In this document: piece by piece, positions 1 to 64,000 of the stretch
Layout: each line of letters starts with the position of its first letter
Numbering within the stretch: position 1 is the first letter of the stretch
Assembly (NCBI GenBank): GCA_019186825.1
Contig: JABARP010000007.1
Coordinates: 15,813 to 79,812 of the forward strand
DNA from: Pyrinomonadaceae bacterium
GTDB lineage: Bacteria; Acidobacteriota; Blastocatellia; Pyrinomonadales; Pyrinomonadaceae
Length of the DNA: 64,000 bases
Direction: 5' to 3'
The notes under the pieces: model-generated
Seen by the model: the letters and a program-made list of their open reading frames with translations, nothing else
Told to the model about the DNA's origin: nothing
Databases searched by the model: none
Translations under genes and position numbers: made by a program

Positions 1-3000
1 CGCATTGCAAAACTTGACAGCGATGCCGCGACGCTTGGAAGCGTCAACATCGCCGGCGTTCGCTTGACGATAAAACAGGGAAGGGTCGAGAGCCGTTCGA
101 ATGACATCGATGCCGGGAATGTAGTGCTCAAGAACACTGCGGCACTCGCAAACGGCGGAAACCTCGACAACGTAAAACTTGCACGGCCGGTCTTTATTCT
201 CGAACCGTCCGGACGCTATCGGGCTTCGGCGGATATGAGCATCGGCGGCGGTGTGTTGGGCAGCATCGCCCTCGGCAATGGTACGGCAAAGGTCGTGGCT
301 ACAAACGACCGCGTGGATCTCACGGATCTGCACGCCGCCGTGATGGACGGCAGCCTTGACGGACACGTCTCCATCGCTCTCGATAAAAAAGGCAATTCGG
401 CGATCGACACATACTTTACGAATCTCGATCTTTCGAAGCTCGCGGCGATGCAGAGCGGGCGTGTGATCACGCTCAACGGCAATACCGACGGCAACGCGCA
501 TCTGACCTTCCCGGGCACGAATTTCCGTGCGGCGAGCGGTACCGTACAAGCCACGATCGCTGCGACAGCAGGCTCGGAGCAGAATGGCTCTCTTCCTATC
601 AACGGCCGCATCGACCTTGCGGCGGCGAACGGCCTGTTCCGCATCAACGAAGCAGAATTGCACACGGATAAAAGCCGGCTCGACGCGACGGGGCAATTCG
701 ACCTGTCTGCGGACGATTCTGCCCTCGCCGTAAAGCTCGCTTCGTCCGACGCGTCCGAGATCACAAAGCTCATACGCATCACCGGTGCCTTGCCCGAACT
801 CGAACGCCAGCTTGACGATATGCAGGCGGAGATCGGCGGCGATCTCGCATTCAACGGCGAGTTGACGGGCAATCTTCTCGATCCTGACATAAACGGAAAA
901 GCGTCGATCGGGAGCGTCGCCTTGCGTGGACGTCCGCTCGGCAGCGTCTCTTCCGATCTCGTCGTTTCAACGGACGGCTTTAAGCTCGAGAACGGCAGGC
1001 TGAGCGAACCCGGCGGGGGCTTCGCGAAGTTCGACATCACGATCCCGGCCTACGGCGTCAATAACACGACCGTCAACGCGGAGCTTACGAACATAAACGC
1101 GGGCAATCTGCTTGCCGCACTGCCGATCGATCTGCCTGCACGCATCAAAGATCTGAGCGGAAACACTTCGGGCAGCGTCAACATCTCGGGCCTGCCGAAC
1201 GCCGCGGCCGGCAGCATCGACCTTTCGGCAGACAACGGCCTCGTCGCCGGGCAAAATTTTGATTCGTTAAAGGCAAAGGCAGTCTTTGCCGGAACTGCGA
1301 TCAACGTGCAGGACGTCGAGATGAATATCGGCTCGGGCCGCCTGACGGCGGTCGGAAAATACGACCGCGGCTCGAAGGATTTTGACGCGAACATCACGGG
1401 CAAGGATATTCCCGTTCCGCTCGTTCTCGCATTTTTGCCGCCGAATGAATCTATTCCCGCGATCACCGGCAACGCGGATGTTTCGCTCGTTGCAAGCGGC
1501 AACGCCGACCGATTCTCGACCGTGAATGTTACCGGAACCGGCACGGCCGCGGACGTTGTCGTCGGCGACAGCCCGATCGGGACGGTGAATTTTGACGCAA
1601 AGACCGTGAGCGGAATTCTTACCGCGAACCTGACGGCGGATTTCAGCGGACATCCTCAATCGCTGAACGCAACGCTGGATCTTACGAACGACGACCTTCC
1701 GCTGACGGCTTCGACCGAGTTTCGGGATAACCCGCTCGAACCTTTCCTTGCCTTTATCCCGAAAGTTCGCGATTTTGGCATCACCGGCACTGCCCGCGGC
1801 CGCATCGATTTTGGCGGGAATCTTAGTCCGCTCCGCGCCGACGGGACTCGTGCGATCTCGGCAGAGAACCTTTCGGGAACCGCGCGGTTCGATGCCCTTT
1901 CGCTGCAGATACAGGACACCCCGTTGAATGCCGCCGAGCCGATCGTCGCAAAATTGAGCGCGTCGGCGGTTACGTTCGAGAGCGCTCATTTCACCGGCGC
2001 GGGTTCCGACATCCGCATAACGGGCACGAAGGCGATCTCCGACACGGTCGAGAACAGGCTTGCGGTCGAGGGCAAGATGAACCTCGCCCTTCTGAATCTC
2101 GCAGCGAAAGACCTTTTCTTCGCGGGGAATGCGGATGTTTCTGTTCGTCTCGTAGGACTCAATCCGCAAGCGAACCTTACCGGTTCAGTTGCGACCGAGA
2201 ATGCGGCATTCGCTGCGTTTGTCGGCAACGATCGCCTGACATTCAGCCGCATAAAGACACGCATCTTGTTCACATCCGATCAGGCGGAGATCGAGCAGGC
2301 GTCAGGCTACCTCGGCGGCGGAAAGTTCACGGCCGCCGGCGGAGCGTTGCTCGACGGCTTATCGATCCGCAATTTCAGGGCAACGCTTAACGGAGAGAAT
2401 ATTACCGTTCCGTTTCCCGAAGATTTCTTGACCACGGGCGATGCTCGGCTCGAGATCATCGGCCTGCGACGTGCGGCCGGCGATCCGCTGCAGACAACGA
2501 TCTCCGGCCGCGTATATGCAAGCCGCAGCTTATACACGAAGGACATCGACCTTGCGAACATTATCGGTGCACGCCGGGCGCGTTCGCTTTCTGCGGGCCC
2601 GAGCTCGATGACGGCACCGCGATTCGATCTCGTGATCGAGGGCCGCAATGCACTCGTTGTCCGCAACAATATCGCCGATCTTACGGCATCAGTTTCGCTG
2701 AACCTGACGGGCGATACCGAGAATCCGATCCTCTACGGCAGGATCGTTGCGAACGGAGGAACGCTGCTCTATCGCCGTGACCGTTACGAGATACAACGCG
2801 GCGTGCTGGAATTCCCGCCCGACACGTTCATCGAGCCCGTTGTGAACCTACAGGCTGAGACCGAGATCAACGGCTATCAAATATTTATTTCATTGAACGG
2901 GCCGCTCAACGACACAGAACAGGTGACGGCGTCTGTCCGTTCGAGCCCGGCTTTGCCGCAGGCCGACATCGTTTCGCTTATTACGACAGGTTCGCTCACG

Positions 3001-3384
3001 AATTCTGCGGGCGGCATACCGACGCTTGCCCAAACGGGCATCCGAACCGCGGCCGAGATCCTCGCCGATGCGGTCATAAACAACCCTGCGCGGAAGGCGA
3101 CCGATAAGCTCTTTGGGCTCAACGTATTCGAGATCGATCCGATACTTACAGGAGAACAGCTCAATCCGGGAGCGCGTCTTACCGTCGGGCGACAGATCAA
3201 TAACAACCTGCGCGTAACTTACGCAACGAATCTCTCGCAGGACCAGAATCAGGTGCTTGCTTTCGAATATCGCGTGTCGAACAAGCTGTCGTTCGTTGCG
3301 CAATACGAACAGCGTTCGCTTACGAACGTTACGCGGAACAGAGATAATTTTAGTTTTGAAATAAGATTTAAGAGACGGTTTTAG
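1..3384 (+). CDS. tamB: TamB-like translocation and assembly module protein, 5' end cut by the window edge
   Basis: Frame 1 has no stop from base 1 up to the TTG at 64 listed in the ORF track, so the gene begins upstream of the window. It encodes over 1100 aa of Gly/Asn/Thr/Ala-rich beta-type sequence. The C-terminus is DUF490-like (LTVGRQINNNLRVTYATNLSQDQNQVLAFEYRVSNKLSFVAQYEQR...FEIRFKRRF). The stop is at 3382-3384, 8 nt before the Omp85 gene. Confidence 0.8.
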   Translation, partial: RIAKLDSDAATLGSVNIAGVRLTIKQGRVESRSNDIDAGNVVLKNTAALANGGNLDNVKLARPVFILEPSGRYRASADMSIGGGVLGSIALGNGTAKVVATNDRVDLTDLHAAVMDGSLDGHVSIALDKKGNSAIDTYFTNLDLSKLAAMQSGRVITLNGNTDGNAHLTFPGTNFRAASGTVQATIAATAGSEQNGSLPINGRIDLAAANGLFRINEAELHTDKSRLDATGQFDLSADDSALAVKLASSDASEITKLIRITGALPELERQLDDMQAEIGGDLAFNGELTGNLLDPDINGKASIGSVALRGRPLGSVSSDLVVSTDGFKLENGRLSEPGGGFAKFDITIPAYGVNNTTVNAELTNINAGNLLAALPIDLPARIKDLSGNTSGSVNISGLPNAAAGSIDLSADNGLVAGQNFDSLKAKAVFAGTAINVQDVEMNIGSGRLTAVGKYDRGSKDFDANITGKDIPVPLVLAFLPPNESIPAITGNADVSLVASGNADRFSTVNVTGTGTAADVVVGDSPIGTVNFDAKTVSGILTANLTADFSGHPQSLNATLDLTNDDLPLTASTEFRDNPLEPFLAFIPKVRDFGITGTARGRIDFGGNLSPLRADGTRAISAENLSGTARFDALSLQIQDTPLNAAEPIVAKLSASAVTFESAHFTGAGSDIRITGTKAISDTVENRLAVEGKMNLALLNLAAKDLFFAGNADVSVRLVGLNPQANLTGSVATENAAFAAFVGNDRLTFSRIKTRILFTSDQAEIEQASGYLGGGKFTAAGGALLDGLSIRNFRATLNGENITVPFPEDFLTTGDARLEIIGLRRAAGDPLQTTISGRVYASRSLYTKDIDLANIIGARRARSLSAGPSSMTAPRFDLVIEGRNALVVRNNIADLTASVSLNLTGDTENPILYGRIVANGGTLLYRRDRYEIQRGVLEFPPDTFIEPVVNLQAETEINGYQIFISLNGPLNDTEQVTASVRSSPALPQADIVSLITTGSLTNSAGGIPTLAQTGIRTAAEILADAVINNPARKATDKLFGLNVFEIDPILTGEQLNPGARLTVGRQINNNLRVTYATNLSQDQNQVLAFEYRVSNKLSFVAQYEQRSLTNVTRNRDNFSFEIRFKRRF

Positions 3385-3392
3385 AACGCTTT

Positions 3393-6300
3393 TTGAGAAG
3401 ATCGCATATCGCAAACAAATATTTGCTTCCGCGTATTGTGGCCGCGGTCGTTCTCATTGCATGCGTTTTTGCCGCTGCGGCGGTCGCACAATCTTCTGAG
3501 TTCGAAGGTAAGACGATCGGCGAGGTAAAGATCGTTGTCGATCCGCCGTATTCGAACGGTGCCGAGGATGAAGTCGCGCCGCTCGTCAAGGGTATGTCCG
3601 GCAAGCCGTACAATACCGTTCGCGTTCACGATAATATCCTGCAGATCTACAACAATCGGCCCGTAGTTTCGGTCGAGGTCGCTGCTGCTTTGCGTGGTGA
3701 CCTTGTTGACCTTGAGTTCCGCGTAAAGCGAAAGGCAGTTCTCAACAAAGTACTGATAGAGGTAACTGAACCGAAAGGGAACGGCAGCAAGATCACGGAG
3801 CAGGAACTCCTTTTCAAGCTGAACATTCTCTCCTCCGGAACACCGATAACAGAGCAGATCCTGCGCAACAACGCCGACATTATGCTCGACTATTTGCGTG
3901 AGCAGGGCTATTACAAAGCTGAGGTCGCGTTCGACGAGCAGAAGGTCGCAGGTATTGACGAGGTGAACGTCGTCTTTCACGTTACCTTGAACGAACAGGC
4001 CGTGGTCAACACCTTTTCGATCAACATCGAAGGGCTTACAACGCCGATCGACCAAAGGAAGTTGTCGCTCGAACCAGGCGAAGGGTTCACGCGCGATCGA
4101 CTCCGAAATGACGTCGAAGAAGTGCGTTCCATTCTTCGCGAAGGTGATCTCATCGCACCGCGCCTCTACGAACCGCGTGTCGTTTACGATCCGGAGGCCA
4201 ACAAGGTCGATATCGAATTGACCGGCTCCAAAGGGCCGAAGGTGAAGATCGTGATCGACCCTGAGACCGACAAGCCAAGCTCGCGGACCTTGAACAAGAT
4301 CTTGCCTGTCAAACGGGAAGGGACACTCGATTTTGCCGCGATCGTCGAGGGCGAACGGCGGCTTGAGAACTACTATCAAGAGCACGGCTATTTCTTCGTA
4401 GACGTTACACCTGTGTGTTCGGTCGAGCCGGAGATCGTCGAGGGCGATGGAACAAAACTCCCGAACGGCACCGAATTCGTTTGCTCGTCGCTTGCGACCA
4501 ACGAATTGCTCGGCCGAGATATCGAGGTCAAATATAACGTTGCGTTGAGCCGCAAGCTTCGCCTCCGCTCGATCCGCATTCGCGGCACCGACAAGTTGAC
4601 ATACGAGGACGTGAGCACCGTCCTGAACTCGCAAGAAGCGAATGTCCTCGGCATCATACCGCTATTCGGCTACGGACGCGGCGTGACCAGTGCGGATACG
4701 CTCGAACAGGATGCATCGACGATCCGCTCGTTGATGAACGAACTCGGTTATCGGGACGCGACAGTGAGCGTACTGCAGGGTGTCTCTCCGAACAGCGACG
4801 ATCTGATCATCACGTTTCAGGTCGATGAAGGCCCGCCGACGGTGGTTGACGCCGTAACGATCTCGGGAAATACCGCGATCCCGACCGACGAACTGGAGAA
4901 GCAATTGCCCGAATTAAAAGGCCGGAATTATTCGCGTGCACGCGTGCGGAATGCCGTGCGTGCGCTTCAAACGTATTACGCGGACAAGGGCTATTATGAC
5001 GCCCGCATTACCTCCTCGATCGTCGAACCAAAAACGCCTGCTTCAACCGACGTCGAGAATGTGCAGGTCGAGTTTCAGATCGAGCGGGAAGGCCGCCCGG
5101 TCGTGATCGACCGCGTTTTGATCACCGGCAATCAAAAAACAAAAGAGCATGCGATACGGCGTGCGATCGCACTCGAGCCCGGCAAACTGCTGAAGACTTC
5201 CGATATCTACTCAAGCGAGCAGAACCTTTTCGGCACTGACGCGTTCGACAGCGTGAACGTAAAACTTCAACGTGCGGGCCGTAACACTGACGGATCCCGC
5301 AGCACCGACGTCATCATAAATGTTAGCGAGGCCCCGCCGCGTGTACTTAAATACGGCGGCGGTTTTTCGACCGACCTCGGCGTGAACGGCTTCGTTGATA
5401 TTCGACACGTTAACTTGTTCGGCAGGCTTTGGCAGGGCGGGGCCCGCTTGAGAATGAGCCGCCGGCAGCAGCTCGTACAGCTCGATTTCATCCATCCGCG
5501 TTTTCTGCACGACCGCGAAGGGCGATTCAGCCCGCTCACGATAACGGCTCAGTATCAGCGTGATTCGACGGTTACCAGGTTTTTCCGCTCGGCCTTTGAT
5601 AAGGGAACTTTCGGCATTGTCCAGCGGCTCGATGAGAATGGCGACCCGATCGACGAATTCGGCAACGCGACCGGCAGCCCGACGCTTCACCGCCTCACGT
5701 TCACCGTCGAGACGAACAAGACGCTGAGCGTAAAGAACCGCAGTTTGATCTTCGCGCGATTCAAGTTCGAGGACGTTCGTCTGATGAACTTCGAGAGTTT
5801 GCTTGTGCGCGAGCTTCTGCGGCCGGATTCGCGCATCCGAACGTCCGGCTTCTCATTCACATATGTCCGCGATACGCGGCAGAATTGCCAGATACAATAT
5901 TCGCTTCTCGAAACGATCGCAAAAGGCGAACCCGGCGACCGCTGCCGCTACAACGCGAGCGACCCGACCAACGGCAGCTACATTACGGCGCAATACGATC
6001 TTTCCGCACCGCTTCTTGGCGCCAACATCGGCTTTCAGAAATTTCAGGCAAGCTATAACTTTTATTATTCCGTCCCGAAGATCCGTCGGATGACGCTTGC
6101 GGCCCGTGCGATCATCGGGCTTGCACACGTTTTTGCGAACGGCAACCGATTTTCGAACTCACAGTTTCCGGGCCTCGATGGGATCTTGCCGATCAGCGAA
6201 CGCTTTTTTGCCGGCGGCTCGACGACCTTGCGCGGATTCGATTTCGAAGAGGCCGGTCCGCGTGCGGTCGTCGTTCCGCAGGGAACTTTCCGCGATAGCG

Positions 6301-6692
6301 AAGGAAACCAGGTTTACCTCGACCCGTTCACGCTGCCGTTCGGCGGCAACGCCCTGGCGGTTGTCAATATCGAGGCTCGCATCCCACTTTCTAAGTCGGT
6401 ACGTGCGGTTCCTTTCTACGACGGCGGCAACGTTTTCAGACGTGTCGGCGATATTTTTAATCCACCGAAGACGATCGGCTCGACCGCGTTCGAGGCGAAT
6501 TTGCGTGCCCTTTGGACGAATACTGTCGGCCTCGGGCTTCGGTTAAAAACGCCGATCGGCGGCGAGTTCGGGATCGATTACGGCTATCTGCTGAATCCGC
6601 CGCGATTCCGCATTCCGCAAACGGTCGGCCCCGACGCCTACTACCGTCTGCGTCAGGGCCATATCCATTTCAGATTTTCACAAGCCTTTTAG
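3393..6692 (+). CDS. bamA: Omp85-family outer membrane protein assembly factor (BamA/TamA-like) with multiple POTRA domains
   Basis: 1099-aa ORF with an N-terminal signal-like segment (LPRIVAAVVLIACVFAAAAVAQS). It has repeated POTRA-like units (e.g. VDAVTISGNTAIPTDELEKQL, IDRVLITGNQKTKEHAIRRAI). The C-terminal beta-barrel carries the RGF motif (FFAGGSTTLRGFDFEEAGP) and ends in the aromatic residue F (HFRFSQAF). The TTG start at 3393 is uncertain. Confidence 0.8.
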   Translation: MRRSHIANKYLLPRIVAAVVLIACVFAAAAVAQSSEFEGKTIGEVKIVVDPPYSNGAEDEVAPLVKGMSGKPYNTVRVHDNILQIYNNRPVVSVEVAAALRGDLVDLEFRVKRKAVLNKVLIEVTEPKGNGSKITEQELLFKLNILSSGTPITEQILRNNADIMLDYLREQGYYKAEVAFDEQKVAGIDEVNVVFHVTLNEQAVVNTFSINIEGLTTPIDQRKLSLEPGEGFTRDRLRNDVEEVRSILREGDLIAPRLYEPRVVYDPEANKVDIELTGSKGPKVKIVIDPETDKPSSRTLNKILPVKREGTLDFAAIVEGERRLENYYQEHGYFFVDVTPVCSVEPEIVEGDGTKLPNGTEFVCSSLATNELLGRDIEVKYNVALSRKLRLRSIRIRGTDKLTYEDVSTVLNSQEANVLGIIPLFGYGRGVTSADTLEQDASTIRSLMNELGYRDATVSVLQGVSPNSDDLIITFQVDEGPPTVVDAVTISGNTAIPTDELEKQLPELKGRNYSRARVRNAVRALQTYYADKGYYDARITSSIVEPKTPASTDVENVQVEFQIEREGRPVVIDRVLITGNQKTKEHAIRRAIALEPGKLLKTSDIYSSEQNLFGTDAFDSVNVKLQRAGRNTDGSRSTDVIINVSEAPPRVLKYGGGFSTDLGVNGFVDIRHVNLFGRLWQGGARLRMSRRQQLVQLDFIHPRFLHDREGRFSPLTITAQYQRDSTVTRFFRSAFDKGTFGIVQRLDENGDPIDEFGNATGSPTLHRLTFTVETNKTLSVKNRSLIFARFKFEDVRLMNFESLLVRELLRPDSRIRTSGFSFTYVRDTRQNCQIQYSLLETIAKGEPGDRCRYNASDPTNGSYITAQYDLSAPLLGANIGFQKFQASYNFYYSVPKIRRMTLAARAIIGLAHVFANGNRFSNSQFPGLDGILPISERFFAGGSTTLRGFDFEEAGPRAVVVPQGTFRDSEGNQVYLDPFTLPFGGNALAVVNIEARIPLSKSVRAVPFYDGGNVFRRVGDIFNPPKTIGSTAFEANLRALWTNTVGLGLRLKTPIGGEFGIDYGYLLNPPRFRIPQTVGPDAYYRLRQGHIHFRFSQAF

Positions 6693-8668
6693 TTGACCGA
6701 ATCGATAAGAACCGCCGATTCGTCCAGCTCGAGGATCAAACCGCCGGGAGCGGCCACGGGGAGTTTTGCGAGTGCCGAGCGGAGGTGGTCGAATTCAGGA
6801 GCCTTCGTGTCGCGCATCAGCTCAAGATTCTTCCTGTCGCTCTTTCTACGGTACATTGCGCGATCGGCTGCGACGACGAGCTGATCGAGCGATTCGCCCT
6901 TTTGCGGATACGCCGCGGCCCCGACGCTTACGCCGACCGAGGCATACCGTTCGCTCCCCTTTACCTCAAGGCGAAATTCACGCACGGCATTCTCGATACG
7001 CTCAGAGACCTCTGCGACCTCGCCGTCCGTCATCTCAGGAACGATGGCAATGAATTCGTCGCCTCCGTATCGAGCAAGGAAGTCGTATTCTCGAAGCTGC
7101 GAAAGGATGACCTCGCCGATCTCGCGCAGCATTTGATCGCCGACCTTGTGCCCGAAGCTGTCGTTCACACCCTTGAAGCCATCGAGGTCGAGCATTATCA
7201 GCTGGAAGGTCGAATTGCCGCGATCGGCGCGTGCCACCTCGCGTTCGAACTGCATCTGCAGGCTTCGCGCATTCGGAAGGCCCGTCATCGGATCTGTCAT
7301 CGCGTGTGCACGCGTGCGGGCATGTGCCTGCAGCTTTTCGATCGCACGGGCTGCGATGTTGGCGACCGTCGTCAGCACGCGTATGTGTTCATCCTCATAC
7401 GCATCGATCGCCGACGTGTAGATCGAAAGCGCTCCGACCGGGCCGCCGTCGGAAACAAGCGGCAGGCTCGCCATCGTTCGATACTCCTGGATCAGGTCAA
7501 GCTGCGAAAGCGAGAAATCGAGGTCAGGATTCACGTTGACGACCGGTTCGAGATTCTTGAGCACAAAGCCGGTCGCGCCTTCGCCGGGACGTATTCGTTT
7601 TGAGAGGAATACGTCGGCGTTCTGGCCGGTGACTTCTGCTGCTGAGGCGTACTCGCGGCTCTCGTTCAGCAAGAAAACCGCACAAGTGTCCGTTGGTACA
7701 AGCTGACTGACCTTCTTTGCGAAGAGTTTGAGCATTGCGCCGAGGCTGTCCGATTCGCCGAATTCGCGGACGAGTTCGAACAGGGCGAAAACCTCGCGGT
7801 TTGCCGACTGTATGCGTTCGACGTACGTCTTGCCTTCGATCGTCTTCTGATGTGTGATCTCCTCTTTCGGATAGTCCACGCCGGCAGCTGCGATCTCGAC
7901 CTCGAATTTCGTGAGGTTCTTCAAGAAAATGTGAACGGCCTCAGGATCGAACCGCGTGCCCGCTGCATTCGCGATATGCTGGCGTGCCTCTTCGCGTGAC
8001 ATCGGCTTGCGGTAAGGCCTTTCGCTGCGAAGTGCATCATAGGTATCGGCGATCGCGAGAATGCGTGCCCCAAGCGGGATGCGGTTGCCCTTCAGGCCGC
8101 TCGGATACCCGGCTCCATCCCACGATTCATGGTGATAGCGAACGATCGGAACAACAGGATATGGAAAGTCGATCTCTTCAAGGATCGAAGCGCCGATCGT
8201 GCAGTGTGTTTTTGCCTTTTCGAGTTCGGCAGGCGTCAGCTGGTCCGGCTTGCTGAGAATGTGATCCGGAACGGCAAGCTTTCCGATGTCGTGCAGGAGA
8301 GAACCGAGCCGAAGGGCGTCGAGCCGGTCACCCGTCAAGCCCATCGCGCGTCCAAGCCCAAGCGCATAGATCTGCGTGCGCCGTACGTGGCCCGTGCCGA
8401 TCTGGTCGCGTGCGTCGATCGCCGTTGCCAGGACCTCGACCGTCGTCTGATTCAGCTGGTTCGCCTGCTCGATCAGCTCGTTTCGTTTTTGCTGACCCGT
8501 ACTGTGGATCTTATATGCGGCGGCGACACAGGCGGCGACAGGGAACAATATCAATAGGAACGTTGCCCCGAATACGAGCAGGCCCGCAGCGATCGCCACA
8601 AAGGCAATTACACCGCAGGCAGTAAGGCTCAGCATCGAGCCCTTGTATCGTTTCTCAACGTCTTTCAT
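6689..8668 (-). CDS. Membrane-anchored HD-GYP / GAF / GGDEF hybrid c-di-GMP enzyme
   Basis: ATG at 8668 followed by two N-terminal hydrophobic helices. HD-GYP motifs are present (HDIGKLAVPDHIL, HHESWDGAGYPSGL). A central GAF-like region follows. The C-terminal GGDEF domain has an intact active site and I-site (REYDFLARYGGDEFIAIV). Confidence 0.85.
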   Translation of the reverse strand: MKDVEKRYKGSMLSLTACGVIAFVAIAAGLLVFGATFLLILFPVAACVAAAYKIHSTGQQKRNELIEQANQLNQTTVEVLATAIDARDQIGTGHVRRTQIYALGLGRAMGLTGDRLDALRLGSLLHDIGKLAVPDHILSKPDQLTPAELEKAKTHCTIGASILEEIDFPYPVVPIVRYHHESWDGAGYPSGLKGNRIPLGARILAIADTYDALRSERPYRKPMSREEARQHIANAAGTRFDPEAVHIFLKNLTKFEVEIAAAGVDYPKEEITHQKTIEGKTYVERIQSANREVFALFELVREFGESDSLGAMLKLFAKKVSQLVPTDTCAVFLLNESREYASAAEVTGQNADVFLSKRIRPGEGATGFVLKNLEPVVNVNPDLDFSLSQLDLIQEYRTMASLPLVSDGGPVGALSIYTSAIDAYEDEHIRVLTTVANIAARAIEKLQAHARTRAHAMTDPMTGLPNARSLQMQFEREVARADRGNSTFQLIMLDLDGFKGVNDSFGHKVGDQMLREIGEVILSQLREYDFLARYGGDEFIAIVPEMTDGEVAEVSERIENAVREFRLEVKGSERYASVGVSVGAAAYPQKGESLDQLVVAADRAMYRRKSDRKNLELMRDTKAPEFDHLRSALAKLPVAAPGGLILELDESAVLIDSVN

Positions 8669-8817
8669 GGCACTCGGGCCGGGGCTGATTCCCAGCGCCG
8701 ATAGCTTCTTAATTCAAGATGCGTGCCAAGACAAAAATTGCGCGATAAGTGTAGATATTTTCGAAGTTAGGGCCGATTCGCCGATGCCCTCAAGGTATTA
8801 AAGGCATCGGCCATATT

Positions 8818-8850
8818 CGGTCAATTTGAATTGTCTAGACGGTCAATTTG
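8818..8850. promoter_or_regulatory. Two 11-bp direct repeats CGGTCAATTTG spaced 22 bp start to start, upstream of the HD-GYP/GGDEF gene
   Basis: Exact copies at 8818-8828 and 8840-8850. On the minus strand each reads CAAATTGACCG and contains a TTGACC -35-like hexamer. A 9-bp-stem hairpin (GCCGATGCC 8780-8788 / GGCATCGGC 8803-8811) lies next to them. Confidence 0.35.
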
Positions 8851-8878
8851 GCGAAAAAGAGAGGGTCGCGTCCCAGGA

Positions 8879-9094
8879 TCAATACGAATCGTCGTCGTAT
8901 CCGAAATCATCGTGATAGTCGTCATCCATGTCCCGATCGTCATCGTCTTCTGAACGCAGATCGACCTCGACAGGATCGAGTCCGACGACAACAAGGTCAG
9001 AGCCGCATTCGTCGCAGGAAACCAGGTCGCCCTGCTCGGAATCGGCATCAACATAAACTTCTTCTTGGCACTCTGGGCAAATTGCAGTCGGCAT
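8879..9094 (-). CDS. LysW-like zinc-ribbon protein with an extended poly-acidic tail
   Basis: 71-aa ORF with ATG at 9094 and a GAGAGG Shine-Dalgarno-like element about 10 nt upstream. The N-terminal 40 aa (CPECQEEVYVDADSEQGDLVSCDECGSDLVVVGLDPVEVD) match the CPEC...C.DCG....VVGLDP pattern of the LysW/ArgW amino-group carrier. The tail is DLRSEDDDDRDMDDDYHDDFGYDDDSY and has no terminal EDWGE. Confidence 0.7.
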   Translation of the reverse strand: MPTAICPECQEEVYVDADSEQGDLVSCDECGSDLVVVGLDPVEVDLRSEDDDDRDMDDDYHDDFGYDDDSY

Positions 9095-9250
9095 TATAAT
9101 TCAACCTCTCAAAATGATAGCTTCTAAGCCGCGTAACACGCAGCAAAAATTGGTATTCTAAAACAATCTATCGCGCTCGATATATCTTTGCAAGACTCGC
9201 AATAACTTCGGCAGATCTTGTCCATCTTCGAGCAGAATTTTTCGTAAGAA

Positions 9251-10195
9251 ATGGCATTGTTTCAATTTGCAAAGGACAAAAAATACGACGCTGTGGGTTT
9301 TGGCACGAACGCCGTGGATTTCCTGATCGAGGTCCCGCAGTATCCTCAGTTCAACTCGAAGGTAGAGCTGTCTAACTACGCACAATTGGCCGGCGGCGAG
9401 GTCGCGAGCACGATGGCCGGGCTTCAGCGGCTTGGGTTTACGACGGCTTATGCGGGCCGACTCGGTGACGACGCGGCGGCAGACATCGGTATCGCGTCGC
9501 TTGCCGAAGACGGCGTCGATACACGATTTGCCGAACGCATTTCGGGTGCTGCAACGCAGATCGCGTTCATCATTGTGGATGAGGCATCGGGCGAACGCAC
9601 CGTCATCTGGAAACGCGACAAAAAGCTTGCGTATTCTGCTGAAGACGCACCGCTCGATGCCGCACGCGAATGCCGCGTACTCCACATCACTCCGCACGAC
9701 ACGGCCGCATGCATTGCGATGGCACGTGCCGCGAAAGAGGCCGATGCGTATATTTCGATCGACATCGACAATATTTTTGACGGCACCGAGGACCTCTTGC
9801 CGCTGATCGACATCTTTGTCGCATCGGCTGACTTTCCCGAAAGGCTTACCGGCATCGCCGACCTCAGGGAGGCCCTTCTTTATCTTTCCGAGAAATACGG
9901 ATTCAAGATCGCTTGTGCAACGCTTGGCGGATCCGGCTCGATCCTTCTTGCTGAAGGGAAGTTCGTCGAAACTCAGGGTTTTGCCGTTCCCGGCGGCTGT
10001 GTAGATACGACCGGTGCCGGGGACGCTTTTCGTGCCGGCCTTCTTTACGGCCTTCTCTCCGAAGCATCGATCGAAGAGGCCGCAGCTTGCGCGAACGCAG
10101 TTGCAGCCCTTAAATGCCGCCGCCTCGGGGCGCGTTCAGGTCTGCCGAAGAAACAAGAACTTTTAACGATGTTAAAAAAAGCTGGACGTTCCTGA
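9251..10195 (+). CDS. PfkB-family carbohydrate/nucleoside kinase
   Basis: 314 aa with a ribokinase-like fold signature. The C-terminal PfkB motif is VDTTGAGDAFRAGLLYGL and the N-terminal motif is VGFGTNAVDFL. Confidence 0.8.
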   Translation: MALFQFAKDKKYDAVGFGTNAVDFLIEVPQYPQFNSKVELSNYAQLAGGEVASTMAGLQRLGFTTAYAGRLGDDAAADIGIASLAEDGVDTRFAERISGAATQIAFIIVDEASGERTVIWKRDKKLAYSAEDAPLDAARECRVLHITPHDTAACIAMARAAKEADAYISIDIDNIFDGTEDLLPLIDIFVASADFPERLTGIADLREALLYLSEKYGFKIACATLGGSGSILLAEGKFVETQGFAVPGGCVDTTGAGDAFRAGLLYGLLSEASIEEAAACANAVAALKCRRLGARSGLPKKQELLTMLKKAGRS

Positions 10196-10300
10196 CTTTT
10201 TAGTATTACAATCAGTTGGGACAAGTCCTTGTCCGTTTGCGAGAAACCTCATTCTCAGCCCAGTTATTAGCGGTCTGTCCTAAGATCCTCACTCTTCTAT

Positions 10301-11515
10301 ATGGACGAAAAAATCGGCTTGATCGTACAGATTTCAGGGGTAGCTCTCATTGCCCTCTTGACGCTGTTTCTGCGTCGCAGCCTAAAGATAGTTGCTCTCA
10401 GCTATTGGGCCAATGCCTGGTGTATTTTGTGTTTTGGACTGATCTGTCTTCGCATTGCGGCCGGTGAATCGTCCTTAGTCCAGCTCCTCGGCCTTTATTT
10501 CGTTACTCAGTACCTCTTCGGGTTCCTGCTCGCCGCTGGCTGTTATAGTCTTGCAAGGAACGAGAGGATGCGGTCTCACTTTGAGTTCGCGATCATTCCG
10601 TTCATCATCTTTGGCTTCATTCTTCCATTTCTCTCGGACGACCTGTCGTTGCTCCTCAACATTCACTCGCTCGTGATGGCGGTCTTTTTCGCGGGTTCGT
10701 ATGCGATCCTTTGGCGGACGCATGTCCGGACGCTTGGCTGGCACGTGATGCTGGTCGCGATCGGGCTGCTGACGGTGAACTGTCTTCAATACTTTGTCGT
10801 CTCGCTTGTCGGCGCAAGGCCGTCATTTGCGATCGATCTTGTCCCGTCCGGGCCGCTCTTTGACTTCATTCTCCAGAACCTGCTCGGCTTCGGCACGGTG
10901 ATCATCCTTCTTGAACGCGTCCTCTCGGATGCAAATAAGGCGAACGCGGAACTCACCGTCGCCCACGCTCAGCTAAAGGAACTCGTTCACGTCGATCCGC
11001 TTACTGCAGCCCTTAACCGGCACGCATTCCACGGATACCTGCGGCAGAAAGGCGAGGATGAAGGCAGCGTCCACGGCTGCGTAGGTTTCTTTGACGTTGA
11101 CGATCTTAAGGACATCAATGACGCATACGGCCATCCTGTGGGCGATGCGGCGATCCGTGCACTCGTGCGTGCAATTCGCGACATCATTCGTGCGGAAGAC
11201 CTGATCTTCCGCTGGGGCGGCGACGAATTCTTCGTCCTGATGATCGGCCTCGATTGCGAACTCGCAAGCCAGCGAATGTCCCGCCTCGACGGCCTTCTTA
11301 CTGACGTTTCGCTGGACGGCTTGCGGCATCCGATCACGATCGGCGTGTCCCGTGCCTTTGAGAATTTCGAAGATCTCGAGCGTCTCGAGAATGCGATCGA
11401 GCGGGCCGACGCAAAAATGTATCTTGAGAAAGAGCGTCGTAAAAGCATACCGCGGCTTCGTGGTTCTCAACCGGCGATCTCATCCGGCGTGTCGCGAAGC
11501 GGCGTCGCCCTATAG
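10301..11515 (+). CDS. Multi-pass membrane diguanylate cyclase (GGDEF)
   Basis: The N-terminal ~200 aa consist of consecutive hydrophobic helices. The C-terminal GGDEF domain has an I-site and active site (IRAEDLIFRWGGDEFFVLM) and DPLTAALNRHAF. Confidence 0.85.
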   Translation: MDEKIGLIVQISGVALIALLTLFLRRSLKIVALSYWANAWCILCFGLICLRIAAGESSLVQLLGLYFVTQYLFGFLLAAGCYSLARNERMRSHFEFAIIPFIIFGFILPFLSDDLSLLLNIHSLVMAVFFAGSYAILWRTHVRTLGWHVMLVAIGLLTVNCLQYFVVSLVGARPSFAIDLVPSGPLFDFILQNLLGFGTVIILLERVLSDANKANAELTVAHAQLKELVHVDPLTAALNRHAFHGYLRQKGEDEGSVHGCVGFFDVDDLKDINDAYGHPVGDAAIRALVRAIRDIIRAEDLIFRWGGDEFFVLMIGLDCELASQRMSRLDGLLTDVSLDGLRHPITIGVSRAFENFEDLERLENAIERADAKMYLEKERRKSIPRLRGSQPAISSGVSRSGVAL

Positions 11516-12175
11516 CTTGTCCTCGAAAAATCCGACCGCCAACGCCCACGCATCCTGTGCGGCTTCGGCAACATAGACTTCCGGCCGCGTGTCGTTAAAG
11601 AATGCGTGGTCGGCTTCGTATTTTACGCTCTCGACCGGCAGCTCGTACCGCTCGGCAGCATCCTCGAGCGAGGCGACCTTCTCGGCATTGATCCAACCGT
11701 CTTTAGTCGCGGAGATAAAGATCGTCGGTACGCGAAGCTTTTGCAGGACGGCATCTTCAGGAATGTCGCCATAGAACGGCACGGCGGCACTGATACCTTC
11801 GACGAGGCAAGCCGCACGCAGCGCGTACGTTCCGCCCATGCAGAATCCCGTTATTCCGAAATGATCGAGGCCGTTCGTCCTTCGCAGTTCATTCACCGTT
11901 GCACGGATCGTCGCGATGCCGTCGTCGAGCGGGAGAGCGCTCATAAGCTTTGCTGCCTCGGCGGGCGTTTGTGCCGTTTTCCCGCGATATAGATCCGGAG
12001 CAACGGCCAGGAAACCTTCTCTGGCGTACCGCCGCGTGATGTCGCGTATGTGATCGTTCAGGCCCCAATATTCCTGAATTACGATGACCGCCTTGCCGTT
12101 CGGGCTCTCTGGCCTCGCAACATACGCGCTTGTTTCGCCATTATCCGTCTGAAAAGTAACTGTCTCTTCTGCCAT
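11510..12175 (-). CDS. Dienelactone hydrolase family protein
   Basis: The ORF runs to 12202. The ATG at 12175 (MAEETVTF...) follows a GGGAGGA Shine-Dalgarno-like element. DLH-like motifs are present: VIVIQEYWGLNDHIRDITRRYAREGFLAVAPDLY, the nucleophile elbow GITGFCMGG and a C-terminal HAF. Confidence 0.75.
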   Translation of the reverse strand: MAEETVTFQTDNGETSAYVARPESPNGKAVIVIQEYWGLNDHIRDITRRYAREGFLAVAPDLYRGKTAQTPAEAAKLMSALPLDDGIATIRATVNELRRTNGLDHFGITGFCMGGTYALRAACLVEGISAAVPFYGDIPEDAVLQKLRVPTIFISATKDGWINAEKVASLEDAAERYELPVESVKYEADHAFFNDTRPEVYVAEAAQDAWALAVGFFEDKL

Positions 12176-12287
12176 TATTGTTGAATTCCTCCCGGCGTTC
12201 ACCGCCCCTTGTGTCCGACCTTCAAAAGATCCGGCGTCGAACCCAGAATCGATTATAGGTCAATCCGCTTTCCGATTTGGAGCACGG

Positions 12288-12372
12288 TTTGCACAGAATG
12301 ACACGAAATGCACAAATTGATACAAAATGCACGAAATGACACAAAATGCACAGAATGCACAGAATGAAGCAG
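12288..12372 (+). repeat. Array of about nine degenerate 8-10 nt units, AATG(C/A)ACA(G/A)
   Basis: Read directly: tttgcacag aatgacacg aaatgcacaa attgatacaa aatgcacg aaatgacacaa aatgcacag aatgcacag aatgaagcag. The 26-mer at 12307-12332 matches 34563-34588 at 25 of 26 positions in the same orientation. Confidence 0.8.
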
Positions 12373-12413
12373 CCGCGGGTTAGCAAGGTGGTTCTGTCCC
12401 ACATCTCTGCGTG

Positions 12414-12540
12414 CCCCGCTTCTGTCGCCGAGCGGGGAAGCTCCGCTTTCCCGACATGCCCACCGAATCACCCGGGCGGCTAAGCCGCCAATAACATTCA
12501 TATTCTTACGACGGCGAAGCTAAGCTTCGCCGCTCGGCGA
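12414..12540. other. Intergenic element with nested, partly mutually exclusive hairpins
   Basis: Outer inverted repeat: TCGCCGAGCGG (12425-12435) with CCGCTCGGCGA (12530-12540). Competing hairpin: CCCCGCT (12414-12420) with AGCGGGG (12431-12437). Two inner hairpins have TAA triloops: GGCGGC-TAA-GCCGCC (12475-12489) and GGCGAAGC-TAA-GCTTCGCC (12513-12531). Confidence 0.5.
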
Positions 12541-12603
12541 TGATTTGATCCATCGCGGAGCTGTAGATAGTCTGGCCACACCTCCGATCCATTGGCCGTA
12601 AAA

Positions 12604-12631
12604 TTGAACCTCTCAGGCCACAAGTGTTAAT
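12604..12631 (+). promoter_or_regulatory. Candidate sigma70-type promoter for tRNA-Leu
   Basis: TTGAAC (12604-12609), a 16-nt spacer, then GTTAAT (12626-12631). The mature tRNA 5' end lies 11 nt downstream. This is a motif match only. Confidence 0.4.
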
Positions 12632-12642
12632 CTCAAAGCCGT

Positions 12643-12729
12643 GCTGGGGTGGCGGAATTGGTAGACGCCCAGGACTTAAAATCCTGTGTCCTTAGGGACG
12701 TACGGGTTCGATTCCCGTCCCCAGTACCA
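12643..12729 (+). tRNA. tRNA-Leu, anticodon UAA
   Basis: 87 nt. The acceptor stem is GCTGGGG / CCCCAGT with a G1-U72 wobble. The D-arm is GCGGAATTGGTAGACGC. The anticodon stem-loop is CAGGA-CTTAAAA-TCCTG, giving anticodon TAA. A long variable arm (GTGTCCTTAGGGACGTAC) is present. The T-arm is GGGTTCGATTCCC, and the discriminator A and CCA are encoded. Confidence 0.93.
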
Positions 12730-12960
12730 ACCCGCGAGCCTCCAAACACCTGCCTTCTGCCTGATTTCGTGCATCTTTTCTACCGGAAATGAACCATTTC
12801 GTCTGCTGACGTGTTCGCGAAGCCACAAAATTTGGCCATTTGCCGCATCATTCTTCGAAATTCGAGCATCTAACCTTCTTGGCATACCCTTTGCAGTTAC
12901 TCACGCCGGAATCAGCGGTTTAGATTTCGGCCCGGCATCACAACAAGGAACGGAGGTCGA

Positions 12961-13578
12961 ATGAAAAGAGCCATTGCTCCCTTTAAACGCTTGTTTCCAC
13001 TGGTTTTGATCTTTGCAAGTACAGGTTGTTTATACGCACAGAGGGATTCATTGTACCGGCTGCCTGCCGGTACGAAGATCAAGCTCAAGCTCGGCGCGGA
13101 GCTTAAAACCGGAGTTTCGAGCGTCGGCGACACTTTCATCGCGACGGTCGCTGAGCCCGTCCGACGTGAAGGCGAGATCGTCCTGCCCGAGGGAACTGCT
13201 TTCGAAGGCAGAATTACTGTCGCCGAGAAGGCAAAGATCGGCGGGCGAGACGGCGAACTCAAATTCGCGATCGAGCATATGCTTGTGGGCGAGGATATTC
13301 GACGGAGCGTTTCCGCAAAGGTCCTGACAAGATTCAATGCCGATTCGACGAGGCTGCTCAGAGTCGCGAGTATCGCAGGCGGAACGGCCGTTGGAGCCCT
13401 CATCGGTTATGCCGCCGCGGGCGATGCCAACGGTGCCATTATCGGAGCCGGCATTGGAGCCGGCCTTAGCACCGGGACGGCGGTCCTGCAGCGAGGAAAC
13501 GAAGTGCGGATCAAGAAGGACCAAACCTTTTTGATCGAATTGAAAGAAGACCTGATCTTGCCGGTTTTAGATTATTGA
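12961..13578 (+). CDS. Hypothetical lipoprotein with a C-terminal glycine-zipper segment
   Basis: A GGAGG element lies 5 nt upstream of the ATG. The signal peptide has a lipobox (LVLIFASTGC). The C-terminal region is a Gly-zipper (GGTAVGALIGYAAAGDANGAIIGAGIGAGLSTGTA). Confidence 0.6.
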   Translation: MKRAIAPFKRLFPLVLIFASTGCLYAQRDSLYRLPAGTKIKLKLGAELKTGVSSVGDTFIATVAEPVRREGEIVLPEGTAFEGRITVAEKAKIGGRDGELKFAIEHMLVGEDIRRSVSAKVLTRFNADSTRLLRVASIAGGTAVGALIGYAAAGDANGAIIGAGIGAGLSTGTAVLQRGNEVRIKKDQTFLIELKEDLILPVLDY

Positions 13579-13620
13579 GGTTGGCCGTTGGCGAGAACCG
13601 TTCGGCCATATTAAGGAAAG

Positions 13621-13660
13621 GCCCGTCGTGAAGGGGAGAGCACGGCGGGCTTTTCTATTT
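13621..13660 (+). terminator. Rho-independent terminator after the lipoprotein gene
   Basis: Stem GCCCGTCGTG / CACGGCGGGC with one G-U pair, loop AAGGGGAGAG, then TTTTCTATTT. Confidence 0.7.
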
Positions 13661-13762
13661 GCTCTTCTGTCGCAGTCCGGTACGCCCTTTTTGGCGTTGA
13701 TGCTTCCATTGTGAGAAAATATCGTTTTTATCAAACATCACTATCTCAAACAGGAAGGTTAA

Positions 13763-14698
<936 letters not shown>

Positions 14699-14720
14699 TC
14701 TCTTACTCAATTCAAGAAAA

Positions 14721-14751
14721 AGGCGGTTCCGAATGCGGAACCGCCTTTTTT
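14721..14751. terminator. Bidirectional rho-independent terminator between the convergent mdh and metalloprotease genes
   Basis: GGCGGTTCC (14722-14730), loop GAATGC, GGAACCGCC (14737-14745). It is flanked by an A-run upstream and TTTTTT downstream. Confidence 0.85.
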
Positions 14752-14774
14752 GTTGTTCTAGTTCCTTTCGGATC

Positions 14775-17309
14775 CTAGTTCACATACGCACTTGGGGCCG
14801 GTGTGTCGCCTGCAAGGCCGAAGGGTACGACCGAGAACCCTGCACTCGTGCCGAGTATGTAGAACAGTCCTTGTGCATCGGGTCTATAGACCGCGAGGTC
14901 TGCCTTGCCGTCGCCATCGTAATCACCTGCTGCAGGGATGTCCGTCGCGATGCCGAACGGTGCACCGTATGCCGTATCGTTCTCGCTTCTGAGGATGTAC
15001 CAGAAGCCTGTCGATGGTCGATACACCGCAAGGTCCGTCTTGCCGTCGCCTGTGTAGTCGGCAGGGACGATCTTGTCGCCTGCGGCTCCGAACTGTGCGG
15101 CCCAGAACGCTCCGTTCGCCGAATTGAACCTGTACCAGACGCCCGTCGAAGGACGATATACGGCAATATCTGCCTTACCGTCGCCATCGAAGTCCGCTGT
15201 GGTCGGCCTGTCGCCTGCAAGCCCGAACTGTACGGCCGTAAAGCCCTGTGTAGAACGCTGTATGTAGAACGTCCCCTGTGCGTCAGGACGATATACCGCC
15301 ATGTCAGCCTTCCCGTCACCGTCGAAATCACCGGGCGTCGGGATATCCGTCGATATGCCGAACGGTGCGACGGTGAGCGTCAGATCTTCGCTACGGAGTA
15401 TGTACCACGTTCCCGTGCTCGGCCGATACATCGCGACATCCGTCTTACCGTCACCCGTAAAGTCAGCCGGCACCATCTTGTCGCCTGCCGCACCGAACTG
15501 ATACGCTGTGAACCCTGCCGTCGAACGCTGCAGATACCAGACACTATTCGATGGCCGATACACGCTCACATCCGTCTTCCCGTCCCCGTCAAAATCGAAC
15601 ATCGCGGCACCGGTCGGTGTGGATGATGTGCCGATCGTGAAATTCGCTGATGACGTTCCCGCGGGATCGATAAATCCGGCCTCACGAACGCGAATGCGTG
15701 CCGACGAGGTCGGAATGTTCGGTACGGTCCAGCTTCGCGAACCGGAGTTCGCAACGTCGTTCGCGATCACCGTCGGGAATGTCGTCCCACCGTCGGTGGA
15801 AAGTTCGATGGTCACGTTCCGGTCGAATCCGGAAGTATTCGTCCACGTGATATTGACGTTCGAGCCGATCGCGACCGAACCGCTAGCGGGCGAGACATTC
15901 GTGATCGTATCACGTACATTGTCGTTGTTGCTGTCGCGATACCAGCCGATGTCACGCATTACGTGCCTCGTGAGATCGAGCGTGAGAGGAAGCCCGACAG
16001 TGATATTCGGTTCCATCAGCAGGTTCGGGCTGCACGCCGTGTTAAAGTGGGAGATCGATGATCCGCCCTGAAACGTCGAAGGCGTATAGAGCTGAACGCG
16101 TCCGCTTGCATCGTCGCATGCAGTAAGAAAACTAGATGCGATGCGTACGTTCGGGCCGTCGAAGACGACGTTGTTATTGTTCGTCGCCGAAGCGCGGCGT
16201 TCGAGATCGGTCATTTCCGACCAGCGCTTTCCGGTCGTCGTGTCGAACATAAATCTCAGATACGCGTCCGGAAAGCCCGACGGCATCTCACCCGTCGAAC
16301 CATTCACAAAACTCTGAAAACCGAGCCCGTGGCCCATTTCGTGAAGGAGCACGACGAGCAGATTGATGCGGTTCGCGGGAGTCGAATTATTGAGTCCGTA
16401 GTAAAACCGCGATCCCGAACCAAGACAGCCGTTATCGACGTCCGAATTGAACTGAGCGTTTATCTCAGGGTTCGACAAATTGAGCGGAGTGCCGGCGAGT
16501 TTATTCGCGAGAGCGACGGAATACCATGTGCCCGGAACGGGTGCCGATGCGAAATCGCGCAGGCGGCTCGTCGCTCCTGCAGAACCAAGCACACCGCCGC
16601 TCGGTGAGCACGGCGAGAGAGAGTTGAATTGCGAATTCACCTCGATCGGTACGGTCGTGTCGAGGAATGCGCCCCAGATACTTGCCGCAAAATTGAAGAG
16701 ATTCAATCGTTGCTGTCCGCGGGTCGTTCCGTCGTTGCCGCCCTCAGGCGCGGCTGCCGTCGGGTCGTTGAAACCTTCGCCGGCACCATCACCATTCACG
16801 ATCGTGATCGTGGCAGAATTCGGCTGCAATGCACGACGCTGGGCGGCCTCGGCTATCAAATTCTTGTAAAAGATCAGTTCCGCCGGAGACATTCCATGGC
16901 GGGCCGCTTCGTTCGCGACCTCGGTCCTATCCGGATAGTGCGACTGGATCTTTGCACCGGTGAAGAGATCGCGGCCTAGGAAGTTCTCTGCCTCGCCAAG
17001 ATCCGAAACGCAAGCGGCGACCGGTTCGCCATCCGAGCCGAGTCGAGCGAGCAGAACGTTCTGAAACGTCATCCCCATATCGACCTCGACACCGCCGTCC
17101 GGCAATGTTCGTTTGATACTTCGCGAGTCGGTTCGGTCCGTGAGGTCACTGATCAGGCGGCCGAGCTCACGATCACCGTCCTGCGGCCCGGGGCGGGTCT
17201 GCGATGAGTTCACCTGTGCGCTTGCCAGCGACCACCTGCCGGTCCCGACAAGAACAAGTGCTCCAAGAATAAGTGCCAATGCTGCAGTGGAAAGAATTAC
17301 TTTTTTCAT
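14775..17309 (-). CDS. Secreted HExxH zinc metallopeptidase-like protein with six C-terminal FG-GAP/VCBS-type repeats
   Basis: The ORF runs to 17453, but the ATG at 17309 gives a clean signal peptide (MKKVILSTAALALILGALVLVG...ASAQ). The zinc motif is LLHEMGHGLGF. Six tandem ~45-aa repeats of the form D[FY][DT]GDGK[TA]D..VYRP...[WF]Y...FG..D.P occupy the C-terminus. Confidence 0.75.
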   Translation of the reverse strand: MKKVILSTAALALILGALVLVGTGRWSLASAQVNSSQTRPGPQDGDRELGRLISDLTDRTDSRSIKRTLPDGGVEVDMGMTFQNVLLARLGSDGEPVAACVSDLGEAENFLGRDLFTGAKIQSHYPDRTEVANEAARHGMSPAELIFYKNLIAEAAQRRALQPNSATITIVNGDGAGEGFNDPTAAAPEGGNDGTTRGQQRLNLFNFAASIWGAFLDTTVPIEVNSQFNSLSPCSPSGGVLGSAGATSRLRDFASAPVPGTWYSVALANKLAGTPLNLSNPEINAQFNSDVDNGCLGSGSRFYYGLNNSTPANRINLLVVLLHEMGHGLGFQSFVNGSTGEMPSGFPDAYLRFMFDTTTGKRWSEMTDLERRASATNNNNVVFDGPNVRIASSFLTACDDASGRVQLYTPSTFQGGSSISHFNTACSPNLLMEPNITVGLPLTLDLTRHVMRDIGWYRDSNNDNVRDTITNVSPASGSVAIGSNVNITWTNTSGFDRNVTIELSTDGGTTFPTVIANDVANSGSRSWTVPNIPTSSARIRVREAGFIDPAGTSSANFTIGTSSTPTGAAMFDFDGDGKTDVSVYRPSNSVWYLQRSTAGFTAYQFGAAGDKMVPADFTGDGKTDVAMYRPSTGTWYILRSEDLTLTVAPFGISTDIPTPGDFDGDGKADMAVYRPDAQGTFYIQRSTQGFTAVQFGLAGDRPTTADFDGDGKADIAVYRPSTGVWYRFNSANGAFWAAQFGAAGDKIVPADYTGDGKTDLAVYRPSTGFWYILRSENDTAYGAPFGIATDIPAAGDYDGDGKADLAVYRPDAQGLFYILGTSAGFSVVPFGLAGDTPAPSAYVN
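14778..15600 (-). repeat. Coding tandem repeats (six ~135-bp FG-GAP-like units)
   Basis: DFDGDGKTDVSVYRP, DFTGDGKTDVAMYRP, DFDGDGKADMAVYRP, DFDGDGKADIAVYRP, DYTGDGKTDLAVYRP and DYDGDGKADLAVYRP recur in register. This repeat structure also produces the long spurious antisense ORF 14733..15626. Confidence 0.85.
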
Positions 17310-17493
17310 TATTGATACAACCTGATGACGTGGGCGTCGTGCGAAGGCTCGCGGAAAATTCATTTTCTCACAGCGAAGAAGTTTTGCAAACAAAATTCTT
17401 CCGTCTTCGCGTCGGCTCGAAATGGAGAGCATCGTAATACGCAATAGTTGCACAGATCACGTCCATCTTGCCTCATGTCATCCTGCTTCAATT

Positions 17494-17521
17494 TGACCGA
17501 AAATGGCGGTCAGGCTGACCG
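17494..17521. promoter_or_regulatory. Three TGACCG/CGGTCA half-sites in the divergent protease intergenic region
   Basis: TGACCG at 17494-17499, CGGTCA at 17507-17512 and TGACCG at 17516-17521. They form two overlapping palindromes. A GAAGAAGTTTTG / CAAAATTCTTC hairpin lies nearby at about 17376-17403. Confidence 0.35.
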
Positions 17522-17681
17522 AATTTTAGTCTCACATTTCGTTCGATAGTTCGCTAACCCGTGTGATGCCAACAAATACACAGTGGCACGTTCTTTGATT
17601 AAAGAAAGGACAGCAAGAGGTGCGCATTGCGTTCGCACCCTCCGAGCCGGTAGATCCACCCCGGACAAGGAAGTGAATTTT

Positions 17682-20249
17682 ATGAAGTCAACATCATGGG
17701 TGAAAGCGATGCGGAAGACACTTGCAATAGTGTTCACTGCGTCCTTTCTTTTTTCGAACACGATCGTGTTCGGAATAGGCGGTGCGGGGCCTGACCGCAA
17801 CGCTAAGTCGGACGCGGTTGTCGCGAAATATACCACCGACCTTACGCAGCTTGGCCGTGAAGGAAGACTGCGTCAGGACCTAAGCCTCGAGAGCGAAGCA
17901 ATTCGTCTCACGAACGCGTTAGCTGAAGGGGGTCTTCGCCAACCGGTTCTAGTTACTGAACTGCGGGAAACACGAAACACAATTGTTGAGCAGCTTGCGA
18001 TCCGGATCGCGAACGGTGACGTGCCTGAGGGTATTGCCGGCCGCGATCTTGTCAGGCTGGATGTGGATTCTGTTTACTCCAACTCCGCAAGCAGTAATGA
18101 TTTTGAGGCTTTGGTCCTATCCATTTTGGATGACGCAGTCTCCGATCACGGCAAAAAGATATTGTTCATCGACGACCTCGGTTTCGTTCTTCAGCACAAG
18201 AACGCTGCCGAGAGGATCTTAAGTTGTGTCGCTGAAGGAAAGATCGCGGTGATCGGAGGCAGCTCTGCTCCCGATTACCGCGATCGTATCGAGGCGGACG
18301 GCCGTTTCTCAAAAGCATTTACCGCATTTGAGATCAAGGACCTCCGTTCGGCTTCTTCAGATGATGCAGCATCGGCACCGGCCGAATCGTATCGCGGCGG
18401 CACCCTTTCACCGGACCTACGCGACATGATCGCTTCGGACCCGAGTGGAAAGACCCGCGTCGATGTGATCGTCCAGGCCCGTAATGCTGACAATCCGGCT
18501 CTCCGGCAGCTGATCGCTTCGGGCGAAGCTCGGATCACGGATCGTATCGGCTCGACCGATACGTTGGTCGTCAATATGCCGCTTTCGACCGTACAGACTT
18601 TGTCGCAAAGCGGCTTGGCGAACTACATTTCGCCCGATCGCCCGACAACTACGACCGGCCATATCGAAGATACGACCGGCATCTCGCTTATGCGAAGCCA
18701 GCCCGCTCTCAATGGCCGCAGTGCTTATACGCTCGACGGCACGGGCATCGGTATCGCAGTGCTCGATTCGGGCATCTACGCCGCCCACAATGGCTTCAAG
18801 AACAATTCCGGCGCGTCGCGCATCGTTGCGAACGTTAACTTTACGAACTCGAATATCAACGATACGAGCGACGGATACGGCCATGGAACGCACGTTGCCG
18901 GCCTTGCTGCCGGTAATTCGAGTGTTTCTGGCGGTGCGTACCGCGGCGTTGCACCGAATGCGAATATCATCAGCGTTAAGGTCTTGAACAATAGCGGCCA
19001 GGGACAGCAGTCGTGGCTCCTTAACGGCCTGAACTGGGTTCTGAACAATCGCACGGCCTACAACATCCGCGTCGTGAACTTGAGCTTAGGCGCAACAGCG
19101 ATCGATACGTACACGAACGATCCGGTTTGCCTGAAAGTGAAAGAGCTTGCAGCGGCCGGCATCGTCGTCATAGCGGCAGCAGGCAATCTTGGGAAAGATT
19201 CGCTCGGGAACAAGCGATACGGCCAGATCCACTCGCCGGGCAACAGCCCGTATGTGATCACGGTCGGTGCAAGCAACACGATGGGAACCACCGCCCACGG
19301 CGATGACACTATCGCGAGCTTCAGCTCACGCGGCCCGACGCGAAGTTTCTATACCACATCGAACGGCAGTCGCGTTTTCGACAACATCATCAAGCCGGAC
19401 CTCGTTGCTCCGGGAAATAAGGTGATCTCGCAGAAATCACCCTCGAACCTGATGTCGGTCGAGAATACGGCTTTGAATCTCGATGGCACGAATGGCGCCG
19501 ATTCGATGATGTATATGAGCGGCACCTCGATGTCGTCACCGATCGTGGCGGGTGCAGCAGCACTTCTGCTTCAGGTCAATCCGAACCTTACACCGCAGAT
19601 GGTGAAGATGCTGCTTCAGTACACGGCACAGCCCATCGCCGGCGTGAACACCTTCGAACAAGGCGCCGGTCAGTTGAACCTTGAAGGCGCTGTCCGACTG
19701 GCAAGGTCACTTCGCACCGACGTTGACTTCAAAACGGTCGGAATGGGAGCGATGTCCGTGGCCTACAATTGGACGATGCCGACAACTTCGACGACCGTCG
19801 GCGGAAGCACCTTCCAGTGGGCGCAGCTGGTAACCGGTAAGTACACGATGATCACGGGCTCGAAGCTCATCTCCGAGTTCCAGGCAGTCTATCGCCTTAA
19901 TAAGACGATCGGCGATGGCGTCAATTTCGGCAACGGAGCCTTCTCGCTTGATACCGGTTCGTATTTCACAACCGGCCTGTCGGTAAACCGTAACGTCAAT
20001 ACGAGCAACGGTGCTCCGCTCGGAGCCGGGTCGTTGTATCTGACATACGGCGTCCTTGTAGGCGACGGTGTCATTGTTGGTGACGGAGTGATCGTCGGCG
20101 ACGGTGTGCTTGTTAGCGACGGTGTTCTTGTTGGGGACGGCGTACTGGTCGGAGACGGTGTCCTGATCGGCGACGGTGTACTCATTGGCGATGGCGTTCT
20201 CGTTGGAGACAGTGCTTTGCAAGGCGATAATACGCCGGCGATGCAGTAG
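17682..20249 (+). CDS. Secreted S8 subtilisin-family serine peptidase with an N-terminal degenerate Clp/Hsp100 NBD1-like module and a C-terminal hexapeptide-repeat tail
   Basis: The ATG at 17682 follows an AAGGAAG element and gives a signal peptide ([31 protein letters not shown]). The region from 17826 to about 18345 encodes [15 protein letters not shown]...[31 protein letters not shown]...[11 protein letters not shown], which is colinear with Clp NBD1 but lacks Walker A. An I9-like propeptide follows. The S8 triad motifs are VLDSGI, HGTHVAG and SGTSMSSP. Confidence 0.85.
   Translation: [855 protein letters not shown]
20049..20222 (+). repeat. 18-bp coding tandem repeat: eight [GS]DGV[LI][VI] hexapeptides plus degenerate flanking copies
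   Basis: [54 protein letters not shown], preceded by GVLV. The DNA copies differ at many third-codon positions (ggc/ggt/ggg/gga; gtc/gtg/gtt/gta) while the peptide stays constant. Confidence 0.9.
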
Positions 20250-20260
20250 AGGGGGCAAAG

Positions 20261-21163
20261 ATGTTGAATACAGCAACAAATATGTCGTACCAAGCTGCAC
20301 CGTTCGAAGCACCGTTCTTTAGGAGAACTGCGTCGGTTCCGGCGTTTCGCCTGACCTGCTCTGATGAGGCCGAGGTGTTGAGATTCCTTGCGATCAACCC
20401 GGTTCAGACGGTAGTGATGTCCAGCTACATTGCGGACAACGGCATCGAGAGCGAGTTGAATCGCGGCACCTTTTACGGTCACCGTGCTTCCGACGGCAGT
20501 CTCGACGGCGTCGCACTCATCGGCCATAGCACTCTTGTCGAGGCTCGGTCGGACGAAGCGATGACGGCTTTGGCAGTCGCAGCGAAAGAGACGGATGTTC
20601 CTGTCCATCTCATTATGTCGAACGGCGATGACGCTGAGTCATTCTTCGATCAAATGACGGATGGGATGAGCAAACCGCGCCTCCGATGTGTCGAAGAGCG
20701 TTTCGAGGCTGCATTCCCGTTTGCCGTTCAGTCGTGCGAGTACGCGGTTGGAAACGCCGATATGGGCCAGCTCGAAGCCGTTGCAAAGGCACAGGCCGAG
20801 ATCGCGTTCATCGAGTGCGGCGTCGATCCAATGCTTCGCGACCGCGAAGGATTCTTAAAGCGTGTCGCACGCCGCATCGATCAGAACCGTGTGTTCTCGG
20901 TCGTCGAAGACGGCAAGCTGCTCTTTAAGGCCGACATCATCGCCGAGACGGACGAAACGATCTACCTCGAAGGCATCTACGTCGATCCCGATTCCCGCGG
21001 AAAGGGAATCGGTCCGAGATGTCTTGCGGCCCTGACAGCACAGCTCTTGTCCCGCGTCCCAAATGTCTGCCTGCTCAGCAACGTTGATTTCCTCAACGCT
21101 CACAAGAGCTTTCAGAAGGCAGGATATCGGCGAACCGGTCAATGCGTAACGCTGTTTGTCTAG
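20261..21163 (+). CDS. GNAT-family N-acetyltransferase with an N-terminal accessory domain
   Basis: GAGGGGG Shine-Dalgarno-like element upstream. The gene starts 12 nt after the S8 stop. The C-terminal acetyl-CoA binding motif is GIYVDPDSRGKGIGPRCLAAL. Confidence 0.7.
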   Translation: MLNTATNMSYQAAPFEAPFFRRTASVPAFRLTCSDEAEVLRFLAINPVQTVVMSSYIADNGIESELNRGTFYGHRASDGSLDGVALIGHSTLVEARSDEAMTALAVAAKETDVPVHLIMSNGDDAESFFDQMTDGMSKPRLRCVEERFEAAFPFAVQSCEYAVGNADMGQLEAVAKAQAEIAFIECGVDPMLRDREGFLKRVARRIDQNRVFSVVEDGKLLFKADIIAETDETIYLEGIYVDPDSRGKGIGPRCLAALTAQLLSRVPNVCLLSNVDFLNAHKSFQKAGYRRTGQCVTLFV

Positions 21164-21287
21164 AGCACATGGCCTGTTGGAGGCGGGCCGAGCCTGCCTC
21201 CAACAACGCTTCCGTTATCGGATCTCTCCCACACCTCAACCAATATTGATGGCCTTTTCTTCACCTCCCCGGAGGCCGGAAATATAT

Positions 21288-23810
21288 ATGCAAGGACGAT
21301 CCTTGCCAAAAGAAATGGAACGTCAAAGAATAGTCAGATCAATGGAGATCACGCTCTGGGTCCTCGGACTCGCGGCTGTCGTTTGGGCAGTTTACGGATT
21401 TCCATACTCGAAGATCGATGTCCCGATGACAGCGTTCTTCTTCCTCACAATAGCTATCGGCCCGCGCGTGACGATCCAGATCCCGCGATTCAAATCCTAT
21501 ATCTCGGCCTCTGAAACGTTCATCTTCCTCGCCTTGCTTATTTACGGTGGTGAGGCCGCGCTATTGCTCGCCGCTGCGGAAGCATTTTCGACCTCGTGGG
21601 CATTTTGTAAGAAGAAGCGAACGGTATTCGTCAATGCGGCGACGATCGCGTTCTCGACAGCGTGCGCGATCGCTGTGCTGAAGGTTGCCGGCGTGTATGA
21701 GCACTTCCACAGCTACAACATTCGGCCGCAGGCGTTTCTGATGGCGCTTCTGCTCCTTGCCCTCACGCAATTTTTGGTAAATACGTCGATCGCCTCGACC
21801 TATGCCGCTCTTCGTGACGGGACGCCGATCTTCGAGACGTGGCAAAAGAAGTATATCTGGGCATGTCTGACCTATGTTGTCGGTGCGGCCGCCGCCGGGA
21901 CTCTTGTGCAGCTTGCAGACACGATCGGTATCGGCATCGTTCTCATTGCATTCCCCGTCTGTTTCTTCGTGTTCTATTCGTATCGGATGTACCTGCAAAA
22001 CGTCGAGATCTCGATGGAAAAGGCCGACGAGGCAGGGAAATATGCGCAACTTCTCGAATCGCAATCGAATATGCTCCGCGAGTCCGAAGAGCGTTTCCGA
22101 AGCGCGTTCAACTACGCTCCGATCGGGATCGGGCTCGTTTCAGGTTCGGGCGAGTGGCTTAAGACGAACTTTGCGATGAGCGAGATCCTTGGCTATTCGG
22201 AGGATGAATTTCGGCGTTTGAACTTCCAGGAAGTCATTATGCGTGAGGATCTTGGGGCTACGCTCGTGAAGGTGCATGAGATCTTGGCCGGCCGAGCGGC
22301 AACGGCGTCAATGGAGCAGCGATATCGCCATAAGGAAGGCTATACGGTCTGGACCTCTTGGAGCGTATCTGCGGTACCGAGCGCAAATGGATCCATGCCC
22401 GATCTGATCTTTCAGCTGCAGGACATCACGGATAAGAAGCTCGCTGAGGCACGGCTTCGCCACGAAGCGACGCACGATGCTCTTACGGGCCTTGCCAACC
22501 GGTCCCATTTTATGACCAGGCTCGACTCCGCTCTCACCAAGGTCCACGCCGGGCAGAGCAAGGTCAGCATTCTTTTTATCGACCTTGACCGCTTCAAGGT
22601 GGTGAATGACAGCCTTGGCCATCTCGTCGGTGATGAGCTCCTGAAGGGCATTGCTTCGCGTCTGCGCGAATGTATGAGACCTTCGGATCTGGTCGCGCGT
22701 CTTGGCGGTGATGAGTTCACGATCCTTGTTGAGGGACGTTACGACGACCAGGAAGTTACGAGGATCGCCGAGCGTATTCAAGAGAAATTCAGCAAGCCGT
22801 TCGACCTCTTCGGCCACGACGTGTACAGTTCTGCGAGCATCGGCATCCTTCACGCATCGCCACAGCATGCCACGCCCGAGGACATTATGCGTGATGCGGA
22901 TACTGCGATGTATCAGGCAAAACGCGCAGGAAAGGCACGGCATGAGGTATTCGACGAGGGAATGCACATGGCCGCAAAAGAGACGCTGCAGCTTGAGACC
23001 GATCTTCGTCGGGCTATCGAGCAGAACGAGCTTTCGATGGTCTATCAGCCGATCTTTCGACTTGCCACCAAAGAGCTTGAGGGTGTCGAAGCACTGGTTC
23101 GATGGGAGCATCCGACACTAGGCTTTGTCCCGCCGACAAAATTTGTCCAGCTTGCAGAGGAGATCGGCCTGATCGACAAACTCTGTGAGCAGGTGATGAC
23201 CAAAGGCTGCCGAGACCTGCGCTCGCTGCACCGCGAGTTTCCCACGCTTTCGGATCTCACATTGAGCGTCAATCTTTCGTCGAAGCAGTTCGGCCAGAGT
23301 TCGATCCACAATATATGCTCGATCCTGGATGAGACGGGTTTTCCGCCGCATCTCCTCAAGCTCGAGATCACGGAATCGGTCTTCTTCGAACACACTGAGC
23401 GGGCGGTCGCGATGCTGAATACGCTTCGCGATCTTGGTATCGATATCAATGTTGATGATTTCGGGACAGGCTATTCGAACCTGAGCTACCTGACGAAACT
23501 TCCGATCTCGACGCTGAAGGTCGATCGGTCGTTCGTTTCGATGATACAAGACTCGTCCGGCAGCGAGGTCGTCCACGCGATCGTGACTTTGGCACGGAAT
23601 CTTGGCTTGCGTGTTGTTGCTGAAGGTATCGAGACCGCGGCTCAATTCGAATATCTGCGTGAACTCAGATGCGAGAGCGGCCAGGGCTATTATCTTTCAC
23701 GGCCGGTACCTTTTGATGAGCTGATCGACCTTGCTTGCGGCCAAAGAAAGCGGTTGTCTCCCGTACTGCAGCCCGCTTCTGCATTGGCTGCAACGACGGT
23801 CATTCATTGA
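21288..23810 (+). CDS. Multi-pass membrane PAS / GGDEF / EAL c-di-GMP signalling protein
   Basis: The ORF opens at 21156. The ATG at 21288 follows a GGAGG element. It has about 7 hydrophobic helices and a PAS domain (ERFRSAFNYAPIGIGLV). The GGDEF domain has an I-site (RPSDLVARLGGDEFTILV). EAL motifs are present (EALVRWEH, EITES, DDFGTGYSNLSYL, EGIET, QGYYLSRP). Confidence 0.88.
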   Translation: MQGRSLPKEMERQRIVRSMEITLWVLGLAAVVWAVYGFPYSKIDVPMTAFFFLTIAIGPRVTIQIPRFKSYISASETFIFLALLIYGGEAALLLAAAEAFSTSWAFCKKKRTVFVNAATIAFSTACAIAVLKVAGVYEHFHSYNIRPQAFLMALLLLALTQFLVNTSIASTYAALRDGTPIFETWQKKYIWACLTYVVGAAAAGTLVQLADTIGIGIVLIAFPVCFFVFYSYRMYLQNVEISMEKADEAGKYAQLLESQSNMLRESEERFRSAFNYAPIGIGLVSGSGEWLKTNFAMSEILGYSEDEFRRLNFQEVIMREDLGATLVKVHEILAGRAATASMEQRYRHKEGYTVWTSWSVSAVPSANGSMPDLIFQLQDITDKKLAEARLRHEATHDALTGLANRSHFMTRLDSALTKVHAGQSKVSILFIDLDRFKVVNDSLGHLVGDELLKGIASRLRECMRPSDLVARLGGDEFTILVEGRYDDQEVTRIAERIQEKFSKPFDLFGHDVYSSASIGILHASPQHATPEDIMRDADTAMYQAKRAGKARHEVFDEGMHMAAKETLQLETDLRRAIEQNELSMVYQPIFRLATKELEGVEALVRWEHPTLGFVPPTKFVQLAEEIGLIDKLCEQVMTKGCRDLRSLHREFPTLSDLTLSVNLSSKQFGQSSIHNICSILDETGFPPHLLKLEITESVFFEHTERAVAMLNTLRDLGIDINVDDFGTGYSNLSYLTKLPISTLKVDRSFVSMIQDSSGSEVVHAIVTLARNLGLRVVAEGIETAAQFEYLRELRCESGQGYYLSRPVPFDELIDLACGQRKRLSPVLQPASALAATTVIH

Positions 23811-23817
23811 CGAAAGG

Positions 23818-24654
23818 CTAGATCGCTTTTAGGAAGTTCACAACCCGGTCGATAAGCCAATCCGGCGTCGATGCGCCGGCCGTTACGCCGACGGTCTTGA
23901 CGCCCGCGAGGTCATCGATCGAGATCTCATCTTCTGTTTCGATCAGAAAACTCCTCTCACAATTCTCTTTACAGACCGCGAGCAGCTTCAGGCTGTTGGA
24001 CGAATGCCGTCCGCCGATGATGTAGAACGCATCGACCATCGAGGAAAGCGCTCGGGCCGCGTCCTGGCGGTCTCGCGTCGCGGAACAGATCGTATTTATG
24101 ATCTCGACGCTGTCCGTCGTTTTACGTTTCACGGCTTCGGCGGTATCAAAGAAGGTCTTTGCTTTGATCGTCGTCTGCGAGACGACTAGAGGGTTGCGAA
24201 GCATCGGAAGATCGGCAAGTTCCGTCTCGTCGCGGACGATGTATGCGTGGTCGGGTGCATAACCTTTTACGCCGATCATCTCCGGATGGTCCGGATTGCC
24301 CACAACGATGACGTCGCGATCCTGTGCCGCCGCACGCGATGCAAGACGCTGAACGCGCGTTACGAAAGGACACGTCGCATCGACGACCTTTCCGGCACGC
24401 TGTTCCAGTTCCTTTTGAACCTCAGGAGTAACGCCGTGCGCGCGTATAACTGCGGTTTCGTTGGCATTGATCTGGACGGGCTCGCTGATGGTCGTAACAC
24501 CGCACTCTTCGAGACGATCCATTTCCTGCTGATTGTGGATAAGCGGCCCGAGGCTGCGGACCTTGTCACCGTGTCCGACGGCTTCCTCGACCATATCGAC
24601 GGCACGCTCGACGCCGAAACAAAAACCGTATTCCTGAGCTAATAAAACTTGCAT
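23818..24654 (-). CDS. ispH: 4-hydroxy-3-methylbut-2-enyl diphosphate reductase
   Basis: 278 aa. The N-terminus MQVLLAQEYGFCFGVERAV, the motifs ATCPFVTRV and SSNS, and the overall length fit IspH/LytB. Confidence 0.9.
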   Translation of the reverse strand: MQVLLAQEYGFCFGVERAVDMVEEAVGHGDKVRSLGPLIHNQQEMDRLEECGVTTISEPVQINANETAVIRAHGVTPEVQKELEQRAGKVVDATCPFVTRVQRLASRAAAQDRDVIVVGNPDHPEMIGVKGYAPDHAYIVRDETELADLPMLRNPLVVSQTTIKAKTFFDTAEAVKRKTTDSVEIINTICSATRDRQDAARALSSMVDAFYIIGGRHSSNSLKLLAVCKENCERSFLIETEDEISIDDLAGVKTVGVTAGASTPDWLIDRVVNFLKAI

Positions 24655-24751
24655 CGTGAGTTCTGGTTCCGGCCCTCAGCTATCAGGCCTTGCACGTTAC
24701 CTCTAGCGCTATTCTAGCAAATGGATACATCCTGCGTTAGCCCGGAATGGA

Positions 24752-26026
24752 TCATCTGACCGGCTCACGCAGAAGCTGTAAGGACGCCTCGGCGGCAAGT
24801 GTTGAGGCCGGCAGGCCAAGACCGGCGATCTGCCGCAGGGCTTCGCCGGTTCGGGATAAAAGACGGACAAGGTCGCCTTCCGCAGCCTTTGAACGCGCGG
24901 TGAGTTCACCCCATTCCATTCCGGCGGCCCATTTTTCGGCAGCGGCGGCGGCAGAGAGATTGAGTTCCTCGTTTATCTCAACTCCATTTTTCCACTCGCA
25001 TTTTGCGACCTTCGCAACGACCGCCTCGAGTCCGTCGAACGCGGAATCGAGCCTTCGCGAGACCTTTATCTCACCGTAATCCCGATCGGCGTCTGCTGCG
25101 ACCGCCGCGATCAAACCTGCGAACTCAGCGAGCGGGAGGTCATCGAAGACGCCGTCCCGCAACGCTTCGCCGATCATCAGCGGACGATCGACCCGCAAAT
25201 TCGCGAGCCATTTGCCGTCGGCAGTAACGGTTTCCGAGGCGTAGTCGATGTAACCGAAATGATCGAGCACTCGTGCCCGATCCTCGAACGGCTGCCAGAT
25301 CCGGTCGGCAAGCCGTTCCGGGTCGCCCCTACGTTTTTGAAAGCCGCGAAAGGCAAAACTCTTCTCGGTGATCTCACGCACGCGTGCAAAACTCGAAAAA
25401 GCGTCGAGCAGATTCAAAAGGCTCGTGTACGTTGCGCGAAAACGGCTTTCGAGAGCCTCAGGCTTCGAGCGAAGCAACTCGGCGATCTTTCGCGGATTCT
25501 GAAATCTGCCCGGAGCGAGCACGGCGAACCCGACGTTGTCGCGGCCGCGGCGGCCTGCGCGTCCTGTCATCTGCTGAAGTTCGCTTACACGCAGCGGACG
25601 CCAACCTTCGTTGCCGCGCGTATCGGCATTCGTGATCACGACCGTCCTTGCAGGGAAGTCAACACCCGCAGCGACAGTCGATGTCGCGAATATCGCACGC
25701 AATAGGCCCGCGCTCATCATCTTCTCAACAAGCAGTTTCCATGCCGGGATGTGGCCTGCGTGATGCGACGCGGTGCCGGATTGTACGAGGGCTTTCACGT
25801 GCTTGTGGGTGAGCACTTCGGGATTTTCCGCGGCGAATGAATCGAACATCTCGCGTCTCGCGGCCTGTCTCTCGGGGTCGGCGGGCTGAGACTTGTCGAG
25901 CGAGATCTCGGTGGCTGCCTCATCGCACTTCCGTCGCGTGGGCAGGAACACGATCGCGGGAAGGAGGTCATCTCGCCGCAACGCAGCGATCAACTTCGAC
26001 GGCGGGATCTCGCGAGCGTCATCCAT
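24752..26026 (-). CDS. Ski2/HelY-like helicase C-terminal half (RecA2 plus DSHCT-like region); no RecA1/DEAD domain
   Basis: Helicase motifs IV-VI only: AIVFLPTRRKCDE, HHAGHIPAWK, FATSTVAAGVDFPARTVV and QMTGRAGRRGRD. The C-terminal end is DSHCT-like (WAAGMEWGELTARSKAAEGDLVRLLSRTGEALRQI). The ATG at 26026 overlaps the coaX stop (26019-26021) by 8 nt. An alternative TTG start lies at 26035. Confidence 0.7.
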   Translation of the reverse strand: MDDAREIPPSKLIAALRRDDLLPAIVFLPTRRKCDEAATEISLDKSQPADPERQAARREMFDSFAAENPEVLTHKHVKALVQSGTASHHAGHIPAWKLLVEKMMSAGLLRAIFATSTVAAGVDFPARTVVITNADTRGNEGWRPLRVSELQQMTGRAGRRGRDNVGFAVLAPGRFQNPRKIAELLRSKPEALESRFRATYTSLLNLLDAFSSFARVREITEKSFAFRGFQKRRGDPERLADRIWQPFEDRARVLDHFGYIDYASETVTADGKWLANLRVDRPLMIGEALRDGVFDDLPLAEFAGLIAAVAADADRDYGEIKVSRRLDSAFDGLEAVVAKVAKCEWKNGVEINEELNLSAAAAAEKWAAGMEWGELTARSKAAEGDLVRLLSRTGEALRQIAGLGLPASTLAAEASLQLLREPVR

Positions 26027-26741
26027 TGTTTGCAAGGCGGCAAAGGCCTTTTAGCGTGAGGTCGCGGTCAACGATATCGATCGCATCGCAGAGCTTTGCG
26101 AATTTTTCCGCATAGCCGCCCGTTGCGACAACTTTCGGTTTGCCGATCTGAACCTCGACGCGAGAAAGCACCGTTTCGACAAGCCCGATCTGGCTCAGGA
26201 TAACGCCGGAGCGGATCGATGTGTCCGTCGTCTCGGATGTTGGCGAGAAGTCGCCCTCGATCTCGACAAGCGGCAACCGAGCCGTCTTTTCGTGCAGTGC
26301 GGCCGCAGACATCTTGACGCCTGGTGCGATCAGTCCGCCGAGCAGCTCGTAGTCTTTGGATACAACATCGATCGTCGTCGCCGTCCCAAAACTGATAACC
26401 ACGCACGGAACTCCGTAGAGATAGGCGGCGGTGGCAGAATTCACGAGGCGATCATTTCCGGCATCCTCGATCGGCCGATATTTGATCTTTATGCCGAGGT
26501 CGCGGTCGTTAGAGACGGTATCAGGTTCGATGTTGAATTTTGACTTGATCGATGCTGAGACCAGGGGCGTGAGGCGTGGAACGACCGAGCTGATGATCGC
26601 TTTTTTTACGGGAGAAGAAATATGATCGGCAGCGGCGGCAGAAGTTTCGGGGTCGAGCGTGTGCCGTTCGATAAGTTCATTCTGGTCGTCAAAGACGCCC
26701 AGCTTGATAGCGGAGTTGCCAATATCTACGGCAAGGAGCAC
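26019..26741 (-). CDS. coaX: Type III pantothenate kinase
   Basis: GTG start. The N-terminus is MLLAVDIGNSAIKLGVFD. GTATTIDV and ATGGYA are present. 240 aa. Confidence 0.9.
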   Translation of the reverse strand: MLLAVDIGNSAIKLGVFDDQNELIERHTLDPETSAAAADHISSPVKKAIISSVVPRLTPLVSASIKSKFNIEPDTVSNDRDLGIKIKYRPIEDAGNDRLVNSATAAYLYGVPCVVISFGTATTIDVVSKDYELLGGLIAPGVKMSAAALHEKTARLPLVEIEGDFSPTSETTDTSIRSGVILSQIGLVETVLSRVEVQIGKPKVVATGGYAEKFAKLCDAIDIVDRDLTLKGLCRLANNG

Positions 26742-26744
26742 GTA

Positions 26745-27071
26745 TCAACCTTTGAGCGGCAGGCCGTCATAGACGAGATTCCAGCCATTCTTACGGCTCG
26801 TGCGAAGGCTCTTCGAGAACCACTCTTCGGCCACCGAAGCATCGTCATAGATCTGCACTGACGGCATTGCCTCGCGAGGATCGACGCGGCATATCGCTGC
26901 CCCCACCGAAGCCGTCTTTATGCACAGAAGAGCGACCATCTGTTCTTTGCGAAGGATCACGGTACGATGCTTGACATCTTCATGCTCGATCTCAAAATCG
27001 TCAAACTCTTCCAGGGTCTCGTCGAATTCGCCAAGTTCCCAATCTTGAGGTTCGTCACGTTCACTGCTCAT
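26745..27071 (-). CDS. Hypothetical protein with an acidic N-terminus
   Basis: 108 aa (MSSERDEPQDWELGEFDETLEEFDDFEIEHEDV...). It sits 3 nt upstream of coaX and 18 nt downstream of the VanW-family gene. I recognise no family. Confidence 0.45.
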   Translation of the reverse strand: MSSERDEPQDWELGEFDETLEEFDDFEIEHEDVKHRTVILRKEQMVALLCIKTASVGAAICRVDPREAMPSVQIYDDASVAEEWFSKSLRTSRKNGWNLVYDGLPLKG

Positions 27072-27089
27072 AAAACCAGACTCTATACG

Positions 27090-27902
27090 CTAGACGTTAC
27101 ACGCTGCGACGTCAAAGTTCAATTCGTATTTTACTTCAGCAAGATTTTTCATCAACAGCTCTTCGCGGACGACGTTTCCGGTCGATCGGTCGATCACCTC
27201 ACGCCAGATCTCGTTTTCCCGCCAGGTCTTATCATTCTCGCGGAAAAACCGATGCTTTTTCTCCACGATATGATAGGTGTTCGGCGGTGCGATGTCCGAG
27301 AAGATATTGCCCCGAAGGTGATTTTCACCGACCTTTACACGCAGCTGGAAAGTGATATCAGTCGGGTTAAAGAACCTTAGGTCGTGGTAGTTATAAAAAA
27401 CGCCGCAGCCGCTGCCAAAAGGCAGCACGCGATTGTCGTCCGGGAACGGGTCAAAGCTGTGATGGTGCCTTTCAGCAACGATCATCGGTGTATGCAGCAC
27501 CATCCAATGCAGAAGGTTCGATAGCTGGCAAAGTCCACCGCCAACACCTCGCGAAACCTCGCCGCGGGAAAGCTGCATTCCCTCGAGGTAGCCTTTCTTG
27601 GCTGTTGTTCGGCCGACCTGCCGCCAAAGTGAGAATAGCTGGCCGGGTTTGATCAATATCCCGTCGATCGTCGGCGAAGCGATGCTCAGGTTTACGACCT
27701 TGTTCTCCTGGAGCTGCGGGTCGGAGCTCCCAAGAGTCCGGCGAAGGAGCGAGGAGTGTTTTGAGCACATCACCGGCAGATCATCGGCTTGGATCTTGCT
27801 CGCAAAATTCTTGCCCGGGGCCATGTCAGAGAGACGGCGAAACAGCCTTTTCTGCGCGACTCGAGTGTGATAGATGATGGGATGAATTTCAGATATTCGC
27901 AT
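27090..27902 (-). CDS. VanW-family protein
   Basis: VanW-domain signature GGGLCQLSNLLHW and surrounding conservation. The ATG lies directly after the birA stop (TAAATG). Confidence 0.75.
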   Translation of the reverse strand: MRISEIHPIIYHTRVAQKRLFRRLSDMAPGKNFASKIQADDLPVMCSKHSSLLRRTLGSSDPQLQENKVVNLSIASPTIDGILIKPGQLFSLWRQVGRTTAKKGYLEGMQLSRGEVSRGVGGGLCQLSNLLHWMVLHTPMIVAERHHHSFDPFPDDNRVLPFGSGCGVFYNYHDLRFFNPTDITFQLRVKVGENHLRGNIFSDIAPPNTYHIVEKKHRFFRENDKTWRENEIWREVIDRSTGNVVREELLMKNLAEVKYELNFDVAACNV

Positions 27903-28646
27903 TTAGAACTTTTCGGGCGTTCGAAGCCTTTCGACATCGCCCGCCTGAACAATAACGATCGAGTTGTCGGTGAGTTTAACACGCAATGCCCCGTTTTGTT
28001 CAAGTCCGTCGGTGATCCCCGCGATATCGCCCGTTGACGTCCTTACACGCACCTCTTTTCCCGAAAAGTATGTCGAACGCTGCTGCCATTCGCGGAGTAT
28101 CCTGTCCGGCTCGTCGGTCAGGACTGTGTAAAAATATGTGAGGTAACGCGTTAGGCATTCAGAGAATTCATCGGGTGAGATCTTCTTGCCCGTAATCTCT
28201 TCGAGCGAGGTCGCAATTTCGGCGAACTCATCCGCAACGCCCGCGCGTCTGAGGTTCACGCCGATCCCGAGGATGACGGCAAGGCCGGTGGGAGTTTCGA
28301 CCGCTTCGGCAAGTATGCCGCAGATCTTTTTCTCCGAGATCAGTAGGTCGTTGACCCACTTTATATCGGCCTTAGCTCCGAATTCCAGCAGCGTGTCGCA
28401 GACCGCAACGCCCGCCATCAGAGTGATCAGCGAAAGTGATGCCGCATCAAGAGCCGGACGCAATACTATGCTGAAATAAAGGCCCGCATCGGGAGCCGAG
28501 GCCCACACTCGTCCGTGCCGTCCGCGCCCTTTCGTCTGACTGCGTGCAATGACAACGAGGCCTTCTGCGGCCCCGCGTCGAGCCTGATCTGCGGCCTCGT
28601 CATTGGTCGAAGAAAGCGAATCGAATCGCAGGATAACTATGTTCAT
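27903..28646 (-). CDS. birA: Biotin--[acetyl-CoA-carboxylase] ligase
   Basis: QTKGRGRHGRVWAS, KWVNDLL and ICGILAE are present. The ATG at 28646 (MNIVILRFDSL) overlaps the egtD TGA in an ATGA junction. The ORF in the track extends to 28676. Confidence 0.88.
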   Translation of the reverse strand: MNIVILRFDSLSSTNDEAADQARRGAAEGLVVIARSQTKGRGRHGRVWASAPDAGLYFSIVLRPALDAASLSLITLMAGVAVCDTLLEFGAKADIKWVNDLLISEKKICGILAEAVETPTGLAVILGIGVNLRRAGVADEFAEIATSLEEITGKKISPDEFSECLTRYLTYFYTVLTDEPDRILREWQQRSTYFSGKEVRVRTSTGDIAGITDGLEQNGALRVKLTDNSIVIVQAGDVERLRTPEKF

Positions 28647-29617
28647 CGAGGTTCGCTCCGCCAAAGCGAATCGCAATAATATTCGCGGCTGTCGAAGAAG
28701 TTTTTCGCTATGCGAAATCCCGCCTCGCGTGCAAAATTCTCGATCACGGGAAGCGTATATTTCTGCGAGATCTCCATAAAGACCGGCTCCCAGCGATCAA
28801 ACTCGAACCTTTGTCCTGCAACCTCGACCGTCTGTTTCTGTCGGCTGATCAGGTATGAGCGAGCCGAACCCTCGATCGGGCGGTAATTCGCGTAGTGCAG
28901 AAAATTCTCTTTGACGAAGTTCCCGCCGAGTTCGCGATTTATCCTATCCAAAAGGTTCAGGTTGAATCTCGCCGTAACGCCTGCCGCGTCGTCGTAGGCT
29001 TGATGGATCACACGCGGATCCTTCTGCAGGTCGAATCCGATGAACAACAGATCGTCTTCGTTCATTACGGCCCTTAGCGAGGCAAGGAACTCTTTTGTGG
29101 CGTCCGCACTAAAATTTCCGATATTCGACCCGAGGAAGAGTATTATCTTTCGCCGATCGGCCGCCTTTTGCAGCGAATCGAGTATCGCAAAATAGTCGCC
29201 GACGTACGGCTCGATCGTAAGCTGCGGCAACTTCGTGCGAAAGTTCTCGGCAAGCTCATCGATCGCTTCTTTCGAGATGTCGATCGGCGAGTACTTTACG
29301 GACGCATCTCGTTCGAGAAGATGTTTGAGCAGAATGGCGGTCTTCGAACCGTCGCCCGCGCCAAGCTCGACGACGTCAATGTCGGTGCCCGCGGCGAGAA
29401 AACCGTCAACTATCGCGTCGGCCTGTTCCGTGAATATTTCCGTCTCGCAGCCCGTCAGATAGTACTCCGGCAGGGTCATTATCTCTTGAAAAAGACGCGA
29501 ACCCTGGTCATCGTAAAAATACCTTGAAGACAGCCGTTTTGGCGTCATCGAGAGCCCGGCGAGCACGTCCTGTTTGAAAGCGGAGTTGACTTCGCGTTTT
29601 GACGGCATAAGGAACAA
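28643..29617 (-). CDS. egtD: L-histidine N-alpha-methyltransferase (ergothioneine pathway)
   Basis: YFYDDQGSRLFQEIMTLPEYYLTGCETEIF, ELGAGDGSKT and FLGSNIGNF fit the EgtD family. The start is either the TTG at 29617 or the ATG at 29608. Confidence 0.85.
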   Translation of the reverse strand: MFLMPSKREVNSAFKQDVLAGLSMTPKRLSSRYFYDDQGSRLFQEIMTLPEYYLTGCETEIFTEQADAIVDGFLAAGTDIDVVELGAGDGSKTAILLKHLLERDASVKYSPIDISKEAIDELAENFRTKLPQLTIEPYVGDYFAILDSLQKAADRRKIILFLGSNIGNFSADATKEFLASLRAVMNEDDLLFIGFDLQKDPRVIHQAYDDAAGVTARFNLNLLDRINRELGGNFVKENFLHYANYRPIEGSARSYLISRQKQTVEVAGQRFEFDRWEPVFMEISQKYTLPVIENFAREAGFRIAKNFFDSREYYCDSLWRSEPR

Positions 29618-29647
29618 GCTAGACTGACAAGGCTCGCAGAAAGGCGC

Positions 29648-30841
29648 CTATTTCGCAAGCCTCAGACCCGAGAATTGCCAACGCATCTGCGGGTGGAAGA
29701 AATTCCGATACGTCGGCCGGCTGTGGCCCTCAGGCGTTGCGATTGATTCACCTCGGAGCGTCATCTGGTTGACCATGAACTTTCCGTTGTACTCACCGAC
29801 CGCATCAGGCGGTTTCGAAAAACCGGGATACGGCAGATAAGCGGACGCCGTCCATTCCCAACGCTGGCCCCACTCGAATTTTGACTGCGCGGCCTCCCAT
29901 TCGAACTCTGTCGGAAGACGCATTCCTGCCATCTCTGCATATGCGGCCGCCTCGTAAAATGAGACGTGCGAGACAGGAGCATCAGGCTCCAGGTCCTGTT
30001 TTCCCTGCAGGGTGAAATGCGACCAGCCGCCCAAATGTTTCTCCCAATAAAGCGGGGCAGTTATTTCGTTCGCCCGCACCCATTCCCAGCCCTCCGAGTG
30101 CCATAGTCGAAAATCATCGTAACCGCCCGCCTCGATGAACTCGGCGAATTCCGCGTTCGTTACGGCGCGGTCGGAGATCGAGAATTCGTCGAGATAGACC
30201 TTGTGCTTTGCAAGCTCGTTGTCAAAGCAAAAACCTTTGCCCTCAAACCCGATATCGTAGGTGCCGGCAGGGATCTTTATGAACTCGCCTTTACCGAGCG
30301 CCTTCTGGTCCTCGCGATCCCAATTCGGGTCGTAAACCGGGTCGAGCGGATTGAGCCCGAGGCAGTATTTCAGGTCTGTCAGCAAAAGCTCCTGGTGCTG
30401 CTGCTCGTGGTTGATCCCGAGGGCCGTAAGCTCTTCGATCTCAGTACGCTTTTCATTTGCCGAAACAACGCCCAGCAATTTCTGCATCGCGTCGTCCACG
30501 TGCTTGCGATATTCGTAGATCGTCTCGACCGTCGGACGGCTCAACGCACCGCGTTCGCTGCGGATCGTGCGGCTTCCGATAGAGTTGTAGTAGCTGTTGA
30601 AAAGAAATGAGTAGTGTTCGTTGAATCTCTCGTAGTCCTCGACGAATTTTGCGAGGACCATCTCCTCAAAGAACCACGTCGTGTGGGCAATATTCCATTT
30701 TGCGGGCGAGACGAATTCAACGGGCTGCGGTACGTAATCCTCGATCTCCAGCGGCTTGCAAAGCTCTACGGTTTGCTCACGGACTGCCGCGAATCTGGCC
30801 GCCAGGTCACTGGCCGTATCGCCCGAACCGATCGTATCCAT
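29648..30841 (-). CDS. egtB: EgtB-type sulfoxide synthase (DinB-like plus FGE-sulfatase domains)
   Basis: The DinB-like N-domain has iron ligands (NIAHTTWFFEE, GINHEQQHQELL). The C-terminal FGE-like domain contains GWEW, RLPTEFEWE and RGES. It lies adjacent to egtD. Confidence 0.85.
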   Translation of the reverse strand: MDTIGSGDTASDLAARFAAVREQTVELCKPLEIEDYVPQPVEFVSPAKWNIAHTTWFFEEMVLAKFVEDYERFNEHYSFLFNSYYNSIGSRTIRSERGALSRPTVETIYEYRKHVDDAMQKLLGVVSANEKRTEIEELTALGINHEQQHQELLLTDLKYCLGLNPLDPVYDPNWDREDQKALGKGEFIKIPAGTYDIGFEGKGFCFDNELAKHKVYLDEFSISDRAVTNAEFAEFIEAGGYDDFRLWHSEGWEWVRANEITAPLYWEKHLGGWSHFTLQGKQDLEPDAPVSHVSFYEAAAYAEMAGMRLPTEFEWEAAQSKFEWGQRWEWTASAYLPYPGFSKPPDAVGEYNGKFMVNQMTLRGESIATPEGHSRPTYRNFFHPQMRWQFSGLRLAK

Positions 30842-30899
30842 ACTTCCATTAAACCACTTGGCGGCGTTATATGGAATTTCTCGGCGATCTCAGCGACCG

Positions 30900-31103
30900 T
30901 TATGACGATAGCTTGAACGTCCGCCGGCGCATCGTTTCCCATTCACCGACTTGGCGAGCGCGTCGATTCTCCGGCATCTTTGCGAGGAAAGCGATAATGT
31001 CTTCATTCGGTCTTTGGGAGGTCGGGTCAGGATGAGCGTCGTTCAAGACGATCTTGCTCTCGTAATTGCGTTTGATCTCGGGGTTTGTTCGGTTGACCAT
31101 CAT
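30900..31103 (-). CDS. Small hypothetical protein (67 aa) upstream of egtB
   Basis: The ATG at 31103 is preceded by GGGAGGTG 6 nt upstream. The protein is MMVNRTNPEIKRNYESKIVLNDAHPDPTSQRPNEDIIAFLAKMPENRRARQVGEWETMRRRTFKLSS. I recognise no family. Confidence 0.5.
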   Translation of the reverse strand: MMVNRTNPEIKRNYESKIVLNDAHPDPTSQRPNEDIIAFLAKMPENRRARQVGEWETMRRRTFKLSS

Positions 31104-31391
31104 GCTTTTCACCTCCCGTTCTATGGGTACGAGGCAGACGGTCGAGCGACAAGGCAGCTTAAGTTGGCTTCGGCAGGGACCGTGTGCGTTGAATATTCAT
31201 TCTCATCAAGCCTAAAGGGTCTCTATAGAATATCACACCCGGACGCTCTTGCACCTAGAAAATTCATCGCGGTCGGTAAGCATTTGACCTCTGAAAATCG
31301 GGCCGAAGCCTCCGCAAATGCAACATTCTCAACGCCAAACTGAATTTTTCGCGAATTTCGGATACCATAGAATTTTTGACCTTTTTACCAG

Positions 31392-34019
31392 ATGGACGAT
31401 AAGTATTTCGCAAAGAAGATAGAGAAGAAATGGCAGGGAATTTGGGCTGCGTCGAAGGCATTCGAGGCGGAACCGGATCCGGAGAACACGCGGCCGAAGT
31501 TTTATTCGCTCGAGATGCTGCCGTATCCGTCGGGAAATCTTCATATGGGCCACGTCCGCAATTACTCGGCGGGCGATGCTTTGGCGTGGTACAAACGCCT
31601 GAAGGGCTTCAATGTTCTTCACCCGATCGGCTGGGATTCCTTCGGCCAGCCCGCAGAAGACGCAGCGGTAAAGCGCGGAGTTAACCCGCGAGATTGGACC
31701 GAGAAGAATATCGAGACGATGCGCGGCCAGCTCGAACGCCTCGGACTGAGCTACGATTGGCGCCGGCAGATCTACGCGCACCGTCCTGAGTATTACAAAT
31801 TTGACCAGTGGTTCTTCATCAAGATGTACGAGATGGGTCTTGCGTACAAGCGTATGACTCAGGTCAACTGGTGCGAGACCGATCAGGCGACGCTCTCAAA
31901 CGAACAGGCGAGCGGCGGCCTTTGCTGGCGTTGCGGAAATCCCGTCGTTAAGAAAGACCTCGAACAGTGGTTCTTGCGAACGACGGCCTACACGAGCGAA
32001 CTCCTCGAAGGAATGGCGTCGATCGAATCTGGCTGGCCGCAGAGTGTCCTAAAGCGGCAGCAGGATTGGATCGGCCGTTCGGACGGCGCGTTCGTGGATT
32101 TCGCAGTCAGCGGTTCGGATGCGAAGATCCGCGTATTTACGACACGCATCGACACGATCTTCGGCGCGAACGCCATTGTTGTTGCCGCTCAGCACGACAT
32201 CGTTGAACAGAATCGTGCGGCATTCTCGCCCGAGATCGTAAGCAAGATCGACGAGATCATTGCCGAGAGCCAAAAACCGACCGAACGCGACGAGGTGATC
32301 GCAAAAGACGGTATCGACACAGGCATCAAGGCCATCAATCCTTTCAGCGGCGAAGAATTGCCCGTTTGGGTCGGAAATTACGTAATGATGGATTACGGCA
32401 CAGGAGCCGTGATGAGCGTTCCCGGCCACGACGAACGCGATCACGAATTCGCAGTCCAATTCGGGTTGCCGATCGTCCAGGTCATCGCTCCGCTCGAAGA
32501 TGATGCGCCAACACTCGAACTTCCTTTCTGCGATTACGGCAAGCTCGTGAACTCTGCAGATTGGAGCGGAAAACCGAGCACCGATGCCAAACGCGAAATG
32601 GCTGCATTTGCTGCATCCAAAGGCTTTGGCGAACCGGCAACGACCTATCGGCTTCGTGATTGGGGTATTTCGCGGCAGCGATTCTGGGGTTCGCCGATCC
32701 CGATGATCTATTGCGACGATTGCGGCATCGTCCCCGAAAAATTCGAGAATCTGCCGGTGCTTCTTCCCGAAAATGCTCCGATCACCGGCACAGGTGAATC
32801 GCCGCTTGCGAAGGTACCCGAATTCTACGAAACGACGTGCCCGAATTGCGAAGGCTCGGCTCGCCGCGAGACCGATACGATGGACACGTTCGTCGATTCG
32901 TCCTGGTACTACTATCGCTACACGGATCCAACGAACGAGATAATGCCCTTCGATCCGTTTGCGGCGAATTATTGGGCACCGGTCGATCAATACATCGGCG
33001 GCGACGACCACGCCGTAATGCACCTGATCTACGCACGCTTTTGGACGAAGGCGATCCGCGATATGGGCCTCGTGCAGTTCGATGAGCCATTTACGCGGCT
33101 CCTGACGCAGGGAATGGTCGTCGGCGAAACGTTCTTTGACGATTCGAGCGGCAAACGCATCTACTTCCCACCGGATAAGGTAACGCTCGATCGTGACGCG
33201 AAAGGCCGCATTACGTCGGCAACGGCTACGGATACGTCCGCCGCTCTCAAGTTCGCCGTCGAAAGGATGTCAAAATCCAAAGGCAACGGCGTCGATCCGG
33301 ACGAAATGGTCGAGATCTACGGCGCCGATGCATCGCGTCTTTTTGTGATGTTCGCCGCTCCGATCGAGAACGAACTCGTCTGGAACGAAGCCGGTATCGA
33401 GGGCGCGTCACGCTTTCTTCAGCGGATCTGGCGGCAGACCCGCACATGGATCGACTTTCTCGATGTGACGGAGGCTCCTGCCGATACGGCGTCGGCAGAG
33501 GCCCGTGGACTTCGACGCAAAACGCACCAGACGATCAAGCGCGTCGGCGACAATTTCGAAACGCTGCAATTCAACACGCCGGTCGCCGCCCTGATGGAGC
33601 TTTCGAACGCCATCGGCGACGTAAAGACCGAGCCTGCAAACGCGGATGCCGATACACGCTTTGCCGTTCGCGAAGCCCTGACCGCTCTCGTCCTGATGCT
33701 CACGCCGTTCTCGCCGCACGTCGCCGAGGAGCTGTACTCGCACCTGACGGCGAGCGAGGCAGGCATACTTGCCTCCGGTGCAAGGTTCCCCGAATTCAAC
33801 GAAGAGCTTGCCCGCGAGGACGAGATCGAGATCGCCGTGCAGGTGAATGGCAAACTTCGCGGCCGCATTTTTGTCGCACCTGACACAGCCCGCGAGGACC
33901 TTGAAAAACTCGCGCTTGCCGACGCTCGAATTCAGGAATTTCTTAACGGCAGCGAGGTCAAAAAGGTGATCGTCGTCCCAAATCGCCTCGTCAACATCGT
34001 CGCCGCACCGAAAGCGTAG
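31392..34019 (+). CDS. leuS: Leucine--tRNA ligase
   Basis: 875 aa. The HIGH-type motif is PYPSGNLHMGH and the KMSKS motif is ERMSKSKGN. A CP1 editing insertion is present. Confidence 0.95.
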   Translation: MDDKYFAKKIEKKWQGIWAASKAFEAEPDPENTRPKFYSLEMLPYPSGNLHMGHVRNYSAGDALAWYKRLKGFNVLHPIGWDSFGQPAEDAAVKRGVNPRDWTEKNIETMRGQLERLGLSYDWRRQIYAHRPEYYKFDQWFFIKMYEMGLAYKRMTQVNWCETDQATLSNEQASGGLCWRCGNPVVKKDLEQWFLRTTAYTSELLEGMASIESGWPQSVLKRQQDWIGRSDGAFVDFAVSGSDAKIRVFTTRIDTIFGANAIVVAAQHDIVEQNRAAFSPEIVSKIDEIIAESQKPTERDEVIAKDGIDTGIKAINPFSGEELPVWVGNYVMMDYGTGAVMSVPGHDERDHEFAVQFGLPIVQVIAPLEDDAPTLELPFCDYGKLVNSADWSGKPSTDAKREMAAFAASKGFGEPATTYRLRDWGISRQRFWGSPIPMIYCDDCGIVPEKFENLPVLLPENAPITGTGESPLAKVPEFYETTCPNCEGSARRETDTMDTFVDSSWYYYRYTDPTNEIMPFDPFAANYWAPVDQYIGGDDHAVMHLIYARFWTKAIRDMGLVQFDEPFTRLLTQGMVVGETFFDDSSGKRIYFPPDKVTLDRDAKGRITSATATDTSAALKFAVERMSKSKGNGVDPDEMVEIYGADASRLFVMFAAPIENELVWNEAGIEGASRFLQRIWRQTRTWIDFLDVTEAPADTASAEARGLRRKTHQTIKRVGDNFETLQFNTPVAALMELSNAIGDVKTEPANADADTRFAVREALTALVLMLTPFSPHVAEELYSHLTASEAGILASGARFPEFNEELAREDEIEIAVQVNGKLRGRIFVAPDTAREDLEKLALADARIQEFLNGSEVKKVIVVPNRLVNIVAAPKA

Positions 34020-34125
34020 CCGGCAATGTCCCTAGCCCGATCGTGTCAGTAGCCCGCCGTGTAAGTAGCCGGCCCGAGAGTAAGGGCTCTACACGACCTA
34101 TCACTCTCCGTAGCAACGCGAAGAT

Positions 34126-34460
34126 GCTGCCCTCTTCTTCGCGTCCTTTGCGGGCCCCACTTTGCGGCCTTTGCGTTTCTGCTTATCCAAGCCGCAACAT
34201 CTTGTCCTTTCACTTTCCGCATTGGCTTTCACGCAAAGAACGCAAAGATATTCGCCAAGATCGCAAAGACGCTGCCGCGAGATTCTTTCCCTTTGTGTCC
34301 TTTGCGGGCTTCACTTCGCGAACTTTGCGGGCCTCACTTTGCGAACTCTGCGTTTCCTGCCAAACAGAGCTACATCGTCTCTCTCTGGCATTTTTCACGT
34401 TGATTCAAACGCAAAGAACGCAAAGGTCATCACGAAGATCACAAAGACGCTGCCGCGGAA
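34126..34460. repeat. Two tandem ~175-bp palindromic units built from CTTTGCG / CGCAAAG heptamers
   Basis: Unit A has a left arm at 34141-34180 (gcgtcctttgcgggccccactttgcggcctttgcgtttct) and a right arm at 34231-34272 (acgcaaagaacgcaaagatattcgccaagatcgcaaagacgc). Unit B has a left arm at 34297-34357 and a right arm at 34408-34450. Both units end in GACGCTGCCGCG. The arms within a unit are imperfect reverse complements. Confidence 0.8.
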
Positions 34461-34532
34461 AGTGCAAAATAAATTGTCAAACATCAACCAACCACAGGAA
34501 GAATATCCGACCGTATCAACCATTTGAACCCC

Positions 34533-34600
34533 AAAATGCACAGATCGTATGAAAATGCACAGAATGCACGAATTGATACAAAATGCACAAAACGCACGAG
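34533..34600 (+). repeat. Second AATGCAC-type octamer array
   Basis: aaaatgcacag atcgtatga aaatgcacag aatgcacg aattgatacaa aatgcacaa aacgcacgag. The 26-mer at 34563-34588 matches 12307-12332 at 25 of 26 positions. Confidence 0.8.
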
Positions 34601-34697
34601 TATCCGTAACGTCCTTGGGCGGACGACCCTGACTGCTTCGTAACTTTTGAAAAGTTTTGTATTCTAACTATTTGAGTATCTGCTGGACGAAATTCAT

Positions 34698-36434
34698 ATG
34701 AGCGTTGAAGTCATAATGCCCCAAATGGGCGAATCGATCACCGAAGGCACCGTTTCTCGCTGGCTCAAGAATGTCGGCGACAAGATCGAGAAGGACGAGC
34801 CGATCCTTGAGATCTCGACCGATAAGGTCGATGCCGAGGTCCCGAGCCCCGCAGCCGGTGTTTTGCTAGCGATCAATGTACCTGAGGGCGAAACGGTCGA
34901 GGTTGGTACAGCTCTCGCTGTTGTCGGGCAGGCTGGCGAAGACGCTGCTTCCGCGCCAAGCGTTGCCCCTGAGACGGCAAAGGCACCCGAGCCGGCACCT
35001 GTTGTCGAAAAAGCAGCGGAAGAACCCGTGGCTCCGGCACCGGCGGTCTCGGCCCCTTCAGGCGGTGGTTCATCGGTCGAGGTCGTAATGCCGCAGATGG
35101 GCGAATCGATCACGGAAGGTACTGTATCTAAATGGCTTAAGGCTGTTGGCGATTCCGTCGAAAAGGACGAGGCTCTGCTCGAGATCTCGACCGACAAGGT
35201 CGATGCGGAAGTTCCTTCTCCGGTGGCGGGCAAGGTATTGGCAATCAACGTTCAAGAGGGTGAGACGGTCGAGGTCGGTTCGGTGCTCGCGACTGTCGGG
35301 AGTTCGTCAGCTGCTCCGGCGTCCGCTCCCGAACCTGCTCCAAAGGCAGAGACAAAGGCACCGGACGCTCCTGCAGCACCTGCAGTGGCACCTGTTGCTA
35401 CCCCGAAACCGGTTGCACCTGTTGCTGCAGCTGCGACCGCTGGTGGCGGCTCGGTCGATGAACTCCGGCGTGCGAAATCGAGCCCGCTTGTGCGCAATAT
35501 CGCCAAAGAGCACGGTATCGATATCACGCGGATCCCGGGCAGCGGAATCAGCGGCCGTGTTACAAAGAACGATATTCTGAGCTTCCTCGAAACCGGTGCG
35601 GCACTTCACCCGGACGATCTGCTTGTAAAGGGAGCACCGGCTTTTCCGTCGAGACAGGCGGTTTCGGCTCCAAAAACATCGGTTCCGACCACGGCGCCGA
35701 CCTTTACGCCGACTTCAGCACCGATCTCGATGGACGACCGTGTCGAAAAAATGTCGGTGATGCGGAAGAAGATCGCCGAACATATGACGTTCTCAAAGCA
35801 GACCTCGGCTCACGTTACGAGCGTTTACGAGATCGATATGACGAACGTCGCAAAATTCCGCAAGGCGCATCAGGCGGAATTTCAGGCGAAATACGGCACG
35901 AAACTCACGTTCATGCCGTTCATCTTCGAGGCGGTCGTTGCTGCGATACGCGAGCATCGCATCGTAAACTCGCAGGTCAGAGGCGATGAGATCGTCTATA
36001 AGGGCGATATCAATCTCGGGATGGCAGTTGCCCTCGATTGGGGCCTTATCGTGCCTGTGATAAAGGGTGCGGGCAATCTTTCGCTTGCCGAATTGGCTGT
36101 TACGGCGAACGATCTTGCCGATCGTGCGCGAACAAAGAAACTTAACCCGGACGAGGTTCAGGGCGGGACATTCACCATCACGAATCCGGGCGTTTTCGGC
36201 GGGCTTTTCGGCACGCCGATCATCAATCAGCCGCAGGTTGCGATACTTTGTGTCGGAACCATCGAAAAACGCACAAAAGTAATGACATCGGCGGATGGCG
36301 AAGATTTTATCGCTATACGTAATATGGCATACTTTGCGCTCACCTATGACCATCGTATCGTAGATGGTGCCGACGCAGAGAAGTTTCTCTCCTACCTGAA
36401 GAACTATCTCGAAAACGCCGAGTTTTCTATATAG
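34698..36434 (+). CDS. 2-oxoacid dehydrogenase E2 component (dihydrolipoamide acyltransferase) with two lipoyl domains
   Basis: Two lipoyl domains are present (MPQMGESITEGTVS.WLK...EISTDKVDAEVPSP.AG occurs twice). They are followed by Ala/Pro linkers, an E3-binding domain (SPLVRNIAKEHGIDITRIPGSG) and a catalytic domain with DHRIVDGA. No E1 or E3 gene is adjacent. Confidence 0.88.
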   Translation: MSVEVIMPQMGESITEGTVSRWLKNVGDKIEKDEPILEISTDKVDAEVPSPAAGVLLAINVPEGETVEVGTALAVVGQAGEDAASAPSVAPETAKAPEPAPVVEKAAEEPVAPAPAVSAPSGGGSSVEVVMPQMGESITEGTVSKWLKAVGDSVEKDEALLEISTDKVDAEVPSPVAGKVLAINVQEGETVEVGSVLATVGSSSAAPASAPEPAPKAETKAPDAPAAPAVAPVATPKPVAPVAAAATAGGGSVDELRRAKSSPLVRNIAKEHGIDITRIPGSGISGRVTKNDILSFLETGAALHPDDLLVKGAPAFPSRQAVSAPKTSVPTTAPTFTPTSAPISMDDRVEKMSVMRKKIAEHMTFSKQTSAHVTSVYEIDMTNVAKFRKAHQAEFQAKYGTKLTFMPFIFEAVVAAIREHRIVNSQVRGDEIVYKGDINLGMAVALDWGLIVPVIKGAGNLSLAELAVTANDLADRARTKKLNPDEVQGGTFTITNPGVFGGLFGTPIINQPQVAILCVGTIEKRTKVMTSADGEDFIAIRNMAYFALTYDHRIVDGADAEKFLSYLKNYLENAEFSI

Positions 36435-36453
36435 GGATCCTGGGAAAAAAGGG

Positions 36454-36483
36454 TTGAGTCGGTCAAAAAATTAGTGGTATATT
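36454..36483 (+). promoter_or_regulatory. Candidate sigma70-type promoter for the OmpA-family gene
   Basis: TTGAGT (36454-36459), an 18-nt spacer, then TATATT (36478-36483). This is a motif match only. Confidence 0.35.
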
Positions 36484-36644
36484 CTGTGTTTAACGCGGGT
36501 TTTACGCTGTTGACCTGAGTTGCCATTAGCTTTTTTGAATTCGACCGGGATCTTGTTTACAACCCGGCAAAAGGGATAAGGCGTCAAAACAGCCGTCAAC
36601 TCCCCTTAGCAATTTTAAGGATACGGAACTGGAGGAGTAATTCG

Positions 36645-37625
36645 ATGTTAAAGAAGATTTTTGCAACAAGCCTTTTGATGGCGTTTGCAGGTGTCGGGCT
36701 CGTTTTCGCTCAGGAAGCGCAGACACGCAACCTCGCGAGCGGGCAGAAGTATGAGATCAAAGGCGTGATCGTTCAGATGGAAGACGAAAATTCGTTCGTC
36801 GTCCGCGACAGCGTTGGTGTTAACACCCGCGTCGTTGTCTCGCCGAATACGAGCATTAAGAATAATAGTTTTTGGGGTGGGGATCGATTCCCGGCGTCAG
36901 CACTTGTACGCGGTCTGAATCTCAAGGTCGAAGGAATTGGCGATAGCTCGGGGGCGTTGTCAGCGAGCAAGATCCGCTTTGACAAGAGCAATCTATTGAC
37001 GGCTCAGTCGATCGATGCACGCGTTTCGCCCGCAGAGGACCGCATCACCGCGACCGAACAGAACGCAAAGCGTCTTTCGGGACAGATCGATGAGCTGATG
37101 GCCATCTCGAACGCCGCCAAGGGCGGTGCGAAGGCCGCACAGGAAACCGCTGATGCTGCGGTCGCAGGCGTAAACGCTACGAACAAGCGCATCTCGGACC
37201 TCGACGACTATGTTGTTCAGTCCACGGCGACGGTTAATTTCAGGGTCAACAGCGCGAGCCTCTCATCCGAGGCGAAAGCTGCTCTCGATCAAGTTGCCAA
37301 CGCTGCACGCAGCCTGAAGGGCTATACGATCGAGGTTACAGGCTTTGCATCGTCGGACGGCAGCACGGCAAAGAACAAGGTTTTGAGCCAGCGTCGTGCA
37401 CAGGCGGTTATTGACTATTTGGTCGAGAACGGCAACGTTCCGCTCCGACGCATCGGAACTTCATATGGTTTTGGCGAGCTGCAGGCAATTGCCGATAACT
37501 CGACTCGCGAGGGCCGTGAACAGAACCGACGTGTCGAGGTTAAGCTTCTTGTTAGCCGCGGCATCAATACGAACGTTGAGGTCAAGACGACACCGGTCGA
37601 TTCGCCGAGCCCTGACAACGAATAA
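36645..37625 (+). CDS. OmpA-family protein (signal peptide, coiled-coil middle, C-terminal OmpA domain)
   Basis: GGAGGAG Shine-Dalgarno-like element upstream. The signal peptide is MLKKIFATSLLMAFAGVGLVFAQ. The OmpA-like C-terminus contains TGFASSDGSTAKNKVLSQRRAQAVIDYL and NRRVEV. Confidence 0.85.
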   Translation: MLKKIFATSLLMAFAGVGLVFAQEAQTRNLASGQKYEIKGVIVQMEDENSFVVRDSVGVNTRVVVSPNTSIKNNSFWGGDRFPASALVRGLNLKVEGIGDSSGALSASKIRFDKSNLLTAQSIDARVSPAEDRITATEQNAKRLSGQIDELMAISNAAKGGAKAAQETADAAVAGVNATNKRISDLDDYVVQSTATVNFRVNSASLSSEAKAALDQVANAARSLKGYTIEVTGFASSDGSTAKNKVLSQRRAQAVIDYLVENGNVPLRRIGTSYGFGELQAIADNSTREGREQNRRVEVKLLVSRGINTNVEVKTTPVDSPSPDNE

Positions 37626-37643
37626 ATTCGTTTTACCAGCAAC

Positions 37644-37698
37644 GGCGTTGATGCTAAGGGCCGAGATCAAGATTCTCACTCGGCCTTAGCTCAACGCC
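37644..37698 (+). terminator. Long hairpin after the OmpA-family gene (terminator-like, weak U-tract)
   Basis: GGCGTTGATGCTAAGGGCCGAG (37644-37665) pairs with CTCGGCCTTAGCTCAACGCC (37679-37698) with two bulges. The loop is ATCAAGATTCTCA. It is followed by ATTCTCTT. Confidence 0.5.
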
Positions 37699-37734
37699 AT
37701 TCTCTTCCCTCCGGATAATTGCCCTTCAGAAGAA

Positions 37735-38862
37735 ATGAGACCCAACTGTCGCCACGCCCTTCTTGCCTTCTGTTTACTGCTTCTTGCGTCTGCAGTCGGA
37801 GCTTTTGCCCAGACCACTCAGCCGGAGCCTGCCGCGACACCGCCACCGGCCGATGATGGCGAGGTGATCAAGGTCGAATCACGCCTGATCGTGATCCCGG
37901 CGGCCGTTACTGACGCGGCAGGAGAGCCGGTAAAGGGCCTGGACAAAACAAGCTTCAGGGTTCTCGAGGACGGCAAGTTACAGACGGTCGAGGCCGTCAG
38001 TTCGGCGGATCAGGTGCCGCTCGAGATAGCATTACTTTTTGACGTTTCGGCGACGACCAGCCCGATGTACAAGTTCCAGCAGGAGACGGCCGCGAAATTC
38101 CTCGAACAGGTGATGCGGCCGGAAGACCGTGCGGCAGTATTCTCGATAGGCGACTCTCCGTTGATGGTCCATGGGCGCGATTCAGCGGCTGCCTCCGCGG
38201 CAGCGGTCAAGTCCATTCAGCCTACGAAGCAGTACACGGCGTTTTACGACACGGTCGCGGCTGCGGTCGATTATCTAAAACGCAATGCTCCTGAAACGTC
38301 CCGACGTGTTGTCGTCGTGATCTCAGACGGCGAGGATACAAACAGCGACCGGATCGCAAAGTCTATCCAAGATCTTTACCGCACAATTGGAAGTAAGATC
38401 GACCGGATCGACTCGAAAACGCTTCGCAAAATGACGGCCGACGCACGTGATAGCGCAGCGAAAAGAGAGCGTGCGCGAGTCTTAAAGATCCTACAGGACG
38501 CAGACACGGTCTTCTATTCGATAAATCCTGCGGGCAGCTCGTACCAGCTGAACACGATCAGCGTTTTCGGCCAGCAGAATATGGAGACGTTTGCGAGCGA
38601 CACGGGCGGCACAGCCTTTCTGCCCAAATTTCAGCCGATCGACACGAAAGACGAACTCGCCAACGGCTTGAATATGAAGCGAAACGCACAGGTACTTGAC
38701 CGCATCTTTACACAGCTCGGGAACGAGCTAAGGTCGCAGTACTTGGTGCAGTTCTATTCGGATGGCGACTTTCCAAAGGGAAGTTTCGTCAAGCTGAACG
38801 TTTCTCTGACACAACCTGCCGGCCGAACGATGCGTGCAAGACAAGGCTACTTTGTGAAATAA
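37735..38862 (+). CDS. VWA domain-containing protein (acidobacterial VWFA-related type)
   Basis: A signal peptide is followed by the N-terminal module VIKVESRLIVIPAAVTDAAGEPVKGLDKTSFRVLEDGKLQTV and a VWA-like MIDAS region (ALLFDVSATTS). This resembles the VWFA-related acidobacterial family as I recall it. Confidence 0.7.
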   Translation: MRPNCRHALLAFCLLLLASAVGAFAQTTQPEPAATPPPADDGEVIKVESRLIVIPAAVTDAAGEPVKGLDKTSFRVLEDGKLQTVEAVSSADQVPLEIALLFDVSATTSPMYKFQQETAAKFLEQVMRPEDRAAVFSIGDSPLMVHGRDSAAASAAAVKSIQPTKQYTAFYDTVAAAVDYLKRNAPETSRRVVVVISDGEDTNSDRIAKSIQDLYRTIGSKIDRIDSKTLRKMTADARDSAAKRERARVLKILQDADTVFYSINPAGSSYQLNTISVFGQQNMETFASDTGGTAFLPKFQPIDTKDELANGLNMKRNAQVLDRIFTQLGNELRSQYLVQFYSDGDFPKGSFVKLNVSLTQPAGRTMRARQGYFVK

Positions 38863-38873
38863 GCACCGCAGAC

Positions 38874-39425
38874 TCAATTCGCACGCTTCTTAGGCACCGC
38901 GACCTTGCCCATTAGCGGCCTTCTCGAACCATTTTTTACGGGCGTTACAGGAGCGATCTCGCCCATCAATGGTTCATCGGTCGCCGGGCTGATACCGCCC
39001 ATGATAACGGGCGTTGCCTTCGGCGTTGGAGTCGGTGTCGGGTAAGCGCGAAGAACTCCGACGACTGCCTCCGTTCGCCGTGTGAACATGCCGACCGCGA
39101 AGAGGCCGGTGATCAGTGCCGCAACGAGCGATGCCATCGCAACCGCCATTCGACGCGTCCTCTGCTTGATCTTTTCCCAGCCGACAGGACAATCCTGCGT
39201 TATAACTGTCCCATCCGGACGGGCGAAATATCGCACGCAGACACGGCCTTCCGCAGCGGTGACGAAGTTCTCGGCTTCTTCACGAGACATTGCGGAAAGG
39301 TTGTAAACATTGAGTTTACAGTCGCCGCAAAATCTCTTTCGCTCATCACCGAACATCTGATCCCAGTCGGCGGAACATGGACTTGCGATTCGAATATTGT
39401 TTAGAGGGCTGGAAAATCGAGGCAT
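38874..39425 (-). CDS. Hypothetical single-pass membrane protein with an N-terminal Cys-rich domain
   Basis: The ATG at 39425 follows a GGAG element. The Cys pattern is ASPCSADWDQM...RFCGDCKLNVYNLSAMSREEA...CVRY...QDCP. One TM helix (VAMASLVAALITGLFAVGMF) is followed by a Pro/Thr-rich tail. Confidence 0.55.
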   Translation of the reverse strand: MPRFSSPLNNIRIASPCSADWDQMFGDERKRFCGDCKLNVYNLSAMSREEAENFVTAAEGRVCVRYFARPDGTVITQDCPVGWEKIKQRTRRMAVAMASLVAALITGLFAVGMFTRRTEAVVGVLRAYPTPTPTPKATPVIMGGISPATDEPLMGEIAPVTPVKNGSRRPLMGKVAVPKKRAN

Positions 39426-39513
39426 AAAAAAGGCTCCGTAAGTATCAGGATTCAGCAATTTCGCTGATGTCTGAAGAACGGAGCTTCCGGTCCTGGCTTG
39501 CAGGAAAATTTCG

Positions 39514-40197
39514 CTATTTGATCTCGAATCTCGCGATTATTGTCACCGTTTCCTTTTCCGGTGCAAATGAGAGCGGTTGTATGACGGAAGCATTGACGGC
39601 GTTTGCGTAGGCGTATCCGTCGAAGACGTATCTCGATTCACCGGGCACAACCTCCTTTACGAAGATCGCGCTGCCGACGTGTCCGCCGATCGCCGACATA
39701 ATGTACTCCGCCTTAGCCCTGGCCGCCTTTATTGCCTCAATACGAAGTTCGCGACGAATATCCTCAATGTGGGAATTTGTCGCGATCACAAGGTCGAGGC
39801 GGCTGACGTTTATGCGGTCGGCGAGGTCCTGAAGCGGTGCCACCTTCGTAAGGTCACGGATCACGAGACGATAGTCTTGCGTAGCCTGCACATCGGACGC
39901 TCGGCGGCGACGGACATACCTTGCGGAAATATCATAGATCGAGAGGTCTTTTGCCACATCGACGCCGATCTTTTCGAGTTCGGTGCGAAGACTCGCTTCC
40001 TGTTGCTCGATCGTGACCTTCGAGCGTCCCATCGTACGCTCAGCAAGCGTGATCCGGAACGTCAATTCATCGGGCACGACCATCCGTTCGGCAGTCCCAA
40101 CAACTTCAATACCCCGAATGGCATCCGCGATCTCCTGACCGAAGAGTGTGACGGTCAGAATACTGAGTATTGCGAGGGTTCCAAGTATCGTCTTCAT
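39514..40197 (-). CDS. SIMPL/DUF541-domain periplasmic protein
   Basis: The ATG at 40197 follows an AAGGAG element. A signal peptide is present (MKTILGTLAILSILTVTLFGQ). Length and pattern are SIMPL-like (VVGTAERMVVPDE...). Confidence 0.6.
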   Translation of the reverse strand: MKTILGTLAILSILTVTLFGQEIADAIRGIEVVGTAERMVVPDELTFRITLAERTMGRSKVTIEQQEASLRTELEKIGVDVAKDLSIYDISARYVRRRRASDVQATQDYRLVIRDLTKVAPLQDLADRINVSRLDLVIATNSHIEDIRRELRIEAIKAARAKAEYIMSAIGGHVGSAIFVKEVVPGESRYVFDGYAYANAVNASVIQPLSFAPEKETVTIIARFEIK

Positions 40198-40245
40198 ATG
40201 CGTCTCCTTTTGTCGGCCAGATGATAGCTGAATATGTGACAAAGT

Positions 40246-41910
40246 CTAAGCCTGCCGCCGGTATTTATGCGTGATCGGCCTGCGGCGGCCGATGCCGATG
40301 GCGTTCTTTGAGACGATGATCGTCGGCGGCAGCTGTTGGCGCTTGAACTCGTTCGCCGGATGCTCGACCTTATTCAAGATCCAATAGACCCGTTCGCGGT
40401 CGTGGCCCGCCGCTACGATCTCGTCCGGTGAAGCCTTTTGTTCAAAGTACATTTCAAGTATCGGATCCATCACCGGATACGGCGGCAGACTGTCCTCATC
40501 CTTTTGGTTCGGAGCGAGCTCGGCAGAAGGCGGTTTGTCGATTATGCGGTTCGGGATGACCTCACGGCCTGCACGCTCGTTCAATTCGCGTGAGATGGCC
40601 CAAACCTCTGTTTTCAACACATCGCCAAGAACGGCAAGGCCGCCGTTCGTGTCGCCATAAAGCGTGCAATAGCCGACCGCCAGCTCACTCTTGTTCCCTG
40701 TCGATAGCAGCAGACGCCCTTCGGCATTCGAGATCGCCATCAGGATCAGGCCGCGAAGCCGCGACTGCATATTTTCGGCCGCGAGGCTCTCGCCACCCTT
40801 CGTCGGCTTGTGCAGGTTGAGCTGCTTGAGGAGAATTTCGAAGGCATCCGAGATCGGCTCGAGCCGAGATTCGCATCCGAGGTTTTTCACAAGCTCCTCG
40901 CTGTCGGCAATACTTCCTGTCGAAGAAAAAGGTGATGGCATCATTACGCAGAGGACGTTCTCCGGGCCAAGGGCCTCGGTTGCCAAAGCTGCCACAAGAG
41001 CCGAATCGATGCCGCCCGAGAGACCGAGCAAGGCGCGTTTGAAACCGTTCTTTTGAGCGTAGTCGCGGATGCCGAGGACGAGAGCATTGTGAATGGATGC
41101 GATCTCGCCACCGGTAATGCCGCGTGCGTCGGGCTTGCGAACGTCCAACTCGACCGTCTCGACGAATTCCTCAAACGCAGGAGCCTGGAGGATGATATCG
41201 CCCTCTTCATCGGCGATCAGGCTTGCTCCGTCGAAGACGATCCCGTCGTTGCCGCCTATTAGGTTGACGAAAACGATCGGTAGCTTCTGCAGTTTCGCTC
41301 TATGCGCGACCATGTCACACCGCAGTCGGATCTTGCCCTTGTTGTAAGGTGAGGCGTTGATCGATACAAGTACATCAGCACCGAGTTTGATGACCTCGTC
41401 CGTTGGGTCCGTCTCGTAGAGGCGATCTTTCCAAAAGGTCTTGTCGTTCCAGAAGTCTTCGCAGACGACAACGCCGATCTTCTTCCCCGCGACATCAAAG
41501 AGGCGATATGAGCCCGGCGGCGAAGGCTCGAACCAGCGCGGATCGTCGAAAACGTCGTATTCGGGCAGCAGCGATTTGTCCGCGAATCCGACAAGCTTTC
41601 CGTCCGTGATCACGGCGGCAGAGTTGTAGAGCCTGCGGCCATCGTTGTCTTCGTTCCGTCGAACGGTACCGACGATCGCCGTGATCCCCGCGGTCGCGGG
41701 AACTATCGCCGTGAGTGCGTCATCAACGTGAGAGATAATGTCGCGATCCTGGAACCAATCCTGTGAGGTGTAGCCGTGCGTTACAAGCTCCGGAAAAACG
41801 ACAAGGTCCGAACCCTGCCGCCGCGCCTTTGCGATCGCATCGACGATCTTTGCCGTGTTACCTGCGATATCGCCGTTCGTAGTGTTGATCTGTGCGATCG
41901 TTACCTTCAT
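40246..41910 (-). CDS. nadE: Glutamine-dependent NAD+ synthetase
   Basis: The N-terminal CN-hydrolase domain contains VVFPELVTHGY and VVCEDFW. The C-terminal synthetase domain has the PP-loop GLSGGIDSA. 554 aa. Confidence 0.92.
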   Translation of the reverse strand: MKVTIAQINTTNGDIAGNTAKIVDAIAKARRQGSDLVVFPELVTHGYTSQDWFQDRDIISHVDDALTAIVPATAGITAIVGTVRRNEDNDGRRLYNSAAVITDGKLVGFADKSLLPEYDVFDDPRWFEPSPPGSYRLFDVAGKKIGVVVCEDFWNDKTFWKDRLYETDPTDEVIKLGADVLVSINASPYNKGKIRLRCDMVAHRAKLQKLPIVFVNLIGGNDGIVFDGASLIADEEGDIILQAPAFEEFVETVELDVRKPDARGITGGEIASIHNALVLGIRDYAQKNGFKRALLGLSGGIDSALVAALATEALGPENVLCVMMPSPFSSTGSIADSEELVKNLGCESRLEPISDAFEILLKQLNLHKPTKGGESLAAENMQSRLRGLILMAISNAEGRLLLSTGNKSELAVGYCTLYGDTNGGLAVLGDVLKTEVWAISRELNERAGREVIPNRIIDKPPSAELAPNQKDEDSLPPYPVMDPILEMYFEQKASPDEIVAAGHDRERVYWILNKVEHPANEFKRQQLPPTIIVSKNAIGIGRRRPITHKYRRQA

Positions 41911-42374
41911 TTGAACGATTCTAATCTAATCACAAGGCAATATGGTATCATCCGCAGATGACCCTCACTTTCAGATTCTCTCTCCTTCGATCCTGATTTG
42001 GCGTCCTCAAACTCTCTATATGACTCTTGAAATGGCTCACCAAACGGGTTGGGATTGACACGCACGAGCGGTTTGGCTCAGAATACAGGGGAATTCTGCC
42101 AAGCCAAGACTTGCAACACGGCAAGTCGTATCATCACCGTATTTTAACGAAGGAGAGGACCATGCTAAGGAAAATTGGGCAGACGGTTTTTTGTTGATGA
42201 CTGTATTTGCGGGCTTGGTCTTTGGAACAGCACAGCCGCCAAATGTTTTTGACGGTTATACGGGACGCTCCACTTACTGGTGGGCAAATGGCACTGTTAT
42301 ATGCCAGTGACCCAGTTATTTTGATTAAGAAGAATAGTAGAAGACGTCGGATTGCCTTTAGCTTTTTTAAAACC

Positions 42375-43147
42375 ATGGCAACTTTTGAAGAAAGGCTGAA
42401 TTCACTTGATTTAACCTTATTTGAGAACATTCAAAGTCAGACAACCGAGGATGATCGACGGTCACTCTTGGCTATACAATGTGCAGTTCGCGAAAGATCT
42501 CCGGGATACAACTATTTGGAAATCGGCTCGCATTTGGGTGGAAGCCTTCAGTCTCATTTGCTTGATGACAAATGTTCTACGATCTATTCAATCGACAAGC
42601 GGCCCTTGGTACAACCTGACGAACGAGGCGTGCGCTACGGTTATCCGGAGAATTCGACAGCGCGGATGCTGGAGCTTTTGTCGGAATTGGCTCCGACCGA
42701 AAAGATAATCACTATAGACGGAGACACAAAGACGTTAGATCCTAACGTTATAGATGAGAAGATACAGTTGTGCTTTATCGACGGTGAGCATACAGATGTT
42801 GCCACTTCCTTAGATTTCGAGTTTTGCCTGGATGTACTTGATGGCGCGGGGGGGGGATCGTTTTTCACGACTCCTATGTGATTTACAACGCTATCGTAGA
42901 ATGTATTGAGGCCGTGCAAGAAAGGGGCTTGAGCTTTCGGGCTTACTGCCTTCCGAGTGTTGTCTTTGTTATTGAGATCGGCGAGTTCACATTGCACACC
43001 AATTCTCACCTGCAAGAGTTGCTTTTGCAGAATCATAAAAGCTATTTGGTTTCGATGCAGATGAATGACGAGTATAGGAGATTCACGACATCCTTCCCTT
43101 TTAGATATTTTTGGAAGTTGGGCGTAAGGTTTGGTTTCAAGTTTTAG
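42375..43147 (+). pseudogene. Class I SAM-dependent methyltransferase (Methyltransf_24-like) split by a frameshift in a G9 tract
   Basis: ORF 42207..42881 (likely ATG at 42375, MATFEERL...) carries YLEIGSHLGGS and FIDGEHT, then ends 8 codons after the G-run. The next frame continues without a stop as IVFHDSYVIYNAIVECIE... (ORF 42878..43147). Ten or seven Gs would restore a single ORF. The region is visibly AT-richer than its flanks. Confidence 0.75.
42848..42856 (+). repeat. Homopolymeric G9 tract at the frameshift point
   Basis: Counted directly: g at each of positions 42848-42856, flanked by c (42847) and a (42857). Confidence 0.95.
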
Positions 43148-43204
43148 GAGACTGTATCTGCCCGCAATCTTTTTGAACGGGTTTGCCCGCCTCGACCCCT
43201 TAGC

Positions 43205-44005
43205 CTAACTTGACGGCGAGGCATCCGTTCGCTTGACCATCGTGAGTCGATTGCCGCGTTCGTTGTAAGCGACCTCGTCCATAATGTTGTAGATGAAAAG
43301 GACGCCTCGTCCACTGGTTTTGAAAAGATTTTCGGGGTCGAGCGGGTCAGGGATCGAATTCACATCAAAGCCATCGCCTTCATCCTCGATCGTGAATTTG
43401 GCCTCAAGCGGTGACACCTCCGCTACGATGCGGACATTCTTTGTTGTGTCGTACTTGTTGCCGTGCTTTACGGCGTTCACAAAGGCCTCGTCGAGGGCGA
43501 CAAAAAGATTCGATTTCTCGGGTTTTACGACGCCAAGCATCTCGACTCTCTTCATCAGGTATTCAAGCACGATATGCATCAGCGATATCACGCTTGGAAG
43601 TTCGAATTCAATGTGTTCAATGAGGTGCTGAACCTCGGCATCTTTATCAACGAAGCGGATCTTATAGTCTAGAACTGTTGCAACGATCTGGCGGAGTTCC
43701 TCTTCGACGAATTCTTCCTGCCGATACATCGCTGCACACAGTTTGAAGGCCTTTAGCTTGTCATTCTCATCGACGTGCGAGATGTGGGGCAGGCAAGTAT
43801 CTATACCCTCGCATGGAGCAAGGTCAGCGGCCGCCTCAACATCAAGGTCTGAAATCACGACATCAAAACTATCAAGGTTGCCGAGGCCAATGGCGTCGGC
43901 CCGGCTTTGAAGAACTCGGACCTCATGCCCAACGTGCGAGAAGACTTCGCCGAGTGCGCTTGCAAGATCGTCGTGATCGTCGATTATCAGTATGCGCCGC
44001 TGCAT
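43205..44005 (-). CDS. Receiver-like domain fused to an RsbW/SpoIIAB-type HATPase (anti-sigma-factor-like serine kinase) domain
   Basis: The N-terminus is RRILIIDDHDDL...FDVVISDLDV, which is REC-like, though the distal REC motifs are unclear. The C-terminus is FVALDEAFVNAVKHGN...IEDEGDGFD...SGRGVLFIYNIMDEV. Confidence 0.7.
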   Translation of the reverse strand: MQRRILIIDDHDDLASALGEVFSHVGHEVRVLQSRADAIGLGNLDSFDVVISDLDVEAAADLAPCEGIDTCLPHISHVDENDKLKAFKLCAAMYRQEEFVEEELRQIVATVLDYKIRFVDKDAEVQHLIEHIEFELPSVISLMHIVLEYLMKRVEMLGVVKPEKSNLFVALDEAFVNAVKHGNKYDTTKNVRIVAEVSPLEAKFTIEDEGDGFDVNSIPDPLDPENLFKTSGRGVLFIYNIMDEVAYNERGNRLTMVKRTDASPSS

Positions 44006-44059
44006 AAAAGATCAAGAGTCAAAGGGCGGAAATCCCTCAGAGACCTACGCAAATAAGCT

Positions 44060-45034
44060 TTACGTCGCCTCAAGGGCCCTTGTTGCAGATTTTAGCGTAA
44101 CGCGTTGCGGTGACAAAGTGTTTGCAGCAAGCATAACGAAACTTATCCAGACCAGGTCGGCGAGAAGGAGGTGCCCGATCTGCATCAGCATCGGCATATG
44201 TGTCAATAAAGTTGCCGCTCCGAAGAAGAATTGTATGATAGCGAGCCAGGAAAGTGCTTTTGCCCAGCGAACAATGTCCGGGTCATCGGGAATATTCCTT
44301 TTAAGCCAATCGGCCGCAAATATGAGGAAAATGATCGTGCCGATAGAGATCAGCGGGTGAAGCGGCCGCAGAAGCACCAGGACGTTCGAGTCCGAGGAGA
44401 AATCCTGCTCTAGGCCACCAAGCAGGCTCTTGCTCGGAAAGAGCATATTTGCCAAGGCGGCGATCGAACCACTTGTGCCAACGACGAGGATCCCTACGAG
44501 ACAGAAGACAAGGATCAAAATTGGCTTTCTCCCGATATTGAAGGCGAGCGGAGCACCGCCGGCTGCACGTCTGGCAGCGAGGGCTAGGAGTCCAAGCAGA
44601 ATGAATGTATTGATCAGATGGCCTGCCATCCAGAAAGGGCGAGCAGCGGTCAGATTTTCCGCGGTATTGCCCGTAAGAACGAGGCCTGCCCCGACCAACG
44701 CTTCCGTTATGACGAAGAACAATGCTCCCGCACTGAAGAGGAAGGTCGAACGCGACTGTTCATGTCGATGGCGTCTCCAAAGGAGCAACGCCCACACAAA
44801 AAGTGCGAAGACCACGACGCCGTCAACCGCGCTCATTATTCGGTGCGAAAATTCAATTACCGCCTTTAGTTCCGGAGCCGTCGGCAGCACCTCTCCGTTG
44901 CAAGTTAGCCAATGCTGGCCGCAGCCATCGCCAGATTTCGAAGCACGCAAAAATACGCCCCACAAGATAACGAGAATGTTATAGCCGAGCGTAAACCACG
45001 CGTAACGAACAAATGCCTTAGGTGAGCGGTCCAT
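44060..45034 (-). CDS. ctaA: Heme A synthase (COX15/CtaA family)
   Basis: Multi-pass membrane protein with SGDGCGQHWLTCNG and conserved His-containing helices (EFSHR, GHLLLAD). Confidence 0.8.
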   Translation of the reverse strand: MDRSPKAFVRYAWFTLGYNILVILWGVFLRASKSGDGCGQHWLTCNGEVLPTAPELKAVIEFSHRIMSAVDGVVVFALFVWALLLWRRHRHEQSRSTFLFSAGALFFVITEALVGAGLVLTGNTAENLTAARPFWMAGHLINTFILLGLLALAARRAAGGAPLAFNIGRKPILILVFCLVGILVVGTSGSIAALANMLFPSKSLLGGLEQDFSSDSNVLVLLRPLHPLISIGTIIFLIFAADWLKRNIPDDPDIVRWAKALSWLAIIQFFFGAATLLTHMPMLMQIGHLLLADLVWISFVMLAANTLSPQRVTLKSATRALEAT

Positions 45035-45112
45035 CTTCCTTGCTTCAAAGTTATCACGACACCTCGCCCGATAGGAAAGTTAGGGTAGAATCAAGTTTGC
45101 ATATCAGTCGAA

Positions 45113-45874
45113 ATGCTGAAGGAACGGATCGATATTTTGCTCACGGAACGCGGGCTAGCGGATTCCCGGACGAAGGCACAAGCCCTCGTTATGGCCGGCG
45201 TCGTTCTTGTGAATGAACGCCGCGTTGAGAAACCTTCTGAAAAGGTTGCGACCGATTCACCGATTCGCCTAAAGGAAGGGGCTGTCGCCCGCTACGTGGG
45301 CCGCGGCGGCCTTAAGCTTGAAGCCGCCCTTGAACATTTTGAAATAGACCCGAAGGGGCTGACTTGTCTTGATATCGGCTCTTCGACCGGCGGGTTCACA
45401 GATTGCCTGCTGCAGCATGGTGCGGAAAAGGTAGTTGCCGTTGATAGCGGGACAAACCAGCTGGACTGGCGTCTACGCAGCGATGAACGCGTAGTATCGC
45501 TTGAGAACACAAATGCTCGGAACCTCGCCCTTGTCGATGTCGGCGGAAACGCGTTCGACCTGATCGTTATGGACGTCTCGTTCATTTCGGCGACGAAAAT
45601 ACTCCCGATCTTCCCGAGGCTGTTGACAATAGGCGGAAGGGCTGTGGTTCTCATAAAACCGCAGTTCGAGGTCGGAAGAGGCGAGGTAGGGAAAGGCGGG
45701 ATCGTTCGCGAAACGGAGAAGCATGAGCGCGTTGTTAAAGAGGTGAACGCGTTCGCAGAAGGCCTTGGATTGCGGGCCGTTGGCATAATGCCGTCGCCGA
45801 TCCTCGGTGCGGAAGGCAACAAGGAGTTTCTTGCCTGTTATAAGGTCGAAGGCCCGGAAAGATCAGGCGTTTAG
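45113..45874 (+). CDS. tlyA: TlyA-family rRNA (cytidine-2'-O)-methyltransferase
   Basis: The N-terminus is S4-like (RIDILLTERGLADSRTKAQALVMAGVVLVN). The FtsJ-like SAM motif is LDIGSSTGGFTDCLLQHGA. The stop overlaps the convergent arsR-family stop by 4 nt. Confidence 0.88.
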   Translation: MLKERIDILLTERGLADSRTKAQALVMAGVVLVNERRVEKPSEKVATDSPIRLKEGAVARYVGRGGLKLEAALEHFEIDPKGLTCLDIGSSTGGFTDCLLQHGAEKVVAVDSGTNQLDWRLRSDERVVSLENTNARNLALVDVGGNAFDLIVMDVSFISATKILPIFPRLLTIGGRAVVLIKPQFEVGRGEVGKGGIVRETEKHERVVKEVNAFAEGLGLRAVGIMPSPILGAEGNKEFLACYKVEGPERSGV

Positions 45875-46251
45875 AGTAAAAAGACCGGCAAATCGTCATC
45901 TTCAACATATGCGGATATCCGTATATGTTGGTTTGGATGGATCTCCTCGGTGGGCAGGGTGTGCGGCATGCTGTCGCCCCTGAAGATTACGGAAAGGATG
46001 GCTCCTAGCCCTTCGAAACGCTCATTTATTCGATAGTAGATGTGTTTTCCTTCCCGCCGGGTAGCCACTACGTCGTGATCACGAAGGAATGCGAGGTGCC
46101 TGGAAACTTTGGGCTGGCTCTCGCCAAGATGTTCGGCCAGGTAGCCGACAGGTCGTTCGTCGTTCGCCAACAGGCGAATAAGTCTTAGCCGTGTTGGATC
46201 GGATAGACTTAGAAAGAGTGAGCAAAGTGCGTCGATATTGTCGGTTCCCAT
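45871..46251 (-). CDS. ArsR/SmtB-family transcriptional regulator
   Basis: A GGAGG element lies upstream of the ATG. The winged HTH is LSDPTRLRLIRLLANDERPVGYLAEHLGESQPKVSRHLAFLRDHDVV. Confidence 0.85.
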   Translation of the reverse strand: MGTDNIDALCSLFLSLSDPTRLRLIRLLANDERPVGYLAEHLGESQPKVSRHLAFLRDHDVVATRREGKHIYYRINERFEGLGAILSVIFRGDSMPHTLPTEEIHPNQHIRISAYVEDDDLPVFLL

Positions 46252-46290
46252 TCTTTTTGGACCTCCACCTCAACGCACATATTACGCTAC

Positions 46291-46306
46291 GCATATATAT
46301 AAATGC
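46291..46306. promoter_or_regulatory. AT-rich near-palindrome GCATATATATAAATGC, a candidate ArsR-family operator in the divergent intergenic region
   Basis: 14 of 16 positions are self-complementary. It sits at the -35 region of a putative arsR-family promoter (TAATAT on the minus strand) and overlaps the first possible start codon of the PLP enzyme gene. Confidence 0.35.
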
Positions 46307-47505
46307 AATCGGGACCACAACTACTTATGAAAAATAGCTCAATATTTACCAAGGCGGTCCACGCCGGACTGGATCGCAGCGAAAATCACGGGGCCCTTTC
46401 CGTGCCCATATATAATGCATCTGTTTTTGCGTTTGCTGATGCTGATGAGGCCGCAGCCATACACAACGAAGTAGTTCCGGGCTTCTATTACGGAAGGATC
46501 GGCAATCCTACAACGGCTGCCCTGGAAGCTGCGATCGCGGAGTTGGAGAATGCAGATGCCGGACTCGCATTTGCTTCAGGCATGGCAGCGATCTCAGCGG
46601 CTATCCTGACCACCGTCAAGGTTGGGGAGAACATTGTTGCTCCACGGTCGGGATATTCGACGACGCAGCATTTTTTGAAGTTCATAGAGACAGAATTCGG
46701 CATTCAAACGATCTTTGTGGATGCGACCGATGCAGGGGCATATGCCGACGCGGCAACCGATAGGACGAAAATGTTCCTAATCGAGACACCATCGAACCCG
46801 CTGCTCAACGTAACCGATCTGCGCGAAGTGGCCGAGATCGCGAAGAAGCGCGGGATCGTAACACTCGCGGATAACACTTTTGCTACGCCGTTCAATCAGC
46901 GGCCGGCCGAGTTTGGGATCGACATTGTAGTACACAGTGGAACAAAATACCTTGGCGGGCACAGCGATCTCACTGCAGGGCTTTTGGCAGGGCGTACCGA
47001 CCTGATAGAAAAAGCACGGCAGAAGGGGGCGAAATTGTTTGGAGGGAATATTGCTCCACAGGTCGCATGGTTGGTCCTCCGTGGCATCAAAACCCTTGCC
47101 CTACGAATGGAAAGGCATAACTCAAACGCATATGTGATCGCAAATATGTTGGCTTCCGACGAACGAGTTTATAAGGTGTATTACCCCGGAATGCCCTCGT
47201 ACGCTAATTATGAGATAGCGAAGGGGCAGATGGCTCCCGGCTTTGGCGGTATGGTCTCGTTCGATCTAGGCACGATAGAGCGGGGGCGGGCTTTTGTTAA
47301 CTCCGTGCGATTGTGTGCCTTGGCGACCTCATTGGGTGGCGTGGAGTCTATCGTTCAGCATTCGGCTTCAATGACGCATGCGACGCTTTCGCCTGAAGAG
47401 CGGGAGGCTGCCGGGATCAGTGATGGGCTTATCAGATTCTCTGTAGGGATCGAAGATATCGAGGATCTAAAGGCCGACATTCTCCAGGCCTTGGACAACG
47501 TCTAG
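46303..47505 (+). CDS. PLP-dependent Cys/Met metabolism enzyme (cystathionine gamma-synthase / gamma-lyase family)
   Basis: YGRIGNPTT, the PLP-lysine region HSGTKYLGGHSD and the C-terminal IRFSVGIEDIEDL are present. An alternative start is the ATG at 46327 (MKNSSIF). Confidence 0.85.
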   Translation: MQSGPQLLMKNSSIFTKAVHAGLDRSENHGALSVPIYNASVFAFADADEAAAIHNEVVPGFYYGRIGNPTTAALEAAIAELENADAGLAFASGMAAISAAILTTVKVGENIVAPRSGYSTTQHFLKFIETEFGIQTIFVDATDAGAYADAATDRTKMFLIETPSNPLLNVTDLREVAEIAKKRGIVTLADNTFATPFNQRPAEFGIDIVVHSGTKYLGGHSDLTAGLLAGRTDLIEKARQKGAKLFGGNIAPQVAWLVLRGIKTLALRMERHNSNAYVIANMLASDERVYKVYYPGMPSYANYEIAKGQMAPGFGGMVSFDLGTIERGRAFVNSVRLCALATSLGGVESIVQHSASMTHATLSPEEREAAGISDGLIRFSVGIEDIEDLKADILQALDNV

Positions 47506-47550
47506 CAAAAGCCACACAGAATGATATATATATGGCTAACCGTATATATT

Positions 47551-47584
47551 AAAAACAAAAAGGGCGACCCGCCGTCGAGTCGCC
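47551..47584 (-). terminator. Rho-independent terminator for the AAA+ gene
   Basis: On the minus strand: GGCGAC-TCGACGGCGG-GTCGCC followed by CTTTTTGTTTTT. Confidence 0.55.
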
Positions 47585-47617
47585 AATTGCCTGGTTGGAG
47601 AGATGTCTTTGAAAAGC

Positions 47618-48835
47618 TTACGCCTCTTCTGAGTCTTCACCGTCTTTTGACCGGCTCATCTGCGGTGCAGCTGCCACGGAAGGAAGCGGCACCCCGACGC
47701 CGTCAGCACTAACAAGAGGTTCCAGATCGATGTCGTGCCCTTCTTCGGGTTCTGCGATAATCATCTTACCCGACTGCTTGGTGAATATCAGCGATTCCTT
47801 TTCACGGTCGAAATCGACAAGTACGAGGTCGCCGGTCTCGACCTGTTCGGTCGCAACGAGGTTTGAGAGCGGATAAACAAGATAACGTTCGATCGCACGC
47901 TTGAGGTGGCGGGCTCCGTATTTAAGATCGATGCCCTCATTCAGCAAAAATTCTTTTGCCTTGTCGGAACATTCAAAAATGAACTTCGTGCCGGCAGATT
48001 CCGTGATCCGCTCTTGTACCGCCGCCAGCTCGATGTCGAGGATCTGGCGGAGGTGGTGTTCCTTTAAACTTCGGAAGACGACGACCTTGTCGATGCGGTT
48101 CATAAATTCCGGTGAGAATTTACGCTTCGCCGCTTCGAGTGCGGTTCGATAGATCTTTGTGTCGATCTCGTTATCTTCCTTGACCTTGTCCTGTTTTGTT
48201 GGAGCAAAGCCGATCCCGCCCGAGATCATATCGGACATCTCTCGTGCGCCGAGGTTCGAGGTCAGAATGACGACCGTCTTAGAGAAATCGACCCGACGAT
48301 TGTCACCAAGCGTCAGAGTTGCCTTGTCGAGGATGCCGAGTAGAAGCTGCCAGAGAGAATCAGAAGCCTTTTCGATCTCATCAAAAAGAATGAACGTGAG
48401 CTTATTATCCTCGGTGTGCGCCTTGTCGATATTCTCCTGAGTAAGCATAGGAGATGTCTCGCGATGGCCTAGATACCCCGGAGGCGATCCGATCAGCTTT
48501 GCGATCTCGTGTGAATGTTGGAATTCCGCACAATCGATCTTCACGACCGCATGCGGGTCATTGAAGAGAACCTCGGCGGCGGCCTCGACAACGCGAGTTT
48601 TTCCGGAGCCTGTCGGTCCCAAGAAGAGCATAGTGCCGATCGGCCGCGACGGATTGTTCATTCCGGCGAGATAGATCTGGAAAAGACCACTCATGCGCCG
48701 TACCGCTCGTTCCTGACCGACGATCAGACGCGAAAGACGATCTTCGAAGTCCGCAGCTTTCGGACTCTTGCGATCGGGGTCAAGTAAGATGCCCTTTGCC
48801 TCCACGTTTTTCTTTTTCGCTGCTTCCTTATTCAT
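47618..48835 (-). CDS. Stand-alone single-AAA+ Clp/Hsp100 D2-like ATPase with an IGF loop
   Basis: The ATG at 48835 lies 9 nt after a GGAG element. Walker A is FLGPTGSGKT and Walker B is ILFDEIEKA. Sensor-1 is LTSNLGA. GGIGFAPT sits at the position of the ClpA IGL loop. Sensor-2 is GARHLKRAIE within a D2-small domain. There is no N-domain, NBD1 or middle domain. Confidence 0.8.
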   Translation of the reverse strand: MNKEAAKKKNVEAKGILLDPDRKSPKAADFEDRLSRLIVGQERAVRRMSGLFQIYLAGMNNPSRPIGTMLFLGPTGSGKTRVVEAAAEVLFNDPHAVVKIDCAEFQHSHEIAKLIGSPPGYLGHRETSPMLTQENIDKAHTEDNKLTFILFDEIEKASDSLWQLLLGILDKATLTLGDNRRVDFSKTVVILTSNLGAREMSDMISGGIGFAPTKQDKVKEDNEIDTKIYRTALEAAKRKFSPEFMNRIDKVVVFRSLKEHHLRQILDIELAAVQERITESAGTKFIFECSDKAKEFLLNEGIDLKYGARHLKRAIERYLVYPLSNLVATEQVETGDLVLVDFDREKESLIFTKQSGKMIIAEPEEGHDIDLEPLVSADGVGVPLPSVAAAPQMSRSKDGEDSEEA

Positions 48836-49137
48836 TTGCTGTAACTCCAAAATGCCTAAGCCATTATAAAGATCCGAAACGACCTCGAACTAATGGAGAC
48901 TCAATTTGACTACACTAGTTGAGCAAGACGTTTCCGTCCTCACTAATGATGATTTCAATTTGTTATTAGTTGGCTGATTCACGCCGGTCAAGCATCCCGC
49001 GTGATCAAAAGAGTTTATGGAACAAGCATGGAGACCCATTCCATTCCTAGAATTAACATACAACGCGAAATCAAAGCAAGCACATCGTGCAATTTTTCCG
49101 GAAAAGAAGAAGTGATCGTCGTATAGCAAGGATCCCG

Positions 49138-50454
49138 CTACTCGTAATACTCACGGCCGAGGTGCGTGATCATATCCTCACCCTTCAGATGCCGCAGCGT
49201 GTTCTTTAGCTTCATTAGCTGAATGAAGAGATCGTGTTCCGGATAAAGACCCGGTGCGGTCTGCGGTGCCTTGAAATAGAACGACAGCCATTCCTGAATT
49301 CCTTTCATTCCGGAACGCTGGGCGAGGTCCATAAAGATCGCAAGGTCGAGAGCCAGCGGGGCTGCAAGTATCGAATCGCGGCAGAGAAAGTCGATCTTTA
49401 TCTGCATCTTGTACCCGAGCCAGCCGAAGATATCGATGTTGTCCCAGCCCTCCTTATTATCTCCACGCGGCGGATAATAGTTGATCCTTACGACGTGAGA
49501 AAAATCTCCGTAGAGGTCCGGATAAACTTCTGTCTGCAGAATATGTTCGAGTACGGAAAGTTTCGATTCCTCTTTGGTCTTGAAGTTCTCCGGGTCGTCA
49601 AGCACCTCACCGTCCCGATTGCCGAGGATGTTTGTGGAGTACCAACCGTCGAGGCCGAGCATACGTGCCTTCAGGCCCGGAGCGATGATGGTCTTCATCA
49701 ATGTCTGGCCGGTCTTGAAATCTTTACCGCAAATGGGAACGTTGTGCTGTTCGGCTAACTGTACGATGGCAGGGATATCTACCGTCAGATTCGGAGCACC
49801 ATTTGCGAAAGGAACGCCGGATTTGATGGCCGCATACGCATAGATCATTGACGGGGCAATGTTCGGGTCGCTGTCGTAGAGGCCCTTTTCGAAAGCCTCG
49901 ACCGATCTGTGAACATCGGTCTCTTCGATATAGATCTCGGTCGACGCCGCCCATACCATCACGAGCCGCGCGCAATTCTTCTCCGTTTTGAATCTGGCAA
50001 TGTCCGCGATCAGTTGCTCGGCAAGGTCCATCTTGGACTTACCGGTCTTCACGTTATTGCCGTGAATACGCTTGACCCACTTTTGCTCGAACACCGCAGG
50101 CATCGGCGAAAGGGCTGCGAGCGGTTCGCCTATCTGGTCAAGAAGCGAGCGATCAAGTACCCCGGCATTTGTTGCCGAATCGAACGCGTTATCTGTGAAA
50201 ATATCCCATGCGCCGAAGACAATATCGTCGAGCGAGGCGAGCGGAACAAAATCCTTGATAAACGGCGAATTATTGTCGGTCCGTTTGCCTAAACGGATCG
50301 TGCCCATTTGTGTAAGGCTGCCGACCGGCTGCGAAAGTCCACGCTTTACTGCCTCAACGCCTGCAATGAGCGTCGTGCTGACGGCGCCGAGGCCGACCAT
50401 CAAGATACCAAGTCTTCCGTCTGCGGGCGCAATTTCTACGCCATTATCTGCCAT
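49138..50454 (-). CDS. ino1: myo-Inositol-1-phosphate synthase
   Basis: AGGAGA Shine-Dalgarno-like element upstream. 438 aa. The Rossmann N-terminus is LGILMVGLGAVSTTLIAG. The pattern is MIPS-like (GKDFKTGQT..K, NILGNRDG). Confidence 0.85.
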   Translation of the reverse strand: MADNGVEIAPADGRLGILMVGLGAVSTTLIAGVEAVKRGLSQPVGSLTQMGTIRLGKRTDNNSPFIKDFVPLASLDDIVFGAWDIFTDNAFDSATNAGVLDRSLLDQIGEPLAALSPMPAVFEQKWVKRIHGNNVKTGKSKMDLAEQLIADIARFKTEKNCARLVMVWAASTEIYIEETDVHRSVEAFEKGLYDSDPNIAPSMIYAYAAIKSGVPFANGAPNLTVDIPAIVQLAEQHNVPICGKDFKTGQTLMKTIIAPGLKARMLGLDGWYSTNILGNRDGEVLDDPENFKTKEESKLSVLEHILQTEVYPDLYGDFSHVVRINYYPPRGDNKEGWDNIDIFGWLGYKMQIKIDFLCRDSILAAPLALDLAIFMDLAQRSGMKGIQEWLSFYFKAPQTAPGLYPEHDLFIQLMKLKNTLRHLKGEDMITHLGREYYE

Positions 50455-50536
50455 GAATTTCTCCTATAGGTCTAAAAAAATGATATAGCCCGCAAATACG
50501 TAAGGCAAGTAAACCCAACGAATAGAGGTCGAAGGT

Positions 50537-50560
50537 GCCTTTATCGCGAACGATAAAGGC
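50537..50560 (-). terminator. Perfect 10-bp hairpin with a UUCG loop straddling the GH57 stop codon
   Basis: On the minus strand: GCCTTTATCG-TTCG-CGATAAAGGC. The stop codon TAA (50541-50543) lies inside the 3' arm. No clear U-tract follows. Confidence 0.35.
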
Positions 50561-52142
50561 GAAAATCGAGCTCTTGGAAGATATTGTCGCGGGTGGCGAT
50601 CTCGTTGAAGAGTTCGTGGTCGATGGTGCCGGATTCGAGCATATCGGCGAGTAAGCTGAACCGTTGGATGTGCGATTCGAAGCGTCGGGTCGAGTACTGG
50701 ACGGTCGTGCCCTGATAGATCTGGAAGGCCCAGTCGGATGACTGTGCGAGCAGGAGCTCGCGGGCCATCTGGTCAAGGATCCGAGCCTGCTCTTTGGTTG
50801 CGTCGGCCCCGAATCTATTTGCAAGTGCGGTCATACGCCTTTCGGCGTCGTGCTGATACGGATACATCCAGGAGTTTCTTTCATTCAGCCAAACTTTGTA
50901 ATAACCGGCTTCGCCCCAGGACGATGCTATCGGTTGCTGCACCTGGATCGGCAGGCCGGAATCGAGGAAATCACCCGGCGTTATGCATTCGATATCGTCC
51001 TGGTCGAAATGGATCTTCTTAAAGAAGAAGTCGATGAACTGCGGACCTTCGTACCACCAATGGCCATATAGTTCCGCCTCATAGGGCGAGACCACCAGAG
51101 GCGGGTGGCCCTCAAATGTCTCGCGGAGTTTTTTCGCCTGCTCGATACGTTTGCCGATAAAATCCGAAGCGTCGTCTGACGCACGTTGGCGTGCGAGCGA
51201 AGGGATGTATGGCAGCTTTTTGTCCTGAGGCGTGCCTTTCGGCGAGATACGATGATATTTCAGTCCAAGGTGGCGCCGTCCGCCGTCGGAATGCAGGTGC
51301 GGCAGCAGATACTCAAGCGGTGCATCCCAACCGATGTCGCGGTAGAACTCTCGATAGAGTTGGTTGCCCGGATAGCCCGCTTCGGCTGACCAAACCTGTC
51401 GGCTTGTATCTACATCACGAGCAAAAACAGCGACGCCATTTGGACAAACCACCGGAGCGTGCACTCCGTATTTCGGCCGCGGGCTACCGTAGAGTATCGC
51501 GTGCGTGTCGGAGACGAAATACTCAATACCGTTCGCTTTCAAGAGATCTTCCGCACCGTTTTCGTACGCGCACTCTGCAAGCCAAATTCCGCGCGGCTGA
51601 CGGCCGAAGTGTTTCCGGTAGTTATTGACAGCGATCTCTATCTGAGCGTTCTTTGCTTCGGGCGTTGAGATGAGCGGCAGAAAGCCGTGCGTTGCCGCGC
51701 ATGTGATGATCTCGATCACACCCTCGTCATTAAGTTCGCGGAATGCGGTTAGCAGGTTTCGCTTATAGCGATCATTCCACAACGAGTGCGACGCTGTAAG
51801 ATTTTCGACGTACATTTGAGCGACGTCATGAAATTCCGCGGCTTCGCTGCGCGTGCGAACCTCTTCTTTTCTAGCTAGATCGATGAGGTTTTCGAGGTGA
51901 GCAGTATAACGCGTCTGAAGCAGCTCGTCCGCAAGCATTTCGCAGAGCGGTGGTGAGATGTTCATCGCGAGCCTCGGGCTGGCCCCGGACTCGTGTAGCG
52001 ATTGGAAGATGAAGATCAGCGGGAGATAGACCTCAGTGATCGCCTCGTAAAGCCAATCTTCTTCCAGAAATTCCGGATATTCCGGATGCCGCACAAACGG
52101 GAGGTGTGCGTGCAGGATCAGGCTGAAATATCCAAGCGGCAT
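50541..52142 (-). CDS. GH57-family 1,4-alpha-glucan branching enzyme
   Basis: The N-terminus is GYFSLILHAHLPFVRHPEYPEFLEEDWLYEAITEVYLPL. ITCAATHGFLPL and WLAECAY are present. 533 aa. Confidence 0.85.
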   Translation of the reverse strand: MPLGYFSLILHAHLPFVRHPEYPEFLEEDWLYEAITEVYLPLIFIFQSLHESGASPRLAMNISPPLCEMLADELLQTRYTAHLENLIDLARKEEVRTRSEAAEFHDVAQMYVENLTASHSLWNDRYKRNLLTAFRELNDEGVIEIITCAATHGFLPLISTPEAKNAQIEIAVNNYRKHFGRQPRGIWLAECAYENGAEDLLKANGIEYFVSDTHAILYGSPRPKYGVHAPVVCPNGVAVFARDVDTSRQVWSAEAGYPGNQLYREFYRDIGWDAPLEYLLPHLHSDGGRRHLGLKYHRISPKGTPQDKKLPYIPSLARQRASDDASDFIGKRIEQAKKLRETFEGHPPLVVSPYEAELYGHWWYEGPQFIDFFFKKIHFDQDDIECITPGDFLDSGLPIQVQQPIASSWGEAGYYKVWLNERNSWMYPYQHDAERRMTALANRFGADATKEQARILDQMARELLLAQSSDWAFQIYQGTTVQYSTRRFESHIQRFSLLADMLESGTIDHELFNEIATRDNIFQELDFRLYRSR

Positions 52143-52153
52143 AGAATGTCGGC

Positions 52154-53485
52154 TTAACGAAGTGCGAACGAACTAACCGGATTGTATCTCGGCGAATACG
52201 CGGGCACGCGCTTTGCGCGTAGGCGTTTCGGGAAGTTCAGGCGGCTGCCGCCGATCGATGTGAATTCCGGTTCGTCTTCAGTCCAGCCCGAGTCGTCAAC
52301 CTCGAAATGCTCGGCGAGTACGCCGCGCGCGGATGCGGGGTCGATCTTCGAAGCACTTGCTTCGAGCAGGCTGAACAAGGCACTTCCAATACGGTTGCGA
52401 AGCTGCACAAGGGACGTGCCGGCAGCAAGCGAAAGCAAAGCGTATCGGATATCGTCATGTGAAATACCGTTGAGCGAAGCATTCGTATTTCCGATCAAGC
52501 CCGCTAACGCACGCTCGCTGCGATCCATCGCTCCGTAGGGATCATCGCCGACCATCGCGACATCGAATGCATCCCGCTGGAATCCGGAAACATCGAGGAC
52601 CTGTGCGAATTTGTTCGCAGAGATACGCCATTCCGCGTCCTTTGCAGGCATAGGGCTTGGTCCACGACGGGGAGTTTCAATCGTGTTCGAATAGACGATC
52701 CGAAAATACGGGCGGCTCGGAGAATAGAATCCGATCTCTGCCGAATATCTGCCGTCCGGTTCGACCTCGAACCACCAATTGCCTTCACGTTCAACACGAT
52801 GGATCTCCTCGATATCGCGCGAAAGGTCCTTTAGCTTTAGGACAAGCATATAGCTTGCAGAGCCAGACTCGCCGAATGTCCTATGGATCTGCTGCCACGG
52901 ATCTTCCTTCAGCGACCAATAGAAATAAAGTCTTGTCGGCGATTGCATCAAAAGTCGGGCTCGATTTTGCCGTCTGACCTTTGGTAGTTCGACATCTGCC
53001 AGGAGGTTGAAAGCACGCGACCGCTCGATAACTTCCGGTTCCGCGGGTGTCTTGACGACCTCGGCAGTTGGCGGATGTAATTCAGGTGCCTTTGCGGCGC
53101 GCTTTCTCGTCTTGGTCGCGGGTTTTACGGCCGTTTTTGGAGTAGCGGCCTTAATGGCCCTCGTTTTTGTCGCAGCCTTTGCAGCCTGCTTCTTTGGCGT
53201 CGTCTCAACAGACTTTACCTCTTCGGCAGGTGTGGCAACCGCGGTAGCAGCCTTTTCTTTCGCCTTTATCACCTTGATCTTTCTGACCGGCTTCGCGGGT
53301 TCTTCAACAGTCTTCGCAAACGCGGCTTCCCGTTCTTCTGCCTTTGAAGCGGTCTTCGCGGTCCTTGGTTTACGCGGGGAAGTGGCTTTTTTCCGAGGCG
53401 CGGGCGTATCCACCGTCGACTCGAAAGGATCGGCAGCGCTTATTGCGGATGGTTCAGACGTAAGTTTTTCAGCTTTCTTCGGCAT
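52154..53485 (-). CDS. DUF4912-domain protein with a Lys/Ala/Pro/Thr-rich basic N-terminal region
   Basis: The N-terminal ~150 aa are basic and low-complexity (AKAATKTRAIKAATPKTAVKPATKTRKRAAKAP). The C-terminal region is DUF4912-like (LLMQSPTRLYFYWSL...). The gene ends 11 nt upstream of the GH57 gene. Confidence 0.65.
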   Translation of the reverse strand: MPKKAEKLTSEPSAISAADPFESTVDTPAPRKKATSPRKPRTAKTASKAEEREAAFAKTVEEPAKPVRKIKVIKAKEKAATAVATPAEEVKSVETTPKKQAAKAATKTRAIKAATPKTAVKPATKTRKRAAKAPELHPPTAEVVKTPAEPEVIERSRAFNLLADVELPKVRRQNRARLLMQSPTRLYFYWSLKEDPWQQIHRTFGESGSASYMLVLKLKDLSRDIEEIHRVEREGNWWFEVEPDGRYSAEIGFYSPSRPYFRIVYSNTIETPRRGPSPMPAKDAEWRISANKFAQVLDVSGFQRDAFDVAMVGDDPYGAMDRSERALAGLIGNTNASLNGISHDDIRYALLSLAAGTSLVQLRNRIGSALFSLLEASASKIDPASARGVLAEHFEVDDSGWTEDEPEFTSIGGSRLNFPKRLRAKRVPAYSPRYNPVSSFALR

Positions 53486-53554
53486 ACGAACAACAAAAAA
53501 ACAGTATGCGGTTCTTTACGCCGAGATTCAAGAAAGATGTTGATTTTTGGAGAG

Positions 53555-54340
53555 CTAGTCGTCGTTCGGGTCCTGGATTCGAATGTCGAACTTGCCGTAT
53601 TTGAATTTTACGACAGCTCGGACAGGCGTGCGTAGCGGGTTGTCGGCGAGCCATATCGTCATGCTGCCTTTGCCCTCAATAAGGCGGTTTGGCCCAAAGA
53701 TCTCGGGCACGATACGGAAGCACCAAAGTTTGCCGATCTCGGTCTTTTGCCGTTCGCGTCGTACAACAGCCACCGGGATCGAGTAGATGAGGCCGGAGTC
53801 ACTAACCTGGATATTGAACTTATCTCCGACCTTTAGCGGCATCATTCGGATCCGATACGCGGCCGACGACAGGTCGTTCATCGGTGCCAAGAGGTCAGAG
53901 GCGATGCGTCGCGGGGGCCGGGTTGGCTCGTTCGGGTCGCTTTCGATGAAAGTAACCCGTTTTTCTGCGTAGTTAAAATCGGCGATGCTGTCGCGGATCC
54001 TTTCACGCTGGACGTCGTGCTTTTTTGTCGCGATCACGTTAAATGTCGCCGGATCGACCGTTGTTTCGTAATTCTGAAGGAACGAAAAGCGAAAAAGGCG
54101 GGCAAGCGTTCCTTTTGAGTTCGCATCGGCCCGGATCAGATATTTGTCACCGACACGGTCGAATGAGAATTTGACGTCAGCGATGGCGATGCCCTGAATG
54201 ATCTTGCTGACCTTGCCCTCAAAAAGGAGCTTTTCGCCGACAAAAGACTCCGCCGTAGGGAGCTGCTGAGCTGCCGCAAAACTACACACCGCAAGCGTGA
54301 TAAGGATGAGACTTGCCGCTCTCGCGATTGCTTTGTTCAT
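53555..54340 (-). CDS. DUF3108-domain protein
   Basis: The ATG at 54340 gives a signal peptide (MNKAIARAASLILITLAVCSFAAAQ). The pattern is DUF3108-like (EKLLFEGKVSKI...IADVKFSF...TIWLADNPLRTPVR). Confidence 0.6.
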   Translation of the reverse strand: MNKAIARAASLILITLAVCSFAAAQQLPTAESFVGEKLLFEGKVSKIIQGIAIADVKFSFDRVGDKYLIRADANSKGTLARLFRFSFLQNYETTVDPATFNVIATKKHDVQRERIRDSIADFNYAEKRVTFIESDPNEPTRPPRRIASDLLAPMNDLSSAAYRIRMMPLKVGDKFNIQVSDSGLIYSIPVAVVRRERQKTEIGKLWCFRIVPEIFGPNRLIEGKGSMTIWLADNPLRTPVRAVVKFKYGKFDIRIQDPNDD

Positions 54341-54437
54341 CAGGTGAAAATTCCTCGGGACCAGATTCTTAGAAATGTCAGCAAGTATGAGTATAACGGA
54401 TTCGGCCGCAATTGGTACCAAAGTTTATTGACGCTGA

Positions 54438-55493
54438 TCAGCGGCGATTCGTTGCTTTTGTTTCGGTTCGCATCCGCTTTTGAACAGCTTCAAAGACGGT
54501 TTCAACAGGTATGTCCATACAGATCCAGTTCGAGCAAGTACGCCGATGACAATCTACGCGGCAGCCAATATCGGTACGCTCGACGCAAATGTCGTCGGGG
54601 TTGAGGCTCCCATTCCGCCACCACTCGGTGGGTCCGAAGATCCCAACGACAGGTGCTCCTGCCGCGATCGCAAGGTGCGTCGGGCCAGTGTCACCGCCCA
54701 CATAAACGGCCGCTCGCCTTGCAAGCTCATAAAAGCCTTTCAGGCTCGGTTCAGCAAATATCGTGCGTTCGGATCGAGAGTTTGCACGGACGGCGGCAGC
54801 GAGTTCACCCTCGTTCGGGCCGGTCACGACGATCGGCGTTAGGTCAAGTTCGCCATCCAACCTGTCAGCAAGCCTTCCGAAGTCAGCCGCTTGCCATAAC
54901 TTCGTAACCCAGCCGCCAGCCGGATTCAGGATCGCGAAGGCTCGTCCACCTGCCCTTGCGATCAGAGTTTCCACCTCTTTGCGATGCTCGTCACCCGTCG
55001 CGATCGGGAATTCGACCTCGGAATCAGCCTCAAAACCGAGAGCTGCAGCCGCCAAGGCAAGATTTTTCCTAATGACGTGTATCTTCGGCTCTGTCGTCAC
55101 CGTGTCGGTGTAAAAGATGCGTCCAGCGGGCTCGCGCAACCCCTTTTTGTCGAACCCCCAACGCTTTTTCGCCGCGGAGACTTGTGTTGCGACCGCAGAT
55201 TTGATAAGGCCTTGCAAGTCGATCGCGACGTCGTATTTTGAACGGCGGATCAGGCGTGCCTGGCGTGACATCTCGATCAGAATATTTTCGATCGTCTTTC
55301 CACCTTTGAAAGAGCGTGTATCAACCTCGATCAGATCATCGACCAGGGGATTTCCGCGTAAGATCTCGGCGGAACGCTGTTCTGCTACCCAGGAAACGCG
55401 CGAGTCGGGCAAATGCCGTTTGATGGCGGCAAGCACCGGCAGGGAATGGATGATATCGCCGATCGCACTAAGACGAACGATGAGAATATTCAC
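54438..55493 (-). CDS. GT9-family glycosyltransferase (LPS heptosyltransferase-like)
   Basis: The N-terminus is MNILIVRLSAIGDIIHSLPVLAAIKRHLP. The C-terminus contains YVGGDTGPTHLAIAAG. Confidence 0.85.
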   Translation of the reverse strand: MNILIVRLSAIGDIIHSLPVLAAIKRHLPDSRVSWVAEQRSAEILRGNPLVDDLIEVDTRSFKGGKTIENILIEMSRQARLIRRSKYDVAIDLQGLIKSAVATQVSAAKKRWGFDKKGLREPAGRIFYTDTVTTEPKIHVIRKNLALAAAALGFEADSEVEFPIATGDEHRKEVETLIARAGGRAFAILNPAGGWVTKLWQAADFGRLADRLDGELDLTPIVVTGPNEGELAAAVRANSRSERTIFAEPSLKGFYELARRAAVYVGGDTGPTHLAIAAGAPVVGIFGPTEWWRNGSLNPDDICVERTDIGCRVDCHRRTCSNWICMDIPVETVFEAVQKRMRTETKATNRR

Positions 55494-55541
55494 GAGTTAT
55501 ATCGTAATGTGGTGAGGCCGAAAATGCACCCTTTCTAACGA

Positions 55542-55973
55542 TCAGCTCGTATGGTCGAGCGTGATACGCCAGCCTTCTTTGAACTTTCGGAAAACGAGCG
55601 TGAACTTGCCGTGCGGCTCATCCTTTTGGCGCTTTAAGTGCCAGGAGCCGAGGACGATCGCGGCATCTTTTGAGAGAACGGTGATCTCAAGGTCAGAGAA
55701 GGTGAGCACGCCCATCTTTTCGCGTGTGTTGTAGCCCTTCTTGTAACGGTCGAGAGTTGCCTGCCAACCGCGGGTTACTGTGTCGCCGGAAACGAAGGTG
55801 AGCTTCTCGGAGACCCAATAGCCTTTCATATAGCCATCGATATCGCCTTTGTTCCAAGCGGCCGCCTGCTCATCCATAACTTTGCGGATGGCTGTTTCCG
55901 AAGCGGAGTTTTGACCAAACGAAGCGCCTGCCATAAGGAGAAAGATCGTTGTTCCAAATAGCAGACGCTTCAT
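55542..55973 (-). CDS. SnoaL-like/DUF4440 (NTF2-fold) protein, secreted
   Basis: AGAGGA Shine-Dalgarno-like element upstream and a signal peptide. AAWNKGDIDGYMKGYW and WRITLDH are typical of this fold family. Confidence 0.6.
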   Translation of the reverse strand: MKRLLFGTTIFLLMAGASFGQNSASETAIRKVMDEQAAAWNKGDIDGYMKGYWVSEKLTFVSGDTVTRGWQATLDRYKKGYNTREKMGVLTFSDLEITVLSKDAAIVLGSWHLKRQKDEPHGKFTLVFRKFKEGWRITLDHTS

Positions 55974-55991
55974 TTCAAAATTCCTCTTGAG

Positions 55992-56654
55992 TTAGTCTTT
56001 TTTTGATTCAGTATATGCTTTCCAAGCTTCGACGTTGGCCTTTTGCTCGTCTGTCAGGGCAATGCCCATTTTCTCGAGCGTGGCTGCGTTCAAGGTTTTT
56101 GTCTCCTTTATGCCCTTAGCCTTCTGATACTCGCCGAGGCTCGCGCGGAAAGCATCAGTGAACTTATCGTCGATCTCTCCGGCGAAAAGTTTTTCACCGA
56201 CAAGTATAGTTTTTGCAGATTTGATCTGCTCGTCAGTGGCTCGGAATGGAGCAGGCCGCTTATGTCCATCGTGTGCCGAGTTGGCACTATCCGCCTTCTT
56301 TTCCGGAGCCTTGCCAAGCTGATGATCGGTCAGCGGAATATTCATTTTCTCGAGCGTCGCTTTGTCGAACTTTCCGTTGACTTCAAGATCGTTAGCTTTC
56401 TGATAGCTGCGGATCGCCTCGCGCGTCTCGTCAGTGTACTTGCCTGTCGCCTCGCCTGTAAGAAGCTTAGCGTCGATCAGTACTTGCTGGCCGCTCTTTA
56501 CCTGGCTCTTGGTAGGCCGAAATGCCTGACCTCGCGATTTATGCTTCTCCGTTTTGGCCGTGGAAGCAGCTGTTGTGGAAGAACCCGTATCCTGAGCCGA
56601 GATGCCGACGGCAAACAGCAGGAATACGGTGAGTAGCAAACCAATTGTTTTCAT
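55992..56654 (-). CDS. Secreted protein with two peptidoglycan-binding-like (PG_binding_1) repeats
   Basis: There is an internal duplication: GKYTDETREAIRSYQKANDLEVNGKFDKATLEKMNI and DDKFTDAFRASLGEYQKAKGIKETKTLNAATLEKMGI. Confidence 0.6.
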   Translation of the reverse strand: MKTIGLLLTVFLLFAVGISAQDTGSSTTAASTAKTEKHKSRGQAFRPTKSQVKSGQQVLIDAKLLTGEATGKYTDETREAIRSYQKANDLEVNGKFDKATLEKMNIPLTDHQLGKAPEKKADSANSAHDGHKRPAPFRATDEQIKSAKTILVGEKLFAGEIDDKFTDAFRASLGEYQKAKGIKETKTLNAATLEKMGIALTDEQKANVEAWKAYTESKKD

Positions 56655-56723
56655 ATTTTGTAGTTCTGCCTTTTTTATATCGTGGTGATGCGAGAAGAAG
56701 TATCCATTGCCGCTCGCGATAAG

Positions 56724-57602
56724 TCAAGATTTAGCCGTCAAACTGGCCGCCGAAGGCCATTGTCCTGAATAAATGAACTCTGCGCTTCCGGTGATAACCA
56801 CTTCATCGTCCATGGCTCTCCATTCGACCTGTGTAATGCCGCCGGGCGAGTGAACGCTAACCTTCCGATCTGTTCTTAGCTGAAGCGCGGAAAGAACTGC
56901 GGCACCGACCGAGCACGTTCCGGAGGCGGCGGTTTCGCCTGCACCGCGTTCCCAAATGCGTATCTCGATATTCTGGCGGTCAAAGATCCGTGCGAAAACG
57001 ACATTGACGCGGCTTGGGAAGCGTTCGTGATTCTCGATCTTCGGCCCGATGGCACGCCAATCAAGTTCGAAAACCGGTACGAACATAACGGCGACGGGAT
57101 TCCCGACGTTCACGGCCGATATCGTGTAGGTCGATTCGTCCACCTGGATCGGCTCGTTGACCACTGCATCGCTTTCACGGGCAGTGATAATGGGTATCTC
57201 GCTGCTCTTAAACTTTGGTTTCCCGATCTCAGATTCAAAATCAAAATAGATATCCCGCTCGCTCTTTAAGAGCGTGAAGCTCTTCACACCGGAGCGCGTC
57301 CTCAAACGCAGGTTTTCGCCGGTTGAAAGGCCGTTCTTAACGAGGTAAGCAGCAGCGCAACGTGTTCCATTGCCAGAGAACGTCGCGATCGAGCCGTCCG
57401 GGTTGATGATCTCGCAATCGAAATCTGCGATATCGCCATCGAGTTTTGTCAAAAGAGCGACGCCATCCGCACCGGCTCCTGTGTGGCGGGCGCAAATAGA
57501 TCTGACGAAATGCGGAATGTCCTCACCTATCGCTGATGTTCGCTCGACAACTATATAGTCATTCTTAAAACCGTGAAATTTCGAAAAGGGAATATCCGTC
57601 AT
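56724..57602 (-). CDS. dapF: Diaminopimelate epimerase
   Basis: The N-terminus is FSKFHGFKNDYIV. The two catalytic Cys motifs are SGNGTRC and SGTCS. 292 aa. Confidence 0.9.
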   Translation of the reverse strand: MTDIPFSKFHGFKNDYIVVERTSAIGEDIPHFVRSICARHTGAGADGVALLTKLDGDIADFDCEIINPDGSIATFSGNGTRCAAAYLVKNGLSTGENLRLRTRSGVKSFTLLKSERDIYFDFESEIGKPKFKSSEIPIITARESDAVVNEPIQVDESTYTISAVNVGNPVAVMFVPVFELDWRAIGPKIENHERFPSRVNVVFARIFDRQNIEIRIWERGAGETAASGTCSVGAAVLSALQLRTDRKVSVHSPGGITQVEWRAMDDEVVITGSAEFIYSGQWPSAASLTAKS

Positions 57603-57650
57603 CCATGTAGTTGGGAACGTGCCCGCTTGATAATTTTTGCAGCTTGCCGG

Positions 57651-59462
57651 TCATCGTCCGCCTGCATGAACCGGGACGATCTTCAGCGTCAAAGTCTCGC
57701 TGCCGCGACGTACGACTATCTCATAAGTTTCGCCGGCCTTCATCTCGCCAAGGGCGAACATATAATCGGAGATATTACGCACCTCCTTGCCGGCAAGTTT
57801 TATCACGATATCCCCGCCCTTTACGCCCGCCTTTGCCGCAGGCGAATTATCCCGAACAGCATCCAGATGGAGTCCGTCAGAGGTCTCAGCATAATTCGGG
57901 ACCGTGCCAAGGCTTACATTGAACGCAGTGCGTGCTACCGGAGCGGACTTCGCGACCTCGTAGGTCGGGCGCGTCGCATTCGCATCCAGGGCGTTCACGA
58001 TGCGCTCGACAAATCGTACGATCTCGTACTCACCATCGTAGTTGATCTTCTCGGCAGTGTCGGACGGCTTGTGGTAGTCCGCGTGTGTGCCGGTGAAAAA
58101 GAAAAGTACAGGGATCTTTTTACCGTAGAACGATGAGTGGTCTGATGGGCCGAAACCGTCGTCATTGAGCTGTAAGTGGAAGAGCGGCTTTCCAGCATGG
58201 TCCTTGGAATATTTTTCCACCAACGCTTTCCACTCGGACGCCGTGCCCATACCGCCGATCGTCAATTTGCCTTCGTTGAGGCGGCCGACCATATCGAGAT
58301 TTATCATCGCCACTGTCTGCGCGATGGGAAAGGTCGGATGATTTACGTACCAGTTCGAGCCATATAGGCCCTCCTCCTCGCCGCTGAAGGAGATGAACAC
58401 TAACGTGCGGGCATTTTTCCCTAAATGTGCGAAGTTCCTTGCCATCTCGATGATCGCCGCGGTCCCAGAGGCATTGTCATCGGCGCCGTGATGGATCTCT
58501 GTGGAGTTCGGCGCAAGGCTACCCGAACCGCCGCGTCCCAGGTGGTCATAGTGAGCCCCGATGACGATCGCTTCGTCCTTCAGTTTCGGATCGTTGCCCT
58601 GGAGCACTCCGATGATGTTATAGGCAGGAACCGTTTTCTGAACAAGATCGACATTGAATGAAAGCGTCGAAGTCGCGGCAACATCGCCGCCGCCTTTAAT
58701 CGCATCAGCTTCGAGCTTGTCCAATCCGGCGGCATCAAGCCCCAACAACGCGACCGCACCTTTTCTTGAAATGACAAAAGTTGGTACGGCTGCCGTTCCC
58801 AGAGTCTGGTCGAAACTTAGTTTTCTCAAACGCTCATCGGCGAAGTTCTTCTCCCGTGAGATCACGATCAGGCCGGCGGCGCCATTTTCTTTTGCGATCG
58901 AAGCTTTTGTGCGCAGGTCAAAGCGGCGAAAAGGAGAGTGCGGGTCGTCGTTCGCCTGATTTCCATCAAATGCGACGACTACCTTGCCCTTTACATCGAG
59001 CCGGGCACCGTTGCGACTGTAGTCGTCGTATTTTTGATCTTTTGCGGTGATGCCGAACCCGGCGAATACCAACGGCGCATCTCCGACCTTTCCATTTGGC
59101 GAGAATCCCACAGGCGAGATCTCGAGGTCCGTCATTTTAAGATCTGAAGTGCCACGCGTTGCAGAAAATGTATTTGCGGGACCGATCTCGACATGGGTTA
59201 CGTAAGGAAATTCTTGCTTGTAGGCCTTTCCATTAACGCCCGGCTTTAAGCCGGCTGCTTTGAATTGAGCCTCGACGTAATCAGCAGCGAGATTCGCGCC
59301 TTTTGAGCCTGTGCGGCGGCCTTCGAGTTTGTCTGATGCGAGATACTCGATCGTTCTTCTAAGGCCGACCGTTTCCTTTGCCGGCTGAACGGCCTGAGCG
59401 GCGGCCGATGTGGCCACCAATGCGAAGGTCAAAAATAGGGTGCGGAGATCGAGCTTTTTCAT
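57651..59462 (-). CDS. M28-family aminopeptidase with a PA domain and a C-terminal PDZ domain
   Basis: The ATG at 59462 gives a signal peptide (MKKLDLRTLFLTFALVATSAAAQA). M28 motifs are HYDHLGRG, GADDNASGTAAIIEMAR and FSGEEEGLYGS. The PDZ-like tail is AAKAGVKGGDIVIKLAGKEV. Confidence 0.85.
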   Translation of the reverse strand: MKKLDLRTLFLTFALVATSAAAQAVQPAKETVGLRRTIEYLASDKLEGRRTGSKGANLAADYVEAQFKAAGLKPGVNGKAYKQEFPYVTHVEIGPANTFSATRGTSDLKMTDLEISPVGFSPNGKVGDAPLVFAGFGITAKDQKYDDYSRNGARLDVKGKVVVAFDGNQANDDPHSPFRRFDLRTKASIAKENGAAGLIVISREKNFADERLRKLSFDQTLGTAAVPTFVISRKGAVALLGLDAAGLDKLEADAIKGGGDVAATSTLSFNVDLVQKTVPAYNIIGVLQGNDPKLKDEAIVIGAHYDHLGRGGSGSLAPNSTEIHHGADDNASGTAAIIEMARNFAHLGKNARTLVFISFSGEEEGLYGSNWYVNHPTFPIAQTVAMINLDMVGRLNEGKLTIGGMGTASEWKALVEKYSKDHAGKPLFHLQLNDDGFGPSDHSSFYGKKIPVLFFFTGTHADYHKPSDTAEKINYDGEYEIVRFVERIVNALDANATRPTYEVAKSAPVARTAFNVSLGTVPNYAETSDGLHLDAVRDNSPAAKAGVKGGDIVIKLAGKEVRNISDYMFALGEMKAGETYEIVVRRGSETLTLKIVPVHAGGR

Positions 59463-59536
59463 GCTAAAACGGAAAACTATTCGAGAGGCTCGTGCAGCCT
59501 GTCGATCCAAAAATCAAGAACAAAGACCGAATTGGA

Positions 59537-60583
59537 CTATTCTACCCAATCGGCAATAAAAACGTTTGTGTCGCCCTGTTTTGCGGCGTTCCGATTAGAA
59601 CCGAAAACAAGCTTCTTGCCATCGGGCGAGAACATCGGGAATCCATCGAACGAATCGTTGAACGTAACGCGCTCGAGGCCCGTGCCATCGATATTAATGA
59701 TCGCAAGATCAAAATTCCTCTTCTTTGGATCAGTTGCGAAATAGTTCGTGCAGAAAATGATCCTTTTGCCGTCCGGAGTAAAATATGGAGCGAAGCTCGC
59801 AACTCCCAGGTTGGTAACTTGCCGCTTATTCGAACCATCGGCGTTCATCACCCAAACCTCAAAGACCATCGGAACGATCAGGTGCTCTTTCAGATACTGT
59901 TTGTCGCGCTCAATAAGCTTTGGATCGGTCGGATGCGAACCGCGATAGACGATCATCTTGCTGTCAGGTGAGAAAAAGGCACCGCCGTCGTAGCCCGGTT
60001 CGTGCGTAAGGCGCTTTACGTTCTTGCCGTTGGTGTCCATCGAATAGAGTTCGAGGTCGCCGTCGCGTTCGGACGTAAAGACGATCTTCTTGCCGTTCGG
60101 GCTGATCGTGGCTTCGGCGTCGTAACCGGGAGTGTCGGTCAGCTTCTTCAAGTTGCTGCCGTCGGCGTTCGCAGTGTAGATGTCGTAATCCGGATAGACG
60201 GCCCAGACGTAACCCTTCGAGAAATCAGGATTCGGGGGGCAGTCCTTTGATCCTGCGCGTGTCGAAGCATAAAGGATCTTCTTGCCGCCCTTAAAGAAAT
60301 ATGAACACGTTGTTCGGCCTTCACCGTCGGACACCTGTTTTACGTTCGATCCATCGACATTCATCGTGTAGATCTGGTCGCACTTATGTTCGTCACGCTT
60401 TGACTGAAAGATCAGGCGTTTGCCGTCCGATGAGAAGTAAGCTTCCGCGTTCTCGCCGCCAAATGTCAGCTGCTTGATATTGGCGAGATGCTTTTCGCCC
60501 GCGACCTGCAGCGATTTGGTTTGAGCCGGGAAATTGACACTAAAAACCAATAGAAAGACGAATAACAAGACAGAATACTTCAT
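59537..60583 (-). CDS. TolB-like PD40 beta-propeller repeat protein
   Basis: A signal peptide is present (MKYSVLLFVFLLVFSVNFPAQ). PD40 motifs recur: FSSDGKRLIFQS, ISPNGKKIVFTSERDGDLELY, FSPDSKMIVY, FTPDGKRIIF and FSPDGKKLVFGSNR. A GTG at 60601 is an alternative start. Confidence 0.8.
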   Translation of the reverse strand: MKYSVLLFVFLLVFSVNFPAQTKSLQVAGEKHLANIKQLTFGGENAEAYFSSDGKRLIFQSKRDEHKCDQIYTMNVDGSNVKQVSDGEGRTTCSYFFKGGKKILYASTRAGSKDCPPNPDFSKGYVWAVYPDYDIYTANADGSNLKKLTDTPGYDAEATISPNGKKIVFTSERDGDLELYSMDTNGKNVKRLTHEPGYDGGAFFSPDSKMIVYRGSHPTDPKLIERDKQYLKEHLIVPMVFEVWVMNADGSNKRQVTNLGVASFAPYFTPDGKRIIFCTNYFATDPKKRNFDLAIINIDGTGLERVTFNDSFDGFPMFSPDGKKLVFGSNRNAAKQGDTNVFIADWVE

Positions 60584-60693
60584 ATCCTTTGAATATATCA
60601 CTCGCGCCCGTGCGAGGGTGAAACCGAAAATAGCAATTCGACGAACTTTGGTTATAAGCGGAAACGTCTCAAGAGGCCGTTTCCAGGAGGCTT

Positions 60694-61554
60694 ATGACAT
60701 TTGAATCTAAAAAGGACGTCCTTGACTGGTACGAGGCTCAACCCTCAAGCGTAACTCCCGAATTCTTGTCGTCGATCAATTGGCACGAGGTGCGGCAGTA
60801 TCCCTTTGACGCGCGTCTTGTTCCGGTTCTCTTCTATATGCGCGATGTAGAGAGTTTGACGGACATGTACTATCGCGAACTTCGCCGGACGCCAACTGGT
60901 CGAGACCCGCATATCAGCAAGTTTATGGCCAGGTGGGGCGAGGAAGAACTGGTGCACGGCCAGCTTCTGGATCGCTTTCTAAATGAATTGGGCTATGAAA
61001 CCGATGAGCGATGGTATGAAGGGGTTCGCTCATCGGTCGGGAGATTCTACAAGGCTCACACCTATGCCATCACCACCCTGACCAATCTGGTTGGAAGGCG
61101 ATTCACCGGCACGCATATGATCTTCGGCGCGATCAACGAGATGACGACAGGTCAGGCATACCGCCGTCTCATGGAGAAGGCGAACCATCCAGTTCTTACG
61201 CAAATACTGCGAGCGATCCTTCGAGAGGAGTCTTTGCATACGAACTTCTACTCGCGCGTCGCCCGGCTTGAGCTGGAAAGGCAGCCGATCTCGCAGAAGT
61301 TGGCGCGTTTCGTCATCGATCATTTCTGGGAGCCGGTCGGAGGAAGCGCACTCGGGTATGTACGTTCGAACTATACGATCGCTCAACTTTTTGGCGATGA
61401 CGAAGGACGCAGGGTAATCGATTCGGCTGTTTCGAAGCGATTGAACAGCTTTCCGGGGTTTTCCGGAGTTGCGGCGATCAACAGAGCCGCTGAGAAATCC
61501 ATTCAAGCCGGAAAGATCATTCATCAAATGGAGGCGCTTTCGGCAGTCTTGTAG
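60694..61554 (+). CDS. Ferritin-like diiron-carboxylate protein (acyl-ACP desaturase / AurF-like)
   Basis: Two ExxH motifs are present in predicted helices (WGEEELVHG and LREESLHTNFY). 286 aa. Assignment to a subfamily is uncertain. Confidence 0.55.
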   Translation: MTFESKKDVLDWYEAQPSSVTPEFLSSINWHEVRQYPFDARLVPVLFYMRDVESLTDMYYRELRRTPTGRDPHISKFMARWGEEELVHGQLLDRFLNELGYETDERWYEGVRSSVGRFYKAHTYAITTLTNLVGRRFTGTHMIFGAINEMTTGQAYRRLMEKANHPVLTQILRAILREESLHTNFYSRVARLELERQPISQKLARFVIDHFWEPVGGSALGYVRSNYTIAQLFGDDEGRRVIDSAVSKRLNSFPGFSGVAAINRAAEKSIQAGKIIHQMEALSAVL

Positions 61555-62495
61555 ATCTCCACGCCGGAACTCAATTCGACCGAGAGCTGGCCATTTCCGT
61601 GAGCGTAGTCCAGATGAGCGATCGCCTCGGAAATCGCCAGAAAGCGATGCACGCCATGTCCGAATGAATCAGGGAATAGCCTTTTCGCGAGATCGAACGC
61701 GGTCGTACCGCTCCCGACCAGCGACATCACCTTTCTCTGGCGGTCGTCGATCGATCGTACATATCGATGAAAGATCTCGTCAAAATCACGGATCGGTTCG
61801 CCGTGGCCACCATAAGCGAGGGTCGGTGAAAACGACCGGATGCGTGCGAGCGAGACAAGGTACTCGGCAAGGGCGGGAAAGCGTTTCGTTCGGTCGTGCG
61901 GATCAGGCGCAAGCATTGGATTGGGCGTGATGCGCTTCAGGACGCAGTCGCCGCAGATCATCGTACGATCGGCGGCCCGAAACAGCGAGCAGGAGCCCGG
62001 TGTATGTCCCGGTGTATGTAGGACCGTGAGTGAACCGCCGTCAAATTCAAGTTCCATTTCGTCCCGGAGAGGCTTGTATTCGCTTTCGCTCAGAGAGTCC
62101 GTCAGCAAGCTGATCTCCGAATACAGCAGTTGCATCTCATCAAAAATACTCGCCGGAACGCCTCCCCGGAGCAGCAGTTCGCGATGTTCATCCTGTGCTA
62201 GTCGGCCGAACAGATGGCCGGTTTCCCACTCGTGCACAAAGATCTCGGCGTTCAACGCCTGATCACGAACCTTTTTCGCAAGGCCGCAGTGATCTTCGTG
62301 TGAATGCGTAAGAACGATCCGCCGAACGTCCTTGAATGACAAGCCCTCGCGCCCGAGTCCGTCGGCAAGAGCTTTTTCTGCCGCGGCGGTCTTCGGGCCG
62401 ACATCAATGAGAGTGATCGGGTCTTCGCGGATCAGATAAACATTGACGTCGCCGACATAGAAGGGCGTTGGGATAGAGATCGGAATTATCCGCAT
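61524..62495 (-). CDS. MBL-fold metallo-hydrolase
   Basis: The ATG is at 62495 (MRIIPISIPTPFYVGDVNVYLI). The HxHxDH motif is LTHSHEDHCG, and HTPGHTPGS lies downstream. The gene overlaps the convergent diiron gene by 31 nt. Confidence 0.8.
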   Translation of the reverse strand: MRIIPISIPTPFYVGDVNVYLIREDPITLIDVGPKTAAAEKALADGLGREGLSFKDVRRIVLTHSHEDHCGLAKKVRDQALNAEIFVHEWETGHLFGRLAQDEHRELLLRGGVPASIFDEMQLLYSEISLLTDSLSESEYKPLRDEMELEFDGGSLTVLHTPGHTPGSCSLFRAADRTMICGDCVLKRITPNPMLAPDPHDRTKRFPALAEYLVSLARIRSFSPTLAYGGHGEPIRDFDEIFHRYVRSIDDRQRKVMSLVGSGTTAFDLAKRLFPDSFGHGVHRFLAISEAIAHLDYAHGNGQLSVELSSGVEIYKTAESASI

Positions 62496-62616
62496 AATTT
62501 CAGCTGTCTCCGGCTTGCGATACCGAACATATTGTACGGCGCCTCGCAAAAACTGCTAAGCGTGTATTTTCTTTTCATAAAATTGGCACAAATGTCAGTT
62601 TTTACTTGCGTAAATC

Positions 62617-62680
62617 ACGCATTTGGAGTACAACTTCGAAAGTTAATCTTTTCTTTCAAAAACTGTTGTCGCAAATGCGT
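62617..62680 (+). other. Long imperfect hairpin in the AT-rich leader upstream of the TonB-dependent receptor
   Basis: ACGCATTTG (62617-62625) pairs with CAAATGCGT (62672-62680). Inner pairs are ACAAC/GTTGT and GAAAG/CTTTC. Confidence 0.4.
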
Positions 62681-62826
62681 TCCCTGAAGGTGACGTCCAT
62701 CTCGGGAACTTTCGCCTACACGGCCGTTCTTACGGAGCGGTGCGGACCAACAAACTCGGCGTAAGCGGCGTTCCCAAACAGATTTGAAGCTTAAAAATTC
62801 TGAGGTACATAAGGAGACACACTCAA

Positions 62827-64000
62827 ATGACCCCATATCCGTCCAGAGCCTTTCAGACGGCGGTACGTATTTTTGCATCTGCGTTCGCAGTTTGCATGTT
62901 CACCGCGGCTGTTTTTTCCCAGACGCAATCGACCGCTGCGGACCTTTCCGGCACCGTCGTCGACCCTAACGGAGCGGTTGTCGCAGGAGCAACGGTTACC
63001 GCAAAACAGATCGCGACGGGAGTATCCCGAACAACCGTCAGCAAATCCGATGGTTCTTACCAGCTTATCGGCCTGCCCGCCGGCCAGTACGAAGTCTCGG
63101 CAGAGGCACCAAGCTTCAAAAAGGTCGTTATTTCGCCCGTTAGACTTACGGTCGGGCAGGCGGCAGACCTTACGGTCAAGCTCGAGATCGGAACGCCTGA
63201 TGCGGTCGTTACCGTTTCGGGAAGCGATGCCGAACTCGTCGAAACGACCCGCACGACCGTATCGAACACGATCGAGCAGGTTCGCATTGAGAACCTTCCG
63301 ATCAATGAACGTAGTGCGACCGGGTTTGCCCTGACGATCTCAACCGTTGGACGTGACAATGGCCGGCCGATCGGACCTGCTCCGACCTCCGGATTGAACA
63401 TCGGCGGCCAGCGCGGACGTTCAACGCTTGTGCAGGTGGACGGCGCAGATTTTACCGATAATTCGATCAATGCTGCACGCACGACCGTCTCAATGGAAGC
63501 CGTACAGGAATATCAGGTTACGACGAACTCCTATATGCCGGAATTTGGACGTGCGACGGGCGGCATCGTGAACGTCGTGACAAAACGCGGCGGTAATCAT
63601 TTTCACGGAAACGTTTTCGGTTTCATCCGCGACAAGAGCATACAGGCTCGCAATGCGTTCGCTCCGATAATTGACGGCGACCCGAAAAAGAAGCCGGCAT
63701 ACACTCGAACTCAATACGGCGGGACATTCGGCGGCCCGATCGCACGCGATCGCTCCTTCTTCTTCGTCTCGGTCGAACGTCGTGCTCGTCACGAGTCAGG
63801 CTTCTTTACCGGTGATATTGTGGGCGGAGCTACATCAAGCGTAACGATCGGCGCTCCGTTCCTGCCTGTTTCGCAGACCTTCAATGGCCTGACGGCCGCT
63901 CAGGCAGCGTTCATTCAGGCGACGCTTGCAACCAGCCCATCCCAGGCCATCGCGTATGCACAGCTCGCGTCGACCGGAACTCAGACGGCTCTTAACGGCA
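62827..64000 (+). CDS. TonB-dependent receptor with an N-terminal CarboxypepD_reg-like domain, 3' end cut by the window edge
   Basis: This gene is not in the ORF track because no stop is reached. The ATG at 62827 follows an AAGGAG element. The signal peptide is RIFASAFAVCMFTAAVFSQ. The Carboxypeptidase-regulatory-like domain is LSGTVVDPNGAVVAGATVTAKQIATGVSRTTVSKSDGSYQLIGLPAGQYEV. Plug motifs are IGGQRGRSTLVQVDGADFTD and GGIVNVVTKRG. The frame is open to base 64000. Confidence 0.85.
   Translation, partial: MTPYPSRAFQTAVRIFASAFAVCMFTAAVFSQTQSTAADLSGTVVDPNGAVVAGATVTAKQIATGVSRTTVSKSDGSYQLIGLPAGQYEVSAEAPSFKKVVISPVRLTVGQAADLTVKLEIGTPDAVVTVSGSDAELVETTRTTVSNTIEQVRIENLPINERSATGFALTISTVGRDNGRPIGPAPTSGLNIGGQRGRSTLVQVDGADFTDNSINAARTTVSMEAVQEYQVTTNSYMPEFGRATGGIVNVVTKRGGNHFHGNVFGFIRDKSIQARNAFAPIIDGDPKKKPAYTRTQYGGTFGGPIARDRSFFFVSVERRARHESGFFTGDIVGGATSSVTIGAPFLPVSQTFNGLTAAQAAFIQATLATSPSQAIAYAQLASTGTQTALNG

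Follow-up and report, generated by a model that had tools for sequence, protein, structure and literature searches.

AAA+ domains are ATP-driven motors of the cytoplasm, and the question raised by the locus described here is what such a domain may be doing in a protein predicted to leave the cytoplasm as a protease zymogen. The DNA comes from a Pyrinomonadaceae bacterium (assembly GCA_019186825.1, contig JABARP010000007.1), the hosts being soil Acidobacteria; the window, that is, the whole stretch analysed, comprises 64,000 nucleotides, and the features discussed below are collected in Table 1. The product consists of a signal peptide, a module resembling the first nucleotide-binding domain (NBD1) of ClpB/Hsp100 proteins, a linker, an I9-like propeptide, an S8 (subtilase) domain, a beta-rich domain and hexapeptide repeats; homologs of 840-880 residues are full-length, covering 95-99% of the protein. 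The initial annotation, which had proposed this combination of a secreted subtilase with an inactivated AAA+ fold, knew of no described protease of such architecture and, in agreement with this, no description of the layout (an exported dead NBD1 module plus a subtilase) was found in the literature searched.

Table 1. Position of the features of the subtilase locus in the 64,000-nt window.
Feature	Position	Strand	Basis
Shine-Dalgarno-like AAGGAAG	17667..17673	+	Read from sequence; 8 nt before ATG 17682
Pre-pro-subtilase gene, 855 aa	17682..20249, stop codon included	+	ORF list, public gene calls, homologs
Sec-type signal peptide (predicted), residues 1 to ~31	17682..17774	+	Heuristic composition check; conservation from Met
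ATPase-dead ClpB/Hsp100 NBD1 large (alpha/beta) subdomain, residues 45-217	17814..18332	+	Profile, PDB and AF2/Foldseek matches
Structured RNA element, codons 45-88	17815..17945	+	Covariation at synonymous sites
Degenerate Walker A, TELRETRN for GEPGVGKT, residues 92-99	17955..17978	+	ClpB alignments
Former pore-loop-1 region, 10 residues for AGAKYRGEFE	18078..18107	+	Family alignment
Walker B strand ILFIDDLG	18159..18182	+	DD here; DE in most relatives
Sensor-1 strand, IGGSS for IGATT	18252..18266	+	Family alignment
Former arginine-finger position, FSKAF for ERRFQ	18306..18320	+	Family alignment
Low-complexity disordered linker, residues 218-242	18333..18407	+	AF2 pLDDT, pN
I9-like propeptide (beta-alpha-beta-beta-alpha-beta), residues ~243-320	18408..18641	+	Fold only
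Subtilase S8 catalytic domain	18738..19664	+	PF00082, E 8.3e-51
Beta-rich domain, residues 666-772	19677..19997	+	AF2 strands, pLDDT mostly 86-95; conserved in relatives
C-terminal (GDGVLV)n hexapeptide repeats, residues 790-843	20049..20210	+	Pfam Hexapep
GNAT-type acetyltransferase gene, 300 aa, no signal peptide	20261..21163	+	Pfam Acetyltransf_7, Acetyltransf_1

The open reading frame that holds the gene spans 17583..20249 on the forward strand, and a start at GTG 17583, which in the initial annotation was the alternative lacking a functional signal peptide, was rejected in favour of ATG 17682: the latter is preceded by the Shine-Dalgarno-like site, the same 855-residue product is called on the NCBI MAG GCA_021405015.1 and on at least 25 Logan contigs, and among 15 homologous loci sequence conservation begins at the methionine of the signal peptide, the 33 in-frame codons upstream being unrelated. 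The Sec-type signal peptide claimed for the protein is recovered by a heuristic check of the type I layout (positive n-region, hydrophobic h-region, small-residue c-region): four K/R and no acidic residue are found in the n-region, the h-region has a mean Kyte-Doolittle hydropathy of 1.85 over 15 residues, and a small-residue motif comes next. The same tripartite layout is present in 46/46 full-length relatives, with a median net charge of +3 and a hydropathy of at least 1.78, and export of the subtilase via Sec is predicted. That the protein stays in the cytoplasm instead, starting at GTG 17583 or internally, with a module that works together with cellular ATPases or ClpP-like partners, is very improbable; a GTG is in frame at 17583, and ClpB has an internal start of its own near the equivalent position, but the upstream codons are unconserved in 15/15 homologs, the Shine-Dalgarno-like site and the public gene calls both point to ATG 17682, no conserved in-frame internal start was seen on inspection after the Shine-Dalgarno-like GAAGGAAGA, and even a protein begun at 17583 would retain its hydrophobic N-terminus as a signal or an anchor.

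The colinearity of the module with ClpB NBD1, proposed in the initial annotation, is confirmed both by profile and by pairwise comparison: residues 44-215 match the NCBIfam ClpB model TIGR03346 (E 1.2e-19) at ClpB positions 153-330, and E. coli ClpB NBD1 (PDB 1jbk) is matched with an E of 1e-20, colinearly over 169 residues and with about 31% identity. An AF2 model of residues 32-240 (pLDDT 90.8, pTM 0.84) has the Hsp100 NBD1 fold; indeed, all 50 top Foldseek matches in the PDB are Hsp100 NBD1 structures, the best being again 1jbk (E 4.9e-15, TM 0.76/0.84, rmsd 2.0 Å). Profile searches gave a divided answer, the ClpB (TIGR03346) and Peptidase_S8 models matching the protein and Pfam AAA, AAA_lid, Clp_N and Inhibitor_I9 (PF05922) giving no match at E <=1; the homology of the module shows up solely in searches with full-length Clp models, in pairwise searches of the PDB and in the comparison of structures. 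Several module-bearing relatives are weakly matched by Pfam PF23569 (NBD_SMAX1). The module forms a folded domain, which derives from the large subdomain of ClpB/Hsp100 NBD1: with this domain (1jbk; also ClpA, ClpC, ClpV and Hsp104) it shares the alpha/beta fold, colinear over about 170 residues, the signature helix (..G.VP), the Walker B strand and the sensor-1 strand, whereas the P-loop, the pore-loop tyrosine and the arginine fingers are missing, seven residues are deleted following Walker B, no lid, N-domain, M-domain or NBD2 accompanies it, and it sits behind a signal peptide, fused to a protease zymogen. It is a descendant of the Hsp100 family and not a working member of it.

All the substitutions originally listed (TELRETRN in Walker A, DD in Walker B, SS in sensor-1) are present. 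An intact Walker A (G..G.GK[ST]) occurs in 0/119 relatives, and the lysine column of the 104 aligned relatives reads Q in 55, R and A in 11 each, S in 8, G in 6 and L in 3, with K in 0/104; Walker A being lost in every relative, the inactivation of the ATPase is a trait of the family and not the local decay that homologs with an intact motif would have indicated. For Walker B the claim holds for the window copy, in which IDE has become IDD (residues 160-167), and fails as a family loss: the first acidic position is D in 66, E in 17 and N in 16 of the 104 relatives, the second E in 65 and D in 18, and DD is a local change, since DE is kept in most of them. In sensor-1, GATT is replaced by GGSS (residues 191-195); the position of the pore-loop KYRGEFE reads SSNDFE, its tyrosine column being S, T, D or N in 104/104 relatives (Tyr 0/104); the RRF of the arginine fingers has become KAF here, where each position retains R in only 5/104 relatives; and the lid subdomain is absent, the ClpB alignment ending before it and giving way to the low-complexity linker and then to I9. 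As far as residue classes in these alignments tell, those for ATP binding, hydrolysis, substrate threading and ring assembly are all gone from the module. Walker A remnants nearer to ClpB (SEPGVARN, GEQGAARN) are found in deeper-branching relatives of the same architecture, and they are consistent with one capture of a clpB fragment and decay afterwards.

The conserved acidic pair of Walker B and the conserved core strands leave room for the binding of some ligand or metal. A module that binds nucleotide, an anionic ligand or a metal non-canonically, and acts as an extracytoplasmic sensor gating the activation of the protease, is nevertheless improbable: it would account for the acidic pair seen in most relatives (D, E or N, then E or D), for the conservation of the beta-strand core and of the sensor-1 strand, and for the conserved basic motif GREGRLR, but the P-loop glycine pattern (0/119) and lysine (0/104) are missing throughout, the arginine fingers and the lid, by which the nucleotide pocket is completed in Clp proteins, are absent, and the conservation of GREGRLR is largely accounted for by RNA pairing (see below).

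Other AAA+ modules that have lost the canonical ATPase motifs are known, such as those of the LonC-type Lon-like proteases, of the chloroplast FtsHi proteins and of the plant ClpB-like SMAX1/D53 proteins. In these, as in the present module, a Clp/AAA-type fold is kept after the loss of the motifs; they are, however, cytoplasmic or organellar, ring-forming and composed of several subdomains, and not fused to an S8 domain, whereas here the large subdomain alone survives and is predicted to be exported. Torsins, AAA+ proteins of the lumen of the eukaryotic ER, are similar in that a Clp-related AAA+ fold with an incomplete catalytic apparatus follows a signal sequence and is located outside the cytosol, and different in that they bind ATP, are activated by partners and reside in a compartment containing ATP, while the bacterial module has no P-loop at all. 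An AAA+ fold devoid of motor residues and placed behind a signal peptide would amount to a motor domain put to extracellular use as a passive scaffold, and would make the module a clean bacterial example for research on pseudo-enzymes.

As to the protease, the complete S8 catalytic triad of the initial annotation is borne out by the PF00082 match (173.4 bits against a cut-off of 21.8) and by D362, H401 and S616, which, together with the oxyanion N502, are invariant in 62 aligned relatives. The I9-like propeptide is confirmed in fold and not in profile: DSSP on the AF2 model gives strands at 259-266, 284-288, 294-300 and 313-318 and helices at 272-280 and 301-310, and Foldseek aligns 436-483 columns to unprocessed pro-subtilisins (such as 3afg, ProN-Tk-SP, and 3whi), propeptides included, while the Pfam Inhibitor_I9 model is silent at the threshold given above. 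The solved structures nearest to the S8 domain are the Tk-SP entries 3afg and 9ues (E 2e-41). Compared with pro-subtilisins (Tk-SP of Thermococcus kodakarensis, pro-subtilisin E, pro-Tk-subtilisin), the catalytic domain is alike at that E value, and a complete triad with a propeptide of the same topology directly before the catalytic domain is common to both; peculiar to the present protein are the additional folded AAA+-derived domain of 170 residues and the linker before the propeptide, as well as the beta-rich domain and the hexapeptide repeats at the C-terminus. The linker is disordered (pLDDT <50 at residues 222-238 of the full-length AF2 model) and is the least conserved segment, with a pN of 0.12-0.48 against 0.01-0.11 for I9 and S8 in the same pairs. 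The repeats (Hexapep E 5e-7, 29.6 bits against a cut-off of 27; AF2 pLDDT about 30) are also found in sister proteases devoid of the module.

The survey of homologs proposed in the initial annotation places the same architecture across a clade of Acidobacteriota: the species-level genomes that have the module-protease layout number at least 132, the 80 among the matches listed are all Acidobacteriota (Pyrinomonadaceae/Blastocatellia), and about 90 protein clusters share the order signal peptide-module-I9-S8. This order is intact in 78/80 species-level loci, gathered by a search with a 6-sequence alignment, the remaining two being truncated. The idea that apparent stand-alone module proteins of 280-414 residues constitute a family of their own was discarded, since these run into a frameshifted S8 or into contig ends; in the case of P0008 (locus L056), whose DNA was checked, I9- and S8-coding sequence lies downstream on the same strand. 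No fixed frameshifted or truncated module genes were found apart from assembly artefacts. With about 40% identity against about 70% for the S8 domain, the module is the faster-evolving of the two, and its dN/dS outside the RNA part is about 0.2, with similar values for I9 and S8; by these measures, its fold is held by purifying selection across the clade. Sister S8 proteases of about 650 residues (signal peptide-I9-S8-repeats; e.g., P0213 and P0186, 'S8 family peptidase [Pyrinomonadaceae]') have the same type of signal peptide and are 45-49% identical over I9, S8, the beta-rich domain and the repeats, but carry neither the ClpB-derived module nor the embedded RNA element described below; the module is, therefore, an insertion into a pre-existing pro-enzyme.

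The beginning of the module carries a second peculiarity at the level of the nucleotides. Over 79 species-level loci, third codon positions in codons 45-88 are near-invariant (GGC 99%, CGT 91%, GAA 97%, AGA 80%), and according to the covariation these codons fold into a conserved three-way junction, in which a closing stem is accompanied by hairpins H1 (17840-17877) and H2 (17880-17922). The structure has 42 pairs, and the proportion of paired cells, 85.4%, exceeds the 33-45% of slid controls; double-change cells number 146, against 41-73 in controls, and 0/500 shuffles attain as much; and compensatory changes recur about 15 times on the tree, so that recent horizontal spread is excluded as a cause of the nucleotide conservation. 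The same three-way fold is given by single-sequence MFE in 5/6 homologs; RNAalifold with default scoring returns a weak 6-pair hairpin only, the full structure having been derived from single-sequence MFE, RIBOSUM alifold and explicit pair counting. An antisense ORF as the cause of the conservation was rejected, none in the ORF list overlapping the block, and so was a known ribozyme or riboswitch, no Rfam 15 covariance model matching 17300-18500 on either strand at E <=1; by inspection, the element contains no slippery heptamer that would mark a frameshift site, no in-frame start at a spacing suited to internal initiation and no hammerhead CUGANGA core. A conserved 21-nt block of the element has no second copy in the 64-kb window, and its interpretation as a widespread independent element was discarded, since 54/64 metagenome matches fall within the module-subtilase family (the other 10 lying in unrelated chance contexts). 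Because of the compensatory changes between synonymous sites, there is good support for the embedded RNA as a candidate new cis-acting element within a coding region; to our knowledge, few of these are known in bacteria, and no description of this element was found in the literature searched. It is, moreover, directly testable.

The most conserved peptide motif of the module coincides exactly with the RNA structure, and is conserved partly because its codons form structured RNA. This coincidence, together with the faster evolution of the module relative to S8, is what could be expected if the protein module were a functionless relic and the region were kept solely for a structured RNA in the mRNA or DNA; such a relic is, however, hardly probable, given that the RNA is limited to codons 45-88, that residues 90-217, whose codons show ordinary synonymous variation, keep a hydrophobic core, a confident fold and a dN/dS of about 0.2, that no frameshifted or truncated versions have been fixed, assembly artefacts aside, and that the deeper-branching loci L004-L006 bear the module without the conserved nucleotide block.

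The best explanation overall, which we consider about evenly poised between right and wrong, is that of a non-enzymatic, ClpB-derived module of the pro-region accompanied by a translation-modulating RNA. Sec export would place the module where no ATP is present, leaving it the role of a scaffold; as it lies N-terminal to I9, with a disordered linker between the two, it most likely belongs to the pro-region, and would be cut off with it upon autoprocessing at the I9-S8 junction. By enlarging and stabilising, or by tethering, the inhibitory pro-piece, it may set the duration of zymogen latency during and after export. The full-length AF2 model (pTM 0.58, linker disordered) displays no confident contact of the module with I9 or S8, and a physical role in inhibition is therefore without structural support. 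A role in the pro-region offers no reason for the recruitment of a piece of ClpB rather than of some other protein. The RNA, for its part, lies some 130-260 nt after the start codon, a stretch on which the ribosome is found as the signal peptide leaves the exit tunnel, and probably modulates translation of the subtilase mRNA; by way of conjecture, it could slow elongation, so that Sec targeting precedes the folding of a domain of cytoplasmic origin. Ribosomes unwind structure in coding regions, and this, the weak hairpin obtained by default RNAalifold and the lack of the block in L004-L006 speak against a pausing role. It is possible, albeit unlikely, that module and RNA form one adaptation, the ClpB fragment being an extracytoplasmic pseudo-ATPase prodomain for latency and the co-evolved RNA timing translation and Sec export or regulating otherwise; if true, a dedicated RNA would allow a fast-folding domain of cytoplasmic origin to be exported, module and RNA being the two halves of the device.

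Should processing lie elsewhere, or the I9-like domain not be removed, the module could be retained in the mature enzyme as an exosite docking onto the substrate or a surface. Large subtilases often carry accessory binding domains, the module is stable, well folded (pLDDT 91) and under purifying selection, and, the propeptide-like domain being missed by the Pfam I9 model, classical processing is not guaranteed. This docking role is doubtful all the same: subtilases that have been characterised cleave off and degrade their I9-type propeptide, and any part preceding it would be lost along with it; the sister enzymes work without the module; and the pore loop by which ClpB contacts its substrate has not been preserved. 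The initial annotation had suggested that the module could serve in substrate docking, in inhibition or as an intramolecular chaperone; its position N-terminal to I9 favours the pro-region role, in which the module would not be a docking domain of the mature enzyme. The protein is a genuine new variant of the subtilases, with a putative mechanism; for subtilase biology and engineering it would provide a new type of pro-region, which could control activation.

Fragments of genes of this family carry the names 'AAA family ATPase', 'ClpA', 'ClpB' and 'VasG' in public databases; on such fragments AAA/Clp names mislead annotation. As to the GNAT-type acetyltransferase encoded downstream, it was rejected as a partner specific for the module, a homolog following one module-less sister S8 too (after one other sister it is absent); a GNAT homolog comes after the S8 gene in 58/68 loci with room for one, and is kept beside it in distant loci whose neighbours are otherwise different.

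The proposal of the initial annotation that the N-terminal part of the S8 protease carries a Clp NBD1-like module proved sound, and both the fold of this module and its descent from ClpB are shown by profile, sequence and structure searches. The NCBIfam ClpB model aligns residues 44-215 with ClpB positions 153-330 (E 1.2e-19), the ClpV, ClpA, ClpK and ClpG models giving weaker matches; the best PDB sequence match, colinear over residues 47-215 in a pairwise search, is E. coli ClpB NBD1 (1jbk, E 1e-20), followed by ClpB, Hsp104, ClpC and ClpA entries. An AlphaFold2 model of residues 32-240, calculated from 80 family members only, with true Clp sequences excluded, reached a pLDDT of 90.8 and a pTM of 0.84; Foldseek placed 1jbk first among PDB structures (E 4.9e-15, TM 0.76/0.84, rmsd 2.0 Å over 173 columns), and the best 50 PDB matches were Hsp100 NBD1 in every case. 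What is homologous is precisely the large alpha/beta subdomain of NBD1: the ClpB alignment ends before the lid subdomain and starts near ClpB residue ~150, close to the internal translation start of the N-terminally truncated E. coli ClpB isoform.

The state of the ATPase residues was assessed on an alignment of five genuine ClpB sequences with 104 family rows, made up of 103 relatives plus the module of the window protein.

Residues at ATPase sites in ClpB, the window copy and the family (104 rows)
Site	ClpB	Window copy	Family
Walker A lysine	K	R (TELRETRN)	K 0/104 (Q55, R11, A11, S8, G6, L3)
Pore-loop tyrosine	Y	S	Y 0/104
Arginine fingers	RR	KA	R 5/104 at each position
Sensor-1	TT	SS	mostly SS
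Walker B	DE	DD	D 66/104, E 65/104

The earlier statement that the ATPase residues are gone thus stands family-wide for Walker A and for most of the family at sensor-1; at Walker B, by contrast, the DD of the window copy is, on this alignment, a local change, because DE is kept in most relatives. An intact Walker A, on whose absence from homologs the proposal had been staked, was found in none of them, the G..G.GK[ST] pattern being missing from the first 300 residues of all relatives searched (0/119). Seven residues following Walker B are deleted in the family with respect to ClpB. The alignment shows that the motor residues have all been lost, and the module is predicted to be dead as an ATPase throughout the family. 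More ClpB-like remnants (NNPVLLSEPGVARN and NNPVLVGEQGAARN) survive in deeper-branching relatives of the same architecture, as would be expected if a clpB fragment had been captured once and had then decayed.

The locus holds a single long open reading frame on the forward strand, within which the start codon assumed previously, ATG 17682, is borne out by three observations: a Shine-Dalgarno-like AAGGAAG lies 8 nt 5' of it; the identical 855-residue product is a called gene on the NCBI MAG GCA_021405015.1 and on at least 25 Logan assemblies; and 15 homologous loci show unrelated sequence in the frame 5' of the Met, conservation setting in at the Met and the hydrophobic N-terminus. The signal peptide anticipated there is supported by its predicted three-region Sec layout, found in the window protein and in 46/46 full-length relatives, from which we infer that the protein is exported.

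The only Pfam matches in the whole protein are Peptidase_S8 (residues 353-661, E 8e-51) and, at the C-terminus, Hexapep; the remaining domains were delimited on a full-length AlphaFold2 model built with 61 relatives, in which the module folds confidently whereas confidence is low over the C-terminal repeats. The complete S8 triad reported before is upheld, D362, H401 and S616, as well as N502, being invariant in the aligned relatives. As to the I9-like propeptide, it lacks a Pfam match, and its assignment is sustained by the predicted fold and by Foldseek, which aligns the window protein with pro-subtilisins in unprocessed form, ProN-Tk-SP (3afg) among them, over 436-483 columns; Tk-SP is also the nearest solved structure by sequence (E 2e-41). 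The predicted architecture is accordingly ordered as signal peptide, dead NBD1, linker, I9-like propeptide, S8 domain, beta domain and hexapeptide repeats. The nine or so (GDGVLV) repeats that end the protease, for which Hexapep is barely over the Pfam cut-off and AlphaFold2 confidence is very low, are conserved among family members as well as module-less sister proteases; a left-handed beta-helix, or a role in oligomerisation or anchoring, is possible.

Features of the protease and its surroundings (window positions; residues of the 855-residue protein)
Feature	Position (strand)	Residues	Remark
HD-GYP/GAF/GGDEF gene	6689-8668 (-)
GGDEF gene	10301-11515 (+)
Divergent gene	14775-17453 (-)		large exported protein (predicted)
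Open reading frame	17583-20249 (+)
S8 protease gene	17682-20249 (+)	1-855	start ATG 17682
ClpB-like module		~45-217
RNA element	17815-17945 (+)	45-88	closing stem and two hairpins (three-way junction)
Disordered linker		222-238	full-length model
Beta-alpha-beta-beta-alpha-beta unit (I9-like propeptide)		259-318	full-length model; directly N-terminal to catalytic domain
S8 catalytic fold		C-terminal to 259-318	full-length model; confident
Beta-rich domain		666-772	full-length model
Hexapeptide repeats	20049-20210 (+)	790-843
GNAT-type acetyltransferase gene	20261-21163 (+)		300 residues
PAS-GGDEF-EAL gene	21156-23810 (+)

About 90 protein-database clusters have module, I9 and S8 arranged in this order, each at the same place, and in an exhaustive profile search the family ranks first, true Clp proteins beginning to mix in at about E 1e-17. 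When each GTDB species was scanned through one genome, the module turned up in at least 132 species; all 80 of the loci listed belong to Acidobacteriota MAGs (Pyrinomonadaceae, Pyrinomonadales, Blastocatellia or 'Chloracidobacterium sp.'), and in 78 of these the module is followed by S8, the other two ending at contig ends. Some genomes carry two copies, as in locus L050 (modules ~4.8 kb apart) and locus L142 (RNA blocks 4.2 kb apart), or two loci, as in the pairs L015/L043, L070/L076 and L032/L086; such paralogous module-S8 genes are sometimes in tandem. The sister proteases of Acidobacteriota (~650 residues) share signal peptide, I9, S8 and repeats with the window protein and differ from it in having no module, so the module must have entered a pro-enzyme that already existed. 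The architectures of prokaryotic serine proteases surveyed in 2008 paired AAA with Lon only (PMC2605481), and full-text literature searches returned nothing relevant on subtilases with Clp/AAA domains, exported pseudo-ATPases or Pyrinomonadaceae proteases. Public names for the full-length proteins are 'S8 family peptidase' or 'AprX', while N-terminal fragments (HEX8649924.1, HMF56842.1 and JGI entries among them) are called 'AAA family ATPase', 'ClpA', 'ClpB' or 'type VI secretion protein VasG'; these ATPase-type names are misleading, since the domain is devoid of ATPase motifs and is part of a predicted exported protease. We regard the protein as a subtilase whose probable pro-region includes a novel, exapted module.

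Both the placement of the module within the protein and its conservation have been demonstrated. Outside the RNA element its dN/dS is ~0.2, like that of I9 and S8, the linker being the fastest-evolving segment; that the module is a relic devoid of function is considered less likely. Because predicted export would place it where ATP is absent, the module may be a passive scaffold; its being a sensor of some non-canonical ligand is, again, a less likely reading. I9-type propeptides are cleaved and degraded in characterised subtilases, and, since the module sits N-terminal to such a propeptide, the simplest model is that it enlarges the pro-region and would depart together with I9, the retention of the module as an exosite of the mature enzyme appearing less likely. 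As part of the pro-region, it could prolong or condition latency, help to keep the protein soluble while it is exported, or serve as a tether for the zymogen; in the full-length model (pTM 0.58) the module makes no confident interface with the other parts of the protein.

The module codons also harbour a structured RNA. Among close orthologs synonymous divergence is much lower in the module (dS 0.19-0.54) than in S8 (1.1-2.0), most strongly at residues 40-100, and in 79 species-level loci codons are near-fixed over a conserved 16-residue peptide motif and on to RQP, non-preferred ones included (GGC 99%, CGT 91 and 92%, GAA 97%, AGA 80%; also ACC ACC, GGT GGT, CTA and TTA), to be compared with 35-55% for the top codon at comparable fourfold sites in S8. 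Over 42 pairs and 78 sequences, 85.4% of cells are paired (33-45% in slid controls), with 146 double-change cells (41-73) and a covariation score of 0.220 (0.05-0.09), values equalled by 0/500 shuffles. Several covarying pairs link two synonymous sites: Leu57 CTT/CTA/CTG pairs with Gly61 GGA/GGT/GGC (UA57, AU7, GC6), and Leu CTN/TTR with Glu GAG/GAA (CG49, UA19); on the I9+S8 tree such pairs underwent ~15-18 changes per side, pairing being kept in 70-75 of the 78 sequences. Single-sequence folding gave the same architecture in 5/6 homologs (z-scores -1.4 to -4.8). The conserved nucleotide block is essentially confined to this gene family and absent from three deeper-branching module-bearing loci; the element has no match in Rfam and is apparently an undescribed motif. 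That the peptide motif on which the initial annotation was anchored is so extremely conserved is partly accounted for by this element. The element, which includes the SD-like GAAGGAAGA and GAAGGUGG, lies 130-260 nt 3' of the start codon, a stretch occupied by the ribosome while the signal peptide emerges, and it is a reasonable conjecture that it may pace translation for Sec targeting. In the closest clade (window, L008-L012) codon identity is 0.62-0.8 over the whole module (17682-18340), beyond the RNA element, and ~0.45-0.55 in the rest of the gene (18400-20249), a difference that may stem from additional RNA structure, in line with helices predicted by alifold at 17946-18064, or from recombination in the 5' portion of the gene.

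Downstream, 12 nt 3' of the protease stop codon and with no terminator-like site between the two genes, lies the GNAT-type acetyltransferase gene, whose product is without a signal peptide. A homolog follows the protease in 58 of the 68 loci with room for it, distant loci with otherwise different neighbours included, and the other 10 may be second copies of the kind found in genomes with paralogs. Of the module-less sisters, one has the GNAT neighbour and another does not; because one has it too, the pairing goes with the protease clade, not with the module. Upstream, the product of the divergent gene combines numerous FG-GAP/VCBS repeats with a region resembling HExxH metalloproteases (NF038122 family, E 2.5e-13); this gene looks like an insertion in the window, as no such HExxH gene lies between mdh and the S8 gene at the syntenic locus L004. 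Three c-di-GMP signalling genes are found within 12 kb of the protease, and L004 and L007 likewise have a PAS-GGDEF-EAL gene, downstream of the protease in the former and of the sister protease in the latter.
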